Position numbers and translations under genes: made by a program
Notes under the pieces: generated by a model
What the model was told of the DNA's origin: nothing
Seen by the model: only the letters and a program-made list of their open reading frames with translations
Database searches by the model: none
Shown here: piece by piece, positions 1 through 64,000 of the stretch
Position numbering within the stretch: position 1 is the stretch's first letter
Layout of the letters: every line of letters begins with the position of its first letter
Assembly (NCBI GenBank): GCA_943371225.1
Contig: CALRUD020000002.1
Location: 142,832-206,831 of the forward strand
Direction of reading: 5' to 3'
Length of the DNA stretch: 64,000 nucleotides
Origin: Rhizobium sp. Q54
GTDB lineage: Bacteria; Pseudomonadota; Gammaproteobacteria; Burkholderiales; Burkholderiaceae_C

Positions 1-1
1 C

Positions 2-1069
2 CTCGTCTGCAATTCGGATGAAGGCGAGCCGGGCACCTGCAAAGACCGCGACATCATGCAGTACAACCCGCACAGCGTGATTGAAGGCATGGCGATTGCC
101 GCCTACGCCATGGGCATCAGCGTCGGCTACAACTACATCCACGGCGAGATTTTCGCCACCTACCAGCGCTTTGAAGAGGCACTGGAAGAGGCCCGGGCAG
201 CCGGCCTGCTCGGCAACGGCATTTTGGGCAGCAGCTTCAACTTCCAGTTGCATGCCACCCATGGTTTTGGTGCCTACATCTGCGGTGAAGAGACTGCTCT
301 CCTCGAATCGCTGGAAGGCAAGAAGGGCCAGCCCCGCTTCAAGCCGCCGTTTCCGGCGAGCTTTGGCCTCTACGGCAAGCCCACCACCATCAACAACACC
401 GAGACCTTTGCGGCTGTGCCCTGGATCATCCGCAACGGCGGGCAGGCGTATCTGGAGTGCGGCAAGCCCAACAACGGCGGCACCAAGATTTACTCGGTCT
501 CTGGCGACGTCGAACTGCCTGGCAACTATGAGGTGCCAATGGGCACGCCATTTGCCAAGCTGCTGGAACTTGCCGGCGGTGTGCGCAATGCCAAGGAAGG
601 CCGCTCGCTGAAGGCGGTGATTCCGGGTGGCTCGTCTTCCCCAGTGCTGCCTGCGTCCATCATGATGGAGTGCACCATGGATTACGACTCCATCGCCAAG
701 GCCGGCTCCATGCTGGGCTCTGGCGCGGTGATCGTGATGGACGACACCCGTTGCATGGTGGAGTCGCTCAAGCGGCTTTCGTACTTCTACATGCACGAGT
801 CCTGCGGCCAGTGCACGCCCTGCCGCGAAGGCACGGGTTGGCTCTGGCGCGTGGTGGACCGCATCCACCGGGGTGAAGGCCGCCAGGGCGACATGGACCT
901 GCTCAACTCTGTGGCTGACAACATCCAGGGCCGCACCATCTGCGCGCTTGGCGACGCGGCCGCCATGCCGGTGCGCGCCATGATCAAGCACTTCCGCCAC
1001 GAATTCGAGGCCATGATCAAGCCCGCCGGCGCTGAAGCCCACACACCGGCTGCCGCCGTGCAAGCCTGA
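2..1069 (+). CDS. nuoF: NADH-quinone oxidoreductase subunit F (5'-truncated by window edge)
   Basis: Frame from base 2 reads [17 protein letters not shown]. Contains [17 protein letters not shown] and the Fe-S motif [10 protein letters not shown]...CALG. First gene of the nuo run. Confidence 0.97.
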
Positions 1070-1088
1070 GTCCCGGAAAGAAAGCAAC

Positions 1089-3239
1089 ATGGTTGAAATA
1101 GAACTCGACGGCCAGAAGGTGGAGGTGCTCGAAGGCAGCACCGTGATGCACGCTGCCGAAAAAGCCGGCACCTACATCCCGCACTTCTGCTATCACAAGA
1201 AGCTGAGCATCGCGGCCAACTGCCGCATGTGCCTGGTCGACGTGGAAAAAGCCCCCAAGCCTATGCCTGCCTGCGCAACGCCAGTCACGCAAGGCATGGT
1301 GGTGCGCACCAAGAACGACAAAGCCATCAAGGCCCAGAAGGGCGTGATGGAGTTTCTGCTGATCAACCACCCGCTCGATTGCCCCATCTGCGACCAGGGC
1401 GGCGAATGCCAGTTGCAGGATCTCGCCGTCGGCTACGGCGGCAGCGAATCGCGCTACCAGGAAGAAAAGCGCGTGGTGTTCCACAAGAACGTCGGCCCGC
1501 TGATCTCGATGGAAGAGATGAGCCGCTGCATCCACTGCACCCGTTGCGTGCGTTTCGGTCAGGAAGTCGCCGGCGTGATGGAACTCGGCATGTCCCACCG
1601 CGGCGAGCACGCAGAGATCGAGACCTTTGTCGGCATGTCGGTGGACTCAGAACTCTCTGGCAACATGATCGACATCTGCCCGGTGGGCGCGCTCACCAGC
1701 AAGCCTTTCCGTTACAGCGCCCGTACCTGGGAACTGTCGCGCCGCAAGTCGGTCAGCCCGCACGATTCGACCGGTGCCAACCTGATTGTTCAGGTCAAGA
1801 ACAACAAGGTCATGCGCGTGGTGCCGCTGGAGAACGAAGAGGTCAACGAATGCTGGATTGCCGACCGCGACCGCTTCTCGTACGAGGCCCTGAACAGCGA
1901 CGAACGCCTGACCCGCCCCATGCTCAAGCAGGGCGGCGAGTGGAAAACCGTCGACTGGCAGACGGCACTTGAATATGTGGCCAACGGCCTGAAACAGATC
2001 AAGGCTGATCATGGCGCCGCCAGCATCGGCACGCTGGCCAGCCCGCACAGCACGCTCGAAGAGCTGTTCCTTGCCGCCTCGCTGATGCGGGGTCTGGGCA
2101 GTGACAACATCGATTACCGCCTTCGCAATGCAGAGTTTGCGGCACCGGCCGGCATCCGCTGGCTCGGCACCTCGATTGCCTCGCTGTCGCAATTGCAGCG
2201 TGCGCTGGTGGTGGGCTCCAACCTGCGCAAGGACCACCCGCTGTTCGCGCAGCGCATTCGCCAGTCCGTACGCAAGGGCTGTGCATTGAGCTCGGTCAAC
2301 TCGGCTGCCGAACTGGCGACGGCCGATGCCTGGGCGATGCCTGTGGCCCATGCGGTCACTGTGGAGCCTGCATTCTGGGTGCAAGCACTGGCGGACATTG
2401 CGGCGGCTATCGCTGCCGAAAAAGGCGTGGCCGCACCAGCCGCCGGTCAGGCCACTGAAGCGGCCCAGCGGATCGCCAAGTCGCTGCTCGGTGGCGAGCG
2501 TAAGGCCGTGCTGCTGGGCAACGCCGCCGCCCACCACGCGCAGGCCTCGACGCTGCTCGCGCTGGCGCAGTGGATTGCCGCACAAACTGGTACAACCGTC
2601 GGCTACCTGACGGAAGCTGCCAACACCGTGGGCGCCCAACTGGCTGGCGCATTGCCAGGCGCCAAAGGTTTGAGTGCAGCCGATATGCTGGGCGGCAAAC
2701 TCAAGGCCGCCATCCTGCTGAACACCGAACCCGAGTTCGACTCTGCTGCGGGTCGTCAGGCCCTGACAGGCCTGAACGCTGCGCAGATGGTCGTGACCTT
2801 GAGCCCGTTCAAGGCGAACATGGCGATCAGCGATGTGCTCTTGCCGATTGCGCCTTTCACCGAAACCTCAGGCACCTTCGTCAATGCCGAGGGCCGCATC
2901 CAGGGCTTCCACGCCGTGGTCAAGCCGTTGGGCGAGACCCGTCCCGCTTGGAAAGTACTGCGCGTGCTGGCCAACCTGCTGGGCTTGCCAGGTTTCGAAT
3001 TTGAATCCTCGCAAGAGGTGTTGCAGCAGATTCCGGATGCTGGCGCGAGCCATGTGCCCGCTGAGCGGCTGGACAACAGCAGCCAGACCGCTGTGGCTGT
3101 TTCGGGCGCGCCAGTGGCGGCCCCGGCAGTGGCTGCGATCTATCAACTCGACGGACTGGTGCGCCGCGCCAGTTCGCTGCAGATGACGGCTGATGCGCGT
3201 TCTGCTGCAGCGTCGAGCCGCGAAGGGGTGGCCGCATGA
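1089..3239 (+). CDS. nuoG: NADH-quinone oxidoreductase subunit G
   Basis: Fe-S motifs CYH...[25 protein letters not shown] and CPVGAL. Operon position. Confidence 0.97.
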
Positions 3240-4315
3240 TTGACACCATTTACGGCTTCGGTCAGGGGCTGATGGGCGGCATCTGGCCTGCGACTGTCTG
3301 GCCGGTGCTCTGGACGCTGATCAAGATTGTTTGCGTATTGCTGCCGCTGATGGGCTGCGTGGCCTACCTGACCCTGTGGGAGCGCAAGGCCATTGGTTTT
3401 ACGCAGATCCGTCTCGGCCCTAACCGGGTCGGCCCCTTCGGTCTGTTGCAGCCGATTGCCGACGCGCTGAAGCTGCTGACCAAGGAAATCATCATCCCTA
3501 CGGCGGCCAGCAAGGGTCTTTTTGTGCTCGGCCCCATCATGACCATCATGCCGGCACTGGCCGCGTGGGCGGTCGTACCGTTCGGGCCTGAAGTGGCTCT
3601 GGCCAACATCAACGCCGGCCTGCTGTTCCTGATGGCTATCACTTCGCTCGAAGTCTATGGCGTGATCATCGCCGGCTGGGCCTCCAACTCGAAATACGCT
3701 TTCCTCGGCGCCATGCGTGCCTCGGCGCAAATGGTGAGCTACGAGATCGCCATGGGTTTTTGTCTGGTGGTGGTGCTGATGGTGTCCGGCAGCTTGAACA
3801 TGACCGACATCGTCATGGGGCAGGGGCAGGGCATGGCCGCGAGCCAGGGCCTGAATTTCCTGTCGTGGAACTGGTTGCCGCTGCTGCCGATCTTCGTGGT
3901 GTATTTCATCTCCGGTCTGGCTGAAACCAACCGGCACCCGTTTGACGTGGTGGAAGGCGAGTCTGAGATCGTGGCCGGCCACATGGTCGAGTACTCCGGC
4001 ATGGCGTTCGCCATGTTCTTCCTGGCCGAATACGCCAACATGATTCTGGTGTCGGTGCTGTGCGTGATCCTGTTCTTGGGCGGTTGGTTGCCACCGATCG
4101 ACAGCGCGCTGTTCAACTGGATTCCCGGCTGGATCTGGCTCGGCATCAAATCCTTCATCGTGGTCACCCTGTTCCTGTGGGTGCGCGCCACGTTCCCGCG
4201 CTTTCGCTATGACCAGATCATGCGTTTGGGCTGGAAGATTTTCATCCCCGTGACCCTGGTCTGGCTGGTCGTCGTCGGCGCGTGGATGCAGACCCCGTAT
4301 TCACTCTGGAAATAA
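3236..4315 (+). CDS. nuoH: NADH-quinone oxidoreductase subunit H
   Basis: [22 protein letters not shown] and RFRYDQ motifs. ATGA overlap with nuoG. Confidence 0.97.
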
Positions 4316-4326
4316 CTGGAAAAGTC

Positions 4327-4824
4327 ATGACTGCAGTTGCTTCTGTCAAAGATTTTGTGTCGAGCTTCATGCTCACCGAGCTGTTCAAGGGCATGGCCCT
4401 GACCGGCAAGTACATGTTCCGCCGCAAGATCACCGTCCAGTTCCCGGAAGAAAAGACGCCCCAAAGCCCGCGTTTTCGCGGCCTGCATGCGCTGCGTCGT
4501 TACGAGAACGGCGAGGAGCGCTGCATTGCCTGCAAGCTCTGTGAGGCCGTGTGCCCTGCCATGGCCATCACCATTGAATCCGACGTTCGTGAAGACGGCA
4601 GCCGCCGTACCTCGCGCTACGACATCGACCTGACCAAGTGCATCTTCTGCGGCTTCTGCGAAGAGAGCTGTCCGGTCGACTCGATTGTGGAAACCCATAT
4701 CTTCGAGTACCACGGCGAGAAGCGGGGCGACCTCTATTTCACCAAGGAAATGCTCCTGGCCGTGGGCGACCGCTACGAGACGGAGATTGCGGCCAACCGG
4801 GCTGCTGATGCCAAATACCGCTGA
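4327..4824 (+). CDS. nuoI: NADH-quinone oxidoreductase subunit I
   Basis: Two 4Fe-4S motifs, [12 protein letters not shown] and [12 protein letters not shown]. Start moved to MTAVAS because the ORF-track start lies inside nuoH. Confidence 0.96.
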
Positions 4825-4889
4825 TCGGGCCGCAGGGTGCGCTGAGTCAGGCGCCGCTCTTGATGCCACCAGAAAGAACTCATAAGAAC

Positions 4890-5546
4890 ATGGACGCTAA
4901 AACAGGGCTTTTCTATCTTTTCTCGGCGGTGCTGCTGTTTGCGGCCTTCCGGGTGATCACCGCGCGCAACCCGGTGCATGCGGCGCTGTATCTTGTGCTT
5001 GCGTTTTTTCAGGCGGCGGCGGTTTGGATTCTGCTGAAGGCTGAGTTCCTGGCCATCACGCTGGTGCTGGTGTACGTCGGTGCGGTGATGGTGCTGTTCC
5101 TGTTTGTGGTCATGATGCTGGACATCAACCTTGATAGCGTCCGCAAGGGCTTCTGGAAACACTTCCCGCTGGCAGGCAGTGTGGGCGCCATCATTGCGCT
5201 GGAGATGTCCTATGTCCTGATGGGTGGCTTCCGCGAGCCGCCGAAGATCGCCCCGGGTGTCGAGCAGATTGGTGCGCAGGTTTCGAACACCAAGGAGTTG
5301 GGCAAGCTGCTGTATTCCGAGTACATCTATCCGCTCGAAGTGGCGGCTGTCATCCTGCTGGTGGCCATCATTGCCGCCATCGCGCTGACCCTGCGTGAGC
5401 GCAAGGACTCCAAATACCAGAACCCGTCTGACCAGATCCGCGTGAAGCGCGCCGACCGCGTCAGCCTGATCAAGATGAAATCGGTCGTGGCGGCACCTGT
5501 TGCCAATGAAGCCGCTGAGGAAGCACCGCAGGAGAAGAAGCCATGA
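4890..5546 (+). CDS. nuoJ: NADH-quinone oxidoreductase subunit J
   Basis: NPVHAAL and [19 protein letters not shown] motifs. Start at MDAKTG. Confidence 0.95.
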
Positions 5547-5851
5547 CCCTGACCCTTGGACATTTTCTTTCGCTCGGCGCGATGCTGTTCGCGTTGTCGG
5601 TCATCGGCATTTTCCTCAACCGAAAGAACCTGATCGTGCTGCTGATGGCCATCGAGTTGATGCTGCTCGCTGTCAACATGAACTTCGTGGCCTTCTCCTA
5701 CTACCTGAACGATATGGCCGGACAGGTCTTTGTTTTCTTCATTCTCACGGTAGCGGCTGCTGAATCAGCGATTGGCTTGGCCATTCTGGTGCTCTTGTTC
5801 CGCAACAAGTCCAGCATCAATGTCGATGAACTCAACACGCTCCAGGGCTAA
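5543..5851 (+). CDS. nuoK: NADH-quinone oxidoreductase subunit K
   Basis: [19 protein letters not shown] and [10 protein letters not shown] motifs. Confidence 0.97.
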
Positions 5852-5854
5852 ACA

Positions 5855-7879
5855 ATGAGCGCAACCCTTTCCGCATCGACCCTGCTGGCCGTTCCGCTGG
5901 CGCCACTGGCGGGCGCTTTGGCGGCTGGCATTCTGGGCACTTCTTTCGGCGGCAACTGGTTTGGCCGGCGACTGTCGCACACCCTGACCATTCTGGGCGT
6001 GCTGGTGGCGTTCATCCTCTCGGCGATGACGCTCAAGAGCGTCGCCATCGACGGTGCCCGTTTCAACGAGACGCTCTACACCTGGATGGTGGTCGGTGGT
6101 CTCAAGATGGAAATCGGCTTCCTGGTGGACGGCCTCACGGCCATGATGATGTGCGTGGTGACTTTCGTGTCGCTGATGGTCCACATCTACACCATCGGCT
6201 ACATGGAGGAAGACGACGGCTACAACCGTTTCTTTGCCTACATCTCTCTGTTCACGTTCTCCATGTTGATGCTAGTCATGAGCAACAACATGCTGCAGCT
6301 GTTCTTTGGCTGGGAGGCTGTCGGTCTGGTGTCTTATTTGCTGATCGGTTTCTGGTTCAACAAGCCGACCGCCATTTTTGCCAACATGAAGGCCTTCCTG
6401 GTCAACCGCGTGGGTGACTTCGGTTTCATCCTGGGCATTGGCCTGATCGCCGCGTACGCTGGCACGCTGAACTATGGCGAGGCGTTTGCCAAGGCGGATG
6501 AGCTGGCAAAAATCACCTTCCCCGGCACCGGCTGGATGCTGATCACCGTGGTCTGTATTTGCCTCTTCATCGGCGCCATGGGCAAGTCGGCCCAGTTTCC
6601 GCTGCACGTGTGGCTGCCCGATTCGATGGAAGGTCCCACACCGATCTCGGCGCTGATCCACGCAGCCACCATGGTCACGGCCGGTATCTTCATGGTGGCA
6701 CGCATGTCGCCCCTGTTTGAGCTCAGCGATGCAGCACTCAGCTTCATCATGGTGGTTGGTGCGATCACCGCGCTGTTCATGGGCTTTCTGGGCATTATCC
6801 AGAACGACATCAAGCGTGTGGTGGCTTACTCCACCTTGTCGCAGCTGGGCTACATGACGGTTGCGCTGGGCGCGTCGGCGTATTCTGTGGCGGTGTTCCA
6901 CCTGATGACGCATGCCTTCTTCAAGGCGCTGCTGTTCCTCGCGGCGGGCTCCGTGATCATCGGCATGCACCACAACCAGGACATCCGCTGGATGGGCGGC
7001 GTGCGCAAGTACATGCCGATCACCTGGATCACGTCACTGCTGGGTTCATTGGCCTTGATCGGTACGCCTCTGTTCGCGGGTTTCTACTCCAAGGACAGCA
7101 TCATCGAGGCGGTGCACTTCAGCACCTTGCCGGGTGCCGGGTTTGCCTACTTTGCCGTGCTGGCGGGCGTGTTTGTGACTGCCTTCTATTCCTTCCGGCT
7201 GTACTTCCTTGTTTTCCATGGCAAGGAGCGTTACGACCAAAACCCCGATGCGCATCACGACGACCACGGGCACCACGGCGATAACCACGGCGCTCACCAT
7301 CCGCATGAGTCGCCCTGGGTGGTCACGGTTCCGCTGATCCTGCTGGCGATCCCCTCGGTGGTGATTGGTTTTATCACCCTGCAGCCGATGCTGTTCGGCG
7401 AGTTTTTCAAGGACGCCATTTTTGTCGATGCCGCCCGGCACCCGGCCATGGCTGAATTGGCCAAGCTCATCCATGGCCCGTTGCAGATGGCTGGCCACGC
7501 GTTCTTCACGCTGCCGCTGTACCTGGCCCTGGCCGGTGTGGCCCTGTCGTATTACATGTACATGGTGAACCCGGCTTTGCCAGCGGCCATCCAGCGCAAG
7601 TTCCAGCCGCTGCACACGCTGCTGGACAACAAGTACTACCTCGACTGGTTCAACGAGAACGTGCTGGCACGTGGCGCGCGCGGGCTGGGTACGGCACTGT
7701 GGAAGGGGGGCGATCAGGCCTTGATCGACGGTGCGGTGGTGAATGGCTCGTGGAAGCTGGTGGGATTCATCTCCGGCATGGTGCGCAAGCTGCAGTCCGG
7801 CTTCATCTACCACTATGCGTTCGGCATGATCATTGGCGTGTTTGTGCTGATGACGTACTTCGTCTGGTTCAACCGCTGA
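5855..7879 (+). CDS. nuoL: NADH-quinone oxidoreductase subunit L
   Basis: GKSAQFPLHVWLPDSMEGPTPISALIHAATMV motif. Confidence 0.97.
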   Translation: MSATLSASTLLAVPLAPLAGALAAGILGTSFGGNWFGRRLSHTLTILGVLVAFILSAMTLKSVAIDGARFNETLYTWMVVGGLKMEIGFLVDGLTAMMMCVVTFVSLMVHIYTIGYMEEDDGYNRFFAYISLFTFSMLMLVMSNNMLQLFFGWEAVGLVSYLLIGFWFNKPTAIFANMKAFLVNRVGDFGFILGIGLIAAYAGTLNYGEAFAKADELAKITFPGTGWMLITVVCICLFIGAMGKSAQFPLHVWLPDSMEGPTPISALIHAATMVTAGIFMVARMSPLFELSDAALSFIMVVGAITALFMGFLGIIQNDIKRVVAYSTLSQLGYMTVALGASAYSVAVFHLMTHAFFKALLFLAAGSVIIGMHHNQDIRWMGGVRKYMPITWITSLLGSLALIGTPLFAGFYSKDSIIEAVHFSTLPGAGFAYFAVLAGVFVTAFYSFRLYFLVFHGKERYDQNPDAHHDDHGHHGDNHGAHHPHESPWVVTVPLILLAIPSVVIGFITLQPMLFGEFFKDAIFVDAARHPAMAELAKLIHGPLQMAGHAFFTLPLYLALAGVALSYYMYMVNPALPAAIQRKFQPLHTLLDNKYYLDWFNENVLARGARGLGTALWKGGDQALIDGAVVNGSWKLVGFISGMVRKLQSGFIYHYAFGMIIGVFVLMTYFVWFNR

Positions 7880-7919
7880 TCAGTTCAACAATAACCAAGA
7901 ATATCAAGGAAGAACAAGA

Positions 7920-9395
7920 ATGGGTTTGTTGAGTCTTGCCATCTGGATGCCAATCGCCTTCGGCGTGGTGTTGCTGGCGCTGGGTCGTGACGAGCAGGCG
8001 CGCAGCGTCCGCTGGATCGCGCTGATCGGTGCAGTTGCCAGCTTTCTGGTGACCCTGCCGCTGTACAGCGGTTTTCAGGCAGACACCTCGGCCATGCAGT
8101 TCGTGGAAAAGGCCGAGTGGATTGATCGTTTCAACGTCAATTACCACCTCGGTGTGGACGGCATCTCGCTGTGGTTCGTGCTGCTCACCGCCTTCATCAA
8201 TGTGGTCGTCATCATCGCCAGCTGGGAGGCGATCACCACGCGTGTGAACCAGTACATGGCCTCGTTCCTGATCCTCAGCGGCCTGATGATCGGTGTGTTT
8301 GCGGCGCTCGACGGCATCCTGTTCTACGTGTTTTTCGAGGCCACGCTGATCCCGATGTATCTCATCATCGGCATCTGGGGCGGACCGAACAAGATCTACG
8401 CGGCGTTCAAGTTCTTCCTCTACACACTGCTCGGCTCCCTGCTGATGCTGGTCGCGCTGATCTTTCTCTACAACAAGTCCGGCGGCAGTTTCGACATCCT
8501 GACCTGGCACAAGCTGCCGATGGGCAGCACGGTGCAGACGCTGCTGTTCTTCGCGTTCTTTGCCGCCTTCGCCGTGAAGGTGCCGATGTGGCCGGTACAC
8601 ACCTGGCTGCCAGACGTGCACGTCGAAGCACCCACCGGTGGCTCGGCCGTGCTGGCCGCCATCATGCTGAAGCTGGGTGCTTATGGCTTCCTGCGGTTCT
8701 CCATGCCGATTGCCCCAGACGCATCGCGTGAATGGGCCTGGATGATGATCGCCTTGTCGCTGATTGCCGTGATCTATGTGGGTCTGGTGGCGATGGTTCA
8801 GCGCGACATGAAGAAGCTGGTGGCTTACTCGTCGGTGGCCCACATGGGTTTTGTGACGCTGGGCTTCTTCATCTTCAACGACCTTGGCGTGTCGGGCGGC
8901 CTGGTGCAGATGATTGCACACGGCTTTGTGTCGGGCGCCATGTTCCTGTGCATCGGCGTGCTGTATGACCGGGTGCATTCGCGAGAGATTGCCAGCTATG
9001 GCGGCGTGGTCAACACCATGCCCAAGTTCGCTGCCTTTGCACTGCTGTTTGCGATGGCCAACTGCGGCCTGCCGGGCACCGCTGGTTTTGTCGGTGAGTG
9101 GATGGTGATCCTCGGCGCCGTGAAGTTCAATTTCTGGATCGGCGCCGCAGCGGCAACCGCCCTGATTTTCGGCGCGGCCTACACCTTGTGGATGTTCAAG
9201 CGGGTGTACCTCGGCCCGGTGGCCAACGATGATGTGCGCGCACTGAAAGACATCAACAGCCGCGAGTTCCTGGTGCTCGCGATTCTGGCGGTGGCCGTTC
9301 TCTACATGGGCATCTACCCCAAGCCTTTCACAGACGTGATGGACACCTCGGTGGCGGACCTGCTCAAGCATGTGGCCGCGTCCAAACTGAACTGA
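7920..9395 (+). CDS. nuoM: NADH-quinone oxidoreductase subunit M
   Basis: [21 protein letters not shown] and [13 protein letters not shown] motifs. Confidence 0.97.
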
Positions 9396-9414
9396 CGCAC
9401 AACAAAGTATTCCG

Positions 9415-10917
9415 ATGATTGACAAACTTTCCTGGATTGCGGTCTACCCCGAGCTCGTGCTGCTGGTCATGGCCTGCGCGATCGCTCTGCTGGATCTGTG
9501 GGTGAAGTCTCCGCAGCGCACGCTGACCTACGTGCTGACGCTGGCCACCCTTGCCGTGGTGGCTGTGATGGAAGCCTTTTACGCCAGCAGTGGCCAGACC
9601 TACTATGGCTTCGGCAACATGGTGGTGGTGGACCCGATGGGTGGCTGGCTCAAATGCTTTGCCACCGTGGCTCTGATGGTGACGCTGGTCTACGGCCGGC
9701 CCTATGTCGCCCAACGCGACATGCTGCGCGGCGGCGAATTCTTCACGCTGAGCCTGTTTGCGCTGCTGGGCATGTTCGTGATGATCTCGGGTCACAACTT
9801 CCTGGTGATCTACATGGGCCTGGAGCTGATGACGCTCTCCAGCTACGCGCTGGTGGCCCTGCGCCGCGACAACGCCACCGCCACCGAAGCGGCCATGAAG
9901 TACTTCGTGCTGGGTGCGCTGGCGTCCGGTTTCCTGCTCTACGGCCTGTCGATGCTTTACGGCGCGACCGGCTCGCTCGATCTGAACGAAGTGTTTAACG
10001 CCATTGCCAGCCGTCAGGTCAAGCACCAGGTGCTGGTGTTTGGTCTGGTCTTCATCGTCGCGGGTCTGGCCTTCAAGCTGGGCGCGGTGCCTTTCCACAT
10101 GTGGCTGCCCGATGTGTACCAGGGCGCGCCCACGGCCATCACGCTGCTGATCGGTGCTGCACCGCAGCTTGCAGCGTTCGCCATCTGTATCCGCCTGTTG
10201 GTCGAGGGCATGCTGCCCCTGGCCATTGACTGGCAACAGATGCTGGCCCTGATGGCGATTGGCTCGCTGCTGGTCGGTAATCTAGCCGCCGTGGCGCAGA
10301 CCAACCTCAAGCGCATGCTGGCCTTCTCGACGATCTCGCAAATGGGTTTTCTGCTGCTCGGCTTGCTGGCCGGTGTCGTCAATGGCAACCAGATCAACAC
10401 CGAATCAGCTTACAGCGCGGCCATGTTCTACGCCGTCACCTATGTGCTGACCACGCTGGCTGCGTTCGGCATCATCCTGCTGCTTTCGCGTGCCGGCCAT
10501 GAGTCTGAAGAGATCAGCGATCTGGCTGGTCTGAACCAGCGCAGCCCGCTCTATGCCGGTGTGATGGCGATCAGCATGTTTTCTCTGGCGGGTCTGCCGC
10601 CGCTGGTCGGCTTCTATGCCAAGCTGGCGGTGCTGCAGGCGCTGGTGTCGTCGCAGCAGACCACCTATGTGGTGTTGGCCGTGTTTGCGGTGTTGATGTC
10701 TTTGGTGGGCGCGTTCTACTACCTGCGCGTCGTGAAGGTCATGTACTTCGATGCACCCCAGGGCGCCAACATCGGCGCGATTTCGGGTCCGGCCGATGCC
10801 AAGGTGGTGCTGTCGATCAACGGCGCGCTGATCCTGATTCTCGGTCTGGCGCCCGGCGGTCTGATGACGCTGTGCTCGCAGGCGATGAGCAGCGTCGTGA
10901 AGTCACTGGGCAGCTGA
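9415..10917 (+). CDS. nuoN: NADH-quinone oxidoreductase subunit N
   Basis: [15 protein letters not shown] and [20 protein letters not shown] motifs. Confidence 0.97.
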
Positions 10918-10925
10918 GCGTCGCC

Positions 10926-11228
10926 ATGACCCAAACAACGTCCGTCTGGGCGGTGGTGCTGCTGGCTCTGGTGCTGGCCAACCTGCCTTTCCTCAATGAC
11001 CGATTGTTCGCGGTGATTCGTCTTTCCGCGCCCAAGAATCTGGCCGTGCGCCTCGGCGAGATGGTGGTCGGTTATTTTCTGGCGGGTGCTGTGGGTCTCG
11101 GGCTTGAGCAGCGAATGGGCCAGATCGCGCCGCAGGGATGGGAGTTCTATGCCATCACCAGCACGCTCTTCATCACCTTTGCCTTTCCCGGTTTCACCTG
11201 GCGCTATCTATTCAAGCCGCGCGGGTGA
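10926..11228 (+). CDS. DUF2818-like small membrane protein
   Basis: ANLPFL, GQIAPQGWEFYA and FAFPGFTWRYL motifs. This family typically follows nuoN in Betaproteobacteria (recalled). Confidence 0.75.
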   Translation: MTQTTSVWAVVLLALVLANLPFLNDRLFAVIRLSAPKNLAVRLGEMVVGYFLAGAVGLGLEQRMGQIAPQGWEFYAITSTLFITFAFPGFTWRYLFKPRG

Positions 11229-11830
11229 TCGCCGTGGTGCCTGCGGACTATTCCCCTGACCAGCATCTGCGGGAAACCACCACCGATTCAGCCGAGCTTT
11301 TCACCGGCCATTTTCTGAAAGCCCGGCGCGACATCGTGCGCCTGCCGGACGGCACGAACACCGTGCGCGAATACGTGGTCCATCCGGGCGCCGTGATGAT
11401 CATTGCGCAGCTCGATGACGGGCGCCTCGTGCTGGAGCGCCAGTACCGCTACCCGGTGGGACAGGTGATGATCGAGTTCCCCGCCGGCAAACTCGACCCG
11501 GGCGAAGATTCTCTGGCCTGTGCGCGCCGCGAACTGCTGGAAGAAACCGGCTACACCGCACGCCAGTGGGCCCGAGCCGGGGTGTTGCACCCGGTGATTT
11601 CCTATTCCACCGAGTTCATCGACATCTGGTTTGCCCGTGGGCTGACGGCTGGTGCCCGCCAGCTGGACGATGGCGAGTTTCTCGATGTGTTCACAGCCAC
11701 GCCCGCCGAAGTGCTGGCCTGGTGCGCCAGCGGTGCCGTGACCGACGCCAAGACCCTGACCGGCATGCTCTGGCTGCAAAACGTGGCCACTGGCGCATGG
11801 GTACTGGACTGGCAGGGCGCCGCCAGCTGA
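11225..11830 (+). CDS. NUDIX hydrolase (ADP-ribose pyrophosphatase-like)
   Basis: Nudix box PAGKLDPGEDSLACARRELLEETG. GTG start overlaps the upstream TGA (GTGA). Confidence 0.9.
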   Translation: MIAVVPADYSPDQHLRETTTDSAELFTGHFLKARRDIVRLPDGTNTVREYVVHPGAVMIIAQLDDGRLVLERQYRYPVGQVMIEFPAGKLDPGEDSLACARRELLEETGYTARQWARAGVLHPVISYSTEFIDIWFARGLTAGARQLDDGEFLDVFTATPAEVLAWCASGAVTDAKTLTGMLWLQNVATGAWVLDWQGAAS

Positions 11831-11851
11831 CGCCACTGCGATAATCGGGGC

Positions 11852-12352
11852 ATGAAGGTCCTCAATCTCCAGTGCGCGCACCAGCATGCCTTTGAGGGCT
11901 GGTTTGCGTCCGAAGATGACTTCCAGAGCCAGCGCACCCGCGGCCTGATTGCCTGCCCCCTGTGCGCCGACACGGCAATACACAAGCTGCCCAGCGCACC
12001 CCGGCTCAATCTGGGCTCATCACCACCCGTGACTGAAGTGGTATCACAGCCAGCAGCTGACGTCTCGGGAACCGCTCTGGCTGTCACCAACGGGCAGAAC
12101 GCGCCGCCGGCCCTTGGCATTTCGCCGGCGCAGCAGGCCGCCTTTCTTCAGGCCTTGCGCCAGGTGGTGGCGCAGACCGAAGACGTGGGTGAGAAATTTG
12201 CCGAGGAGGCGCGCCGCATGCATTACGGTGATGCCGAGGCCCGCAACATTCGTGGACAGACCAGTGCGCGCGAGGCCATGGAGCTGCTGGACGAAGGCAT
12301 TGAAGTGCTGCCGCTACCACTGCCCGCCTTGCTGAAAGAAACACTGCAGTGA
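11852..12352 (+). CDS. DUF1178-like protein (zinc ribbon)
   Basis: C..QHAFEGWFAS, CPLC and EDVGEKFAEEARRMHYG motifs. Confidence 0.85.
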   Translation: MKVLNLQCAHQHAFEGWFASEDDFQSQRTRGLIACPLCADTAIHKLPSAPRLNLGSSPPVTEVVSQPAADVSGTALAVTNGQNAPPALGISPAQQAAFLQALRQVVAQTEDVGEKFAEEARRMHYGDAEARNIRGQTSAREAMELLDEGIEVLPLPLPALLKETLQ

Positions 12353-12367
12353 ATGTGGTCCCCGCAG

Positions 12368-12808
12368 TCACCCACTGCGTCTGACCCTCTGCAACATTCG
12401 GCTGGCGGCCAGCAGCCCTGCTGGCAAGGCCACAAAATGCGGCCAGATGAAATACGCCGGGTCGTAAAACACCCAGCTGAACGCGTCCTCGCCCAAGGCC
12501 ACTGACTCCATCGTTCCGGTGACCACCACATACAGCCACCAGGGTGCCGCCGCCGCGAGCACTGCGGTTACAGATGTCGTTCTGACGACACGGAAGATCA
12601 CCTGACCGGCCGCAATGGCCAGCAGGAAGATCGGCAGGTGGCGAATGGCCACCAGTGCAAAAGCGGCGCGGGCGGGCTCTTCGTCCTGCATCTGAACCGT
12701 CCAGCGGACCAGTGCCGGGTCATTCAGCAGTGGCCCCAGGGTGGAAGTCAGCAGTGCCAGCAAGCTGCCCCCGGCAATGGCCATCAGGAGCGGGTAACGG
12801 TCGGTCAT
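12368..12808 (-). CDS. Hypothetical membrane protein (about 4 TM)
   Basis: 146-aa hydrophobic ORF that fills the gap between DUF1178 and gdh. No family recognised. Confidence 0.6.
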   Translation of the reverse strand: MTDRYPLLMAIAGGSLLALLTSTLGPLLNDPALVRWTVQMQDEEPARAAFALVAIRHLPIFLLAIAAGQVIFRVVRTTSVTAVLAAAAPWWLYVVVTGTMESVALGEDAFSWVFYDPAYFIWPHFVALPAGLLAASRMLQRVRRSG

Positions 12809-12868
12809 GCAGCACTGTAACCGTGTCGATCAACGGGCGGACCAGCATGCCGGCACGCCCTTCGCAGA

Positions 12869-14188
<1,320 letters not shown>

Positions 14189-14269
14189 GAATTGGACTCC
14201 TTGTGGGATAAAACTCGGTGCGTGGAGCTTACGAGTCGGCGCCCAAATAGTCCAAGGCATTTGAACCGC

Positions 14270-14298
14270 TATAACTATGCATTAAATGCATAGTTATA
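14270..14298. promoter_or_regulatory. Perfect 14-bp-arm palindrome upstream of gdh, probable transcription-factor operator
   Basis: TATAACTATGCATT-A-AATGCATAGTTATA. AT-rich, about 80 bp upstream of the gdh start. Confidence 0.6.
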
Positions 14299-14330
14299 CA
14301 AAAGCGGTATGGGTAAGCGGTATGAAATCC

Positions 14331-16115
14331 TCAGGTCGTAAACTGCAGCGCTGCCAGGCGCGCATACACGCCGCCCCGGCTCACCAGCTCGGCGTGCGTG
14401 CCTTGCTCCACCAGCTGGCCATGGTCCAGCACCACAATGCGGTCGGCTTTTTGCACCGTGGCCAGGCGATGGGCAATGACCAGCGTGGTGCGGTCTTTCA
14501 TCGCGTATTCCAGTGCGGCTTGCACCATGCGTTCGCTTTCGGCGTCGAGTGCGCTGGTGGCTTCATCCAGCAGCAGCAGTGGCGCATTTTTCAGCATGGC
14601 ACGGGCAATGGCGATGCGCTGGCGCTGGCCACCGGAGAGGCGCACACCGCGTTCTCCCAGAAAGGTGGCATAGCCCTCCGGCAGGGCCGTGATGAAGTCG
14701 TGCGCAAACGCAGACCGTGCCGCTGCGTGTACCGCGTCGTCGGTCGCCGCGGGGTTACCGTAGCGGATGTTCTCCAGCGCACTGGTCGAAAAAATCACCG
14801 CGTCCTGCGGCACGATGCCGATGCGCTGGCGCAGGTCAGTCAGCGCCATGTCTCGGGTGGCCACGCCGTCGAGCTCCATGCTGCCACTGCTGGGGTCATA
14901 AAAGCGCATCAGCAACTGAAACACCGTGCTCTTGCCGGCGCCGCTAGGGCCCACAATCGCCACGGTTTCGCCCGGCGCGACATGCAGGTTGAAGTCGGTC
15001 AGCGCCGCCTGCGTGGGGCGCGACGGGTAGCGGAAGGTGACGTTTTTGAACTGCACCGCGCTGCCCGCGCTGGTGACGCGCGCCGGCACCGGGTGCGCAG
15101 GGGACGTGACAGGCGAGCGCGAGGCCAGCAGCTCCATCAGCCGCTCGGTGGCGCCAGCGGCGCGCAGCAGGTCGCCATATACCTCGCTCAGCACGGCCGC
15201 AGCGCTGGCGAGGATGATCACGTACACCACGGTCTGACCCAAGTGGCCCGCAGTGATGTCGCCGCGCGTCACCGCCTGCGTGCCCTGGTACAGCCCCCAC
15301 AGCAGCCCTGCAGAGGTCGCAATGATGATGAAGGCCACCAGCACGGTGCGTGCCCGCGTCCGCCTGATGGCGGTGTGAAAGGCGTTGGTGGTGGACTGGT
15401 TGAAGCGCTCGGCCTCGCGCCCTTCGGCGGTGTAGCTCTGAACCACCGGAATCGCATTCAGCACTTCGGCCGCAATCGCGCTGGAGTCGGCCACGCGGTC
15501 CTGGCTGGCGCGCGACAGCTTGCGCACCCGCCGCCCAAACCACACCGAAGGCGCAACGATCAGCACCAGACCACCCAGCACCTGCACCATGAGGTAGGGG
15601 TTGGTCACCACCAGCATGGTCAGTGCGCCTGCGCCCATCACTGCATTGCGCAGCCCCATGCTGAGCGATGACCCCACCACGGTTTGCACCAGCGTGGTGT
15701 CGCCCGTCAGGCGCGACAGCACTTCACCGGTCTGCGTGGTTTCAAAAAACTCCGGGCTTTGCCGCACGACATGGGAGTACACCGCATTGCGCAAGTCGGC
15801 GGTGACCCGCTCACCCAGCCAGCTCACGGTGTAGAAGCGGCCGGCAGAAAAAAGGCCTAGCGCGGCAGCCACCGCAAACAGCTCGAAGAAGTGTCGGCGC
15901 AGCACCATCATCTGCTCGCCTTTGTCACTCACGCTCAGGCCACCATCGATTAGGCTGCGCAGCGCCAGCGGGAACACCAGCGTCGCCACCGCAGCCATCA
16001 CCAGAAACAACACCGCCAGCAGGATATGCCCACGGTAGGGCTTGAGAAATGGAACCAGTCCGGAGAGGGAGCGCGGAGCGCCTTTGGGTGCGTCAGAGCG
16101 CGGAGATTGAGCCAT
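14331..16115 (-). CDS. ABC exporter, fused permease and ATPase (MsbA-like fold)
   Basis: Six TM segments, Walker A GPSGAGKST, signature LSGGQRQR and Walker B LLLLDEATS. Confidence 0.92.
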   Translation of the reverse strand: MAQSPRSDAPKGAPRSLSGLVPFLKPYRGHILLAVLFLVMAAVATLVFPLALRSLIDGGLSVSDKGEQMMVLRRHFFELFAVAAALGLFSAGRFYTVSWLGERVTADLRNAVYSHVVRQSPEFFETTQTGEVLSRLTGDTTLVQTVVGSSLSMGLRNAVMGAGALTMLVVTNPYLMVQVLGGLVLIVAPSVWFGRRVRKLSRASQDRVADSSAIAAEVLNAIPVVQSYTAEGREAERFNQSTTNAFHTAIRRTRARTVLVAFIIIATSAGLLWGLYQGTQAVTRGDITAGHLGQTVVYVIILASAAAVLSEVYGDLLRAAGATERLMELLASRSPVTSPAHPVPARVTSAGSAVQFKNVTFRYPSRPTQAALTDFNLHVAPGETVAIVGPSGAGKSTVFQLLMRFYDPSSGSMELDGVATRDMALTDLRQRIGIVPQDAVIFSTSALENIRYGNPAATDDAVHAAARSAFAHDFITALPEGYATFLGERGVRLSGGQRQRIAIARAMLKNAPLLLLDEATSALDAESERMVQAALEYAMKDRTTLVIAHRLATVQKADRIVVLDHGQLVEQGTHAELVSRGGVYARLAALQFTT

Positions 16116-16188
16116 CCGGTGAGTTTAGGGCTTGTGAGTGCTTGGGAGGCTGGCCTGAACATCGAAGGCGTCGCCAGACCCATGGGCA

Positions 16189-16563
16189 CTACTTGCTTAT
16201 AGCGAACGCGCTGCCTGCAACCACTTTTCACCCAGCAGAAGTTCGTTGCCAAACGCGAAGATACCGAAAGTGCCCTTCAAATGCATGACCCTTGAACACA
16301 CCAGAGACGAAGGCCAGGACGGTGACGGAGGCGACTGCTTCCCCAGCGCTGATCTGCCGATCCTGAAACTCCAGTGCCAGGATTCGTTGTTCACCTGACC
16401 TGTACAGGCTGAGATCACTGTCCTTTGAAAGAACGCTTCCGTCCGGACCGGTAAAGAGGAGAGAGTCGTCAATCAATGCGTCGAGCGTCGTGACGTCGCC
16501 TGCAAGCATTGCAGCTCGAAGTCCGTCCTCTGCGGCTTCGATCTCGGAAGTTCGGTTGTTCAT
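16189..16563 (-). pseudogene. NTF2-like/DUF4440 family gene with probable premature stop (second cassette gene)
   Basis: The 111-aa ORF ends at TGA 16228-16230. The frame continues KVVAGSAFAISK to TAG at 16189-16191, so reading TGA as Trp restores the typical final strand RVW...G-W-KVVAG. Confidence 0.6.
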
Positions 16564-16617
16564 CTAGTGTCGAACTCGTGATAGATGCAGATGAAGTTCA
16601 GGAACGTTGGTTACGAC

Positions 16618-16669
16618 GCTCAACGCCCAGGTTCAGGCGAGGACGTCGCATTGGAACCTGTTGTTAGGC
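16618..16669 (-). mobile_element. Integron attC site (compact, 52 bp)
   Basis: Minus strand reads GCCTAAC (R'', RYYYAAC), AACAG, GTT[C]CAAT (L''), inner stem GCGA/TCGC, CCTGAAC (L'), CTGGGC, GTTGAGC (R', GTTRRRY). It has 5/6-nt spacers and an extrahelical C at L'' position 4, and begins 15 nt after the TIR gene stop. Confidence 0.8.
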
Positions 16670-17463
16670 CAGCACACCCTCGATCTACTCTTTTGCTGTC
16701 ATCAAGCGAACCATTTCTTCGCGGCCTTTGGCCTCGACCCACATGAACTCCATTGTCCCTGAGCTGTTGACGTACTTTGCTTTGATAGCGAGATCGCGGG
16801 CGTAGTCGAATAGGAGCTTAGATGCGCCCATCGCCTGCCGCACTCTTTCGGTTTTAATTGCACCGCTCTCGAAGCTGCCTTCGTACACTTTCGATAGCGC
16901 AATCATGAATTGCGTCACCGGACTCGCCTGGGTTGGAGTGGGTGTCGAATGAGGAAGAAGCGTGGGAGTGTTCCCTATTGGCGGCTTCACAAAGAGCGGT
17001 GCGCCGAGGAGCTCGCGTAGCAACTGATCGAATCCGGTCTCGAAGTAGTCCTGCTTGGAGAGATCGATGTAGAGCTTGGAGCCGAGGAACGTTGGAAGCG
17101 CGCCCATTTGCCGTAGAACTGGGATCACTTTTGCAGAATCTATTCGCTTCATTAGTTCTGCGGTGACGATCATCTTTTCGTATCCGACGCCGCCCATCCC
17201 AGCATTCGCCTTCTCCACGTACCTGTTGGTGCAGATCATCAGAATTCGAACGGACTCCGAGATTCCCCTCTCCATAAAGTGGGGTAGATCGCCGCCTGGT
17301 CCGATGTCCCATTGGTCTAGGATCACGTCGATCCCAGAAGTCCTCAGCCGTGTTGCCAACTCCAACACCCACAGCTTGTGCTCTGGCGAATCATGGGAGT
17401 AGGAGATGAATACTTTCGGGGCTGACATTTTTGTGTTGACCTCACAGAGTCCTCGGGGCCTAA
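16624..17463 (-). mobile_element. Integron-type gene cassette (840 bp) carrying a TIR/SEFIR gene
   Basis: Begins at G^TTAGGC (17464-17458). The R'' of its downstream attC (GCCTAAC) is the exact reverse complement of that core site. Contains a single ORF with almost no spare DNA and has lower GC than its flanks. Confidence 0.78.
16685..17428 (-). CDS. TIR/SEFIR-domain protein with a C-terminal possible winged-helix domain
   Basis: Motifs KVFISYSHDS..H..WV..LA..LR..GIDV.LDQWD, ICT..Y..KA..G.GGVGYE (E84) and LPTFLGSKLYIDLS. GAGGT RBS before MSAPK. 247 aa. Confidence 0.88.
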   Translation of the reverse strand: MSAPKVFISYSHDSPEHKLWVLELATRLRTSGIDVILDQWDIGPGGDLPHFMERGISESVRILMICTNRYVEKANAGMGGVGYEKMIVTAELMKRIDSAKVIPVLRQMGALPTFLGSKLYIDLSKQDYFETGFDQLLRELLGAPLFVKPPIGNTPTLLPHSTPTPTQASPVTQFMIALSKVYEGSFESGAIKTERVRQAMGASKLLFDYARDLAIKAKYVNSSGTMEFMWVEAKGREEMVRLMTAKE

Positions 17464-17464
17464 C
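17458..17464 (-). other. GTTRRRY core recombination site (attI-like or secondary-site junction) at the cassette 5' boundary
   Basis: GTTAGGC on the minus strand, 30 nt upstream of the TIR start. No RYYYAAC partner was seen upstream, so it is not the R' of another intact attC. Confidence 0.65.
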
Positions 17465-17688
17465 GTAATGTATGGAGCAACACCTGCTGGATAAACTGGC
17501 CAGTGCTCGATATCCTGGACATGAAATCACCTTGAAAGTGGCTTGCAACCTTGATTCTGGCGCTTGTCCTTGCCAGTTTATACGGGCATAGAAATTCCGA
17601 CGAAGCCCGCAGCGAAAATTGTGGTGCTGCCTCATGACGCAGGTAATTCAAGGAAGTCATCGGTCTTTTGATAACTTCTGCTGCAAAT

Positions 17689-17736
17689 CCGTTCGGGCTG
17701 AGGTATCGAAGCCCTTCGATACCTCAGGGCGAACGG
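17689..17736. repeat. REP-like palindromic element
   Basis: CCGTTCG-GG-CTGAGGTATCGAAG-CC-CTTCGATACCTCAG-GG-CGAACGG. 27 bp (17711-17737) recur identically at 53320-53346. Confidence 0.75.
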
Positions 17737-17767
17737 TCATGGTTGCCGCCGCGACCTGCCCACCAAT

Positions 17768-18868
17768 CTACATCCGCAACGGCTGCGCATACCCCGTCAT
17801 CTCCAGATACCCACGCGCCACCTTCTTGCCATTGCTGTCGTACATATCGCTCAGCCCTTCCCAGTAAATCGCACCGGTGGAGCTGCGGCTGTCCATTTCC
17901 TGGTTGTCGATCACGGCCTTGACGGTGTAGAAATCGGCCGGGGTGCGCACGATCCATTCCACCGGGTAAGTGGCCTGCGAGAGCGGGCTTTTCCAGCTGC
18001 GTTGCGGTCTGAATTCGTTCTCGCCGCGGCTGGCGGTGTAGAGCTGGCCGTTGCCAGTGCGGAAGGAGCCGCCGTCCCACAGGGTGCTGCCGTCCTTGCG
18101 CCGCAGGCGAAAGGCGGTGAGGGCGCTGCCGTCGTAGTAGTTCATGCCGATCCAGTCCCAGCCGGTGGCTTCGGGGTGCAGCAGCTCCTCGCTCCATTCG
18201 TGGTCCAGCCAGGCCACGCCCTTGACGGCCAACTTCTGGTTGCCAACGGTCAGCGTTCCGCTGGTGGCCAGTTGCGGCTGGCTGTAGTAATAGCTCGCCT
18301 GCTTTTCCTCTGGCCCCTTGCGCGACAGGCCTTGCCGGCCTTGCAGCAGCACCGCCTGGGTTTCGTCGAACTGCAGCGACAGGCCAAAGTCGGTGGCTGG
18401 CAGCTCGGCGGTGTAGCGTTTGCCGTCTGCCTTCAGCGACCAGTCGCGCAGCCGGATGGCCATGTCCTGCTGGCCCGTGCTGGCGATATCAAAACCCTCG
18501 CGGGCAATGCGCTGGTCGTGCCAGAGTTTTTTGCCCTGCACATCGGTGATGGCGGCATGCGCGAACACCAGTTGCTTCGCGGCAAAGGCCGAGCCCATGC
18601 CCTGCGTGGCATCGACCCGTGAACGGAAAAACGTGAGCTGAAAGCCAAAGCGGCGCGGCACGGCCTCGGTGGTGAAGGCTTCGCCGGTGATGTACCACCA
18701 CTCGGTGCGAAAGTCCGGGTGGGAGCCGCGGTCGCGCGGGAATACCAGGGCCTTCGCGGGCAGTGCGTTAGCAGCGTCGTGCGGCAGCGCGGCGGCGCCT
18801 GCGGCCATGCCCATCCACTGCAGGGCCTGCCGGCGCCGGATCGGGCTCATGTTGATGTTCAAGCTCAT
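17768..18868 (-). CDS. Lipocalin-like / carotenoid 1,2-hydratase-like (AttH, Rv0988-type) periplasmic protein
   Basis: [36 protein letters not shown] and YWEG...GYLEMTGY motifs. Twin-Arg signal IRRRQALQW. Start at 18868 or 18850. Confidence 0.85.
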
Positions 18869-19986
18869 GTGTCTGATGTGAGCTCGGGGCGCATCAGGCG
18901 GACTATGCCGTCGTGTGCGGTGCTGCAGTCGCCCAGCTTGTCGGCCACCCAGCCGTCGTCGTGGTAGGTGGGCAGATAGCGCTCGCCCGAGTCGCACAGC
19001 AGCGACAGGATGGAGCCCTGTTCGCCGCGGGCCAGCATCTCGTGGGCTAGCGTCAGCATGCCGATGAAGTTGGTGCCGGTGGAGGGGCCGACCTTGCGGC
19101 CCAGCAGGCGCGACAGCGCGCGCATGGCGGCCAGCGAATCGGCATCGGGCACCTCAATCATGCGGTCGATCACGCTGCGGATGAAGCTGGCCTCTACCTG
19201 CGGCCGGCCAATGCCTTCGATGCGCGAGCCGGGGCCTGTCAGGCTGGCGTCACCCGTGCGGTGATACGCCGCAAACACCGAGCCCACCGGGTCGGCCACA
19301 CACAGCTGGCTCGCGTGCTGCTGGTAGCGCACATAGCGGCCAATTGTGGCGCTAGTGCCACCGGTGCCGGCACCGACCACAATCCAGCGCGGCACGGGAA
19401 AGCGCTCGCGCGCCATCTGGTGGAACATGCTCTCGGCAATGTTGTTGTTGCCGCGCCAGTCGGTGGCGCGCTCGGCATAGGTGAACTGGTCCATGTAGTG
19501 GCCGCCCGACTCAGCTGCCAGCCGGCGCGCCTCGTCATACACCTCGCCGGCGCTGCCGACCCAGTGGCAGCGACCGCCGTAAAGTTCGATCTGCGCGATT
19601 TTTTCTGGTGAGGTGCTGCGCGGCATCACTGCGATGAAAGGCAGCCCGAGCAGGCGGGCGAAGTAGGCCTCGCTCACGGCGGTGGAGCCACTGGAGGCCT
19701 CGACGATGGTGGAGCCCTCGTGAATCAGGCCGTTGCACAGCGCGTACAGAAACAGCGAGCGCGCCAAGCGGTGCTTGAGGCTGCCCGTGGGGTGGGTGGA
19801 CTCGTCTTTCAGGTAGAGGTCAATCCCGCGCGCCGCGAAATCCGGCAGGGGCAGTGCGATGAGGTGGGTGTCAGCACTGCGCTGAAAGTCGGCCTCAATA
19901 CGCGCTATGGCCGCATGCAGCCAGGCATGACCTGTGGCCCCGGTGGTGTGGGGGCCGGGAAGTACAAGAGGGGGCGCAGACGTCAT
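18865..19986 (-). CDS. cds1: PLP-dependent cysteine synthase family, Cds1-type L-cysteine desulfhydrase
   Basis: [45 protein letters not shown] and [13 protein letters not shown] motifs. Confidence 0.8.
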
Positions 19987-20076
19987 GCCCCGGATTCTCG
20001 CAGCATGGCCGCCTGTTGTGAACGTGGCCCGCACTCTGGCTGGCGGCTGCGTGCGGCTAGAACGGATGAGAGCAGC

Positions 20077-20334
20077 TCAGAACGGGTCCTGCCGCCAGTC
20101 ACGGGCGGAGTCCATCACCGCCGGAATGTCGCTGCGGCCCAGCCCCAGGTCGCACAGCTCACGCTCGCTCATAGCCTGCAGCGCCTGAAGGTCACGCCTG
20201 TTGCGCATCGCGGTGGTCAGGCGTGTGTCAAGTGCCGCAAGCAGCCGCAGCACGGCAGCCAGCGGGTTGGGCCATTGCTCCCTTCGCAAGCCGCCGGGCG
20301 TGAAGGGGATGGGCTTCTTCATCGTCATCATCAT
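20077..20334 (-). CDS. DUF1127 small protein
   Basis: RRDLQALQAMSERELCDLGLGRSDI matches the DUF1127 core. AGGGAG RBS before ATG 20334. Confidence 0.8.
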   Translation of the reverse strand: MMMTMKKPIPFTPGGLRREQWPNPLAAVLRLLAALDTRLTTAMRNRRDLQALQAMSERELCDLGLGRSDIPAVMDSARDWRQDPF

Positions 20335-20399
20335 GGGCACTCCCTGGTGGTTGAGGCCCGATGGTGCTACGGTCTGAAGTATTGGGCAAGTTGAATATA

Positions 20400-20416
20400 C
20401 TGATAAAAACTATCAG
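20400..20416. promoter_or_regulatory. LysR-type operator (T-N11-A palindrome)
   Basis: CTGATA-AAAAC-TATCAG between the divergent DUF1127 and LysR genes. Confidence 0.65.
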
Positions 20417-20424
20417 GAAAACTG

Positions 20425-21318
20425 ATGCGTGAACTCAATCTGGACCAGCTGAGAACGCTGGTGGTCATCACCGATCTGGGTACTTTCTCGGCGGCGGCGA
20501 AGGCGCTGCATCTGGCGCAACCCACGGTGAGCCTGCACATCAGCGAGCTGGAAAACCGCCTCGGCACCGCGCTGGTGGTTCGGGGTGGCAAGCGGGTGGA
20601 GCCGACTGCGGCGGGTGCGTTGTTGATTGAGCGTGCGCGGCGGCTTTTGCGCGACACCGATGACACGATTGACGCCGTCAAGCGCCATGCAGAGGGCCGT
20701 GTTGGCCGGGTCAGGCTGGGCACCTCGACCGGCGTGTTGGTCTCTTTGTTGCCGCAGGTGCTCAAGGCCATGGAGCGCGCCCACCCGGGCATTGATGTGG
20801 AGGTGAGCATCATGGGCTCCAGCGAGGCTTTGCAGCGCCTGGGGGAGGGCACGCTCGATGTGGGGCTGGTCGCCACACCACAGCCTGCGCACAAGGGCGT
20901 GGTGATGACCCACTGGCGCAGCGATCCGATGATGGCCTTTGTACCCGAGGCATGGGCGGCCCCGCGGCGCGTCACCCCGCAATGGCTGGTGGGCCAGCCG
21001 CTGATCTTCAACGACGCCAGCGCGCACATGTACCGGATCTGCATGGAATGGTTTGCGGCTGCGGGTTTGACGCCACGAGCGCGTATTGAGCTCAATTTCA
21101 CCGAGGCGATGAAAAGCCTCGTCGCTGCAGGCTATGGCGCGGCGCTGCTTCCGCTCGAAAAAACCGATGAGCCGGCGGCCATCCCCAAGGGTGTGAAGGT
21201 GCTCCCACTGCGGCCAGCGCTGCTGCGCCACACGGCAGTGGCGCACCGGCCGCTGGCGTCGCTCGACGGCGCGGCGCGCAAATTGCTGCAGACGCTGATC
21301 CAGTTCCGTCAGGCCTGA
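20425..21318 (+). CDS. LysR family transcriptional regulator
   Basis: HTH GTFSAAAKALHLAQPTVSLHISELENRLG and RVEPTAAG. Confidence 0.93.
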   Translation: MRELNLDQLRTLVVITDLGTFSAAAKALHLAQPTVSLHISELENRLGTALVVRGGKRVEPTAAGALLIERARRLLRDTDDTIDAVKRHAEGRVGRVRLGTSTGVLVSLLPQVLKAMERAHPGIDVEVSIMGSSEALQRLGEGTLDVGLVATPQPAHKGVVMTHWRSDPMMAFVPEAWAAPRRVTPQWLVGQPLIFNDASAHMYRICMEWFAAAGLTPRARIELNFTEAMKSLVAAGYGAALLPLEKTDEPAAIPKGVKVLPLRPALLRHTAVAHRPLASLDGAARKLLQTLIQFRQA

Positions 21319-22004
21319 GCTGTGGCGTTGCTGTGGTCCGCAAGACGATGCGAGATCGCCGTACCGCGCCGCTGCAGAAATGCTTCCAGCTCGCTGGCAT
21401 AGCGCGGGCTGACTGCTTGCTGCACCGATGGCCGCTGCGCGAGCGCCGCACGCCAGGCGTGCACCCGGGGCGCGCGTTCAAGGCCCGGCAGAAAGCCGGA
21501 TTCGCCCAGGCTTTCCAGTACATCAAAGTAGCGGAAGACCGGGCCGAACACCGCATCGACCAGTGTGAACGTCGCGCCTGAAAAGTACGGCCCGCTGGGC
21601 TGAAGGGCCGTCTCGATTTGCAGGAACTTGCCGGCAATCGCCTGGCGCCGCATGTCCAGCGCAGCCGCGTCTGCAGCGTTGTAAAACGCGGCAATGTCGC
21701 CCAGCACGCTGGAGCCGAACTCCATCCATCCGCGGTGCTGCGCGCGCTGCAAGGCGTCGGCCGGGTGCAGTCGCGGCAGCAGGGTGTCGTCAAGGTACTC
21801 GCAGATGGCTGCCGATTCAAAGATGGGTTGGCCATCGACCAGCAGGACCGGCGTTTTGCCCAGGGGTGAAATCGCCAGAAACCACGCGGGTTTATTGGCA
21901 AGGTCGATGTCGCGCCGCTCGAAGGCGACGCCCTTTTCCATCAGGGCGATGGCGGCGCGCTGCACGTAGGGGCACAGCGTATGGCTGATGAGTGTGAGTT
22001 GCAT
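21309..22004 (-). CDS. Glutathione S-transferase family protein
   Basis: LCPYVQR, ISPLGKTPVL, FESAAICEYL and FTLVDAVFGP motifs. Confidence 0.9.
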   Translation of the reverse strand: MQLTLISHTLCPYVQRAAIALMEKGVAFERRDIDLANKPAWFLAISPLGKTPVLLVDGQPIFESAAICEYLDDTLLPRLHPADALQRAQHRGWMEFGSSVLGDIAAFYNAADAAALDMRRQAIAGKFLQIETALQPSGPYFSGATFTLVDAVFGPVFRYFDVLESLGESGFLPGLERAPRVHAWRAALAQRPSVQQAVSPRYASELEAFLQRRGTAISHRLADHSNATAQA

Positions 22005-22024
22005 GGCTGTCGCTCCGGAAGTGC

Positions 22025-22459
22025 TCAGGCGGCCACCAGCGCACGGCTGCGGCGCAGTGCCCATTTGCCATCACCCAGCAGCCAGTGCACCAGCGAGGAG
22101 ATCAGCAGAAACATCGGGTACTCCCAGCCGCCCTGCGGGTTGGAAAACACCCAGCCGTTCGGCCAATGCACCCATGTGGCCACGATCAGGATGGGCGTGA
22201 GCAGCAGCGACACCTGCCGCGCGTAGAAGCCCAGCAGCAGGGCGGTGCCGCCCGCCAGTTCCATGGCGACCACTGGGTAGGCCATGAAGCCCGGCAGGCC
22301 GACGCCGTCGAAGAACTGTGCCGTGCCGGGCAGGGTGAACACCATCACCTTGAGCAGTGCGTGGGTGATCCACATGATGCCCAGCGCGACGCGTAGCAGG
22401 GTCGCGGCAAGGGCCTGACTGTGGGACTCAGGGGCGAGTTGGGGTTGGTGTGTTGACAT
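22025..22459 (-). CDS. DoxX family membrane protein
   Basis: LLRVALG...HAL.K, ELAGG..LLLG and NGWVFSNPQGGWEYP motifs. Confidence 0.88.
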   Translation of the reverse strand: MSTHQPQLAPESHSQALAATLLRVALGIMWITHALLKVMVFTLPGTAQFFDGVGLPGFMAYPVVAMELAGGTALLLGFYARQVSLLLTPILIVATWVHWPNGWVFSNPQGGWEYPMFLLISSLVHWLLGDGKWALRRSRALVAA

Positions 22460-22533
22460 CAAATCTCCAGAAAAATCGTTGCAGATCAAAGGATGCGCAA
22501 GGCTTCAGGGCACTTGCGAGAGCGGACTTTACG

Positions 22534-22591
22534 ATTGCAATAAAGCAATGTAAATTGGCGCTGATGAAACGATTGATTGCAAAAACGCAAT
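22534..22591. promoter_or_regulatory. Two LysR-type operator copies ATTGC-N6-GCAAT
   Basis: ATTGCAATAAAGCAAT (22534-22549) and ATTGCAAAAACGCAAT (22576-22591) between the divergent doxX and LysR genes. Confidence 0.6.
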
Positions 22592-23502
22592 ATGAGCTGA
22601 CCGCGCAAGACCTGCACGTCTTGCTGGCCTTGACGCGCGGAACGACCCTGGCCGAAGCGGCCCGCCGCCTGGGGGCGGACGCGTCCACGGTGTTTCGCAG
22701 TGTGCAGCGCATCGAGAAAAATCTGGGTCAACGGCTGTTCGAGCGCTCGCGTCGCGGCTACTTGCCGACAGAGGGCATGCTGGTGCTGGCGGGCCATGCC
22801 GAGCGCATGGAGGCAGAGCTGGAAGCAGCCCGAAGCACGGCACGGGGACCGCAGGCGGATTCAGCAGGCGTGACCGGCCTGGTGCGCCTGACCACCACTG
22901 ACGCGGTGCTGCGCGGTCTGGTGCTGCCCTGCCTGCCGCCCTTGCTGTCTGCGCATCCGATGCTGCAGCTGGACTGCCGCACCGGCAATGAACTGGCCAG
23001 CCTGAGCCGTCGGGACGCCGACGTCGCCCTGCGCGCCACGCGCAAGCCACCGGACCATCTGGTGGGTCGCAAGTTGGGGACGGTGCGCTTTGTGGTGTGC
23101 GGAGCCGCTGGGCGGGACAAACCAGTACCGGGACGCAAGACGTCCAAAAACAGCACGACAACGACACTGGCGGCGCAACTCGCCGGGCAGGACTGGATTG
23201 CACCCGACGAGTCGCTGCCCGAGCACCCCTCGGTGTTGTGGCGGCGCAAGCAGTTGCCCCGTGTGGTGCCGCGCCATTACGCGGACGGGATTGTTGCGCT
23301 CACCGAGATGATCAAGGCCGGGCTGGGGGTGGGCGTCGTGCCCGTGTTCATGCTGGCGGCCGAGCCAGCCTTGGTGCCGCTGACGCCGGTACTGGACGAT
23401 TGCGAGTCAGACCTGTGGTTGCTGGCGCACCCAGAGTCGCGGCATCTGCGCCGCATTGCGGTGGTGTATGACCACTTTGCGGAGCATCTGCGGCTGGCGT
23501 GA
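22564..23502 (+). CDS. LysR family transcriptional regulator
   Basis: GTTLAEAARRLGADASTVFRSVQRIEKNLGQRLFERS and ASLSRRDADVALR motifs. Start uncertain (22564 or TTG 22573). Confidence 0.9.
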   Translation: MKRLIAKTQYELTAQDLHVLLALTRGTTLAEAARRLGADASTVFRSVQRIEKNLGQRLFERSRRGYLPTEGMLVLAGHAERMEAELEAARSTARGPQADSAGVTGLVRLTTTDAVLRGLVLPCLPPLLSAHPMLQLDCRTGNELASLSRRDADVALRATRKPPDHLVGRKLGTVRFVVCGAAGRDKPVPGRKTSKNSTTTTLAAQLAGQDWIAPDESLPEHPSVLWRRKQLPRVVPRHYADGIVALTEMIKAGLGVGVVPVFMLAAEPALVPLTPVLDDCESDLWLLAHPESRHLRRIAVVYDHFAEHLRLA

Positions 23503-23535
23503 CGAGCCCGAGCCGCAAGATTCGTTAAGGAGCCG

Positions 23536-23769
23536 TTAAAGAGCGGCAGGTCCAGTGGACTGGAAAACGATCTCGCCGCTCGGCACATGCACCACACGCA
23601 CTTCCTGGCGCGTCGGGTCGGCCACGCTCTTCACGGCCACGGCGACCGCCAGTGAGGGATTGGCGTACAGGTGATTGAGGACGCCGCTGGGAAGCAGGCG
23701 ACCCGAGAGGGTGTCGCGGCATTCGATGCGGTAATCGTGTGGATGGGACGTTCGTTGCGCGGATGTCAT
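23536..23769 (-). CDS. Small hypothetical protein
   Basis: GAGGT RBS before MTSAQ. Globular-looking 77 aa with no family recognised. Confidence 0.55.
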   Translation of the reverse strand: MTSAQRTSHPHDYRIECRDTLSGRLLPSGVLNHLYANPSLAVAVAVKSVADPTRQEVRVVHVPSGEIVFQSTGPAAL

Positions 23770-23965
23770 GGTGGACCTCACAGCTCAAGCGGGGTGACGA
23801 AACGGGGCTACTAAAGCAGGCTAATCAAGCGGGGCAAGAAGCCTCAAGAAAAGCGGGAATCCTTGCCGAACACGCGCTTTCATTTTGGGCCTGTCCTGCG
23901 TCAGTGGGGTGACAAATCCCGTGCAAAACGTAAGTAAACGCAAGCCCGGGGCGAACCCCGCACGC

Positions 23966-26539
23966 TCACCAGTCTTCCTTGACGGCCAGCACTGCATCGC
24001 GGCCCGCTGCGGCGCGGCCTGCGATCCACGCGGTCAGCGTGCCAGCCGCCACCACCGCAGCACACAGCAGCGCCAGCCGCAGCCAGGGCACCATCAGGTC
24101 CATGGTCCAGTGAAAGCTCTGCGGGTTCACCACATGCACCAGCACGGTGGATACGCCCAGTCCCAGGCCAGCCCCTGCGACGGCACCGATCACCGTCCAG
24201 GCCGCACCTTCGCCCGCCACCACCGCCAGAATCTGCCGGCGCGTCAGGCCCAAGTGCGCCAGCAGGCCGAACTCCTTTCGCCGCGCCAGCACCTGCGCGC
24301 TGAAGCTGGCGGCCACGCCGAACAGGCCAATGGCGATGGCCACACCCTGCAGCCAGTAGGTCACGGCAAAGCTGCGGTCAAAAATCTTCAGCGATGTAGC
24401 CCGGATCTGGCTGACCGATGCGATGTCGATCAGCGCTGCCGAGCCGGACTGCGTGGCGGTCAGTTGCCGCACGCGCGCCTGCACGTCGGCATCCAGCGCG
24501 CCTGGCGACAGCCACAGGGCCAGATCATTGACGCGGGTGTCTCCGGTGAGGCGCTCGAAGTCCTGCTGGCGCATCGTGATGGCACCGAACTGCCGCGCAT
24601 AGTCGCGCCAGACACCCGCGACGAATAACGTCGGTGGAGCATTTGCCAGGGTACTTTGCAAGGGGTTTGACGAAGGCAAGGCACCGAGTGCGCTCGACAA
24701 CGGTACAAACACGTTGCCGGGCTGTGCGCCATACAGGTCCACCATGGCTTCGCTGACGTAGATGGGGATCTGGCCGGCTGGAACCGGGTGCAGCTCACCC
24801 ACCAGTGGCAGTGCGGTGGCCGGGTCATCCATTGGCCGGGCAATCAGCGCCACGGCGGGCCGGCCCGGGTCCAGTTGCAGCGAGGTGGTCCGCAGCGTGT
24901 TCACGCGTTCCACGCCCTGCAGTTTTGCCAGCGCGGCAACGAACTCGGGCGAGAAATAAGCCGACTCGGCGGCGCTGCCACCCAGCGCGGTGCGCACGTA
25001 CAGGTCTGCTGGCAGCACCACGTCCAGCCAACGTGTGACGGATTCGCGAAAGCTCGCCACCATCACCGTCAGTGCCACCGCCAGACTGAGCGAGGCCACC
25101 ACACCGCTCACGGCCACCGCGGCGCTCTCGCGCACACGGCGCGCCCGCTCCACCGCCAGCAGCGGAAGCAGGCGGTGGGCCACCCAGGGGCTGATGCGGT
25201 CGTACAGCAGCGCGATCAGCCAGGGCAGCGCGGTGATGCCGCCGACCAGCAGCAGGGCCACAGAGACATAAGCCGCCAACGGGATGCCGCCCAGGGGTGG
25301 CATCAGCGCCAGCAGAGCGCCTGTGACGATGATGGCGATGCTCAACCAGCGCGCGGAATGGCTGTGGTGGGCTAGCCCCAAGCCTTTGAGGGTTTGCGCG
25401 GGTGGCAGTTTTTGCGCGGCGCGTGCCGGCCACCAGCCGCCCACGCCCGCCGCCACTACGCCCAGCGCGCCGTAGACCAATGCCGCGCCAGCGCTCCACT
25501 GCAGTGCAGGTGCCACGCCTGAGAAATAGCCACCGCCCAGATCGCCGCCCAAGAGCCGCAGCGCCAGCCCTGCCAGCAGGCTGCCAAGTGCAATGCCCAT
25601 CAGACTGCCCACCAGCCCGAGCAGCAGCGATTCGGCCAGCACCAGCCGCAGCCGTTCGCGGCCGGTCAGCCCGAGCACACCGAGCAGCGCGAACTGCTGC
25701 GCGCGCTTGGCCACGCTGAGCGACAGCACCGAAAACACAAGGAACGCGCCGGTGAACAGCGCCACCAGCGCCAGCACCGTGAGGTTGACCCGGTAGGCGC
25801 GCGAGAGGTTGCTCACGCGCTCAGCCGCATCGCCCGGTGCGTTGGCCTTGATCTGTGGCGGCAACTGCAGCGCGGCGATCAGTGCCTGGGCGTCGGTGCC
25901 GGCGCGCAGACGCAGATCAATGCGGGTGAGCTGCCCGCGCCGCTCGAACAGATCCTGCGCGGCGCCAATGTCCATTACCGCCAGCGGGCCGCCGCCGCTG
26001 GCCACGCTGCCGGCCACATCTGCGGTGCGCAATTGCAGGCCCACCTGCAGCTGCAGCTTGTCACCGGGCAGTGCCTGCTGTGCCGCCGGGTTCAGAAACA
26101 CCACCCCCGGGCTGAACAGCGCGAAGCGGTCGGCATCGGCAGCAGGCACCGGCATCAGTGCGGGCGCTACCCCTGCCACCACCAGCGCGTCAATGCCCAG
26201 CACGCGCAGGGGCTGGCGTTCGCCTTTGGCGCTACCTTCGGCGTTGAGCGCGTAGGTGCTGATTTCCAGCACCGGGCTGGCCAGTGCCACCCCGGGGTTG
26301 TTGGCGACCCGGGCGTAGAGCGTTTCATCGAAGCTGCCTTGCACGGCGCGCAACTCGAGGTCGGGCTGGCCATTGACGGCGCGCACCGCCTGCGAGAACT
26401 CACTCAGCGCTGAGGCGTTGATCAGCTGAACCGAAAACGCCAGCGCCACACCCAGCATGACGGCCACCACCGCCGCAGCGCTGCGCCACGGGTGGTGGCG
26501 CAGTTCCTGCCAGGAAAAACTCGAGAGAAGGGCCCACAT
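23966..26539 (-). CDS. FtsX/MacB-like ABC permease with duplicated domains (AttF/G, Rv0987-type)
   Basis: 857 aa with two TM-periplasmic-3TM units. N-terminal WQELRHHPWR, plus RR..EFGLL..LG and VNPQSFHWTM motifs. Confidence 0.88.
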   Translation of the reverse strand: MWALLSSFSWQELRHHPWRSAAAVVAVMLGVALAFSVQLINASALSEFSQAVRAVNGQPDLELRAVQGSFDETLYARVANNPGVALASPVLEISTYALNAEGSAKGERQPLRVLGIDALVVAGVAPALMPVPAADADRFALFSPGVVFLNPAAQQALPGDKLQLQVGLQLRTADVAGSVASGGGPLAVMDIGAAQDLFERRGQLTRIDLRLRAGTDAQALIAALQLPPQIKANAPGDAAERVSNLSRAYRVNLTVLALVALFTGAFLVFSVLSLSVAKRAQQFALLGVLGLTGRERLRLVLAESLLLGLVGSLMGIALGSLLAGLALRLLGGDLGGGYFSGVAPALQWSAGAALVYGALGVVAAGVGGWWPARAAQKLPPAQTLKGLGLAHHSHSARWLSIAIIVTGALLALMPPLGGIPLAAYVSVALLLVGGITALPWLIALLYDRISPWVAHRLLPLLAVERARRVRESAAVAVSGVVASLSLAVALTVMVASFRESVTRWLDVVLPADLYVRTALGGSAAESAYFSPEFVAALAKLQGVERVNTLRTTSLQLDPGRPAVALIARPMDDPATALPLVGELHPVPAGQIPIYVSEAMVDLYGAQPGNVFVPLSSALGALPSSNPLQSTLANAPPTLFVAGVWRDYARQFGAITMRQQDFERLTGDTRVNDLALWLSPGALDADVQARVRQLTATQSGSAALIDIASVSQIRATSLKIFDRSFAVTYWLQGVAIAIGLFGVAASFSAQVLARRKEFGLLAHLGLTRRQILAVVAGEGAAWTVIGAVAGAGLGLGVSTVLVHVVNPQSFHWTMDLMVPWLRLALLCAAVVAAGTLTAWIAGRAAAGRDAVLAVKEDW

Positions 26540-26658
26540 GAACGGATTGTGCCCGCGAGGCCAGGTGAAGCCGGCGCCAGTGGTTTATCGTTGGGGGTGG
26601 CGCTGCCTTGCAGCAATTCATCGACTACTCACTCACCTGTCATCCAGAAGTCTTCACC

Positions 26659-27630
26659 ATGCAATTGCCCACCTATGACGATGTGATCGCCGCCGCCGCG
26701 CGGCTGGAAGGCCATGCCCACCGAACACCGGTGCTGCGTTCGGCCACAGCAGACGCGCGCTGGGGCGCGCAGTTTTTCTTCAAATGCGAGAACTTCCAGC
26801 GCATGGGGGCGTTCAAGTTCCGCGGGGCGTTCAATGCATTGTCCAAATTCGATGCGGCGCAGCGCAAGGCCGGCGCGATTGCGTTTTCGTCGGGCAACCA
26901 TGCGCAGGCGATGGCGCTCTCGGCGCGCCTGCTGGGCATGCCGGCCGTGATCGTGATGCCCAAGGATGCGCCCGCAGCCAAGCTGGCCGCCACGCGTGGC
27001 TACGGCGCCGAGGTGGTGCTGTACGACCGCTTCACCGAAGATCGCGAGGCCGTGACGCGGCAACTGGCTGCCGAGCGTGGCATGACCATGATTCCGCCGT
27101 ACGACCATCCCGACGTGATTGCCGGACAGGGCACCGCAGCGAAAGAACTCTTTGAAGACGTCGGCCCGCTCGACCGGCTCTATGTGTGCATGGGCGGTGG
27201 CGGCCTCACCAGCGGTTCGGCCCTGGCCGCGCGTGCGCTGTCGCCGCAGTGCGAGGTCTACGGCGTGGAGCCGGAAGCGGGCAACGACGGGCAGCAGTCG
27301 CTGCGTGCGGGAAAGATCATCACCATTCCCACGCCGCAGACCATTGCCGATGGCGCGCAGACGCAGCATCTGGGCGAGTACACCTTTGCCATCATCCGCC
27401 GCGACGTGAAAGACGTGGTGACGGTGAGCGACGCCCAACTGGTGGAAGCCATGCGCTTTTTTGCCGAGCGCATGAAGATGGTGGTGGAGCCCACCGGGGG
27501 CCTGGCCTTCGCAGCGGCCTGCGAAGCCGCTTCAGGCGAAGTGAACAGCCTGAAGGGTCAGCGCGTGGGCGTGCTGATCAGTGGCGGCAATGTGGACCTG
27601 GCGCGCTACGCCCAGTTGCTCGCGGGCTGA
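26659..27630 (+). CDS. Threo-3-hydroxy-L-aspartate ammonia-lyase / serine-threonine dehydratase family
   Basis: KCENFQRMGAFKFRGA, FSSGNHAQ, GGGGL and SGGNVD motifs. Confidence 0.85.
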   Translation: MQLPTYDDVIAAAARLEGHAHRTPVLRSATADARWGAQFFFKCENFQRMGAFKFRGAFNALSKFDAAQRKAGAIAFSSGNHAQAMALSARLLGMPAVIVMPKDAPAAKLAATRGYGAEVVLYDRFTEDREAVTRQLAAERGMTMIPPYDHPDVIAGQGTAAKELFEDVGPLDRLYVCMGGGGLTSGSALAARALSPQCEVYGVEPEAGNDGQQSLRAGKIITIPTPQTIADGAQTQHLGEYTFAIIRRDVKDVVTVSDAQLVEAMRFFAERMKMVVEPTGGLAFAAACEAASGEVNSLKGQRVGVLISGGNVDLARYAQLLAG

Positions 27631-27646
27631 AGCTGAGGGGTGCCGA

Positions 27647-28486
27647 TCAGGCAAAGGCCTCCAGCCAGTTGAGCCCTGACGAGGTGCCTCCGGCGACGGC
27701 GCCCTTGCGGGGCCGGTACTCGCAGCCCACCCAGCCCTTCCAGCCGCAGGCGGCCGACACCTCGTCGATCACCTTGAACAGGTAGGCGTAGTTCAACTCG
27801 CCGACATCGGGTTCATGGCGCTCGGGCACGCCGGCAATCTGGAAGTGGCCCACCGCGCCGGTTGGCAGGTACTTGCGGATATTCATCGCCACATCGCCTT
27901 CAACGATCTGGCAGTGGTACAGGTCCATCTGCACCTTGACGTTGGGCGCGCCCACTTCGGCAATCAACTCATGCGCGTGGTCCTGGCGGTTCAGGAAGAA
28001 GCGCGGAATGTCGCGCGTGTTGATAGGCTCGATCAGCACGTCCCGGCCGCGTTGTGCGGCCTCGGCTGCGGCCCAGCGCAGGTTGGCAATGTAGGTGGGC
28101 TGCACGGCTTCCCGCGTGAGGTCTGCGGGGATCAGGCCGGCCATCAGGTGAATGCGCGGGCAGTCGAGTGCCTCGGCGTAGTCCAGTGCCATCGTCACGC
28201 CAGCGCGGAACTCGGCTTCACGGCCCGGCACGCAGGCGGTGCCGCGATCACCTGCCTTATCCCACGCATGCGCGATGGACGCGGCATCAGTGCCACCGGG
28301 CGGCGCGTTGAAGAGCACTTGCTGAAGCTTGAGGTCTTTCAGCATGGCTGCGAGCTCGTGTTTCGGGAACGCGTAGGGAAAAAGAAACTCAACCGCCTGA
28401 AAACCGTCCCTGGCCGCCGCTTCAAAGCGCTCGGTGAAAGACAGCTCGGGGTACAACATCGAAAGATTCGCAGCAAATTGGGGCAT
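27647..28486 (-). CDS. otnI: 2-oxo-tetronate isomerase / hydroxypyruvate isomerase family
   Basis: [35 protein letters not shown] and [12 protein letters not shown] motifs. Confidence 0.8.
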
Positions 28487-28584
28487 GGAGAACGATCGGT
28501 AGGGGGAATGAGGTGATAAATCAACTTGAACCGACGGGATTTTCTTCAAAGCCCCGCATCGGTTCAAGGCTTGCGGGGCAGGGT

Positions 28585-29301
28585 TTACCAGCGGGCGCTA
28601 AAGGTCTGTCGCAGCTCGGTCAGTTGTTCGTCAGTCAGTGGCGGCACCTTGTCTGAGAGCATGGTCAGTCGCGCAGTTTCTTCCAGTTCTTCCAGCACCG
28701 CCATCGCGGCGGCCGGGCTGCTGTGCCACACATTGGGCCCCAGCCTGCTGAGCATCACGGCGCGCAACGGTGTGCCCTTCTCACCATAGCGTGTGATGGT
28801 CTGTGCCACAAGTGCGGCCGCTGCAGGGTCTCCGGGCCGGTGATAGGGAATCAGCGGCACGTGGCCGACCTTCATCACGAAATAGGGTGTGATGGCGCGC
28901 AGCAATTCATTGTCTTGCGCTTTCAGGCTCAGCGCCACGCAATGCGTGCTGTGGGTGTGAATCACGCATGCCGTGGCTGGGTCGAACGCCGCGCTGGCCG
29001 CATAGATGTGCCGGTGCAGGGCCAGCGTCTTGCTGGCGGGCAGGCCACTCAGTTGCTGGCCTTGCTCGTCAACGCGCGCCAGTTGCAGCGGGTCCAGAAA
29101 ACCCAGGCAGGCATCGGTGGGCGTGATGAGGTAACCGCCGCCAGCCGACGCATGCAGCCGCACACTGATATTGCCGGCGGTGGCATGCACATAGCCGCGC
29201 TCAAACAGGCTTCGGCCAACGCGGCAGATTTCTTCGCGTGCGGCCTGTTCGCTCAGTGGCGCGTTCGGGGCTGGGGTCGGCGTTGAAGTGGATGAGCTCA
29301 T
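28585..29301 (-). CDS. otnC: Class II aldolase family, 3-oxo-tetronate 4-phosphate decarboxylase-like
   Basis: [43 protein letters not shown] and EELEETA motifs. Confidence 0.75.
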
Positions 29302-29340
29302 GCGTGCATGGTAAGGGCTTTGGCGCGGAGGCCAGTGAAA

Positions 29341-30024
29341 TCAGGGCGCTGCGCTGGCACCCGCATTCGAGCGGATGCCGGTGGCATCAAGATGCAGGAT
29401 GCGGTCAGCGCGCGCGGCGGCGGCTTCCGAATGGGTGACCAGCACCATGGACGCGCCGTGCGCCCGCGTCTGGCTGATCAGCGCATCCATCACGCGTGCG
29501 GCGGTGGTCGGGTCGAGGTTGCCGGTGGGCTCGTCGGCCAGCAGCAGGCTGGGCCGGTGCACCAGTGCCCGCGCAATCGCCACGCGTTGCAGTTGCCCGC
29601 CGCTCAATTGCTGCGGCAGCCTGGCGCCCAGTCCACCCAGACCGACGGCATCCAGCATGGCGGCCACGCGCAAGTCGGTTTGTGCGGCGTCCCGCTCGCC
29701 GAGCAGCAGCAGCGGCAGGGCGATGTTCTGCGACACATCCAGATGCGGCAGCACATGAAAAGCCTGAAACACAAAGCCCACCTTCTGCCGGCGCAGCAGT
29801 GCGCGCCCGTCGTCGCCCAGCTGGCCGAGGTCTACACCGTCCAGTTGCACCGTGCCCTCGTCCCACTGGTCGAGGCCCGCCATACAGTTAAGCAGCGTGG
29901 ATTTGCCGACGCCTGATTCGCCGACGATGGCCACGAATTCGCCAGGTGCCACTGTCAGCGAGACACCGCTGAATACGGCTACACCGTCGTAGCGCTTGGC
30001 AAGATTTTGGACAACCAGACTCAT
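29341..30024 (-). CDS. LolD/MacB-type ABC ATP-binding protein (AttE, Rv0986-type)
   Basis: GESGVGKST, GFVFQAFH, LSGGQLQRVAIARAL and DEPTGNLD motifs. Confidence 0.92.
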   Translation of the reverse strand: MSLVVQNLAKRYDGVAVFSGVSLTVAPGEFVAIVGESGVGKSTLLNCMAGLDQWDEGTVQLDGVDLGQLGDDGRALLRRQKVGFVFQAFHVLPHLDVSQNIALPLLLLGERDAAQTDLRVAAMLDAVGLGGLGARLPQQLSGGQLQRVAIARALVHRPSLLLADEPTGNLDPTTAARVMDALISQTRAHGASMVLVTHSEAAAARADRILHLDATGIRSNAGASAAP

Positions 30025-30029
30025 CGCAT

Positions 30030-31073
30030 TCACCTCGCCTTTACCGAAGGCATCTTCGAAGTCACATCGGCCGCGCTGGACGATGCGGCAATCAGATGCT
30101 GCCGTACCAGTGCCAGCAGGTGGGCCTGTGCGTCGCCGGCGTCGCAGGGCACCGTGTGGCGCTGCGGCATGCTGCGCAGCCAGGTGATTTGCCGTTTGGC
30201 CAGCTGGCGGGTGGCGAAGATGCCCCGGTCGCGCAGCTCGCTCATCGGGAATGCGCCGTCGAGCGCTTCCCACGCCTGCCGGTAACCCACGCAGCGCATA
30301 GACGGCAAATCTGCATGCAGGTCGCCGCGCGCGCGCAGGGCCTTGACTTCGTCCAGCAAGCCGGCGGCGAGCATGGCGTCAAAGCGCTGTGCGATCCGCT
30401 CGTGAAGCCAGACACGGTCAGACGGCTCCAGCGAAATCAGGGTCATGGATACGCTTGCTAGTGGTTGCGCGTCGCTGCTGGAACCGGCTGCATCTTCGGC
30501 GTGGAAAGAGGACAGCGTGCGCCCCGATGCGCGGTAGACCTCCAGCGCGCGCGAGATGCGCTGCGAATCATTGGGGGCCAACCGCGCGGCGGTCACCGGG
30601 TCGATCATGGCCAGGTCGGCGTGCAGTGAAGGCCAGCCGCGCACAGCTGCATCGGCGGCGATGTCTGTGCGTAATGCGGCGTCGGCCTTGGGCAGGCTGC
30701 GATCGTGCCCGAACAGGCCGTCAAACAGCGCCTTGAAGTAGAGCATGGTGCCGCCCACCAGCAGTGGGAAATGGCCGCGCGCCTGAATCTCGCCGACCAG
30801 CCGTCTGGCATCGCTCACAAACTCGGCCGCACTGTAGGCATTCAGCGGGTCGCGGATGTCGATCAGATGGTGCGGCGCTGCGCCGAGCTCTTCTGCCGTG
30901 GGCTTGGCGGTGCCGATGTCCATGCCGCGGTACACCAATGCGGAATCTACACTGATGATTTCTGCCGGATGGCTCGCCGCCAGCTCGCGCGCAATCGCCA
31001 GCGCAGCGGCTGTCTTGCCAGAGGCGGTCGGGCCGGCCAATGCCAGGGGCGGCAGGGGGGTGACAGGGGTCAT
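30030..31073 (-). CDS. miaA: tRNA dimethylallyltransferase
   Basis: [42 protein letters not shown] and [11 protein letters not shown] motifs. Confidence 0.96.
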
Positions 31074-32326
31074 GGCGTGCCGGGCACCTGAACGGCTGGT
31101 CTGGTGCCGGGCTCGCCGTGGCGGCGCACCAGCGTCCAGGCCACTGCAGCAAGCACCGTGCTCCATAGCCACAGCCCGTTGGTCAGGGGCAGCACCGTGC
31201 CGTCGAGCCGCTGGCCCAGCCAGCCGCCCATGCCAAACGCGGCCACCATCATCAGGAAGCCGTTCATCGCAGAAGCAGCGCCTGCCGACTGCGGGAATGG
31301 CCCGACGGCACCGCTCTGCCCGCAGGGCTGGTGCACGCCGTGGCCGAGCATGAACAGCATGTGCGGCACCATGATGGCCCAAACGGAATGCACCCCGGCC
31401 AACGCCAGAACACCCATCACCGTGCCGCCAGTCACACTCAGCACGGCAGCCATGGCCACCGTTTTGCGCACACCGTGCCGTGGCAGCAGGTGGCGGCAGA
31501 TGAAGGTGCCGATGATGTAGGCCAGCGACGACGCCAGCATGATGAGGCCATAGACCGTCTTGCTCACGCCCAGCACCTCGATGAACACGAACGAAGACGA
31601 GGCCAAAAAAGTGAACAGGCCCGCGTACGACGCGGTGGACAGCGCCGAGAACGCGATGAAGGTCGGGTGGCGAAACAGCGTGATCCAGTTGCCGACGAGT
31701 TTGCGCGGGCGCAGTGCATCCATGCTTTTCTGCGGCAGGGTTTCCTCAAAGCGCAGGGCAATGAGCAGCAGCGCGCCGCCGCCGAATACCGCCAGTGCCG
31801 CGAGGGCTGCCCGCCATCCATACAGTTCTGACAGCAAACCGCCTAGCGGCGCGCTGATGCAGGCCAGTACACCCAGGCCGGTGAGCCCCTTGGACATCAC
31901 GCGCGCACCTTCCAGCGGCATGTAGAGGTCGCGCACGATGGCGCGAGCGCACATGACCACCGCACCCATGGCAGCGCCCTGCACCACACGCCAGACGATC
32001 AGTAACGCCATCGAAGGCGCCAGCGTGCAGGCCACCGAGGCCAGGGTGTAAGCCGACAAACCCCAGAGCAGCACAGGGCGACGCCCGAAGCGATCAGACA
32101 GCGGGCCCCAGATCAGCTGCGACAACCCGAATGCCAGCAGCAGTGCGCTGAGGGTGAGTTGGGCCTGCGATAGGGGGGCGCCGAAGCCGGTCGTCATCGC
32201 TGGCAGGGCGGGCAGGTAGAGATCGGTAGTGACCGGCTGTATGCCCAGCAGCGTGGCCAGGATGATCACCAGAAGCCCCATGGACATGGGCTTGGCGGGA
32301 GCCGCGCCGGGGACGCGATCACCCAT
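31070..32326 (-). CDS. Bcr/CflA family MFS efflux transporter
   Basis: [23 protein letters not shown] and IVRDLY motifs, 12 TM. Start may be 32284. Confidence 0.9.
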
Positions 32327-32337
32327 GGAAAGAGCCC

Positions 32338-32736
32338 TCAGCGAAGACCGGACTTGTATTTTTCCAGCATCTTGGCGCGCAGTTCTTCCTCGGAGAGATT
32401 CTTCTTGGCATGGGCTGTCGGGTTGGCATCTGGCGCGGCTTGGGTTTTGCCTTGTTCCTCAGGACTTGGCGGGGCATCGGCGGTGCGTACCCGCTTATTG
32501 TCTCCGCTGTTCCTTGGCCCGAACATTTTCTGCTCTACGTAGATCGCGTTTTCCCGCAGGCGGTCGTCCTTGCTGGCATGGGCCTGTTTCAGAACTTCCA
32601 GTGCGTAGGGCCGGTCGGACAGGAACTTGTTGACGTCCAGAAAGAGGCCGAATTCACGGCGGATGGGCGTCACCATCCGGATCAGCAGATTGGTGATCTC
32701 GGACTCGGAATTGGGTTCGCTCATGGTCAGGTCCAT
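32338..32736 (-). CDS. Hypothetical protein
   Basis: 132-aa ORF between amt and the MFS gene. Helical N-terminus, Pro/Ala linker and C-terminal KYKSGLR. Confidence 0.65.
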   Translation of the reverse strand: MDLTMSEPNSESEITNLLIRMVTPIRREFGLFLDVNKFLSDRPYALEVLKQAHASKDDRLRENAIYVEQKMFGPRNSGDNKRVRTADAPPSPEEQGKTQAAPDANPTAHAKKNLSEEELRAKMLEKYKSGLR

Positions 32737-32755
32737 GCTGCTGGTCTTTGTTCAG

Positions 32756-34111
32756 TCAGTGACCCGAAAGCATCTCACCATGCTGCGCAATGTCCAGGCC
32801 CACTTGTTCCTCGTTGGCGGCGACCCGCAGCCCGGCCAGCGGCTTGACGATCAGCAGGATGACCCAGGTGGCGGCAGCAGAGTAAGCAAATACCGTGACC
32901 GCACCAAGTGCGTTGGTCATCACGGTAGCGGTGACGGGGGCGATTTCCTTCAGCGCAAAGACGGGTGTCAACAGCGTGCCGACCAGTCCGCCCACACCAT
33001 GCAGTGCGAACACATCGAGTGTGTCGTCGATCCGCGTCATCTTCTTGAAACGGGTCACCGCGAGGAAGCAGACCACACTGGCTATGGCGCCAATCGCCAG
33101 CGCGCCCATGGGGCCCACGAAGCCGGAGGCCGGTGTCACGGCCACCAGCCCGGCAATGGCACCGGTGGCCATGCCCAGCACGCTGAACTGGCCGCGCAGC
33201 ACGTATTCGCACATGCCCCACACGAAGGCCGCGACGCATGCGGCGACCTGCGTCGCCAGCAGCGCGCCGACGGCCCGTGAACTGGCTTCAAACGCCGAGC
33301 CGGCATTGAAGCCGAACCAGCCAGCCCAGAGCAGACCAGCACCGATCACAGTGATCAGCACGTTGTGCGGGACCATGGCCTCTTTGCCAAAACCGGTGCG
33401 TGGCCCGACCACTGTCGCGGCCACCAGGCCAGAAGCGCCCGCTGCGATGTGCACCACCGTGCCACCGGCAAAGTCCATGTGGCCCATGGAAGCCAGCCAG
33501 CCGTTCGGGTGCCAGATCCAGTGCGCCACGGGGGCGTAGACCAGCACCGACCAGAAGGCTGCAAAAAAGATTGTGGCGCTCAGGCGCATGCGTTCCACCG
33601 TCGCACCGATCACGATGGCAAAGGTGATGATGGCAAATGACAGCTGGAACAGGAAGAACGCGGACTCGGGAACGGTCGGGGCAGAGGGATGACTGCCGAC
33701 TGTGGGGCCGATCAGCCCTTCGCCGAGGGCGCGGCTCAAGTCACCAAAATAAGGGGTGCCGCTGGTGAAGGCAATCGAGTAACCGACAGCGACCCAAAGC
33801 AGCGTGATCACGGTGGTGGCGGCGAAGGTGTGGGCGACCACTGACAGTGCATTCTTGGTGCGCAGCATGCCGCTGTAAAACAGCATGAGCCCCGGGATGG
33901 TCATGAGCAACACCAGCACGATACTGATCAGCATCCACGCCGTATCGCCACTGTTGAAGCGCACTACCGCCTCGGTCACCGCGCTACCGGCTGATGCCGG
34001 GGCTGCGGATGGGTCGGGGGGGGTGGGTGTCTGGGCGTGCGCGAGGCCGCCCATGATGAAAAGCATGGCCATGAAGGCCCAGGTGCAGATTTTGGTGGCG
34101 TACATCGGCAT
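32756..34111 (-). CDS. amtB: Ammonium transporter (Amt family) with signal peptide
   Basis: FQLSFA, HWIW, DFAGGTVVH, WFGFNAGS and DDTLDVFALHG (twin-His and Phe gate present). GGAGG RBS before ATG 34111. Confidence 0.93.
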   Translation of the reverse strand: MPMYATKICTWAFMAMLFIMGGLAHAQTPTPPDPSAAPASAGSAVTEAVVRFNSGDTAWMLISIVLVLLMTIPGLMLFYSGMLRTKNALSVVAHTFAATTVITLLWVAVGYSIAFTSGTPYFGDLSRALGEGLIGPTVGSHPSAPTVPESAFFLFQLSFAIITFAIVIGATVERMRLSATIFFAAFWSVLVYAPVAHWIWHPNGWLASMGHMDFAGGTVVHIAAGASGLVAATVVGPRTGFGKEAMVPHNVLITVIGAGLLWAGWFGFNAGSAFEASSRAVGALLATQVAACVAAFVWGMCEYVLRGQFSVLGMATGAIAGLVAVTPASGFVGPMGALAIGAIASVVCFLAVTRFKKMTRIDDTLDVFALHGVGGLVGTLLTPVFALKEIAPVTATVMTNALGAVTVFAYSAAATWVILLIVKPLAGLRVAANEEQVGLDIAQHGEMLSGH

Positions 34112-34149
34112 CAAACCCTCCTGAATTGTTGTCACCCTGGCGACTCGAA

Positions 34150-34170
34150 AGTGTTACACGTCGTAACACT
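34150..34170. promoter_or_regulatory. Palindromic operator candidate upstream of amt
   Basis: AGTGTTAC-ACGTC-GTAACACT, a perfect 8-bp arm pair. Confidence 0.55.
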
Positions 34171-34392
34171 AGCAGCAGCGTGCACTTTTCTACTAGGGGT
34201 AAATCATAGGTTTCGTGGCGTTTTTTTACGATGCGTGAATAATTCCGCAGGTCGCTGCAGCGTGCCGTGTCACCTGCCAGCCACCGGGCCGCCTGTTGAG
34301 AGAGGGCGCCCTTCGCTACCGGTTTTTTGCCGTCTTGATCTTCACGCCGCGTGCCAGAACAACATCAACAAAAGCGCCCATCCTTCCAGGTT

Positions 34393-34833
34393 ATGCAACT
34401 TCCCCTCACACCTTCTCCATTCGCCCAAAAGCTGGGTTACGCCGGTTTGCTTCCGTTTCTAGGCGCAGCTGCCGGTGCGTGGCTGTTGCAGGCACCCGGC
34501 TTGCAGGCCTGGGCCGGTGTCGCGCTGCTGGCCTACGGGGCCTTGATTGCCACATTTTTGGGCGGCATCCACTGGGGGCTGGCGATGCGGGGTGCTGATC
34601 CGGTCAGATCGCGTCTGGCGTGGGGCGTGGTGCCCAGCCTGGTGGCGTGGGTCGCGCTGATGCTTCCGCTCGGTGCCGGGCTCCTGGTCGTGGCGGCGGT
34701 GCTGGCGACTTGCTATGCCGTGGACCGGGTGCTGTACGCAAGTGCCGGTCTGGCCGGGTGGTTGACGCTGCGTCTGCAGCTTACCGCCGTCGCGACGGCC
34801 AGTTGTGTGGCAGGTGCCTGGGCGCTTTATTGA
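34393..34833 (+). CDS. DUF3429 membrane protein
   Basis: LGYAGLLPF and YGA.I.TFLGGIHWG motifs. Confidence 0.85.
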   Translation: MQLPLTPSPFAQKLGYAGLLPFLGAAAGAWLLQAPGLQAWAGVALLAYGALIATFLGGIHWGLAMRGADPVRSRLAWGVVPSLVAWVALMLPLGAGLLVVAAVLATCYAVDRVLYASAGLAGWLTLRLQLTAVATASCVAGAWALY

Positions 34834-34870
34834 TCTGCGTTGACAGGCGGATCAGCCGAGGGTTGACCGG

Positions 34871-36772
34871 TCAGCGGCCGCGCATGAACAGCGCATCCAG
34901 CTCGCGCACGCTGAGCTGACGCCAGGTGGGGCGGCCGTGGTTGCACTGGTCGGAGCGCTCGGTCGCTTCCATTTGCCGCAGCAGGGCGTTCATCTCTTCC
35001 AGCGTGAGCTTGCGATTGGCGCGCACGGCGCCATGGCACGCCATGGTGCCCAGCAGTTCGTTCTGGGCGCGCTGAATCACGGTGGAGGCGTCGTGCTGCG
35101 CCAGCTCGGCCAGCACACTGCGGGCCAGCTCGACCGCGTCTCCCTGGGCCAGCGTCACCGGCACCGCGCGCACGGCGAGGGTCTTTGGCGAGAAGGGCAC
35201 GATTTCAAGGCCCAGGGTCGCCAGCACGTCAGCGCTGCTTTCGGCGGTGGCCACTTCCTGCGGGCTGGCCGCAAAGGTGGCTGGAATCAGCAGCGGCTGG
35301 CTCGCGATGCGGGAGGTGTCCAGCTGCGTCTTCAGGCGCTCGTAAACGATGCGCTCGTGGGCTGCATGCATGTCCACAATCACCAGCCCCTGTGCGTTTT
35401 CGGCCAGTACGTAAATGCCTTGCAACTGGGCGATGGCCCGGCCCAGCGGCCAGTCGCCTGCCGGTAAGACGGGGGTGTCTGCTGGGCGGCTGTTGCTGAT
35501 GGCAGCTGGATGGGCTGACGTTGGGCTGTCGCCTGACGACTGGGGCCACATGGCCTCAAAATCCGACGCGCGTGAAGCGGCGGGTGCTGAAAACCCCATC
35601 GACGGCTGAGCCCAGCCCTGCTGGGAGAAAACGACGGGCCCGCCTGCCATGCCAGAGGCGCCATCGTTCGGCGCTGCTTCCGCTAATCCCGCTGTGCTGC
35701 TGGCCGAATCGCCCCCCGTGGCCGACGAGCGCGGCACCGCCAGTGCGTTCTCGGCCGCGTGGCGCACGGCCTGATGCACTTCCCGGCCATCGCGAAAGCG
35801 CACCTCAATCTTGGTCGGGTGCACATTCACATCGACCCGCGCCGGGTCCATCTCGACGTACAGCGCATACACCGGCTGGCGGTGGCCGTGCAACACGTCT
35901 TCATAGGCGCTGCGTGCTGCGTGCGTCAATACCTTGTCCCGCACATAGCGGCCATTGACATAGGCGAACTGCTGGTCGGCGCGCGAGCGGGCGGCGTCCG
36001 GAATACCGGCGCGGCCCCACACCCGCACCGCTGGCGAGCCATCGGCACGGCGGGCGCTGCTTTCATAGTGCACGGCGACCGACTGCTCGACGAAGGCGCT
36101 GCCCAGCACGTCGGCCATGCGTTGCGAGTGGGCCTGCATCGACTCGCCTGCGCATGCGCGCCACTGCTCCACGAGCTTGCCTTCATGCCAGATCGAAAAG
36201 CCCACATCGGGCCTCGCCAGCGCGTGGCGACGCACCGCTTCAATGCAGTGCGCCAGCTCGGTGGCATCGGTCTTGAGAAATTTACGGCGCGCTGGCGTGG
36301 CGTAAAACAGCTCGCGCACATCCACGGTGGTGCCCTGGCTGCGCGCCGCGGGCTTGAGCTCGCCGGTGCGCCCATCCAGCTGCCAGGCGTGCTCTGCGCC
36401 GGCCGTGCGCGAGATGACGCTCATGTCGGCAATCGAGTTGATGGCCGCCAGCGCCTCGCCGCGAAATCCCATGGTGCCGACCGATTCCAGATCCTGCAGG
36501 GAGGCGATCTTGCTGGTGGCGTGGCGGCGCAGGGCCACCGGCAGTTCCTCGCGGGGGATGCCAGCGCCGTCGTCCTCGACGCTGATCTGTCGCACACCGC
36601 CGGCCAGCAGACGCACGGTGACCTGGCGGGCACCGGCATCCAGCGCGTTGTCGACCAGCTCGCGGACCACGGAGGCAGGCCGCTCGACGACCTCTCCCGC
36701 GGCAATCTGGCTGATCAGTTCGTCGGGCAGTTCGCGGATGGGGCGCCGGGTGGCAGGTGGCATGAAGCTCAT
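34871..36772 (-). CDS. mutL: DNA mismatch repair endonuclease MutL
   Basis: IAAGEVVERPASVVRELVDNALDAG, GFRGEAL, DVNVHPTK, DMHAAHER and CNHGRP motifs. Confidence 0.97.
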   Translation of the reverse strand: MSFMPPATRRPIRELPDELISQIAAGEVVERPASVVRELVDNALDAGARQVTVRLLAGGVRQISVEDDGAGIPREELPVALRRHATSKIASLQDLESVGTMGFRGEALAAINSIADMSVISRTAGAEHAWQLDGRTGELKPAARSQGTTVDVRELFYATPARRKFLKTDATELAHCIEAVRRHALARPDVGFSIWHEGKLVEQWRACAGESMQAHSQRMADVLGSAFVEQSVAVHYESSARRADGSPAVRVWGRAGIPDAARSRADQQFAYVNGRYVRDKVLTHAARSAYEDVLHGHRQPVYALYVEMDPARVDVNVHPTKIEVRFRDGREVHQAVRHAAENALAVPRSSATGGDSASSTAGLAEAAPNDGASGMAGGPVVFSQQGWAQPSMGFSAPAASRASDFEAMWPQSSGDSPTSAHPAAISNSRPADTPVLPAGDWPLGRAIAQLQGIYVLAENAQGLVIVDMHAAHERIVYERLKTQLDTSRIASQPLLIPATFAASPQEVATAESSADVLATLGLEIVPFSPKTLAVRAVPVTLAQGDAVELARSVLAELAQHDASTVIQRAQNELLGTMACHGAVRANRKLTLEEMNALLRQMEATERSDQCNHGRPTWRQLSVRELDALFMRGR

Positions 36773-36847
36773 GGGGAATTCATTCTAGGCGCAGTACCCT
36801 CCGCCACCGTGGGCGTTTTGGCCAGGCCAGCGTGGCGACCTGTCAGA

Positions 36848-37507
36848 ATGCCGGTCATGGAATTTTTCGCTCTCCTCATTGACTTCATCGTCCACGTCGA
36901 CAAGCACCTCGAAGCCTTCGTCACGGCTTACGGCGCCTGGGTCTACGCCTTGTTGTTCCTGATTATTTTTGTGGAAACAGGTGTTGTGGTGATGCCTTTT
37001 CTCCCCGGCGATTCGCTGCTGTTTGTGGTGGGTGCCCTGTGCGGTGCCGGGTTGATGAGCTTGCCGCTGGCCGTTGGCCTGTTGTTCACGGCTGCCGTGC
37101 TGGGAGACCAATGCAACTACAGCATCGGGCGTTATTTCGGGCCCAAGGTGTTTCAGTGGGAGCAGTCGCGGTTTTTCAACAAGCGGGCGTTTGACCGCAC
37201 CCATGCTTTCTACGAGCAGTATGGCGGCGTCACCATCATCGTTGCGCGCTTCATGCCTTTCCTGCGCACGTTTGCGCCGTTTGTGGCTGGCGTGGCTGAA
37301 ATGAACCGCCCGAAGTTCATCGCCTTCAACATCGCCGGCGCGTTCCTGTGGGTGGTGGGTCTGTGCGTGGCGGGTTACCTGTTCGGCAATCTGCCCTGGG
37401 TCAAGGAGAACCTCAGCAAGATCATCTGGGCCATGATCCTGATTCCGGGCCTGTTCGTGCTGTTTGGCGCCTGGAAGGCCAGCCGGAGTCAGCCCGCCAA
37501 AATCTGA
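36848..37507 (+). CDS. dedA: DedA family membrane protein
   Basis: FVETGVVVMPFLPGDSLLF and ARFMPFLRTFAPFVAG motifs. This is the C-terminal part of track ORF 35759-37507. Start 36848 or 36857. Confidence 0.9.
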   Translation: MPVMEFFALLIDFIVHVDKHLEAFVTAYGAWVYALLFLIIFVETGVVVMPFLPGDSLLFVVGALCGAGLMSLPLAVGLLFTAAVLGDQCNYSIGRYFGPKVFQWEQSRFFNKRAFDRTHAFYEQYGGVTIIVARFMPFLRTFAPFVAGVAEMNRPKFIAFNIAGAFLWVVGLCVAGYLFGNLPWVKENLSKIIWAMILIPGLFVLFGAWKASRSQPAKI

Positions 37508-37571
37508 TTCCCAACGATACGTGGGCGTATCATTCCGGTTCAACCACCCTGAGACATTTGAACCTGCTGTC

Positions 37572-38918
37572 ATGAACGCACCCACAGAAGGCGGCTCCGC
37601 GCTCTCCCGCTGGAGCACCCCGGGCTCCAGCCGCGTGCCGTTCTGGGCCTACACCGACGCGCAGCTGTACCAGCGTGAGCTGGACCGGATTTTTTACGGA
37701 GCGCACTGGTCCTATGTGGGGCTGCTGGCTGAAATCCCGAACATCGGCGACTACAAGCTGACCCACATCGGTGAGCGGCAAGTGCTGATGGTGCGTGACC
37801 GCGTGGCCCCCAAAGACCGGGGCACAGACCATGGCATCCGCGTCGTTGAAAACCGCTGTGCCCACCGGGGTGTGCGCTTCTGTCAGAACCCGCAGGGCAA
37901 TGCCCGCAGCTTTGTCTGCCCCTACCACCAGTGGACCTACAAGCTCAACGGCGACCTGGCGGGTCTGCCGTTCAAGGACGGGGTGAAAGAGGGCGATTGC
38001 ATCAACGGCGGCATGCCCGAAGGCTTCGATCTGAAGGACCATGGGCTGACCAAGCTGCGCGTGGCCGTGCTGCATGGGTTGGTGTTCGCCACGTTCAGCC
38101 ACGAGGTGGAGCCGCTGGAAGACTACCTCGGCCCGGACGTCATGCCGTGGCTGGACCGCATCTTTAAAGACCGCTCAGCAGAAGTCGCCAAGGGTCGCGA
38201 ACTCACCTTGCTGGGCTACAACCGCCAGCGCATTCCAGGCAACTGGAAGCTGATGATGGAGAACATCAAGGACCCGTACCACCCCGGGTTGCTGCACACC
38301 TGGTTTGTGACCTTCGGGCTTTGGCGCGCCGACCAGAAAAGCCGCATGGTGATGGATGCCAAGGGTCGCCACGCGGTGATGATTTCAAGGCGCAATGAGG
38401 GCGGCGCCAATGCGGCAGTGACCGAGGGCGTGACATCGTTCAAGGCCAACATGACCCTGCACGACGACCGTCTGCTCGACGTGGTGCCAGAGCCGTGGTG
38501 GAAGGTGGATGATCCGTCCAACCCGAGCACCGACATCATGCCCACGGTGACCATGATCACCCTGTTTCCCAGCCTCATCATCCAGCAGCAGGTCAACTCG
38601 CTGAGCACACGCCACATCGTGCCTCGCGGCCCCGGCGAGTTCGATTTCGTCTGGACCCATTTCGGCTTTGCCGATGACACGCCCGAGATGACACAGCGGC
38701 GCCTGCGGCAGGCCAACCTGTTCGGTCCCGCCGGATTCGTCAGTGCCGACGATGGGGAAGTGATCGAATTCAGTCAGGCCGGTTTTGAGCAGGGTGACGA
38801 GAACGCCACCACACTGTGCGAGCTGGGCGGCACCGGAACCGAAGCCACGGAACACATGGTCACTGAAACCCTGATCCGCAGCATGTACGGCTACTGGAAG
38901 AAAGTCATGGGGCTATGA
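37572..38918 (+). CDS. nagG: Rieske ring-hydroxylating oxygenase alpha subunit, salicylate 5-hydroxylase-like
   Basis: Rieske CAH...CPYH and mononuclear Fe DPYHPGLLH motifs. SSRVPFWAYT, NWKLM.ENIKD and QANLFGPAGFVSADDGEVIE closely resemble NagG as recalled. Confidence 0.82.
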   Translation: MNAPTEGGSALSRWSTPGSSRVPFWAYTDAQLYQRELDRIFYGAHWSYVGLLAEIPNIGDYKLTHIGERQVLMVRDRVAPKDRGTDHGIRVVENRCAHRGVRFCQNPQGNARSFVCPYHQWTYKLNGDLAGLPFKDGVKEGDCINGGMPEGFDLKDHGLTKLRVAVLHGLVFATFSHEVEPLEDYLGPDVMPWLDRIFKDRSAEVAKGRELTLLGYNRQRIPGNWKLMMENIKDPYHPGLLHTWFVTFGLWRADQKSRMVMDAKGRHAVMISRRNEGGANAAVTEGVTSFKANMTLHDDRLLDVVPEPWWKVDDPSNPSTDIMPTVTMITLFPSLIIQQQVNSLSTRHIVPRGPGEFDFVWTHFGFADDTPEMTQRRLRQANLFGPAGFVSADDGEVIEFSQAGFEQGDENATTLCELGGTGTEATEHMVTETLIRSMYGYWKKVMGL

Positions 38919-39409
38919 CGGTCAGCGATCAGACCTTGCAGCGCCTGCTGCTGCAGCAGTCGCTGGACCAGCTCAATGCCGAGTACGCTGCGGCGCTGGA
39001 CGAAAAGCGATTCGACGACTGGCCGGCGTTTTTTGTGGAAAACGGCAGTTACAAGGTTCAGGCGCGCGAGAATTTTGATCGCGGCTTGCCACTGGCGCTG
39101 ATCGCGCTGGAAAGCCAGGGCATGATGAAAGACCGTGTCTACGGCGCGACCCAGACGATTTACCATGGCCCGTACTACATGCGCCATGTGATCAGCCTGG
39201 CGCGTGTGCTGGCGGTGGAGGGCGAGGTGATCCGTGCCCAGGCCCACTACGCGGTATTCCGCACCAAGCCCGGTGGTGTGAGCGAGGTGTACAACGTCGG
39301 TCGCTATGTGGATGAGATCGTTTGCACCGAAGCCGGGCTGAAGTTCAAAAGCCGCCTGTGTGTCTACGACAGCGAGATGATTCTCAACTCGTTGATCTAT
39401 CCCATCTGA
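38915..39409 (+). CDS. nagH: Ring-hydroxylating oxygenase beta subunit, NagH-like
   Basis: RENFDRGLPLA, DRVYG.TQTIYH.PYY.RH and DSEMILNSLIYPI motifs. ATGA-coupled to the alpha subunit. Confidence 0.8.
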   Translation: MTVSDQTLQRLLLQQSLDQLNAEYAAALDEKRFDDWPAFFVENGSYKVQARENFDRGLPLALIALESQGMMKDRVYGATQTIYHGPYYMRHVISLARVLAVEGEVIRAQAHYAVFRTKPGGVSEVYNVGRYVDEIVCTEAGLKFKSRLCVYDSEMILNSLIYPI

Positions 39410-39455
39410 GCGCCCCTGCGCCAGATCGTTACGTCCCCATATCGCGTGGCCCACG

Positions 39456-39480
39456 AAAAACGGGGGACCGAAGTCCCCCG
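39456..39480 (-). terminator. Intrinsic terminator
   Basis: CGGGGGAC-CGAA-GTCCCCCG hairpin preceded by AAAAA, which gives a U-tract on the minus strand. Lies between convergent genes. Confidence 0.7.
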
Positions 39481-39550
39481 CTGGAGTGAACAGCCCTGCA
39501 ACGGCAGGAGGGTGATAGACCCTCCCGCTTCGCGCGGGGTTTTCAGTTCC

Positions 39551-39760
39551 TTATTTCTTGCCGATTTCGTTGCCGATCAGCGCACCGGCTGCGGCGCCAC
39601 CCACGGTGCCGAGCGTGCCGCCGAAGACGGCGTTACCGACCACACCACCGGCCACGGCGCCGACGCCGGTACCGATTTGTGCGCGTGTCGGGTTGGTTCC
39701 GCAACCGGTCAGGGCGATCAGGCTGGCGGCGGCGACAGAAATCAAAATTTTCGTATTCAT
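39551..39760 (-). CDS. Glycine-zipper 2TM lipoprotein (OsmB-like)
   Basis: Lipobox LTGC and GAVAGGVVG...GGAAAGALIG. Confidence 0.85.
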   Translation of the reverse strand: MNTKILISVAAASLIALTGCGTNPTRAQIGTGVGAVAGGVVGNAVFGGTLGTVGGAAAGALIGNEIGKK

Positions 39761-39959
39761 GGTGTGTTCCTTTGCATGTGGTTTCAGGCCTCGGGCCGTA
39801 GACGTTCACAAAGTGACAGTCAGGCGATTCCTGTAAATGAACTGTAGTTGGCACACCAGTCGCCACCTGTAGGACAAAACCGTCCGGCTGCGTCGGTGCG
39901 TCGCCGCACATTCAGCGTGTCTTGGGGATGCTGATGGCCCCCCGGCCTGTGGAGCGGTC

Positions 39960-41378
39960 TCAGGTGGCGCGGTTGCGGGCCAGCGGTGGGTTGCGTGCGA
40001 AGTAGCGCGAGATGCCGCGCATCAGGGCGTCGGCAAGCTGCACTTGATACTCTTCGCTGCGCAGGCGTGCCTCTTCTTCCGGGTTGCTGATGAACGCGGT
40101 TTCCACCAGCACGCTGGGAATGTCGGGCGCCTTGAGCACCGCAAAGCCGGCCTGCTCGACGCGCGGCTTGTGCAGTTTGCCAACGCTTCCGATCTCGCCG
40201 AGCATGGCGGTGCCGAGCTTGAGACTGTCGTTGATCTGCGCGGTGGTGCTCATGTCCAGCAGCGCCTTGGCCACCTGTGCATCCTTGGCCTTGACGTTCA
40301 CGCCGCCAACCAGATCGGCCGAGTTTTCTTTGTCGGCAATCCAGCGTGCGGCACTGCTGGAGGCACCCTTTTCGCTCAGCGCGAACACGCTGGCGCCCCG
40401 TGGTCTGGCAGTGAAGAAGGCGTCTGCATGGATGCTGATGAAGAGGTCGGCCTTCACGCGCCGGGCTTTTTGCACGCGCACATGCAAGGGCACAAAAAAA
40501 TCAGCATCGCGTGTGAGGTAAGCCCGCATGTTGGGCTGCCGGTTGATGCGGTCGCGCAGCCGCTGCGCAATCTGCAGCACCACGTCTTTCTCGCGTGTGC
40601 CTCCGGGGCCGATGGCGCCGGGGTCTTCGCCGCCGTGACCCGGGTCCAGCGCCACGATGACGAGCCGATCGGTCTTGCCATCGGGCTCTGTGGCTGCATC
40701 AGGCTGCGACTTTCTGTCGGGGCTGCGTGCCGTAGACGGTTGTACGGACGGTGCGGGGGCCGGGGATGCAGGAGAGGCGGGTTTGCCGGATTGCCGTGCG
40801 ATCAATTCGCCGAGAGGATCGGCCGCAGGTGTTTCTGCGGGCGCCGGTGCGGGGGGCTGGCCCGATGGTCTGGTCTCGGACAGTCGCTCGGCGATCAGGG
40901 CCTCCAGCGGGTCGACCGCCTGCGCCGGATAGAGGTCGAACACCAGCCGGTGCTGGTAGGCGGCCACCGGTTGCAGTGTGAACACCTGCGGCAGCATGGG
41001 CCGCTTGAGGTCGATCACCAGCCGCACAACGCCCGGCGCATTCTGGCCGACGCGCATGCCGGCGATGTATGGGTCGTCGGGCTTGACCTTGGCGACCAGT
41101 TCGCGCAAAGCGGGAATCAGGTCAATGCCCTCGATGTCTACCGCCAGCCGGGGCGGCTCGGCAATGAAGAACTGCCTCGCCTTGAGTTCGGTGTCGGACT
41201 CGATGGTCAGCCGCGTGTAGTCCTTTGACGGCCAGACCCGCACCGCCACGATGCTGGCGCCATGCGCAAGGTGCTGCACCCCGAGCAACAGCACCAGGCT
41301 TCCCCTTTTCAGGATCTCTCGCCGGCTGGCCTCGGCGGCCGCCAGAAAGCTGCGCTCCGGAAGCGAGGTGTCTTTCAT
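39960..41378 (-). CDS. amiC: N-acetylmuramoyl-L-alanine amidase (AMIN plus Amidase_3)
   Basis: Tat-like RREILK, RVWPSKDYTR, LDPGHGGEDPGA, SIHADA and PSVLVETAFISN motifs. Confidence 0.93.
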   Translation of the reverse strand: MKDTSLPERSFLAAAEASRREILKRGSLVLLLGVQHLAHGASIVAVRVWPSKDYTRLTIESDTELKARQFFIAEPPRLAVDIEGIDLIPALRELVAKVKPDDPYIAGMRVGQNAPGVVRLVIDLKRPMLPQVFTLQPVAAYQHRLVFDLYPAQAVDPLEALIAERLSETRPSGQPPAPAPAETPAADPLGELIARQSGKPASPASPAPAPSVQPSTARSPDRKSQPDAATEPDGKTDRLVIVALDPGHGGEDPGAIGPGGTREKDVVLQIAQRLRDRINRQPNMRAYLTRDADFFVPLHVRVQKARRVKADLFISIHADAFFTARPRGASVFALSEKGASSSAARWIADKENSADLVGGVNVKAKDAQVAKALLDMSTTAQINDSLKLGTAMLGEIGSVGKLHKPRVEQAGFAVLKAPDIPSVLVETAFISNPEEEARLRSEEYQVQLADALMRGISRYFARNPPLARNRAT

Positions 41379-41881
41379 GCGATCAGTTCCGCACCGACGG
41401 GTGTGCGCGCGGTGAGCGTGACTGAGCGGGCTTCATCAGCCTGCAGGTCGATTTGCATCAGCAGGTCGGGCGACGGCAGATGCTCGCCCGCTTTTTCTGG
41501 CCACTCCACCAGTTTCAAACCGGGGCTCGCAAAGATGTCGCGAAAACCGGCGTCCTCCCACTCCTTGGGATCGTTGAAACGATAGAAATCAAAGTGCCAG
41601 ATGTGGAGGCCCGGCTGTTGCGGTGCTGCATCCAGCGTGTAGGGCTCCACCACCGCATAGGTCGGGCTCTTGATGCGACCCTGTACCCCAAGGCTGTGCA
41701 GCAGGTGGCGCACAAAGGTGGTTTTGCCTGCACCCAGATCGCCTTGCAGCTCAATCAATGCATTGCTGATGCCCGGCTGTCCTGCAAGTGACCGCGCGAA
41801 AGCCTCTGTCTGGCCTTCGCTCTGCCAGACAATGTTTTTTACAATCAGTGGGTGCCGGTCAGCAACTCTTTGGGCAGTCAT
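41375..41881 (-). CDS. tsaE: tRNA threonylcarbamoyladenosine biosynthesis ATPase TsaE
   Basis: GDLGAGKTTF, KSPTY, HFDFYRF and LVEWPEKA motifs. Start uncertain because it overlaps the queG start. Confidence 0.93.
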   Translation of the reverse strand: MTAQRVADRHPLIVKNIVWQSEGQTEAFARSLAGQPGISNALIELQGDLGAGKTTFVRHLLHSLGVQGRIKSPTYAVVEPYTLDAAPQQPGLHIWHFDFYRFNDPKEWEDAGFRDIFASPGLKLVEWPEKAGEHLPSPDLLMQIDLQADEARSVTLTARTPVGAELIA

Positions 41882-42970
41882 CAATTCGTTTCTCAAATTC
41901 AAACTTGGGCGCGCGAGCTTGGATTTTCGCAAATTGGGGTGGCAGGCGTCGATCTGACCTCAGCAGAACCCGGATTATCGGCCTGGCTCGCCGCAGGCTT
42001 TCATGGTGACATGCAATACATGGCGGCGCACGGTCTCAAGCGCGCGCGGCCGGCCGAGCTGGTTCCCGGCACCGTGAGTGTGATCACGGCACGCATGGAC
42101 TACCTTCCAGCCGCCACACGGACCAAAGCGGGGCAATGGCAATCGGTGGAGTTGAGTCGTTTGCAGCGACCCGCCGAAGGCGTGGTGTCGATTTACGCGC
42201 GAGGCCGGGATTACCATAAGGTCATGCGCCAGCGGCTGCAGAAGCTGGCACTCCAGTTGGCCGATGCCGTGGGTCCGATGGGCCATCGCGTCTTCACCGA
42301 CTCCGCCCCCGTACTGGAAGCTGAACTGGCCGCGCGTTCCGGACAGGGTTGGCGTGGCAAGCACACCCTGCTGCTCAACCGCGAGGCCGGTTCGATGTTT
42401 TTCCTTGGAGAAATCTATGTCGACGTGGCGCTTCCTCCGAGCGAGCCCATCACCCCGCACTGCGGCACCTGCAGCGCCTGCATTGACATCTGCCCGACGC
42501 AGGCCATCGTGGCGCCGCACCGGCTGGATGCGCGCCGCTGCATCTCCTACCTGACCATTGAGCACGCGGGGCCAATTCCACTGGCGCTGCGCCCGCTGAT
42601 GGGTAACCGCATTTACGGCTGCGACGACTGCCAGCTGGTCTGCCCGTGGAACAAGTTCGCGCAGCGCAGCGCCTTGCCTGATTTTGATGAACGCGCCGGC
42701 CTGTCGGGTCAGGAACTGGTGACGCTGTTTGAATGGAGTGAAGCCGATTTCTTGGCGATGACCGAGGGCAGTGCCATCCGGCGCATCGGCCACGAGCGCT
42801 GGCTGCGCAACATCGCGGTAGCCATGGGCAATGCCTTGCGGGCTTCGTCAACGACTGATCCGCAGGCTGCGCTGGCGATTCGCACCAGCCTGCAGTTGCG
42901 CCAGCCGGGCAGTTCGCCGCTGGTGGCCGAACACATCGATTGGGCTTTGGCGCAGCAGGGGAACGCGTGA
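41852..42970 (+). CDS. queG: Epoxyqueuosine reductase
   Basis: YARGRDYHKV, DSAPVLE, CGTCSACIDICPT and IYGCDDCQLVCPWN motifs. Confidence 0.95.
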   Translation: MPVSNSLGSHQFVSQIQTWARELGFSQIGVAGVDLTSAEPGLSAWLAAGFHGDMQYMAAHGLKRARPAELVPGTVSVITARMDYLPAATRTKAGQWQSVELSRLQRPAEGVVSIYARGRDYHKVMRQRLQKLALQLADAVGPMGHRVFTDSAPVLEAELAARSGQGWRGKHTLLLNREAGSMFFLGEIYVDVALPPSEPITPHCGTCSACIDICPTQAIVAPHRLDARRCISYLTIEHAGPIPLALRPLMGNRIYGCDDCQLVCPWNKFAQRSALPDFDERAGLSGQELVTLFEWSEADFLAMTEGSAIRRIGHERWLRNIAVAMGNALRASSTTDPQAALAIRTSLQLRQPGSSPLVAEHIDWALAQQGNA

Positions 42971-42983
42971 ACTAATCCAGCCG

Positions 42984-43889
42984 TCAGCGCAGAATGCCCA
43001 GCGCAAACGGCAGGCTGACTACACCCAGCAGGGTGGACAAAGTCACCAGCCCTGCGACGTAGCCGCCGTTGTAGCCCATGCGCGCGGCCAGCACGTAAGC
43101 ACTCGAGGCGGTGGGCAGGGCCGAGAAGGCCAGCAGCATGGTCGTCTGGGTCGGTGGCAACGAAAACGCCTTCGCCAGCCCCAGCGCCGCCAGCGGCAGC
43201 AGCAGGTGCTTGATGGTCAAAACACTCACCGCCAGCAGCTTGGCCTGCGACAACTGACTGAATTGCATGCCCGCGCCCGCCGCCATCAGGCCTAGAGCGA
43301 GTGAGGCCGCGCCCAGCCGGGTCACGGTGGGCTCCAGCCACACCGGCAGCACAAAGCCGAGCAGGTTGGCGACCAATCCGGTGGCGGTGGCCAGAATCAG
43401 CGGGTTGCGCACCAGCTCACGCGCAAAACCGCGCTGGGCGTGCCGCGCCATCGGCCAGACGGCGCCGACGTTGAACAGCGGCACGCAGACACCGATCAGC
43501 ACGGCAATCAGCTGCAATCCCTCAGGCCCCGCCAGGCGCTCGGCCAGTGCCAGGCCAATGAAGGAGTTGAAGCGGAAGGCCACCTGCGCGCTGGCGGCGT
43601 GGTCCCTGCGGTCAATGTGCCGACCCAGCCACGGCCAGTGCGGGAGGCTGTAGGCCAGTGCAATGCCGGTGACGCCCAGTAGCAGACCGGCGCCGATCAG
43701 GCTGGACGCGGCGACGACGTCGAGCGGGCTTTTCACGATCGAGTGAAACAGCAGCACCGGAAAGAGGAAGTAATACACCAGGCTTTCCACCTGCTCCCAA
43801 ACGGTGCGCCCAAGTGCGGTGTAGCGGCAGACCAGGTAGCCGCAAAGGATGAGCGAGAAGTCGGGAAAAAGAAGTTGCGCGTAATTCAC
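42984..43889 (-). CDS. AEC family transporter
   Basis: YYFLFPVLLF, FRFNSFIG, NPLILAT and LPTASSAYVLA motifs. GTG start. Confidence 0.88.
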   Translation of the reverse strand: MNYAQLLFPDFSLILCGYLVCRYTALGRTVWEQVESLVYYFLFPVLLFHSIVKSPLDVVAASSLIGAGLLLGVTGIALAYSLPHWPWLGRHIDRRDHAASAQVAFRFNSFIGLALAERLAGPEGLQLIAVLIGVCVPLFNVGAVWPMARHAQRGFARELVRNPLILATATGLVANLLGFVLPVWLEPTVTRLGAASLALGLMAAGAGMQFSQLSQAKLLAVSVLTIKHLLLPLAALGLAKAFSLPPTQTTMLLAFSALPTASSAYVLAARMGYNGGYVAGLVTLSTLLGVVSLPFALGILR

Positions 43890-44011
43890 CTGCTGAGAAT
43901 AACGCGAATCACAGCCCATCCCCGGGTTTGCCCTTATGCGTAATCCACAATCGAGCTTCTTGAATCTTGGCTTTACGATTCCATCTGATTTCACACAGGA
44001 AGGATCTCTCC

Positions 44012-44983
44012 ATGCAACGACGCTATCTCCTCGCTCTTTCGACGCTGGCTCTGGCCGCAGCCTCCGGCGCCGCGCTGGCTCAGGGTTACCCGAACAAAGT
44101 CATCAAGCTGCAGGTGCCGTTTGCACCGGGCGGTACCACCGACATCGTGGCCCGCGTGATTTCAGAGCCACTGGGCAAGGCGCTCGGCCAGTCCGTGGTG
44201 GTGGAGAACAAGGCAGGTGGCGGCGGTGTGGTCGGCGCACTGGAAACGGCGCGCGCCACGCCGGACGGTTACTCGCTTGGCATGGCCACGGTCTCGACCA
44301 CGGCAGCGAACCCGGCCATCAACCCCAAGATTCCCTACGATGTATCGACGGACTTCACGCCCATCATCAACATCGCGGCCACGCCCAACATCATTGCGGT
44401 GCACCCCAGCTTCCCGGCCCGCAATTACAAGGAATTTGTGGCTGAGATCAAGAAGAATCCCGGCAAGTATTCGTATGCGTCTTCCGGCACTGGTGGCATC
44501 GGCCACCTGCAGACGGAGCTGTTCAAAAGCCTGAGCGGCACTTTCATCACGCACATTCCCTACCGCGGTGCAGGTCCGGCGCTGAACGACACGGTGGCTG
44601 GTCAGGTACAGATCATTTTTGACAATATTCCATCGGCGCTGCCTTTCATTCAGCAAAAGCGCCTGATCCCCATCGTGGTCGCGGCGCCCCAGCGTCTGTC
44701 GGTCATGCCGGATGTGCCGACCTTCAAGGAAGTCGGGCTGGAGCCGGTGAATCGCATGGCTTACTACGGCATCCTCGGCCCCAAGGGTCTGTCCAAGGAA
44801 GTTGTGGACAAGGTCAGTGCGGCCACACTCAAGGCGCTGCAGGACCCAGCGGTGCGCAAGCGTATTGAGGACACCGGTTCACTGATCATCGGCAACACGC
44901 CGGAGCAGTTCGCTGTACAGATGAAAGCCGAGTACGACGTGTACAAGAAAGTAGTGGAGTCGGCCAAACTCAAGCTCGAATAA
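44012..44983 (+). CDS. Bug/TctC tripartite tricarboxylate transporter solute-binding protein
   Basis: VPFAPGGTTD, VENKAGGGG, YASSGTG and HIPYRGAGPA motifs. Confidence 0.92.
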   Translation: MQRRYLLALSTLALAAASGAALAQGYPNKVIKLQVPFAPGGTTDIVARVISEPLGKALGQSVVVENKAGGGGVVGALETARATPDGYSLGMATVSTTAANPAINPKIPYDVSTDFTPIINIAATPNIIAVHPSFPARNYKEFVAEIKKNPGKYSYASSGTGGIGHLQTELFKSLSGTFITHIPYRGAGPALNDTVAGQVQIIFDNIPSALPFIQQKRLIPIVVAAPQRLSVMPDVPTFKEVGLEPVNRMAYYGILGPKGLSKEVVDKVSAATLKALQDPAVRKRIEDTGSLIIGNTPEQFAVQMKAEYDVYKKVVESAKLKLE

Positions 44984-45015
44984 GTGGAGCCGCCGGGCTT
45001 GGCCCGGCCCAAGAG

Positions 45016-45047
45016 CCGCCGCACGCGCCAGTGTCCGGCGGTTTTTT
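45016..45047 (+). terminator. Intrinsic terminator after the Bug gene
   Basis: CCGCCG...CGGCGG stem followed by TTTTTT. Confidence 0.6.
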
Positions 45048-45105
45048 CTTTTCTGCTGTTCTTTGCGGGTTCCGCTTTCGTTTTGGTTTTTGTTATGGTC
45101 TGAGC

Positions 45106-46008
45106 ATGCACGACCACAGCCAGTCACGTATCGACAGCTTCATTGACGCCCTGTGGCTGGAAGACGGGTTGAGCAAGAACACGCTGGCGGCGTACCGGCG
45201 CGACCTGTCCCTGTTTGCTGAGTGGCTGGGTGCGACCGCTCAAGGCGGGCGCCACCTCGATGAGGCGTTGGAGACCGATCTGCATGGTTATTTCGCCGCG
45301 CGCCATGCGGTAACGCGGGCCACTTCTGCGAACCGGCGCCTGACGGTCTTCAAGCGCTATTTCCGCTGGGCACTGCGCGAACGAATGATCGTGGCAGACC
45401 CCACCCTCAAGCTGCAGTCGGCCAAACAGGCGCTGCGGGTGCCCAAGACCATGAGCGAGGCCCAGGTCGAATCGCTGCTGGCGGCGCCGGACGAGGGCAC
45501 CCCACTGGGTCAGCGCGACCGGGCGATGCTGGAGCTGATGTACGCCAGTGGCTTGCGGGTGAGCGAGCTGGTGCGGCTCAAGACCTTCCAGCTGGGCCTC
45601 AATGAGGGCGTGCTGCGCGTCATGGGCAAAGGCAGCAAGGAGCGGCTGGTGCCCTTCGGACAGGTGGCGCGTGACTGCGTAGTGCACTACATGGCCGAGG
45701 CGCGGCAGGCCATTCTGGGTGGGCAGCAGACCGACGACCTGTTTGTCACCGGCCATGGCAAGGGCATGAGCCGCGTGATGTTCTGGATGCTGGTCAAGAA
45801 ATACGCCAAGCGGGCCCACATCACCTCACCGCTGTCGCCGCACACCCTGCGGCACGCCTTTGCCACGCACCTGCTCAATCACGGCGCCGATCTGCGGGCG
45901 GTGCAGATGCTGCTTGGCCATTCGGACATTTCGACCACCACGATCTACACCCACGTGGCACGCGAACGGCTCAAGGCCTTGCATGCGCAGCATCATCCAC
46001 GGGGATGA
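45106..46008 (+). CDS. xerD: Site-specific tyrosine recombinase XerD
   Basis: LWLEDGLSKNTL.AYRRDL, ELMYASGLRVSEL, GKGSKERLVP and HTLRHAFATHLLNHGADLR..Q.LLGH..ISTT.IY motifs. Confidence 0.93.
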   Translation: MHDHSQSRIDSFIDALWLEDGLSKNTLAAYRRDLSLFAEWLGATAQGGRHLDEALETDLHGYFAARHAVTRATSANRRLTVFKRYFRWALRERMIVADPTLKLQSAKQALRVPKTMSEAQVESLLAAPDEGTPLGQRDRAMLELMYASGLRVSELVRLKTFQLGLNEGVLRVMGKGSKERLVPFGQVARDCVVHYMAEARQAILGGQQTDDLFVTGHGKGMSRVMFWMLVKKYAKRAHITSPLSPHTLRHAFATHLLNHGADLRAVQMLLGHSDISTTTIYTHVARERLKALHAQHHPRG

Positions 46009-46027
46009 TGTACCAGGCGCTGCGCCT

Positions 46028-47293
46028 TCAGGCATACATGTACTGGCGGTTGAAGGGGTAAGTCGCCGGCGCGTCTTGTGTCGACATGCGATGCCCGCCG
46101 TCTGACGGGCGCGCCGCCAGCAACTGGTGCAGCGAAATCCAGCCTTGCTCGAAACTCATCGCACTGCCGGCAAGATAAAGCCGGTACGCGCGCAGGGTTT
46201 TTTCGGCTTGCGCCGGTCCGCCGTCGGCGGCCAGCACTGCGCAGGCTTCGCCCAGCCGGGCCTCCAGCGCATCCGACCAGTCCCACAGCGTGCGGGCGTA
46301 GTGGGGCCGCAGGTTCTCGGTGTCAACCATTTCCAGGCCGGCGCTGGACAGGTGCTCCAACACCGCGCTGACATGCAGCAGTTCCCCGCCGGGAAAGATG
46401 TACTTTTCGATGAAGTCACCCATGCCTGCGCCCAGCTGATGGTTGTTCAGGCCGCCTGCGGTGATGCCGTGGTTCATGACCAGGCCACCTGGGCGCAGCA
46501 GGCGCAGGATCTTTGCAAAGTAGTCGGTCATGTGCGCCTGACCGACATGCTCGAACATGCCGACCGAGGAGATTTTTTCAAATGGTCGGTCTTCAGGCAT
46601 CTGGCGGTAGTCACGCAGCTCGATACGCACCCGCGCACCCAGGCCTTTGGCGTCGATCAGGCGTTGTACATGGGCGTACTGATTCTTCGATAGCGTGATG
46701 CCGGTCGCGTCCACCCCGTAATGCTCGGCCGCCCACATCAGCAATGCACCCCAGCCCGCTCCGATGTCTAGAAAGCGCTCGCCAGGCCGCAGCATCAGCT
46801 TGCGGCAGATGTGGTCCAGCTTGGCTTCTTGCGCCTGACTGAGCGTCATGGACGGCTCCCGGTAGTAGGCGCAGGAATACACGCGCTGCGGGTCCAGCCA
46901 CAGGGCATAAAACGCATCAGAAACGTCGTAGTGGAACTGAATCTGCTCGGCATCACGCGCAGGTGTATGGGCCGACATGGAACGAGCCCGCTGCAGCAGG
47001 CTGGCCCACCAGCCGGTATCGCTTTCCAAGGGGCTGCCGGGAAGCAGCCCGGTCATCACCCGCATGATGTCGCGCATGGTGCCCTCGATCTGCAGCTTGC
47101 CTTCCACATAGTCTTCGGCGAGGGCGCCGATCTGGCCGGCCTTCAGCCTCGCCAGACTGGACCAACTCGACAGCGACATGCGGACGGTTGCGTCGTGCGA
47201 GCCCAGTCGCTGGCCCTGGGGCAACTCCAGCGCGATGTTGGCAGGCAGACCGGACAGCCGCGCTGCGAAGCCGGGAAGCAGGTTCTGGAACAT
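46028..47293 (-). CDS. Cyclopropane-fatty-acyl-phospholipid synthase family SAM methyltransferase
   Basis: IQFHYDVS, RVYSCAY, LDIGAGWG, SVGMFEHVG and YIFPGG motifs. Confidence 0.88.
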   Translation of the reverse strand: MFQNLLPGFAARLSGLPANIALELPQGQRLGSHDATVRMSLSSWSSLARLKAGQIGALAEDYVEGKLQIEGTMRDIMRVMTGLLPGSPLESDTGWWASLLQRARSMSAHTPARDAEQIQFHYDVSDAFYALWLDPQRVYSCAYYREPSMTLSQAQEAKLDHICRKLMLRPGERFLDIGAGWGALLMWAAEHYGVDATGITLSKNQYAHVQRLIDAKGLGARVRIELRDYRQMPEDRPFEKISSVGMFEHVGQAHMTDYFAKILRLLRPGGLVMNHGITAGGLNNHQLGAGMGDFIEKYIFPGGELLHVSAVLEHLSSAGLEMVDTENLRPHYARTLWDWSDALEARLGEACAVLAADGGPAQAEKTLRAYRLYLAGSAMSFEQGWISLHQLLAARPSDGGHRMSTQDAPATYPFNRQYMYA

Positions 47294-47436
47294 ACGGACA
47301 CCCCCTTGAAGCAGAACGGGTGGGCTTCGCCCATGCGAACCTGAAGGTAACTGTTCTGCAGAAGGCGGAGTCTAAACCTGCATGCGGCCTGCGTCAGTGT
47401 GTGGATGTGAGTTGCTTGATCCGTGTCAATGGGCCC

Positions 47437-48339
47437 TTATGGAGCTGCTCCCACGGGAGTGTCTCCGCGGGGGGATTTCCCCACCTGTCCGGTATCGAAA
47501 GACGCCGCTTCAAGCGCGGCCAACTCTGCGGTGGTAAAGCCTGCACGCTCACGTGCTGGCTGGTTGAAGGGCGGTCTGAGCCGGGGTGCGGCGTACTGTT
47601 CCAGCAGTACGGCGTAGTGCGCGAGGGGGTCCAAGCCGCGTTGCATGCACAGCCACCGGTACCAGCGGTTGCCGATGGCGACATGGCCAATTTCGTCCCG
47701 CAGGATCACGTCGAGGATGTCCACCGCGCGCAGCGCCTCGGGCGAGCCGACTTTGCGCAACTTGGCCTGCATGGGCGGCGTGGCGTCCAGCCCGCGGGCT
47801 TCCAGCGTGCGTGGCACCAGCGCCATGCGCGCCACGATGTCGCCGCGAGTTTTCTCGGTCATGTCCCACAGCCCGGTGTGGGCCGGGAAGTCGCCGTAGT
47901 CATGGCCCAGGCTCTGCAGATGGGCGCGCAGCAGGCTGAAGTGCAGCGCCTCTTCCGAAGCCACTTGCATCCAGTCGATGTAATAAGTGCGGGGCATGTC
48001 GCCAAATCGCCAGACAGCATCCAGTGCCAGGTTGATGGCGTTGAACTCGATATGCGTCACGGCATGCAGGAGCGCCGCCAGTCCTTCGACCGTGAAGGGC
48101 GAGCGTTTGGGGACCTTGACGTGCGAGCGCAATTCCGGACGTGCAGGGCAGCCGGGCAGCGGAGCGTCGGGCTCTGCAAGCGGACCGGTTGCGACCCTTG
48201 CAGTGCCGGATTGGTCCCATGCGGCCTGCGTCAGCGCCACCTTCTGCGCGGGGTCTGGCGTCAGCAGGGCCTCCAGCGCAAGCTGGCGCAGCTCTGGCGC
48301 CTCATCGGGCCGGGATGAATCAGCAGGGCAGGCAGTCAT
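47437..48339 (-). CDS. Ferritin-like DUF455 protein
   Basis: LHAVTHIEFNAINLALDA, EEALHF, PRTLEARGLD and DEIGHV motifs. Confidence 0.88.
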   Translation of the reverse strand: MTACPADSSRPDEAPELRQLALEALLTPDPAQKVALTQAAWDQSGTARVATGPLAEPDAPLPGCPARPELRSHVKVPKRSPFTVEGLAALLHAVTHIEFNAINLALDAVWRFGDMPRTYYIDWMQVASEEALHFSLLRAHLQSLGHDYGDFPAHTGLWDMTEKTRGDIVARMALVPRTLEARGLDATPPMQAKLRKVGSPEALRAVDILDVILRDEIGHVAIGNRWYRWLCMQRGLDPLAHYAVLLEQYAAPRLRPPFNQPARERAGFTTAELAALEAASFDTGQVGKSPRGDTPVGAAP

Positions 48340-48654
48340 TGGCAGATTGTCAGTGATGGATGCGTGAATACTATGACGACCAATGGCCCAAAATGGGCGC
48401 TTTGGCGACCTCCTGCTCGCGCACGATGCCAGAAGGTCTTTCAGGGGCGGCCGTTGTGCTTACCGCTGGCAGCAGGTACCATGATTCATTATCAATTCGT
48501 TACAGAATGATCACTCCACCCTGCAGTTCCATCTGGCCACGTCACAGCCGGACCCAGCGTCGCACCGTGAGCCTGCGGGGTGTGGCACTTGCTGCAGTCG
48601 GTACCGACCGTGTGAGGGTGCCGGTTCAGTCGGCCGTCCACCACTGAGGACCGC

Positions 48655-49044
48655 ATGAACAAAAGCATCCTGCTGATCGAGGACAACGAGGAAAACCGCT
48701 ACCTGGCGACCTTCTTGCTCGCCGGACGGGGATGGCATGTGACCCATGCACCTGACGGGCCGCGTGGTCTGGAGCTGGCGGCCCAGATGGAGCCGGCGGT
48801 GATCCTGCTCGACATCCAGCTCCCCGGCATGGACGGCTATGCGGTGGCCACGGCGCTCCGGCAGAACGCGAGCCTGGATGCGGTACCCATCGTCGCCGTC
48901 ACGTCATATGCCATGCCCGGTGATCGCGAACGCTGCATGGGGGCGGGCTGTGATGGCTATCTTGAGAAACCGATTGATCCTCTGACGTTTGTGCAGGATG
49001 TCGAATCCTTCATCAAATCCGGCAATGAACAGGCTGCCACATGA
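48655..49044 (+). CDS. Single-domain response regulator (CheY/DivK-like)
   Basis: IEDN, LLDIQLPGMDG, VTSYAM and YLEKP motifs. Confidence 0.92.
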   Translation: MNKSILLIEDNEENRYLATFLLAGRGWHVTHAPDGPRGLELAAQMEPAVILLDIQLPGMDGYAVATALRQNASLDAVPIVAVTSYAMPGDRERCMGAGCDGYLEKPIDPLTFVQDVESFIKSGNEQAAT

Positions 49045-50834
49045 CACGTGCACTGCTGGTGGACGACAAGCCTGAAAACCTCTACATGCTGCGCATGCTG
49101 ATGCAGGGCCATGGCTTCGAGGTGGAAGAGGCGCCCAACGGCGTCGAGGCGCTGATCAAGGCCAGGCAGAAGCGGCCCGAGCTCATCATCAGCGACCTGC
49201 TGATGCCCGAGATGGATGGCTACACGCTGCTGCGCGAATGGAAGGCGGATGCTGGGCTGCGCGAGATTCCTTTCGTGGTGTACACCGCCACCTACACCGA
49301 GCCCAACGACGAACGGCTGGCGCTGGAGCTGGGTGCTGACGCTTTCATCGTCAAGCCGCAGGAGCCTGAGGCCCTGATGAAGCGGGTGTTCCAGGTGGTC
49401 GATGCCACCCGGCGCATTGCCTGGCCGGCGAGGAAGCCGGTGGCCGGCGAAGAAGTCACGCTGCGGCTTTACAACGAAGTGCTGGTCCGCCAGCTCGAAA
49501 AAAAGAGCGAGCAGCTGGAGCGGCGCATTGAGGAGCTCACTCGCTCGGATGCGAGCCTGAAGCGGTTAAACCGGATTTATGCGGCGCTGACGGAGACCAA
49601 CCAGGCCATCGTGCACAGCAAGAGCCGCGACGCGCTGTTCAGCAACCTCTGCCGCATCGCCGTCGAGCGTGGCGGTTTTGCTGTCGCCTGGGTAGGAACC
49701 ATGGACGCCGCCTCCGGCAAGGCAGTTCCGATAGCCTCATTCGGTGCAGAGCCCACCTGGCTCACGCAACACATCGACGAGCTGTATGAACTGGTGCCGG
49801 GTCAGTCGCCCATTGAGATCGCGCTCAACGAGGGGCGCATTTGCCTGTACACCGACATGGACACCGATGCTGCATTGAAGCCGATTCAGGAGGGGCTTCG
49901 CCGCCGGGGTCTGCATTCTGCAGTGGCGTATCCGCTGCGCATTGGTGCGCATGTGGTCGCCGCATTGAAACTGTATTCCGCTGAGAAAGAGCATTTTGAC
50001 GACCAGCTCCAGGCGCTGGTGACCGGCATGGCGTCTGACGTTTCATTTGCGCTCGAAGTCTATGAAATGGAAGAGGTCCGCAGGGAGGCCGAGGAAGAGC
50101 TGAGCCAGCTCAGTGCCGAGCTGTCGCGCCGTGTGGAGTCGCGCACATCGGAGCTACAGGCGGCCTATCGTGAGCTCGAGACCTTCAGCTATTCCGTGTC
50201 GCATGACCTGCGCTCGCCGCTGAGCACCATTCACGGCTTTACCAGCATGGTGCTGAAGAAAAACACCGACAAGCTGGACGCTGGTTCGATCTCGATGCTG
50301 GAGCGCGTGAAGACCAGCGCCGAGCGCATGGCGCAACTGATTGACGAGCTGCTTCGGCTGTCCGGCGTGTCGCGGCAGGAGCTGCACCTGCAGGAGGTGG
50401 ACCTGAGCGAAGTGGCCGGCAGGGTGGTCGATGCGCTGCGCCAGGCCGACCCAGGCAGACAGATCGAGGTCAGGGTGGCCCCCGGCCTGCGGCAGATGGC
50501 TGACCCGGGGCTGGTTCGCATCCTGCTCGACAACCTGCTGGGCAACGCCTGGAAGTACACCGGCAGGACAGAGCGGCCCGTGGTCGATTTCAGTGCCGAG
50601 CGCATGGGTTCACAGAACGTCTATGTGGTGCGCGACAACGGCGCTGGTTTTGACATGCAGCATGCCGACAAGCTCTTCAGGCCATTCCAGCGCTTGCACG
50701 GGGCGGAAGAATTCGCCGGCTCGGGCATTGGCCTGAGCATCGTCGAGCGCATCGTGACCCGCCACGGCGGGCGCATCTGGGCCGAATCCACGCCGGGGCA
50801 GGGCGCTGTTTTCCGGTTCACCCTGTCGGCCTGA
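49041..50834 (+). CDS. Cytoplasmic hybrid kinase: REC-GAF-HisKA-HATPase
   Basis: N-terminal REC (VDD, SDLLMP, VKP), GAF-like middle, then FSYSVSHDLRSPL, NLLGNAWKY, DNGAGFD and GSGIGL. No TM segments. Confidence 0.9.
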   Translation: MTRALLVDDKPENLYMLRMLMQGHGFEVEEAPNGVEALIKARQKRPELIISDLLMPEMDGYTLLREWKADAGLREIPFVVYTATYTEPNDERLALELGADAFIVKPQEPEALMKRVFQVVDATRRIAWPARKPVAGEEVTLRLYNEVLVRQLEKKSEQLERRIEELTRSDASLKRLNRIYAALTETNQAIVHSKSRDALFSNLCRIAVERGGFAVAWVGTMDAASGKAVPIASFGAEPTWLTQHIDELYELVPGQSPIEIALNEGRICLYTDMDTDAALKPIQEGLRRRGLHSAVAYPLRIGAHVVAALKLYSAEKEHFDDQLQALVTGMASDVSFALEVYEMEEVRREAEEELSQLSAELSRRVESRTSELQAAYRELETFSYSVSHDLRSPLSTIHGFTSMVLKKNTDKLDAGSISMLERVKTSAERMAQLIDELLRLSGVSRQELHLQEVDLSEVAGRVVDALRQADPGRQIEVRVAPGLRQMADPGLVRILLDNLLGNAWKYTGRTERPVVDFSAERMGSQNVYVVRDNGAGFDMQHADKLFRPFQRLHGAEEFAGSGIGLSIVERIVTRHGGRIWAESTPGQGAVFRFTLSA

Positions 50835-50960
50835 TCCGGCGGCTGCCGGCACAGCCACCGGCTCTGCGGGTGTGCGGGTGTTCCTTACAATCAAGCCGTT
50901 CGCCGCAGAGCCGCATCCATGGCCCTGCCGGCTCCCCCAACAAACCTTTTGCACACGCCC

Positions 50961-51485
50961 ATGGCCATCCTTCAGCTTGACGCCCTCCAGCCCACGATTC
51001 ACGGATCTGCGTGGGTCGCAGACAACGCCCAGGTCATCGGCGACGTGGTCCTGTCGGAAGACAGCAGCGTGTGGTTTGGCGTGGTGATTCGCGGCGACAC
51101 CGAAACCATCACCGTGGGCAAAGGCACCAACATCCAGGACAACAGTGTGCTGCACGCCGACCATGGCATGCCGCTCGTGATTGGCGAGAACGTCACCGTC
51201 GGCCACCAGGTCATGCTGCACGGTTGTACCGTCGGCGACGGCTCACTCATCGGCATTCAGGCGGTGGTACTCAACGGCGCGAAGATCGGCAAGAACTGCC
51301 TGGTCGGCGCGGGTTCGCTGGTGACCGAGGGCAAGGAGTTTCCGGATGGCTCCATGATCCTCGGCAGCCCGGCCAAGGCCGTGCGCCAGCTGTCGCCCGA
51401 GCAGATCGAAGGGCTGAAAAAAAGCGCCCAGCACTACATTGACAATGCCCGGCGCTACAAGGTTGGGCTCAAGAAGATTGCATGA
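50961..51485 (+). CDS. Gamma carbonic anhydrase family protein
   Basis: Hexapeptide repeats plus [15 protein letters not shown] and [10 protein letters not shown] motifs. Confidence 0.92.
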
Positions 51486-51513
51486 ATAACGAAGTGAAAA
51501 GCGGCGGAGCGTG

Positions 51514-52482
51514 ATGTCAGAACTTCACAAATTCCTCTTTGATGGTTTGCCCGTTCGCGGCATGCTGGTTCGTCTCACGGACTCCTGGCAGGAAATCCTC
51601 AAGCGCCGGCATGCCGCTGGCGGGTACCCGGTCGAGGTGATGCATCTGCTCGGCGAGATGACGGCTGCGGGTGCGCTGATGCAAAGCAATATCAAGTTCA
51701 ATGGCGCACTCATCCTGCAGATCTTTGGCGACGGGCCTGTCAAGCTCGCGGTGGCCGAGGTGCAACCTGACCTGAGCCTGCGCGCCACAGCCACCGTCAC
51801 CGGTGTGGTGGACCCGGGCAGCTCGCTAAGCCAGCTTGTCAATGTGGACAACAAGGGGCGCTGCGCCATCACGCTGGACCCGAAGGACAAGCTTCCCGGC
51901 CAGCAACCCTACCAAGGCGTGGTGCCGCTGTATGGCGATCAGCACGAGAAGATCGAAAACCTCAGCGAGGTGCTGGAGCACTACATGCTGCAGAGCGAAC
52001 AGCTCGATACCCGCTTGATCCTAGCGGCCGATGGCCATGTGGCAGCGGGGCTTTTGATTCAGCGCTTGCCGGTCAAGGGCGAGGGCAATCTGGAGGGCCA
52101 GATCGACCGCGACGCCAATGAGGACGAAATTGGCCGCAACGAAGACTACAAGCGCATCGCCATGCTGGCCGGCACGCTCAAGCGCGAGGAGTTGCTGACG
52201 CTGGACGCCGACACGATTTTGCGCCGCCTCTTCTGGGAGGAGCGCATCACCCGCTACGAGCCAGCTGCGCCCACGTTTGCCTGCAACTGCTCGCGCGAGC
52301 GGGTCGGTGGCATGCTGCGCAGTCTGGGCGTGGAAGAGATCGACAGCATTCTGGCCGAACGCGGTGATGTGTCAGTCGATTGCGAATTCTGCGGCGCCAA
52401 TTACACCTTTGACCCGGTGGACGCCGCTCAGCTGTTCACCAGCCAGACGCAGCAACCGCCGCCGCCCTCGACGGTGCAGTGA
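51514..52482 (+). CDS. hslO: Hsp33 redox-regulated chaperone
   Basis: YQGVVPL, YMLQSEQL and the zinc motif CNCS...CEFC. Confidence 0.93.
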   Translation: MSELHKFLFDGLPVRGMLVRLTDSWQEILKRRHAAGGYPVEVMHLLGEMTAAGALMQSNIKFNGALILQIFGDGPVKLAVAEVQPDLSLRATATVTGVVDPGSSLSQLVNVDNKGRCAITLDPKDKLPGQQPYQGVVPLYGDQHEKIENLSEVLEHYMLQSEQLDTRLILAADGHVAAGLLIQRLPVKGEGNLEGQIDRDANEDEIGRNEDYKRIAMLAGTLKREELLTLDADTILRRLFWEERITRYEPAAPTFACNCSRERVGGMLRSLGVEEIDSILAERGDVSVDCEFCGANYTFDPVDAAQLFTSQTQQPPPPSTVQ

Positions 52483-52506
52483 AGGCGAGCGGATTGATGC
52501 CCTGAT

Positions 52507-52965
52507 TCAGCCAGCGCTTTGGCGCTTCTGGATCAGATCGGTCAGCAGGCGGTGCTCGCATTGCGGGTCACTGCATTTTTCGCAGGCCCACACCCATAGC
52601 GATCGTGCGCCGTTTTTTGAAGGCATTTGCCGACCCTGCACGACGGCCACGTTGAAGGCAATCAGCTCAACCAGCTGATCCTCGTCCAGGCTATAGATCA
52701 CTTGGTAGGGCAGGCCCGCCTGCGAGAGTGCATCGCGAAACCGTGTGTGCTCTGCCACGGCGGCCGCCGAACCACTCGCCAGACCGATCAGGAGCACCGA
52801 GTCGCACAGTGCCAGTTGCGCTGGCTGTGCGGGGACGGCCAGAGGAAGCAGCTTGCCTTCAAAGCCTGCCCTTTGTGCAGCCGACTGGAGGCGCGTGGGG
52901 GTGTCAGGACGGGTTGGCGCTGGTGTGGGTGTGGTGTCGGCCACGCCGATGGTAAGGGGCCGCAT
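52507..52965 (-). CDS. Hypothetical protein with C-terminal CxxC..C motif
   Basis: Directly downstream of ftsB. Contains FRDAL...LPYQVIY and WVWACEKCSDPQCEHRL. Start 52965 or GTG 52983. Confidence 0.7.
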   Translation of the reverse strand: MRPLTIGVADTTPTPAPTRPDTPTRLQSAAQRAGFEGKLLPLAVPAQPAQLALCDSVLLIGLASGSAAAVAEHTRFRDALSQAGLPYQVIYSLDEDQLVELIAFNVAVVQGRQMPSKNGARSLWVWACEKCSDPQCEHRLLTDLIQKRQSAG

Positions 52966-52983
52966 CAGCGCCCGCGCAGCCAC

Positions 52984-53259
52984 TCAGGGCGTGATCTGGA
53001 CGAAGATTTCATTCGGCTTGACCATGCCCAACTCGCTACGCGCTTTTTCTTCCACCATTTCCAGTCCTTCCTTGAGGTCGCGAACCTCTGCAGAGAGCTG
53101 GTCGTTCGCGGCTTGCGCCTGGGCGTTCAGTCGGAGCTGCTCGTCGAGCTTGTGCTGCATCTCCCGCACATTGGGAATACTGCCCCGGCCGATCCACAGC
53201 TGCGCTTGCACCAGTGCCAGCAGCACAATCAGGATGGCCGGGATAAGGCGCGGACCCAT
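52984..53259 (-). CDS. ftsB: Cell division protein FtsB
   Basis: One TM segment, LWIGRGS, coiled coil and EEKARSELGMVKPNE. Follows eno. Confidence 0.93.
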   Translation of the reverse strand: MGPRLIPAILIVLLALVQAQLWIGRGSIPNVREMQHKLDEQLRLNAQAQAANDQLSAEVRDLKEGLEMVEEKARSELGMVKPNEIFVQITP

Positions 53260-53319
53260 GTCTAGGCGCAATTGAGGCTTTTCGTTGCCGAGCCCCAGGA
53301 TTTCGTATTCGGGGGCACA

Positions 53320-53346
53320 GCCCTTCGATACCTCAGGGCGAACGGT
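53320..53346. repeat. Half copy of the REP-like element
   Basis: GCCCTTCGATACCTCAGGGCGAACGGT, identical to 17711-17737, in the eno-ftsB spacer. Confidence 0.75.
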
Positions 53347-53472
53347 AGACCTGGGGCGCCTTCAAGGCCCAAGGTTTTTCCGCCGGGCCGCCCCAAGGAA
53401 AAATGCGCCCCACGCTCAATGAAAGCGGCAGCGCGCCGCAGGCTCGCAGCGAAAAGCGTGAGTGCCGTCACT

Positions 53473-55088
<1,616 letters not shown>

Positions 55089-55117
55089 GTGAGCTCCGTG
55101 AAGGGGACGTTTGCGGT

Positions 55118-59061
<3,944 letters not shown>

Positions 59062-59065
<4 letters not shown>

Positions 59066-59532
59066 ATCATCCGTCCGATACGCCTCCCAACGGGGACTTC
59101 GCGCGATATGTGGATCAACTGACCAGCCGGCCGGCCGCCGTGCGTCCACCGATGGATGGCCCCGTTGGCTCTGCGCCATCGGGCGACGGTACGTTTGCAG
59201 CCAGCGCCGGTATTCCGTCCGTAGACGAGCAGATCCGGCCCGCGGTGCTGCCGTCGTTCGGCACGCACGTGAAGTGGGTGGTCGTCCTCTGGATCGTTTC
59301 CCAGGCGCTGGACGCGTGGGTACTCGGCCTTGGATACGCCTTTGTGCCTTTCCTGGTTGTCTACATCGTGTGGGTGATTTTCCGGTTTGTGCGGCAGTCA
59401 CCAGTCGGGCTTGCCGCGCGGGCACGGACGCTTGCCGAGTCTGCCATGGCAGACATGGCCCGCAAGACCGGGGCGCCCAGGTCAACCGAATCGTTCAATG
59501 AGCGCGAAAAGTCGCGGAAAAAGTTACCATGA
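59062..59532 (+). CDS. Hypothetical membrane protein
   Basis: ATGA overlaps at both ends (coaBC stop and dut start). N-terminal [11 protein letters not shown] and two TM segments. Confidence 0.7.
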
Positions 59533-59975
59533 AAATCGATGTGAAGATTCTGGATTCCCGCATGGTCGGGAACCTGCCAGCCTATGCCACACCGGGCAGC
59601 GCCGGGCTGGACCTGCGTGCGTGCCTGGATGCGCCAGTGACCCTGGCGGCCAATGCGTGGCAACTGGTACCCACCGGTATTGCCATCTACCTGCACGATC
59701 CGGGCTATGCCGCCTTGATCCTGCCGCGTTCCGGCTTGGGGCACAAGCATGGCATTGTGCTTGGCAACCTCGTGGGCTTGATCGACAGCGACTACCAGGG
59801 CCAGCTCATGGTCAGTGCGTGGAACCGCAGCGATGTGCCGTTCACCATAGAACCGATGGAGCGCATCGCCCAGTTGATGATTGTGCCGGTGATGCAGGCG
59901 CAGTTCAATGTGGTGACCGACTTTCCTGCCACGCAGCGGGGCGAGGGCGGGTACGGCTCTACCGGCAAAGCCTGA
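59529..59975 (+). CDS. dut: dUTP diphosphatase
   Basis: [24 protein letters not shown] and [10 protein letters not shown] motifs. Confidence 0.97.
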
Positions 59976-60201
59976 CACGCGCTGAATACGAAGCGGCCGT
60001 CGGAGGGGGTGGCGTCAGGCTTTTCCTACGGCCGGTGGCGCGGGCTTCTCACTCCCAAGCAGCATGCGCGCTCGCCAGCCGCGGGCGCTAACTGGCCTGT
60101 AATGAGTGCATGAGACACGCCATGCGAAAAGTGGCAGACAACAGTTCCGTTGCCTGCCACCGTTATGCCGGATCTCATGCGTTCACTCACAGGAGAGCCT
60201 C

Positions 60202-60744
60202 ATGCGCAACTTTTCACGCCTTTCACGTCTTGTCCCCGCCATTTCATCCGTTCTTTTGCTGGCGCTGACGGCCGCCTGTGCACCCATGAACACGCAGGGT
60301 GATTCGGCCTACCCGACATCGTCTTACCCGACACAGACTCAGCAATACCCATCACAGCAGTACCCCGCAGCGACCTACCCCAACGCACAGGGCAACTACG
60401 CCGAATATGGCCGCGTCAGCAATGTGGAAACGCTTCGTACGCAACAACCGGCCCAGAGCAGTGGCGTGGGTGCCGTGCTCGGTGGTGTGGCTGGCGCAGT
60501 GGTTGGTAGCCAGATCGGTGGCGGAACTGGCAAGAGCGTCGCTACGGTAGCCGGCGCGGTCGGCGGCGCGTTTGCTGGCAATGCCATCGAAAAAAGCCGC
60601 AACACCACGGTGCAGGAAAGCTTCCGTGTTTCCATTCGCATGGACAACGGTTCCATGCGCTCCTACGACGTTCCCGCGATGGGCGAACTGCGCACCGGAG
60701 ACCGCGTGCGGATTGAAAACGGTCAGCTCTATCGCGTGATGTGA
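60202..60744 (+). CDS. Glycine-zipper 2TM lipoprotein
   Basis: Lipobox TAAC, glycine zipper GAVLGGVAGAVVGSQIGGG and C-terminal LRTGDRVRIENG. AGGAG RBS. Confidence 0.85.
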   Translation: MRNFSRLSRLVPAISSVLLLALTAACAPMNTQGDSAYPTSSYPTQTQQYPSQQYPAATYPNAQGNYAEYGRVSNVETLRTQQPAQSSGVGAVLGGVAGAVVGSQIGGGTGKSVATVAGAVGGAFAGNAIEKSRNTTVQESFRVSIRMDNGSMRSYDVPAMGELRTGDRVRIENGQLYRVM

Positions 60745-60818
60745 TTCGGCTCTAGGGGAGGGGTGCCGACAGGCATCACCTCACCCACCTCACCGCCGAC
60801 GGATCAGGATCTCGCTGC

Positions 60819-61352
60819 TCAGTGCAGCGTGTCCTGGTCCGTTTTGCCTGGCGTGAGCGCTTCCAGCTTGAAGAAGCCAGTACCCAGAGTGCCCTGGCCG
60901 ATTTCATCGGCGGTGGCTTCCCTCACGGACTCCACCTTCGCGGTGAGTCGTATCGCAATACCGGCCAGCGGATGGTTGCCATCCAGCACCACGTGGTCAG
61001 GGTAGATGTCCGTGACCGTGTAGATGTGCTCCGCAGGGATCTCTGCGCTGGCGCCCGCAGGCAGCGCGGCACCGTCAAAAGTCATGCCTTCTTCGAGTTC
61101 TGCCGGAAACAGAGTTCGTGCCTCGAGGAACACACGGGTTTCGTCGTAGTCGCCGAAAGCGTTCTCGGGTTCGAGGTGCAGCTCGATCTTGTCGCCTACC
61201 TCATGGCCCTGCAGCGATTCTTCGATCTTGGCCAGCAGGTCATCACCGCCCAGCAGAAACTCGATCGGCTCGTCCAGTTCGTCGAGCACTTCACCCAGAG
61301 TGTCTTTGAGGACCCATGTCAGGGCGACAACGCATTGCGGTGTGATTTTCAT
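60819..61352 (-). CDS. slyD: FKBP-type peptidyl-prolyl isomerase (SlyD-like)
   Basis: LEPENAFGDYD, VVLDGNHPLAG and VREATADEI motifs. Confidence 0.82.
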   Translation of the reverse strand: MKITPQCVVALTWVLKDTLGEVLDELDEPIEFLLGGDDLLAKIEESLQGHEVGDKIELHLEPENAFGDYDETRVFLEARTLFPAELEEGMTFDGAALPAGASAEIPAEHIYTVTDIYPDHVVLDGNHPLAGIAIRLTAKVESVREATADEIGQGTLGTGFFKLEALTPGKTDQDTLH

Positions 61353-61366
61353 CCGACAATTGTCCC

Positions 61367-62560
61367 ATGGATGTCCACCAACCCCTTCCCCTGCTCGCTG
61401 GTCTCAGCCCGGCGCAATTCATGCGCCGTCATTGGCAAAAAAAGCCTTTGCTGGTGCGTCAGGCTATCCCCGGCTTTCAGCCATTGCTCAGCCGGACGGC
61501 ACTTTTCAGGCTTGCCGCACAGGCCAGTGTGGAGTCCCGGCTGATTGTTCATGAAGCACGCAAGTGGCGAATGGCGCAAGGCCCTCTGCCCGCCAAATCG
61601 CTGCCGCCGCTGAGCCAGAAAGCGTGGACGCTTCTGGTGCAGGGTGTGGACCTGCACGACGCCAGCGCGCATGCCCTGCTCCAGAACTTCCGGTTTGTAC
61701 CGGACGCGAGGATGGACGACCTGATGATCTCCTTCGCCACCCCCGGCGGCGGGGTCGGCCCACACTTTGACAGTTATGACGTGTTCCTGCTGCAAGCCAG
61801 CGGGCGTCGTCGCTGGCAGATCGGACGTCAGAAGGACCTGAGCCTGCAATCGGGTGTCCCCTTGAAGATCCTGAAAAATTTTGAACCCGAAGAAGAGTTT
61901 GTTCTGGAGGCGGGCGACATGCTCTATCTGCCGCCTCGCTACGCGCACGATGGTGTGGCGCTGGCGGGTGCCAAGGGCCAGGCGGACGATTGCATGACGT
62001 ACTCGATTGGATTTCGCGCGCCTGCCAAGCATGAACTGGCGGCCGAGTTGCTTCATCGCCTCGCCGAGTTCAGCGAAGAGGCTGGCGGCGATCTGGCGTC
62101 AGGACAGAGTCCCACAGAGCCTGCGCTCTATCGGGACAAGACGCAGGTAGCGACGGATACGCCCGCTGCGCTTCCCTCAGGCCTGGTCGAGTTTGCCGGC
62201 CAGGCCGTGCTGCAGGCCTTGAAGGATCCGCTGGCAGTCGCTTGCGCCCTCGGTGAGTACATGACCGAACCCAAGCCGTCGGTCTGGTTTGATGAGCCGG
62301 GAGGCGAATGGCATGCGGAAGCGGCCCGGTCGGGCCGGAGCCAAGTGACACTGGATGCACGCACGCGGATGATGTACGACGCCGCCCATGTGTTCATCAA
62401 CGGTGAAAGCTACCGCGCCAAGGGCGCCGATGCCACTTTGATGCGTCAACTCGCGGATGGCCGTGGCCTTGATGGCGCCCGATTGCGCGCGGCCAGTCCG
62501 GCAGCGCTCGGTTTGCTGGCCGAGTGGCATGATGCCGGGTGGCTGCACCAACTTTCCTGA
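61367..62560 (+). CDS. roxA: JmjC/cupin ribosomal oxygenase (RoxA/YcfD-like)
   Basis: HWQKKPLL.RQA, DDLMISFATPGGGVGPHFDSYDVFLLQ, GDMLYLPP...HDG and TYSIGFRAP motifs. Confidence 0.85.
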   Translation: MDVHQPLPLLAGLSPAQFMRRHWQKKPLLVRQAIPGFQPLLSRTALFRLAAQASVESRLIVHEARKWRMAQGPLPAKSLPPLSQKAWTLLVQGVDLHDASAHALLQNFRFVPDARMDDLMISFATPGGGVGPHFDSYDVFLLQASGRRRWQIGRQKDLSLQSGVPLKILKNFEPEEEFVLEAGDMLYLPPRYAHDGVALAGAKGQADDCMTYSIGFRAPAKHELAAELLHRLAEFSEEAGGDLASGQSPTEPALYRDKTQVATDTPAALPSGLVEFAGQAVLQALKDPLAVACALGEYMTEPKPSVWFDEPGGEWHAEAARSGRSQVTLDARTRMMYDAAHVFINGESYRAKGADATLMRQLADGRGLDGARLRAASPAALGLLAEWHDAGWLHQLS

Positions 62561-62580
62561 GGGCAGACTGCGGAGCGACC

Positions 62581-63108
62581 ATGGACACCAACAACCCGTC
62601 GATGACTGCCGCCCCCGGGGAGACCGGAGCGTTGCTGGAAGGGCGTTTTTCAGGGCGACAGGCGTTCACCGACCTGATACGTCAGGCGCTGGTCGTGGCG
62701 GCTGCCGAGGGCTGGCGTGAAATCATGGTGTCGGACCCGGGGTTTGAGGACTGGCCGCTGGGCGAACGGGCCGTGGCACAGGCGCTTGGCGACTGGGCAC
62801 AAACCGGACGAAAGTTCACGATGCTCGCGCAGAACTACACCGAACTGGCGAGGCGGCATGCCCGTTTCGTGACCTGGCGACGGACGTGGGCGCACATTGT
62901 CGAATGCCGGGGCTTGTCTTCGGCCTCGGCGGATGACATTCCCAGCGCTCTGTATGGACCTGGCTGGGTGTTCGAGCGGCTCGACCGGGAGCGCTGCATT
63001 GGCATCGCTGGCAGCGAGCCCGCGCGGCGCGTGGCCCTGCGGGAACGATTGAACGAGCGGCTGCTCAAGAGCTCATCGGCCTTTCCTGCCACGACCTTGG
63101 GGCTTTGA
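62581..63108 (+). CDS. Conserved hypothetical protein downstream of roxA
   Basis: DPGFEDWPLGE, RHARFV.WRR.W and C-terminal SAFPATTLGL. Host-like codon usage. Confidence 0.72.
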   Translation: MDTNNPSMTAAPGETGALLEGRFSGRQAFTDLIRQALVVAAAEGWREIMVSDPGFEDWPLGERAVAQALGDWAQTGRKFTMLAQNYTELARRHARFVTWRRTWAHIVECRGLSSASADDIPSALYGPGWVFERLDRERCIGIAGSEPARRVALRERLNERLLKSSSAFPATTLGL

Positions 63109-63400
63109 GGGTGGCTGAGGTGCCGAGTGGCTTGGGAGCTTGATGACCACAGCCTGCCAGCGATGGAATTCCGGTTCGCCTAGCGCTGACAGCGTAGTCA
63201 AAAGTCACCAATTCGGTGGGGATGCACGCAATGCTGTCCAAACCTAGGGTTTTCAGGGTTGCAATATCCGGCATATAATTTGCGGCTGGGTAGAAAGAGC
63301 TCGAGTCCTTTCCCCGGTCAAAACATGACCTGAATGTCCATTCGGCTTTTTTGACAATTTCCGGAAATTGTTTTCTTCAATACCACCAAGGATCTTAAAA

Positions 63401-63700
63401 ATGAACAAATCCCTCGCTCTGGCAGCCATCATCGCTGCAGTCGCCCTGGCTGCTTGCGGCAAGAAAGAAGAAGCTGCCGCTCCTGCGCCAGCTCCTGCCG
63501 CTGCTGCCCCAGCTCCCGCACCTGCTGCCGAGCCAGCCGCTGCTGCCAGCGCTCCTTCCGCTGCTGACGCTGCTGCCGCTGGCGCTGCTGCCGCCGCTGG
63601 TGCCGCTGCCGGCGCTGCTGCTGGTGCCGCCGCTGGTGCTGCTACCGGCGCTGCTGCTGGTGCCGCCGCTGCTACCCCAGCTGCAAGCGCTGCCAAGTAA
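63401..63700 (+). CDS. Ala/Pro-rich low-complexity lipoprotein
   Basis: MNKSLALAAIIAAVALAAC lipobox, then KKEE, AP repeats and AAAG repeats. Confidence 0.8.
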   Translation: MNKSLALAAIIAAVALAACGKKEEAAAPAPAPAAAAPAPAPAAEPAAAASAPSAADAAAAGAAAAAGAAAGAAAGAAAGAATGAAAGAAAATPAASAAK

Positions 63701-63714
63701 TCACTTTGGTGATT

Positions 63715-63744
63715 AAAAAAAGCCGCCTTCGGGCGGCTTTTTTT
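63715..63744. terminator. Bidirectional intrinsic terminator
   Basis: AAAAAAAGCCGCC-TTCG-GGCGGCTTTTTTT between convergent genes. Confidence 0.9.
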
Positions 63745-63781
63745 CGTCTGCGAGTTCGGCCTTGTCGATCGTCAAGCTGGT

Positions 63782-64000
63782 TCAAACGCTCAGCCAGCCT
63801 GTCCCTTCTTCTGCCGTCGCAACAACGATGTCCTTTTGCGCGCATGACAGGGTGGAAGCCATGATCGCTCGCACCAGGTCGGGCTGATTGTTCTGTGCAC
63901 TGAGGTGTGCTGCCACCAGATGCTTGAGTCTGCCGTGCTGCACAGCACTGAGGATTTCCGCTGCAACCGCGTTGGACAGATGCCCGTGCGGCCCGGAAAT
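63782..64000 (-). CDS. MBL-fold metallo-hydrolase (YycJ/PhnP-like), C-terminal fragment
   Basis: Minus frame from 64000 reads ISGPHGHLSN...AAHLSAQNNQP...GTGWLSV*. Confidence 0.8.
   Translation of the reverse strand: MSGPHGHLSNAVAAEILSAVQHGRLKHLVAAHLSAQNNQPDLVRAIMASTLSCAQKDIVVATAEEGTGWLSV

Follow-up and report, generated by a model that had tools for sequence, protein, structure and literature searches.

Integrase-less cassette clusters (CALINs; PMC4889954) and the chromosomal integrons of Xanthomonas (bioRxiv 10.1101/2025.06.18.660453) present attC cassettes on a chromosome with no working integrase, and loss of the integrase gene intI is one proposed origin of such clusters (PMC4889954; bioRxiv 10.1101/2025.06.18.660453). 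The locus described here, positions 16135-17612 of the window (the whole stretch of DNA that was analysed, 64,000 nucleotides), resembles them in both respects, and is very probably a decayed chromosomal integron in a Polaromonas genome, of a lineage common in that genus, from which intI has been deleted. It differs in that its origin can be traced through a surviving, lineage-specific attI, unlike that of 95% of CALINs (PMC4889954), and in that intI appears to have been almost wholly removed and not left as a pseudogene. The betaproteobacterial sedentary chromosomal integrons, exemplified by the complete Polaromonas integrons of genomes G016, G046 and G114, share with this locus the attI family, the geometry (intI on the plus strand, then attI, with cassettes on the minus strand) and the layout of the attC sites. 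Compared with these, the present locus has no intI, one cassette and one attC-less gene, and an attC of 52 bp versus 57-129 bp. The locus clearly exemplifies a known type of element, and represents no unfamiliar class.

The preliminary description of this DNA read, on the minus strand, a core site, a TIR/SEFIR open reading frame (ORF), an attC and a DUF4440 ORF, and all of these are present in that order. The relic has an AttH/CrtC-like gene on one side and an MsbA-like ABC exporter gene on the other, and the features of this region are as follows (evidence in parentheses; the caret marks the crossover point):

14331-16134, minus strand: host flank, MsbA-related ABC exporter gene (14331-16115) with a conserved leader (Pfam, NCBIfam)
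16135-16623, minus strand: DUF4440 unit, having a cassette-type 5' end (TTGAGC...) and no attC (Pfam; alignment with G150 and G159)
16618-16669, minus strand: 52-bp attC of the TIR/SEFIR cassette (layout, genome scan, covariance models, position in G159)
16624-17463, minus strand: 840-bp TIR/SEFIR gene cassette, beginning with TTAGGC and ending with the G of R' (swap in G159; homologous cassettes)
16685-17428, minus strand: TIR/SEFIR ORF, 247 amino acids from the likely start (Pfam, PADLOC, predicted structure)
17458-17464, minus strand: attI core and crossover, G^TTAGGC (read from the sequence; homology with G159 ends here)
17458-17612, minus strand: attI region, including the intI-attI intergenic region; a conserved element, most conserved at 17458-17552
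17460-17522, minus strand: 20-codon ORF in attI, with a Shine-Dalgarno sequence (SD) AAGGTG at 17533-17528 and a TAG stop formed by core positions 3-5
17600-17612, plus strand: possible last trace of intI (alignment with copies adjoining intact intI)
17613-17688, no strand: 76-bp filler where intI would be expected (similarity search)
17689-17736, no strand: REP-like perfect palindrome, outside the integron (DNA hairpin of -21.5 kcal/mol, z -7.2)
17768-18997, minus strand: host flank, AttH/CrtC-like lipocalin gene (Pfam CrtC 1e-57, Lipocalin_9 5e-35)

In many Comamonadaceae the AttH gene immediately precedes the ABC exporter gene, which is the empty-site arrangement, and the two genes adjoin in many related genera. 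Comparison of this interval among relatives, proposed earlier as a check, recovered the empty site (AttH beside the ABC exporter, no integron) in genomes G001 and G020. A conserved sequence, GAGTTTAG, beside the start codon of the exporter gene is found in the empty-site genomes as well. Two other genomes, G006 and G021, have intI in or near the ABC-AttH interval and were considered as carriers of the same insertion, but this was not accepted because their intI is in the opposite orientation, with host-like genes between. The REP-like palindrome has many copies in this genome and its relatives, and is absent from the locus in the sister species, G159. A low-GC island had been claimed, and the island is indeed lower in GC than its flanks, although the contrast (50-57% vs 62-70%) is smaller than was claimed.

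The "upstream core site" GTTAGGC of the preliminary description belongs to a conserved attI, in which it is the point of crossover. In G016, G046 and G114 the attI element, of ~95-150 bp, is found ~50 bp upstream of an intact intI, divergent to it and with the attC arrays on the far side, the same geometry as here; with a GTTRRRY core and an intI-adjacent position in these relatives, homology and position point to an attI at the present locus. The element occurs in 35 of 201 genomes of the genus, in up to four copies per genome. Two further copies in this genome each border a low-GC array on its upstream side: one adjoins a decayed N-terminal fragment of intI (C1:930665-931009), the only tblastn match to Polaromonas IntI in the genome, and the other precedes a 5-kb array in which there are 9 attC sites. 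The genome has three attI-headed arrays and no IntI, and apart from the present locus it contains at least four attC/attI loci. IntI above the NCBIfam cut-off is encoded in 27 of 121 genomes of the genus. It had been suggested that cassette capture would be unexpected in this lineage, which is wrong; capture here is expected because integrons are common in the genus.

These findings bear on whether a platform ever existed at the locus, since an integrase from elsewhere could instead have used a secondary GTT site in the chromosome for the direct insertion of one cassette or two. IntI-mediated cassette insertion outside att sites has been demonstrated (bioRxiv 10.1101/2022.09.11.507474), this genome has other arrays without intI, and on contig L022 a homologue of the TIR gene stands by itself, with GTTAGCC and GCTTAAC on its two sides and tsaE and an aspartokinase gene as neighbours. 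However, the core at the present locus terminates an element of ~150 bp whose homologue in complete integrons is the attI and intI-proximal region, with homology extending to the position of the intI start, and a secondary insertion would not carry attI along. Direct genomic insertion, one of two origins first offered, was rejected because the attI platform is present, and we regard it as highly improbable; the other, a relic of a lost integron forming an integrase-less cassette array, is borne out by the conserved attI and by the cassette swap in G159 described below.

Searches for IntI found none in the window or in the genome, the best match to TIGR02249 scoring 84 bits against a cut-off of 265 bits, and the sole tyrosine recombinase of the window is XerD (45031-46008). 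The earlier observation that no intI-like ORF flanks the array was thereby confirmed genome-wide, and the locus lacks the adjoining IntI gene of a complete integron. IntI above the cut-off is likewise absent from G000 (this genome), G150 and G159. At 17600-17612 the sequence ACG AAG CCC GCA G aligns with ATG AAA CCC CGC of the intact copies, and could possibly be a trace of intI, made up of a start mutated to ACG and ~3 further codons; the same trace is found in G159, and homology ends at 17612. The filler that follows has no significant similarity to intact intI or to its counterpart in G159. A longer coding remnant past 17612, of ~25 decayed codons, was tried and rejected, as alignments were no better than those of shuffled sequences and blastn-short found nothing. 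We infer the deletion of intI from position only, because nothing beyond 17612 can be aligned to the gene. An ancestral intI deletion common to G000 and G159 was considered: the breakpoints of the two genomes coincide, but their fillers (73-76 nt) are not alignable.

The short ORF within attI is similar in design to ORF-11 of the class 1 attI1 (Hanau-Bercot et al. 2002, reviewed in PMC8876359). Each is a brief reading frame within attI that has an SD and an ATG of its own, and each ends in a TAG stop at positions 3-5 of the GTTRRRY core, taken from the first cassette; ORF-11 has 11 codons versus 20 here, and the sequences are unrelated. The ORF, its ATG and its SD are kept in 7 of 10 copies of attI, including all three that neighbour an intact intI. 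This ORF, which terminates within the core, may aid translation. A consensus scan of 16050-17800 found no sigma-70-like site as a candidate for the Pc promoter of a complete integron, and no terminator. Cassette expression would probably come from an attI-side promoter or from read-through of the AttH gene.

The attC of the TIR/SEFIR cassette comprises R'' (GCCTAAC, 16669-16663), a 5-nt spacer, L'' (GTTCCAA), a 14-nt VTS, L' (CTGAAC), a 6-nt spacer and R' (GTTGAGC, 16624-16618). R'' and R' are inverted and conform to RYYYAAC and GTTRRRY, and R'' and the upstream core are exact reverse complements of each other, as expected for an excised circle. Five of six positions of the L boxes pair, with an extrahelical C (G on the bottom strand) at the canonical fourth position. 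The boxes, the 5/6-nt spacers, the extrahelical C and the reciprocity of R'' and core were all as first described. The overall layout, 7-5-7 (extrahelical base at position 4)-VTS-6-6-7, is identical to that of 24 genuine attC sites of the genus. A strict RYYYAAC...GTTRRRY pattern was replaced by a scan with this fixed layout, because the pattern is too loose alone and palindromic. The fixed-layout scan of the 3.5-Mb genome returned 11 sites, seven of them in verified cassette arrays and one being the 52-bp site, whereas six reversed or shuffled control genomes gave 0-4 sites, none of them of 70 nt or less. The pattern at the 52-bp site exceeds chance.

Covariance models trained on the genus (R1 and R2) find the 52-bp site as the top match of the island, at its exact coordinates and strand. 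The score is nevertheless weak, 9.5 bits (R1) and 12.7 bits (R2), with E 0.15 in 2.1 kb and E 1.3 in the 64-kb window, where one non-attC palindrome scores higher; the covariance-model match put forward as a check is thus present but not strong. Rfam has no match in 15900-18000 at E of 1 or below. Folding of the bottom strand, a second proposed check, placed the site inside the range of genuine short attCs, and gave -15.1 kcal/mol for the form expected in the circle, with R' restored; when the 52-71-nt region is folded without constraint, z is -0.7 to -2.0, which is not decisive by itself. The usual unpaired central bubble has shrunk to a small internal loop in the predicted fold because the two spacers, AACAG and CTGGGC, are partly complementary. 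The site had been called shorter than usual, and it is in fact shorter than every other attC found in the genus (57-129 bp); it may no longer recombine.

An ordinary small islet, brought in by homologous recombination or another mobile element and bearing attC-like and core motifs by chance, was also considered. GTTRRRY and RYYYAAC are short and common, folding of 71 nt is no better than that of shuffles (z -0.7), the covariance score is weak as noted, and homologous recombination does act at the locus (the G000-G150 tract, below). Against this stand the lack of any short layout match in the control genomes, the coincidence of the site with a significant attC in G159, the breaks in homology at both crossover points, and the cassette boundaries kept in distant TIR homologues. 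Coincidence of motifs is therefore an extremely improbable explanation, and an attC within a relic integron is preferred.

In G159 the locus also contains the DUF4440 unit, and its flanks, ABC and AttH, are 90-91% identical to those of the window. From the attI core to the G^TT of R', however, G159 has a non-homologous cassette, with a 191-amino-acid ORF and an attC of 31.3 bits (E 5e-6) at the position occupied here by the 52-bp site, and it is at these two points that homology with the window breaks. On this alignment, G159 is a natural cassette replacement at the same crossover points. G000 and G150, on one side, and G159, on the other, thus have no intI at the locus, attI homology that ends at the same point, and different first cassettes. 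A different process is evident between G000 and G150, which share a 1.2-kb tract including a TIR allele that is 99.6-100% identical while the flanks differ by 6-7%. Because this near-identical tract is not bounded by cassette sites, the recent movement of the TIR allele is attributed to homologous recombination and not to IntI.

Homologues of the TIR gene with 71-82% identity, on unrelated metagenome contigs, have GTTAGSC 28-31 nt before the ATG (i.e., a 28-31-nt 5' untranslated region) and an R'' of GCCTAAC or GCTTAAC 15-16 nt past the stop (41 nt in L068), and ahead of two of them lies the 3' half of another attC. No attC was found near the homologues in P. aeruginosa, beside a Pf-like prophage, and in contig L023. 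Judged by these comparisons, the TIR gene is a travelling cassette with conserved GTTAGGC/GCCTAAC boundaries.

The second unit contains a DUF4440 ORF (16563-16228, 111 amino acids, Pfam 6e-18) that here has a premature TGA; in G150 and G159 the frame reaches 16189 (124 amino acids). No attC follows it, either by covariance models with filters off or by eye. The locus had been presented as a two-cassette array, which holds for the TIR unit, a complete cassette, and not for the DUF4440 unit, which has a cassette-type 5' boundary only and lacks an attC; the array therefore consists of one complete cassette and one attC-less unit. With this single attC, the locus falls outside the IntegronFinder definition of a CALIN, which asks for two or more attC sites in 4 kb with no intI close by. 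Since TIR/SEFIR and DUF4440 are adjacent, co-oriented and together in both G000 and G150, they might instead be a two-gene defence operon that moves as one, with the intergenic hairpin as a regulatory element or terminator. Yet DUF4440 occurs at the same locus in G159 without the TIR cassette and with a different upstream gene, it neighbours the TIR homologue in 0 of 6 contexts examined, it is interrupted in G000, and PADLOC finds no match for it. An operon is accordingly hardly credible, and the arrangement is better read as a cassette placed ahead of an older gene in the relic integron.

The product of the TIR/SEFIR ORF (17428-16685) matches Pfam TIR_2 (6e-24, 85 bits) above SEFIR (8e-13, 49 bits), whereas a bSEFIR system is defined by an N-terminal SEFIR domain that outscores TIR. 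PADLOC gives a match to bSEFIR (7.5e-78), restricted to profile positions 35-203 of 412, the N-terminal, SEFIR half. The best PDB match of the predicted structure is a prokaryotic SEFIR domain, 5Y8E. The C-terminal domain (H-E-H-H-E-E-H) is predicted to be winged-helix-like with pLDDT of 85-92; it has no Pfam match and differs from the PADLOC bSEFIR profile. A bacterial SEFIR protein was shown to defend against phage (bioRxiv 10.1101/2022.05.11.491447), and phage defence encoded by integron cassettes is known (bioRxiv 10.1101/2024.07.02.601719). The protein resembles the bSEFIR system of Bacillus sp. NIO-1130 (Millman et al., bioRxiv 10.1101/2022.05.11.491447) in having an N-terminal SEFIR/TIR-like domain and in being encoded by a single gene, and differs in its length (247 amino acids vs a 412-position profile) and in its small winged-helix-like C-terminus. 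It is most probably a single-gene anti-phage defence of the abortive-infection type, in which the SEFIR/TIR domain would oligomerise and the C-terminal domain would act as sensor.

From these comparisons we infer the following order of events. An integron located in the AttH-ABC intergenic spacer would originally have had intI on the plus strand and, divergent from it, attI with minus-strand cassettes oriented towards the ABC exporter gene. The DUF4440 unit would be its older, attI-distal gene, which has since lost its attC, and the TIR/SEFIR cassette the newer, attI-proximal member, likely inserted by an integron integrase through attI x attC recombination at G^TT; this would have left GTTAGGC on the left side and the cassette's own short attC on the right. 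Deletion of intI would have spared attI, the intI-attI intergenic region and at most ~4 codons. Ordinary homologous recombination would later have carried the TIR-cassette allele from one lineage to another. With no IntI in the genome, the array is now frozen. More tentatively, and on balance doubtfully, orphan attI platforms such as this one could be live docking sites served in trans by passing integrases, with attI-cassette modules spread by homologous recombination. Indirect support for this comes from the differing first cassettes of G000/G150 and G159, none of which has intI at the locus, from the three attI-headed arrays of a genome without IntI, from the presence of up to four attI copies in a genome of the genus, and from the near-identical 1.2-kb tract with the TIR allele in lineages whose flanks have diverged.

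In summary, whereas most integrase-less cassette clusters are untraceable to a source, the surviving attI of the lineage lets an origin by loss of intI be read directly in this case, and the sister species shows the same site with its cassette naturally exchanged. The present picture of integrons is unchanged, and a well-documented example from an environmental genus is added to it. The 52-bp attC would be useful for probing the minimal needs of IntI recombination. An attI ORF of the ORF-11 design in a chromosomal integron suggests that translational coupling at attI may be more general, and one more probable anti-phage gene, of the SEFIR/TIR type, appears to be carried as an integron cassette, also into the housekeeping DNA of unrelated bacteria.

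The locus lies on the minus strand, where each feature of the preliminary description was found in its place.

Features of the locus (window coordinates)
18997-17768, minus strand: AttH/CrtC-like gene
17689-17736: perfect 48-bp palindrome CCGTTCGCCCTGAGGTATCGAAGGGCTTCGATACCTCAGCCCGAACGG, a REP-like repeat that separates the AttH stop from the integron relic
17464-17458, minus strand: core site GTTAGGC
17428-16685, minus strand: TIR_2/SEFIR ORF, 247 aa from its likely start
16669-16663, minus strand: R'' GCCTAAC
16624-16618, minus strand: R' GTTGAGC
16563-16228, minus strand: DUF4440 ORF
16115-14331, minus strand: MsbA-related ABC exporter gene

The GC content of the island is 50-57% against 62-70% in the flanks, so that the lower GC reported earlier holds, though with a smaller gap than the 45-55 against 75 proposed. 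The palindrome (DNA hairpin of -21.5 kcal/mol) is outside the integron element; the repeat is found throughout Polaromonas and at many further places (e.g., C1:540474-540542 and C2:196150-196177), and is missing from the corresponding spot in the sister species, G159.

Searching the genome with the island revealed two more copies of the 17458-17552 element, at C6:79229-79318 and C1:931071-931163 (82-86% identity), both in the same orientation and each marking the upstream border of a low-GC stretch. A decayed integron integrase fragment, N-terminal, is located some 60 bp from the C1 copy, and the C6 copy stands at the head of 5 kb of small ORFs, all in one orientation and with textbook attC sites between them. 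In three Polaromonas genomes with an IntI above the NCBIfam cut-off (G016, G046, and G114), the same element is positioned about 50 bp upstream of the start of an intact, divergent intI, with attC arrays on the far side. Judged by position and homology to these intact-intI loci, the 17458-17552 element is this integron lineage's attI; the GTTAGGC core site noted earlier is the crossover point of attI. Across 201 Polaromonas genomes, 35 have the attI-like element, in as many as four copies per genome and often where IntI is absent.

Homology of the window to the attI/intI region reaches 17612, about four codons into the expected place of intI, whose expected start codon reads ACG; past 17612 there is no alignment to intI. 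From these alignments, intI appears to have been deleted almost entirely at this locus. The observation that no intI-like ORF flanks the array was borne out: XerD is the sole tyrosine recombinase of the window, and a search of the whole genome for IntI was also empty. The suggestion that cassette capture would be unexpected in this lineage is, however, contradicted by IntI above the NCBIfam cut-off in 27 of 121 sampled Polaromonas genomes. The attI itself contains, at 17460-17533 of the minus strand, an SD sequence (AAGGTG/AGGAG), an ATG, and a 20-codon ORF whose TAG stop occupies positions 3-5 of the GTTAGGC core. This design, the same as that of ORF-11 in the class 1 attI1 site, is seen in the window and at L037, L034, L028, L024, L046, and L049; among ten copies compared it was kept in seven, including all three that adjoin an intact intI.

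A layout for attC was derived from 24 sites gathered from arrays of the genus: a 7-nt R'', a 5-nt spacer, a 7-nt L'' with an extrahelical base at position 4, a variable centre (VTS), a 6-nt L', a 6-nt spacer, and a 7-nt R'. The window site, GCCTAAC-AACAG-GTTCCAA-(14 nt)-CTGAAC-CTGGGC-GTTGAGC, fits it exactly, with five of six L pairs formed. Scanning both strands of the 3.5-Mb genome returned 11 sites, three of them of 70 nt or shorter, whereas the reversed genome gave two and five codon-block shuffles gave 0-4 each, none of 70 nt or shorter in any control. Seven of the 11 are in covariance-model-confirmed arrays, one is the window site, and three, long and GC-rich, are probably chance matches. 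Covariance models of attC trained only on other sites of the genus placed the window site well but scored it weakly: with R1 it ranked first in the 2.1-kb island, its coordinates and strand being exactly recovered (9.5 bits, E 0.15), and with R2 it reached 12.7 bits (E 1.3 for the 64-kb window). The penalty arises mostly from 35 nt absent from the variable centre. Folding energy per nucleotide of the bottom strand is inside the range of genuine short attCs. When R' is restored to the form expected after excision (G followed by TTAGGC from the cassette itself), the bottom strand folds into a complete hairpin of -15.1 kcal/mol, which exceeds the top strand in stability. The site is taken to be an attC. 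It may nevertheless be a poor or dead recombination substrate, because its length of 52 bp (no other site found in the genus was shorter than 57 bp) and its partly complementary spacers, which leave a smaller unpaired central bubble, are atypical.

The sister species G159 has the same locus. Identity to the window is 90-91% in the ABC and AttH flanks, and the DUF4440 unit and attI are as in the window; from the attI core to the point that corresponds to window 16624/16623 there is a different, non-homologous cassette, with a 191-aa ORF and an attC of 31.3 bits (E 5e-6). In the alignment, homology resumes at ...C^GTTG(A/C)GCGTCGTAACC, i.e., at G^TT of R', and on the other side stops at GTTAGGCC. 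Two different cassettes between the same crossover points are the hallmark of insertion at attI by an integrase. Since G159 has a different cassette beside DUF4440 at these points, TIR and DUF4440 are independent units and not an operon. The DUF4440 unit encodes a SnoaL-like small protein. At its 5' end it is cassette-like, with TTGAGC immediately past the crossover, but no attC was found after it, and conserved host sequence lies only some 55 bp from the full-length DUF4440 stop (16189). A premature TGA at 16228-16230 limits the ORF to 111 aa in this genome; G150, another Polaromonas genome, and G159 have TGG at that codon and 13 more codons to 16189, for 124 aa. The two-cassette array of the preliminary description is thus, strictly, one complete cassette (TIR) and one former cassette that lacks an attC.

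Examination of relatives for an empty site was successful: AttH adjoins the ABC exporter gene in G001, G020, and many Rhodoferax, Ramlibacter, and other Comamonadaceae records, an adjacency that represents the empty site. The interval varies from 0 to 14 kb in Polaromonas. G006 has an intact integron 13.5 kb from the ABC gene and G021 an intI fragment within the interval; a common insertion with these was not shown, given that both are in the opposite orientation and have host-like genes between them and the ABC gene. G150, a different species, has the same array as the window, with flanks and DUF4440 93-94% identical, yet across 16500-17740 its locus (L059) shows only about five differences in 1240 positions (99.6-100% identity). 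This tract holds the DUF4440 5' end, attC, TIR cassette, attI, filler, and REP, and its limits do not coincide with cassette sites. It is a recent homologous-recombination tract, which moved the TIR allele, with intI already gone, between lineages. No IntI was found in the window genome, G150, or G159 (79% complete). Both breakpoints of the intI loss are common to all three genomes; the 73-76-nt fillers of the first two are not alignable with that of G159. Four more integron remnants are present in the window genome, with no functional IntI for them anywhere in it: an attI-headed 5-kb array with nine attC sites (C6:79229-84400), an attI accompanied by a decayed intI fragment and by a single cassette whose attC is degenerate (C1:930665-932100), and two attC clusters (C1:138094-139063 and C1:537938-538980).

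The N-terminal domain of the 247-aa protein matches PADLOC bSEFIR (7.5e-78), the aligned part of the profile being its SEFIR half. The C-terminal 80 residues, predicted with high confidence as helix-strand-helix-helix-strand-strand-helix, have no Pfam match and are modeled as a winged-helix-like domain. A bacterial SEFIR protein guards Bacillus subtilis against phage phi29 (bioRxiv 10.1101/2022.05.11.491447), and phage-defence genes are known on integron cassettes (bioRxiv 10.1101/2024.07.02.601719); by this analogy, a single-gene anti-phage role is most likely. The protein family is large (2009 matches), and homologues of 71-82% identity on unrelated metagenome contigs were examined. Four have GTTAGGC or GTTAGCC 28-31 nt ahead of the ATG, two have R'' GCCTAAC or GCTTAAC 15-16 nt past the stop, and a third has R'' 41 nt past the stop with a full attC; the 3' half of another attC precedes two homologues, and an AbiJ-like gene comes after one. 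On metagenome contig SRR32046553_4565 (L022, 5100-6000), a homologue of 76% identity stands by itself, with tsaE on one side and an aspartokinase gene on the other, and is flanked by GTTAGCC upstream and GCTTAAC downstream. It looks like a lone cassette that has entered housekeeping DNA where there is no attI, and this placement implies that the TIR cassette can also land there without a platform. By these flanking sites, the TIR gene is a travelling cassette. A 68% identical homologue occurs in many Pseudomonas aeruginosa assemblies (L018-L021), beside a Pf-like filamentous prophage (Zot, coat B), and has no detectable attC nearby.

In summary, the window element works like a sedentary chromosomal integron and descends from one. 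Lacking intI, it is by definition not a complete integron, and with only one attC it falls outside the formal rule for CALIN (PMC4889954). It belongs among integron relics with a lost integrase, and the initial reading as an integrase-less array left by a lost integron is supported by the presence of attI and the loss of intI. Whereas recognisable intI pseudogenes are near only 5% of CALINs (PMC4889954), the origin of this element is traceable through its surviving attI.
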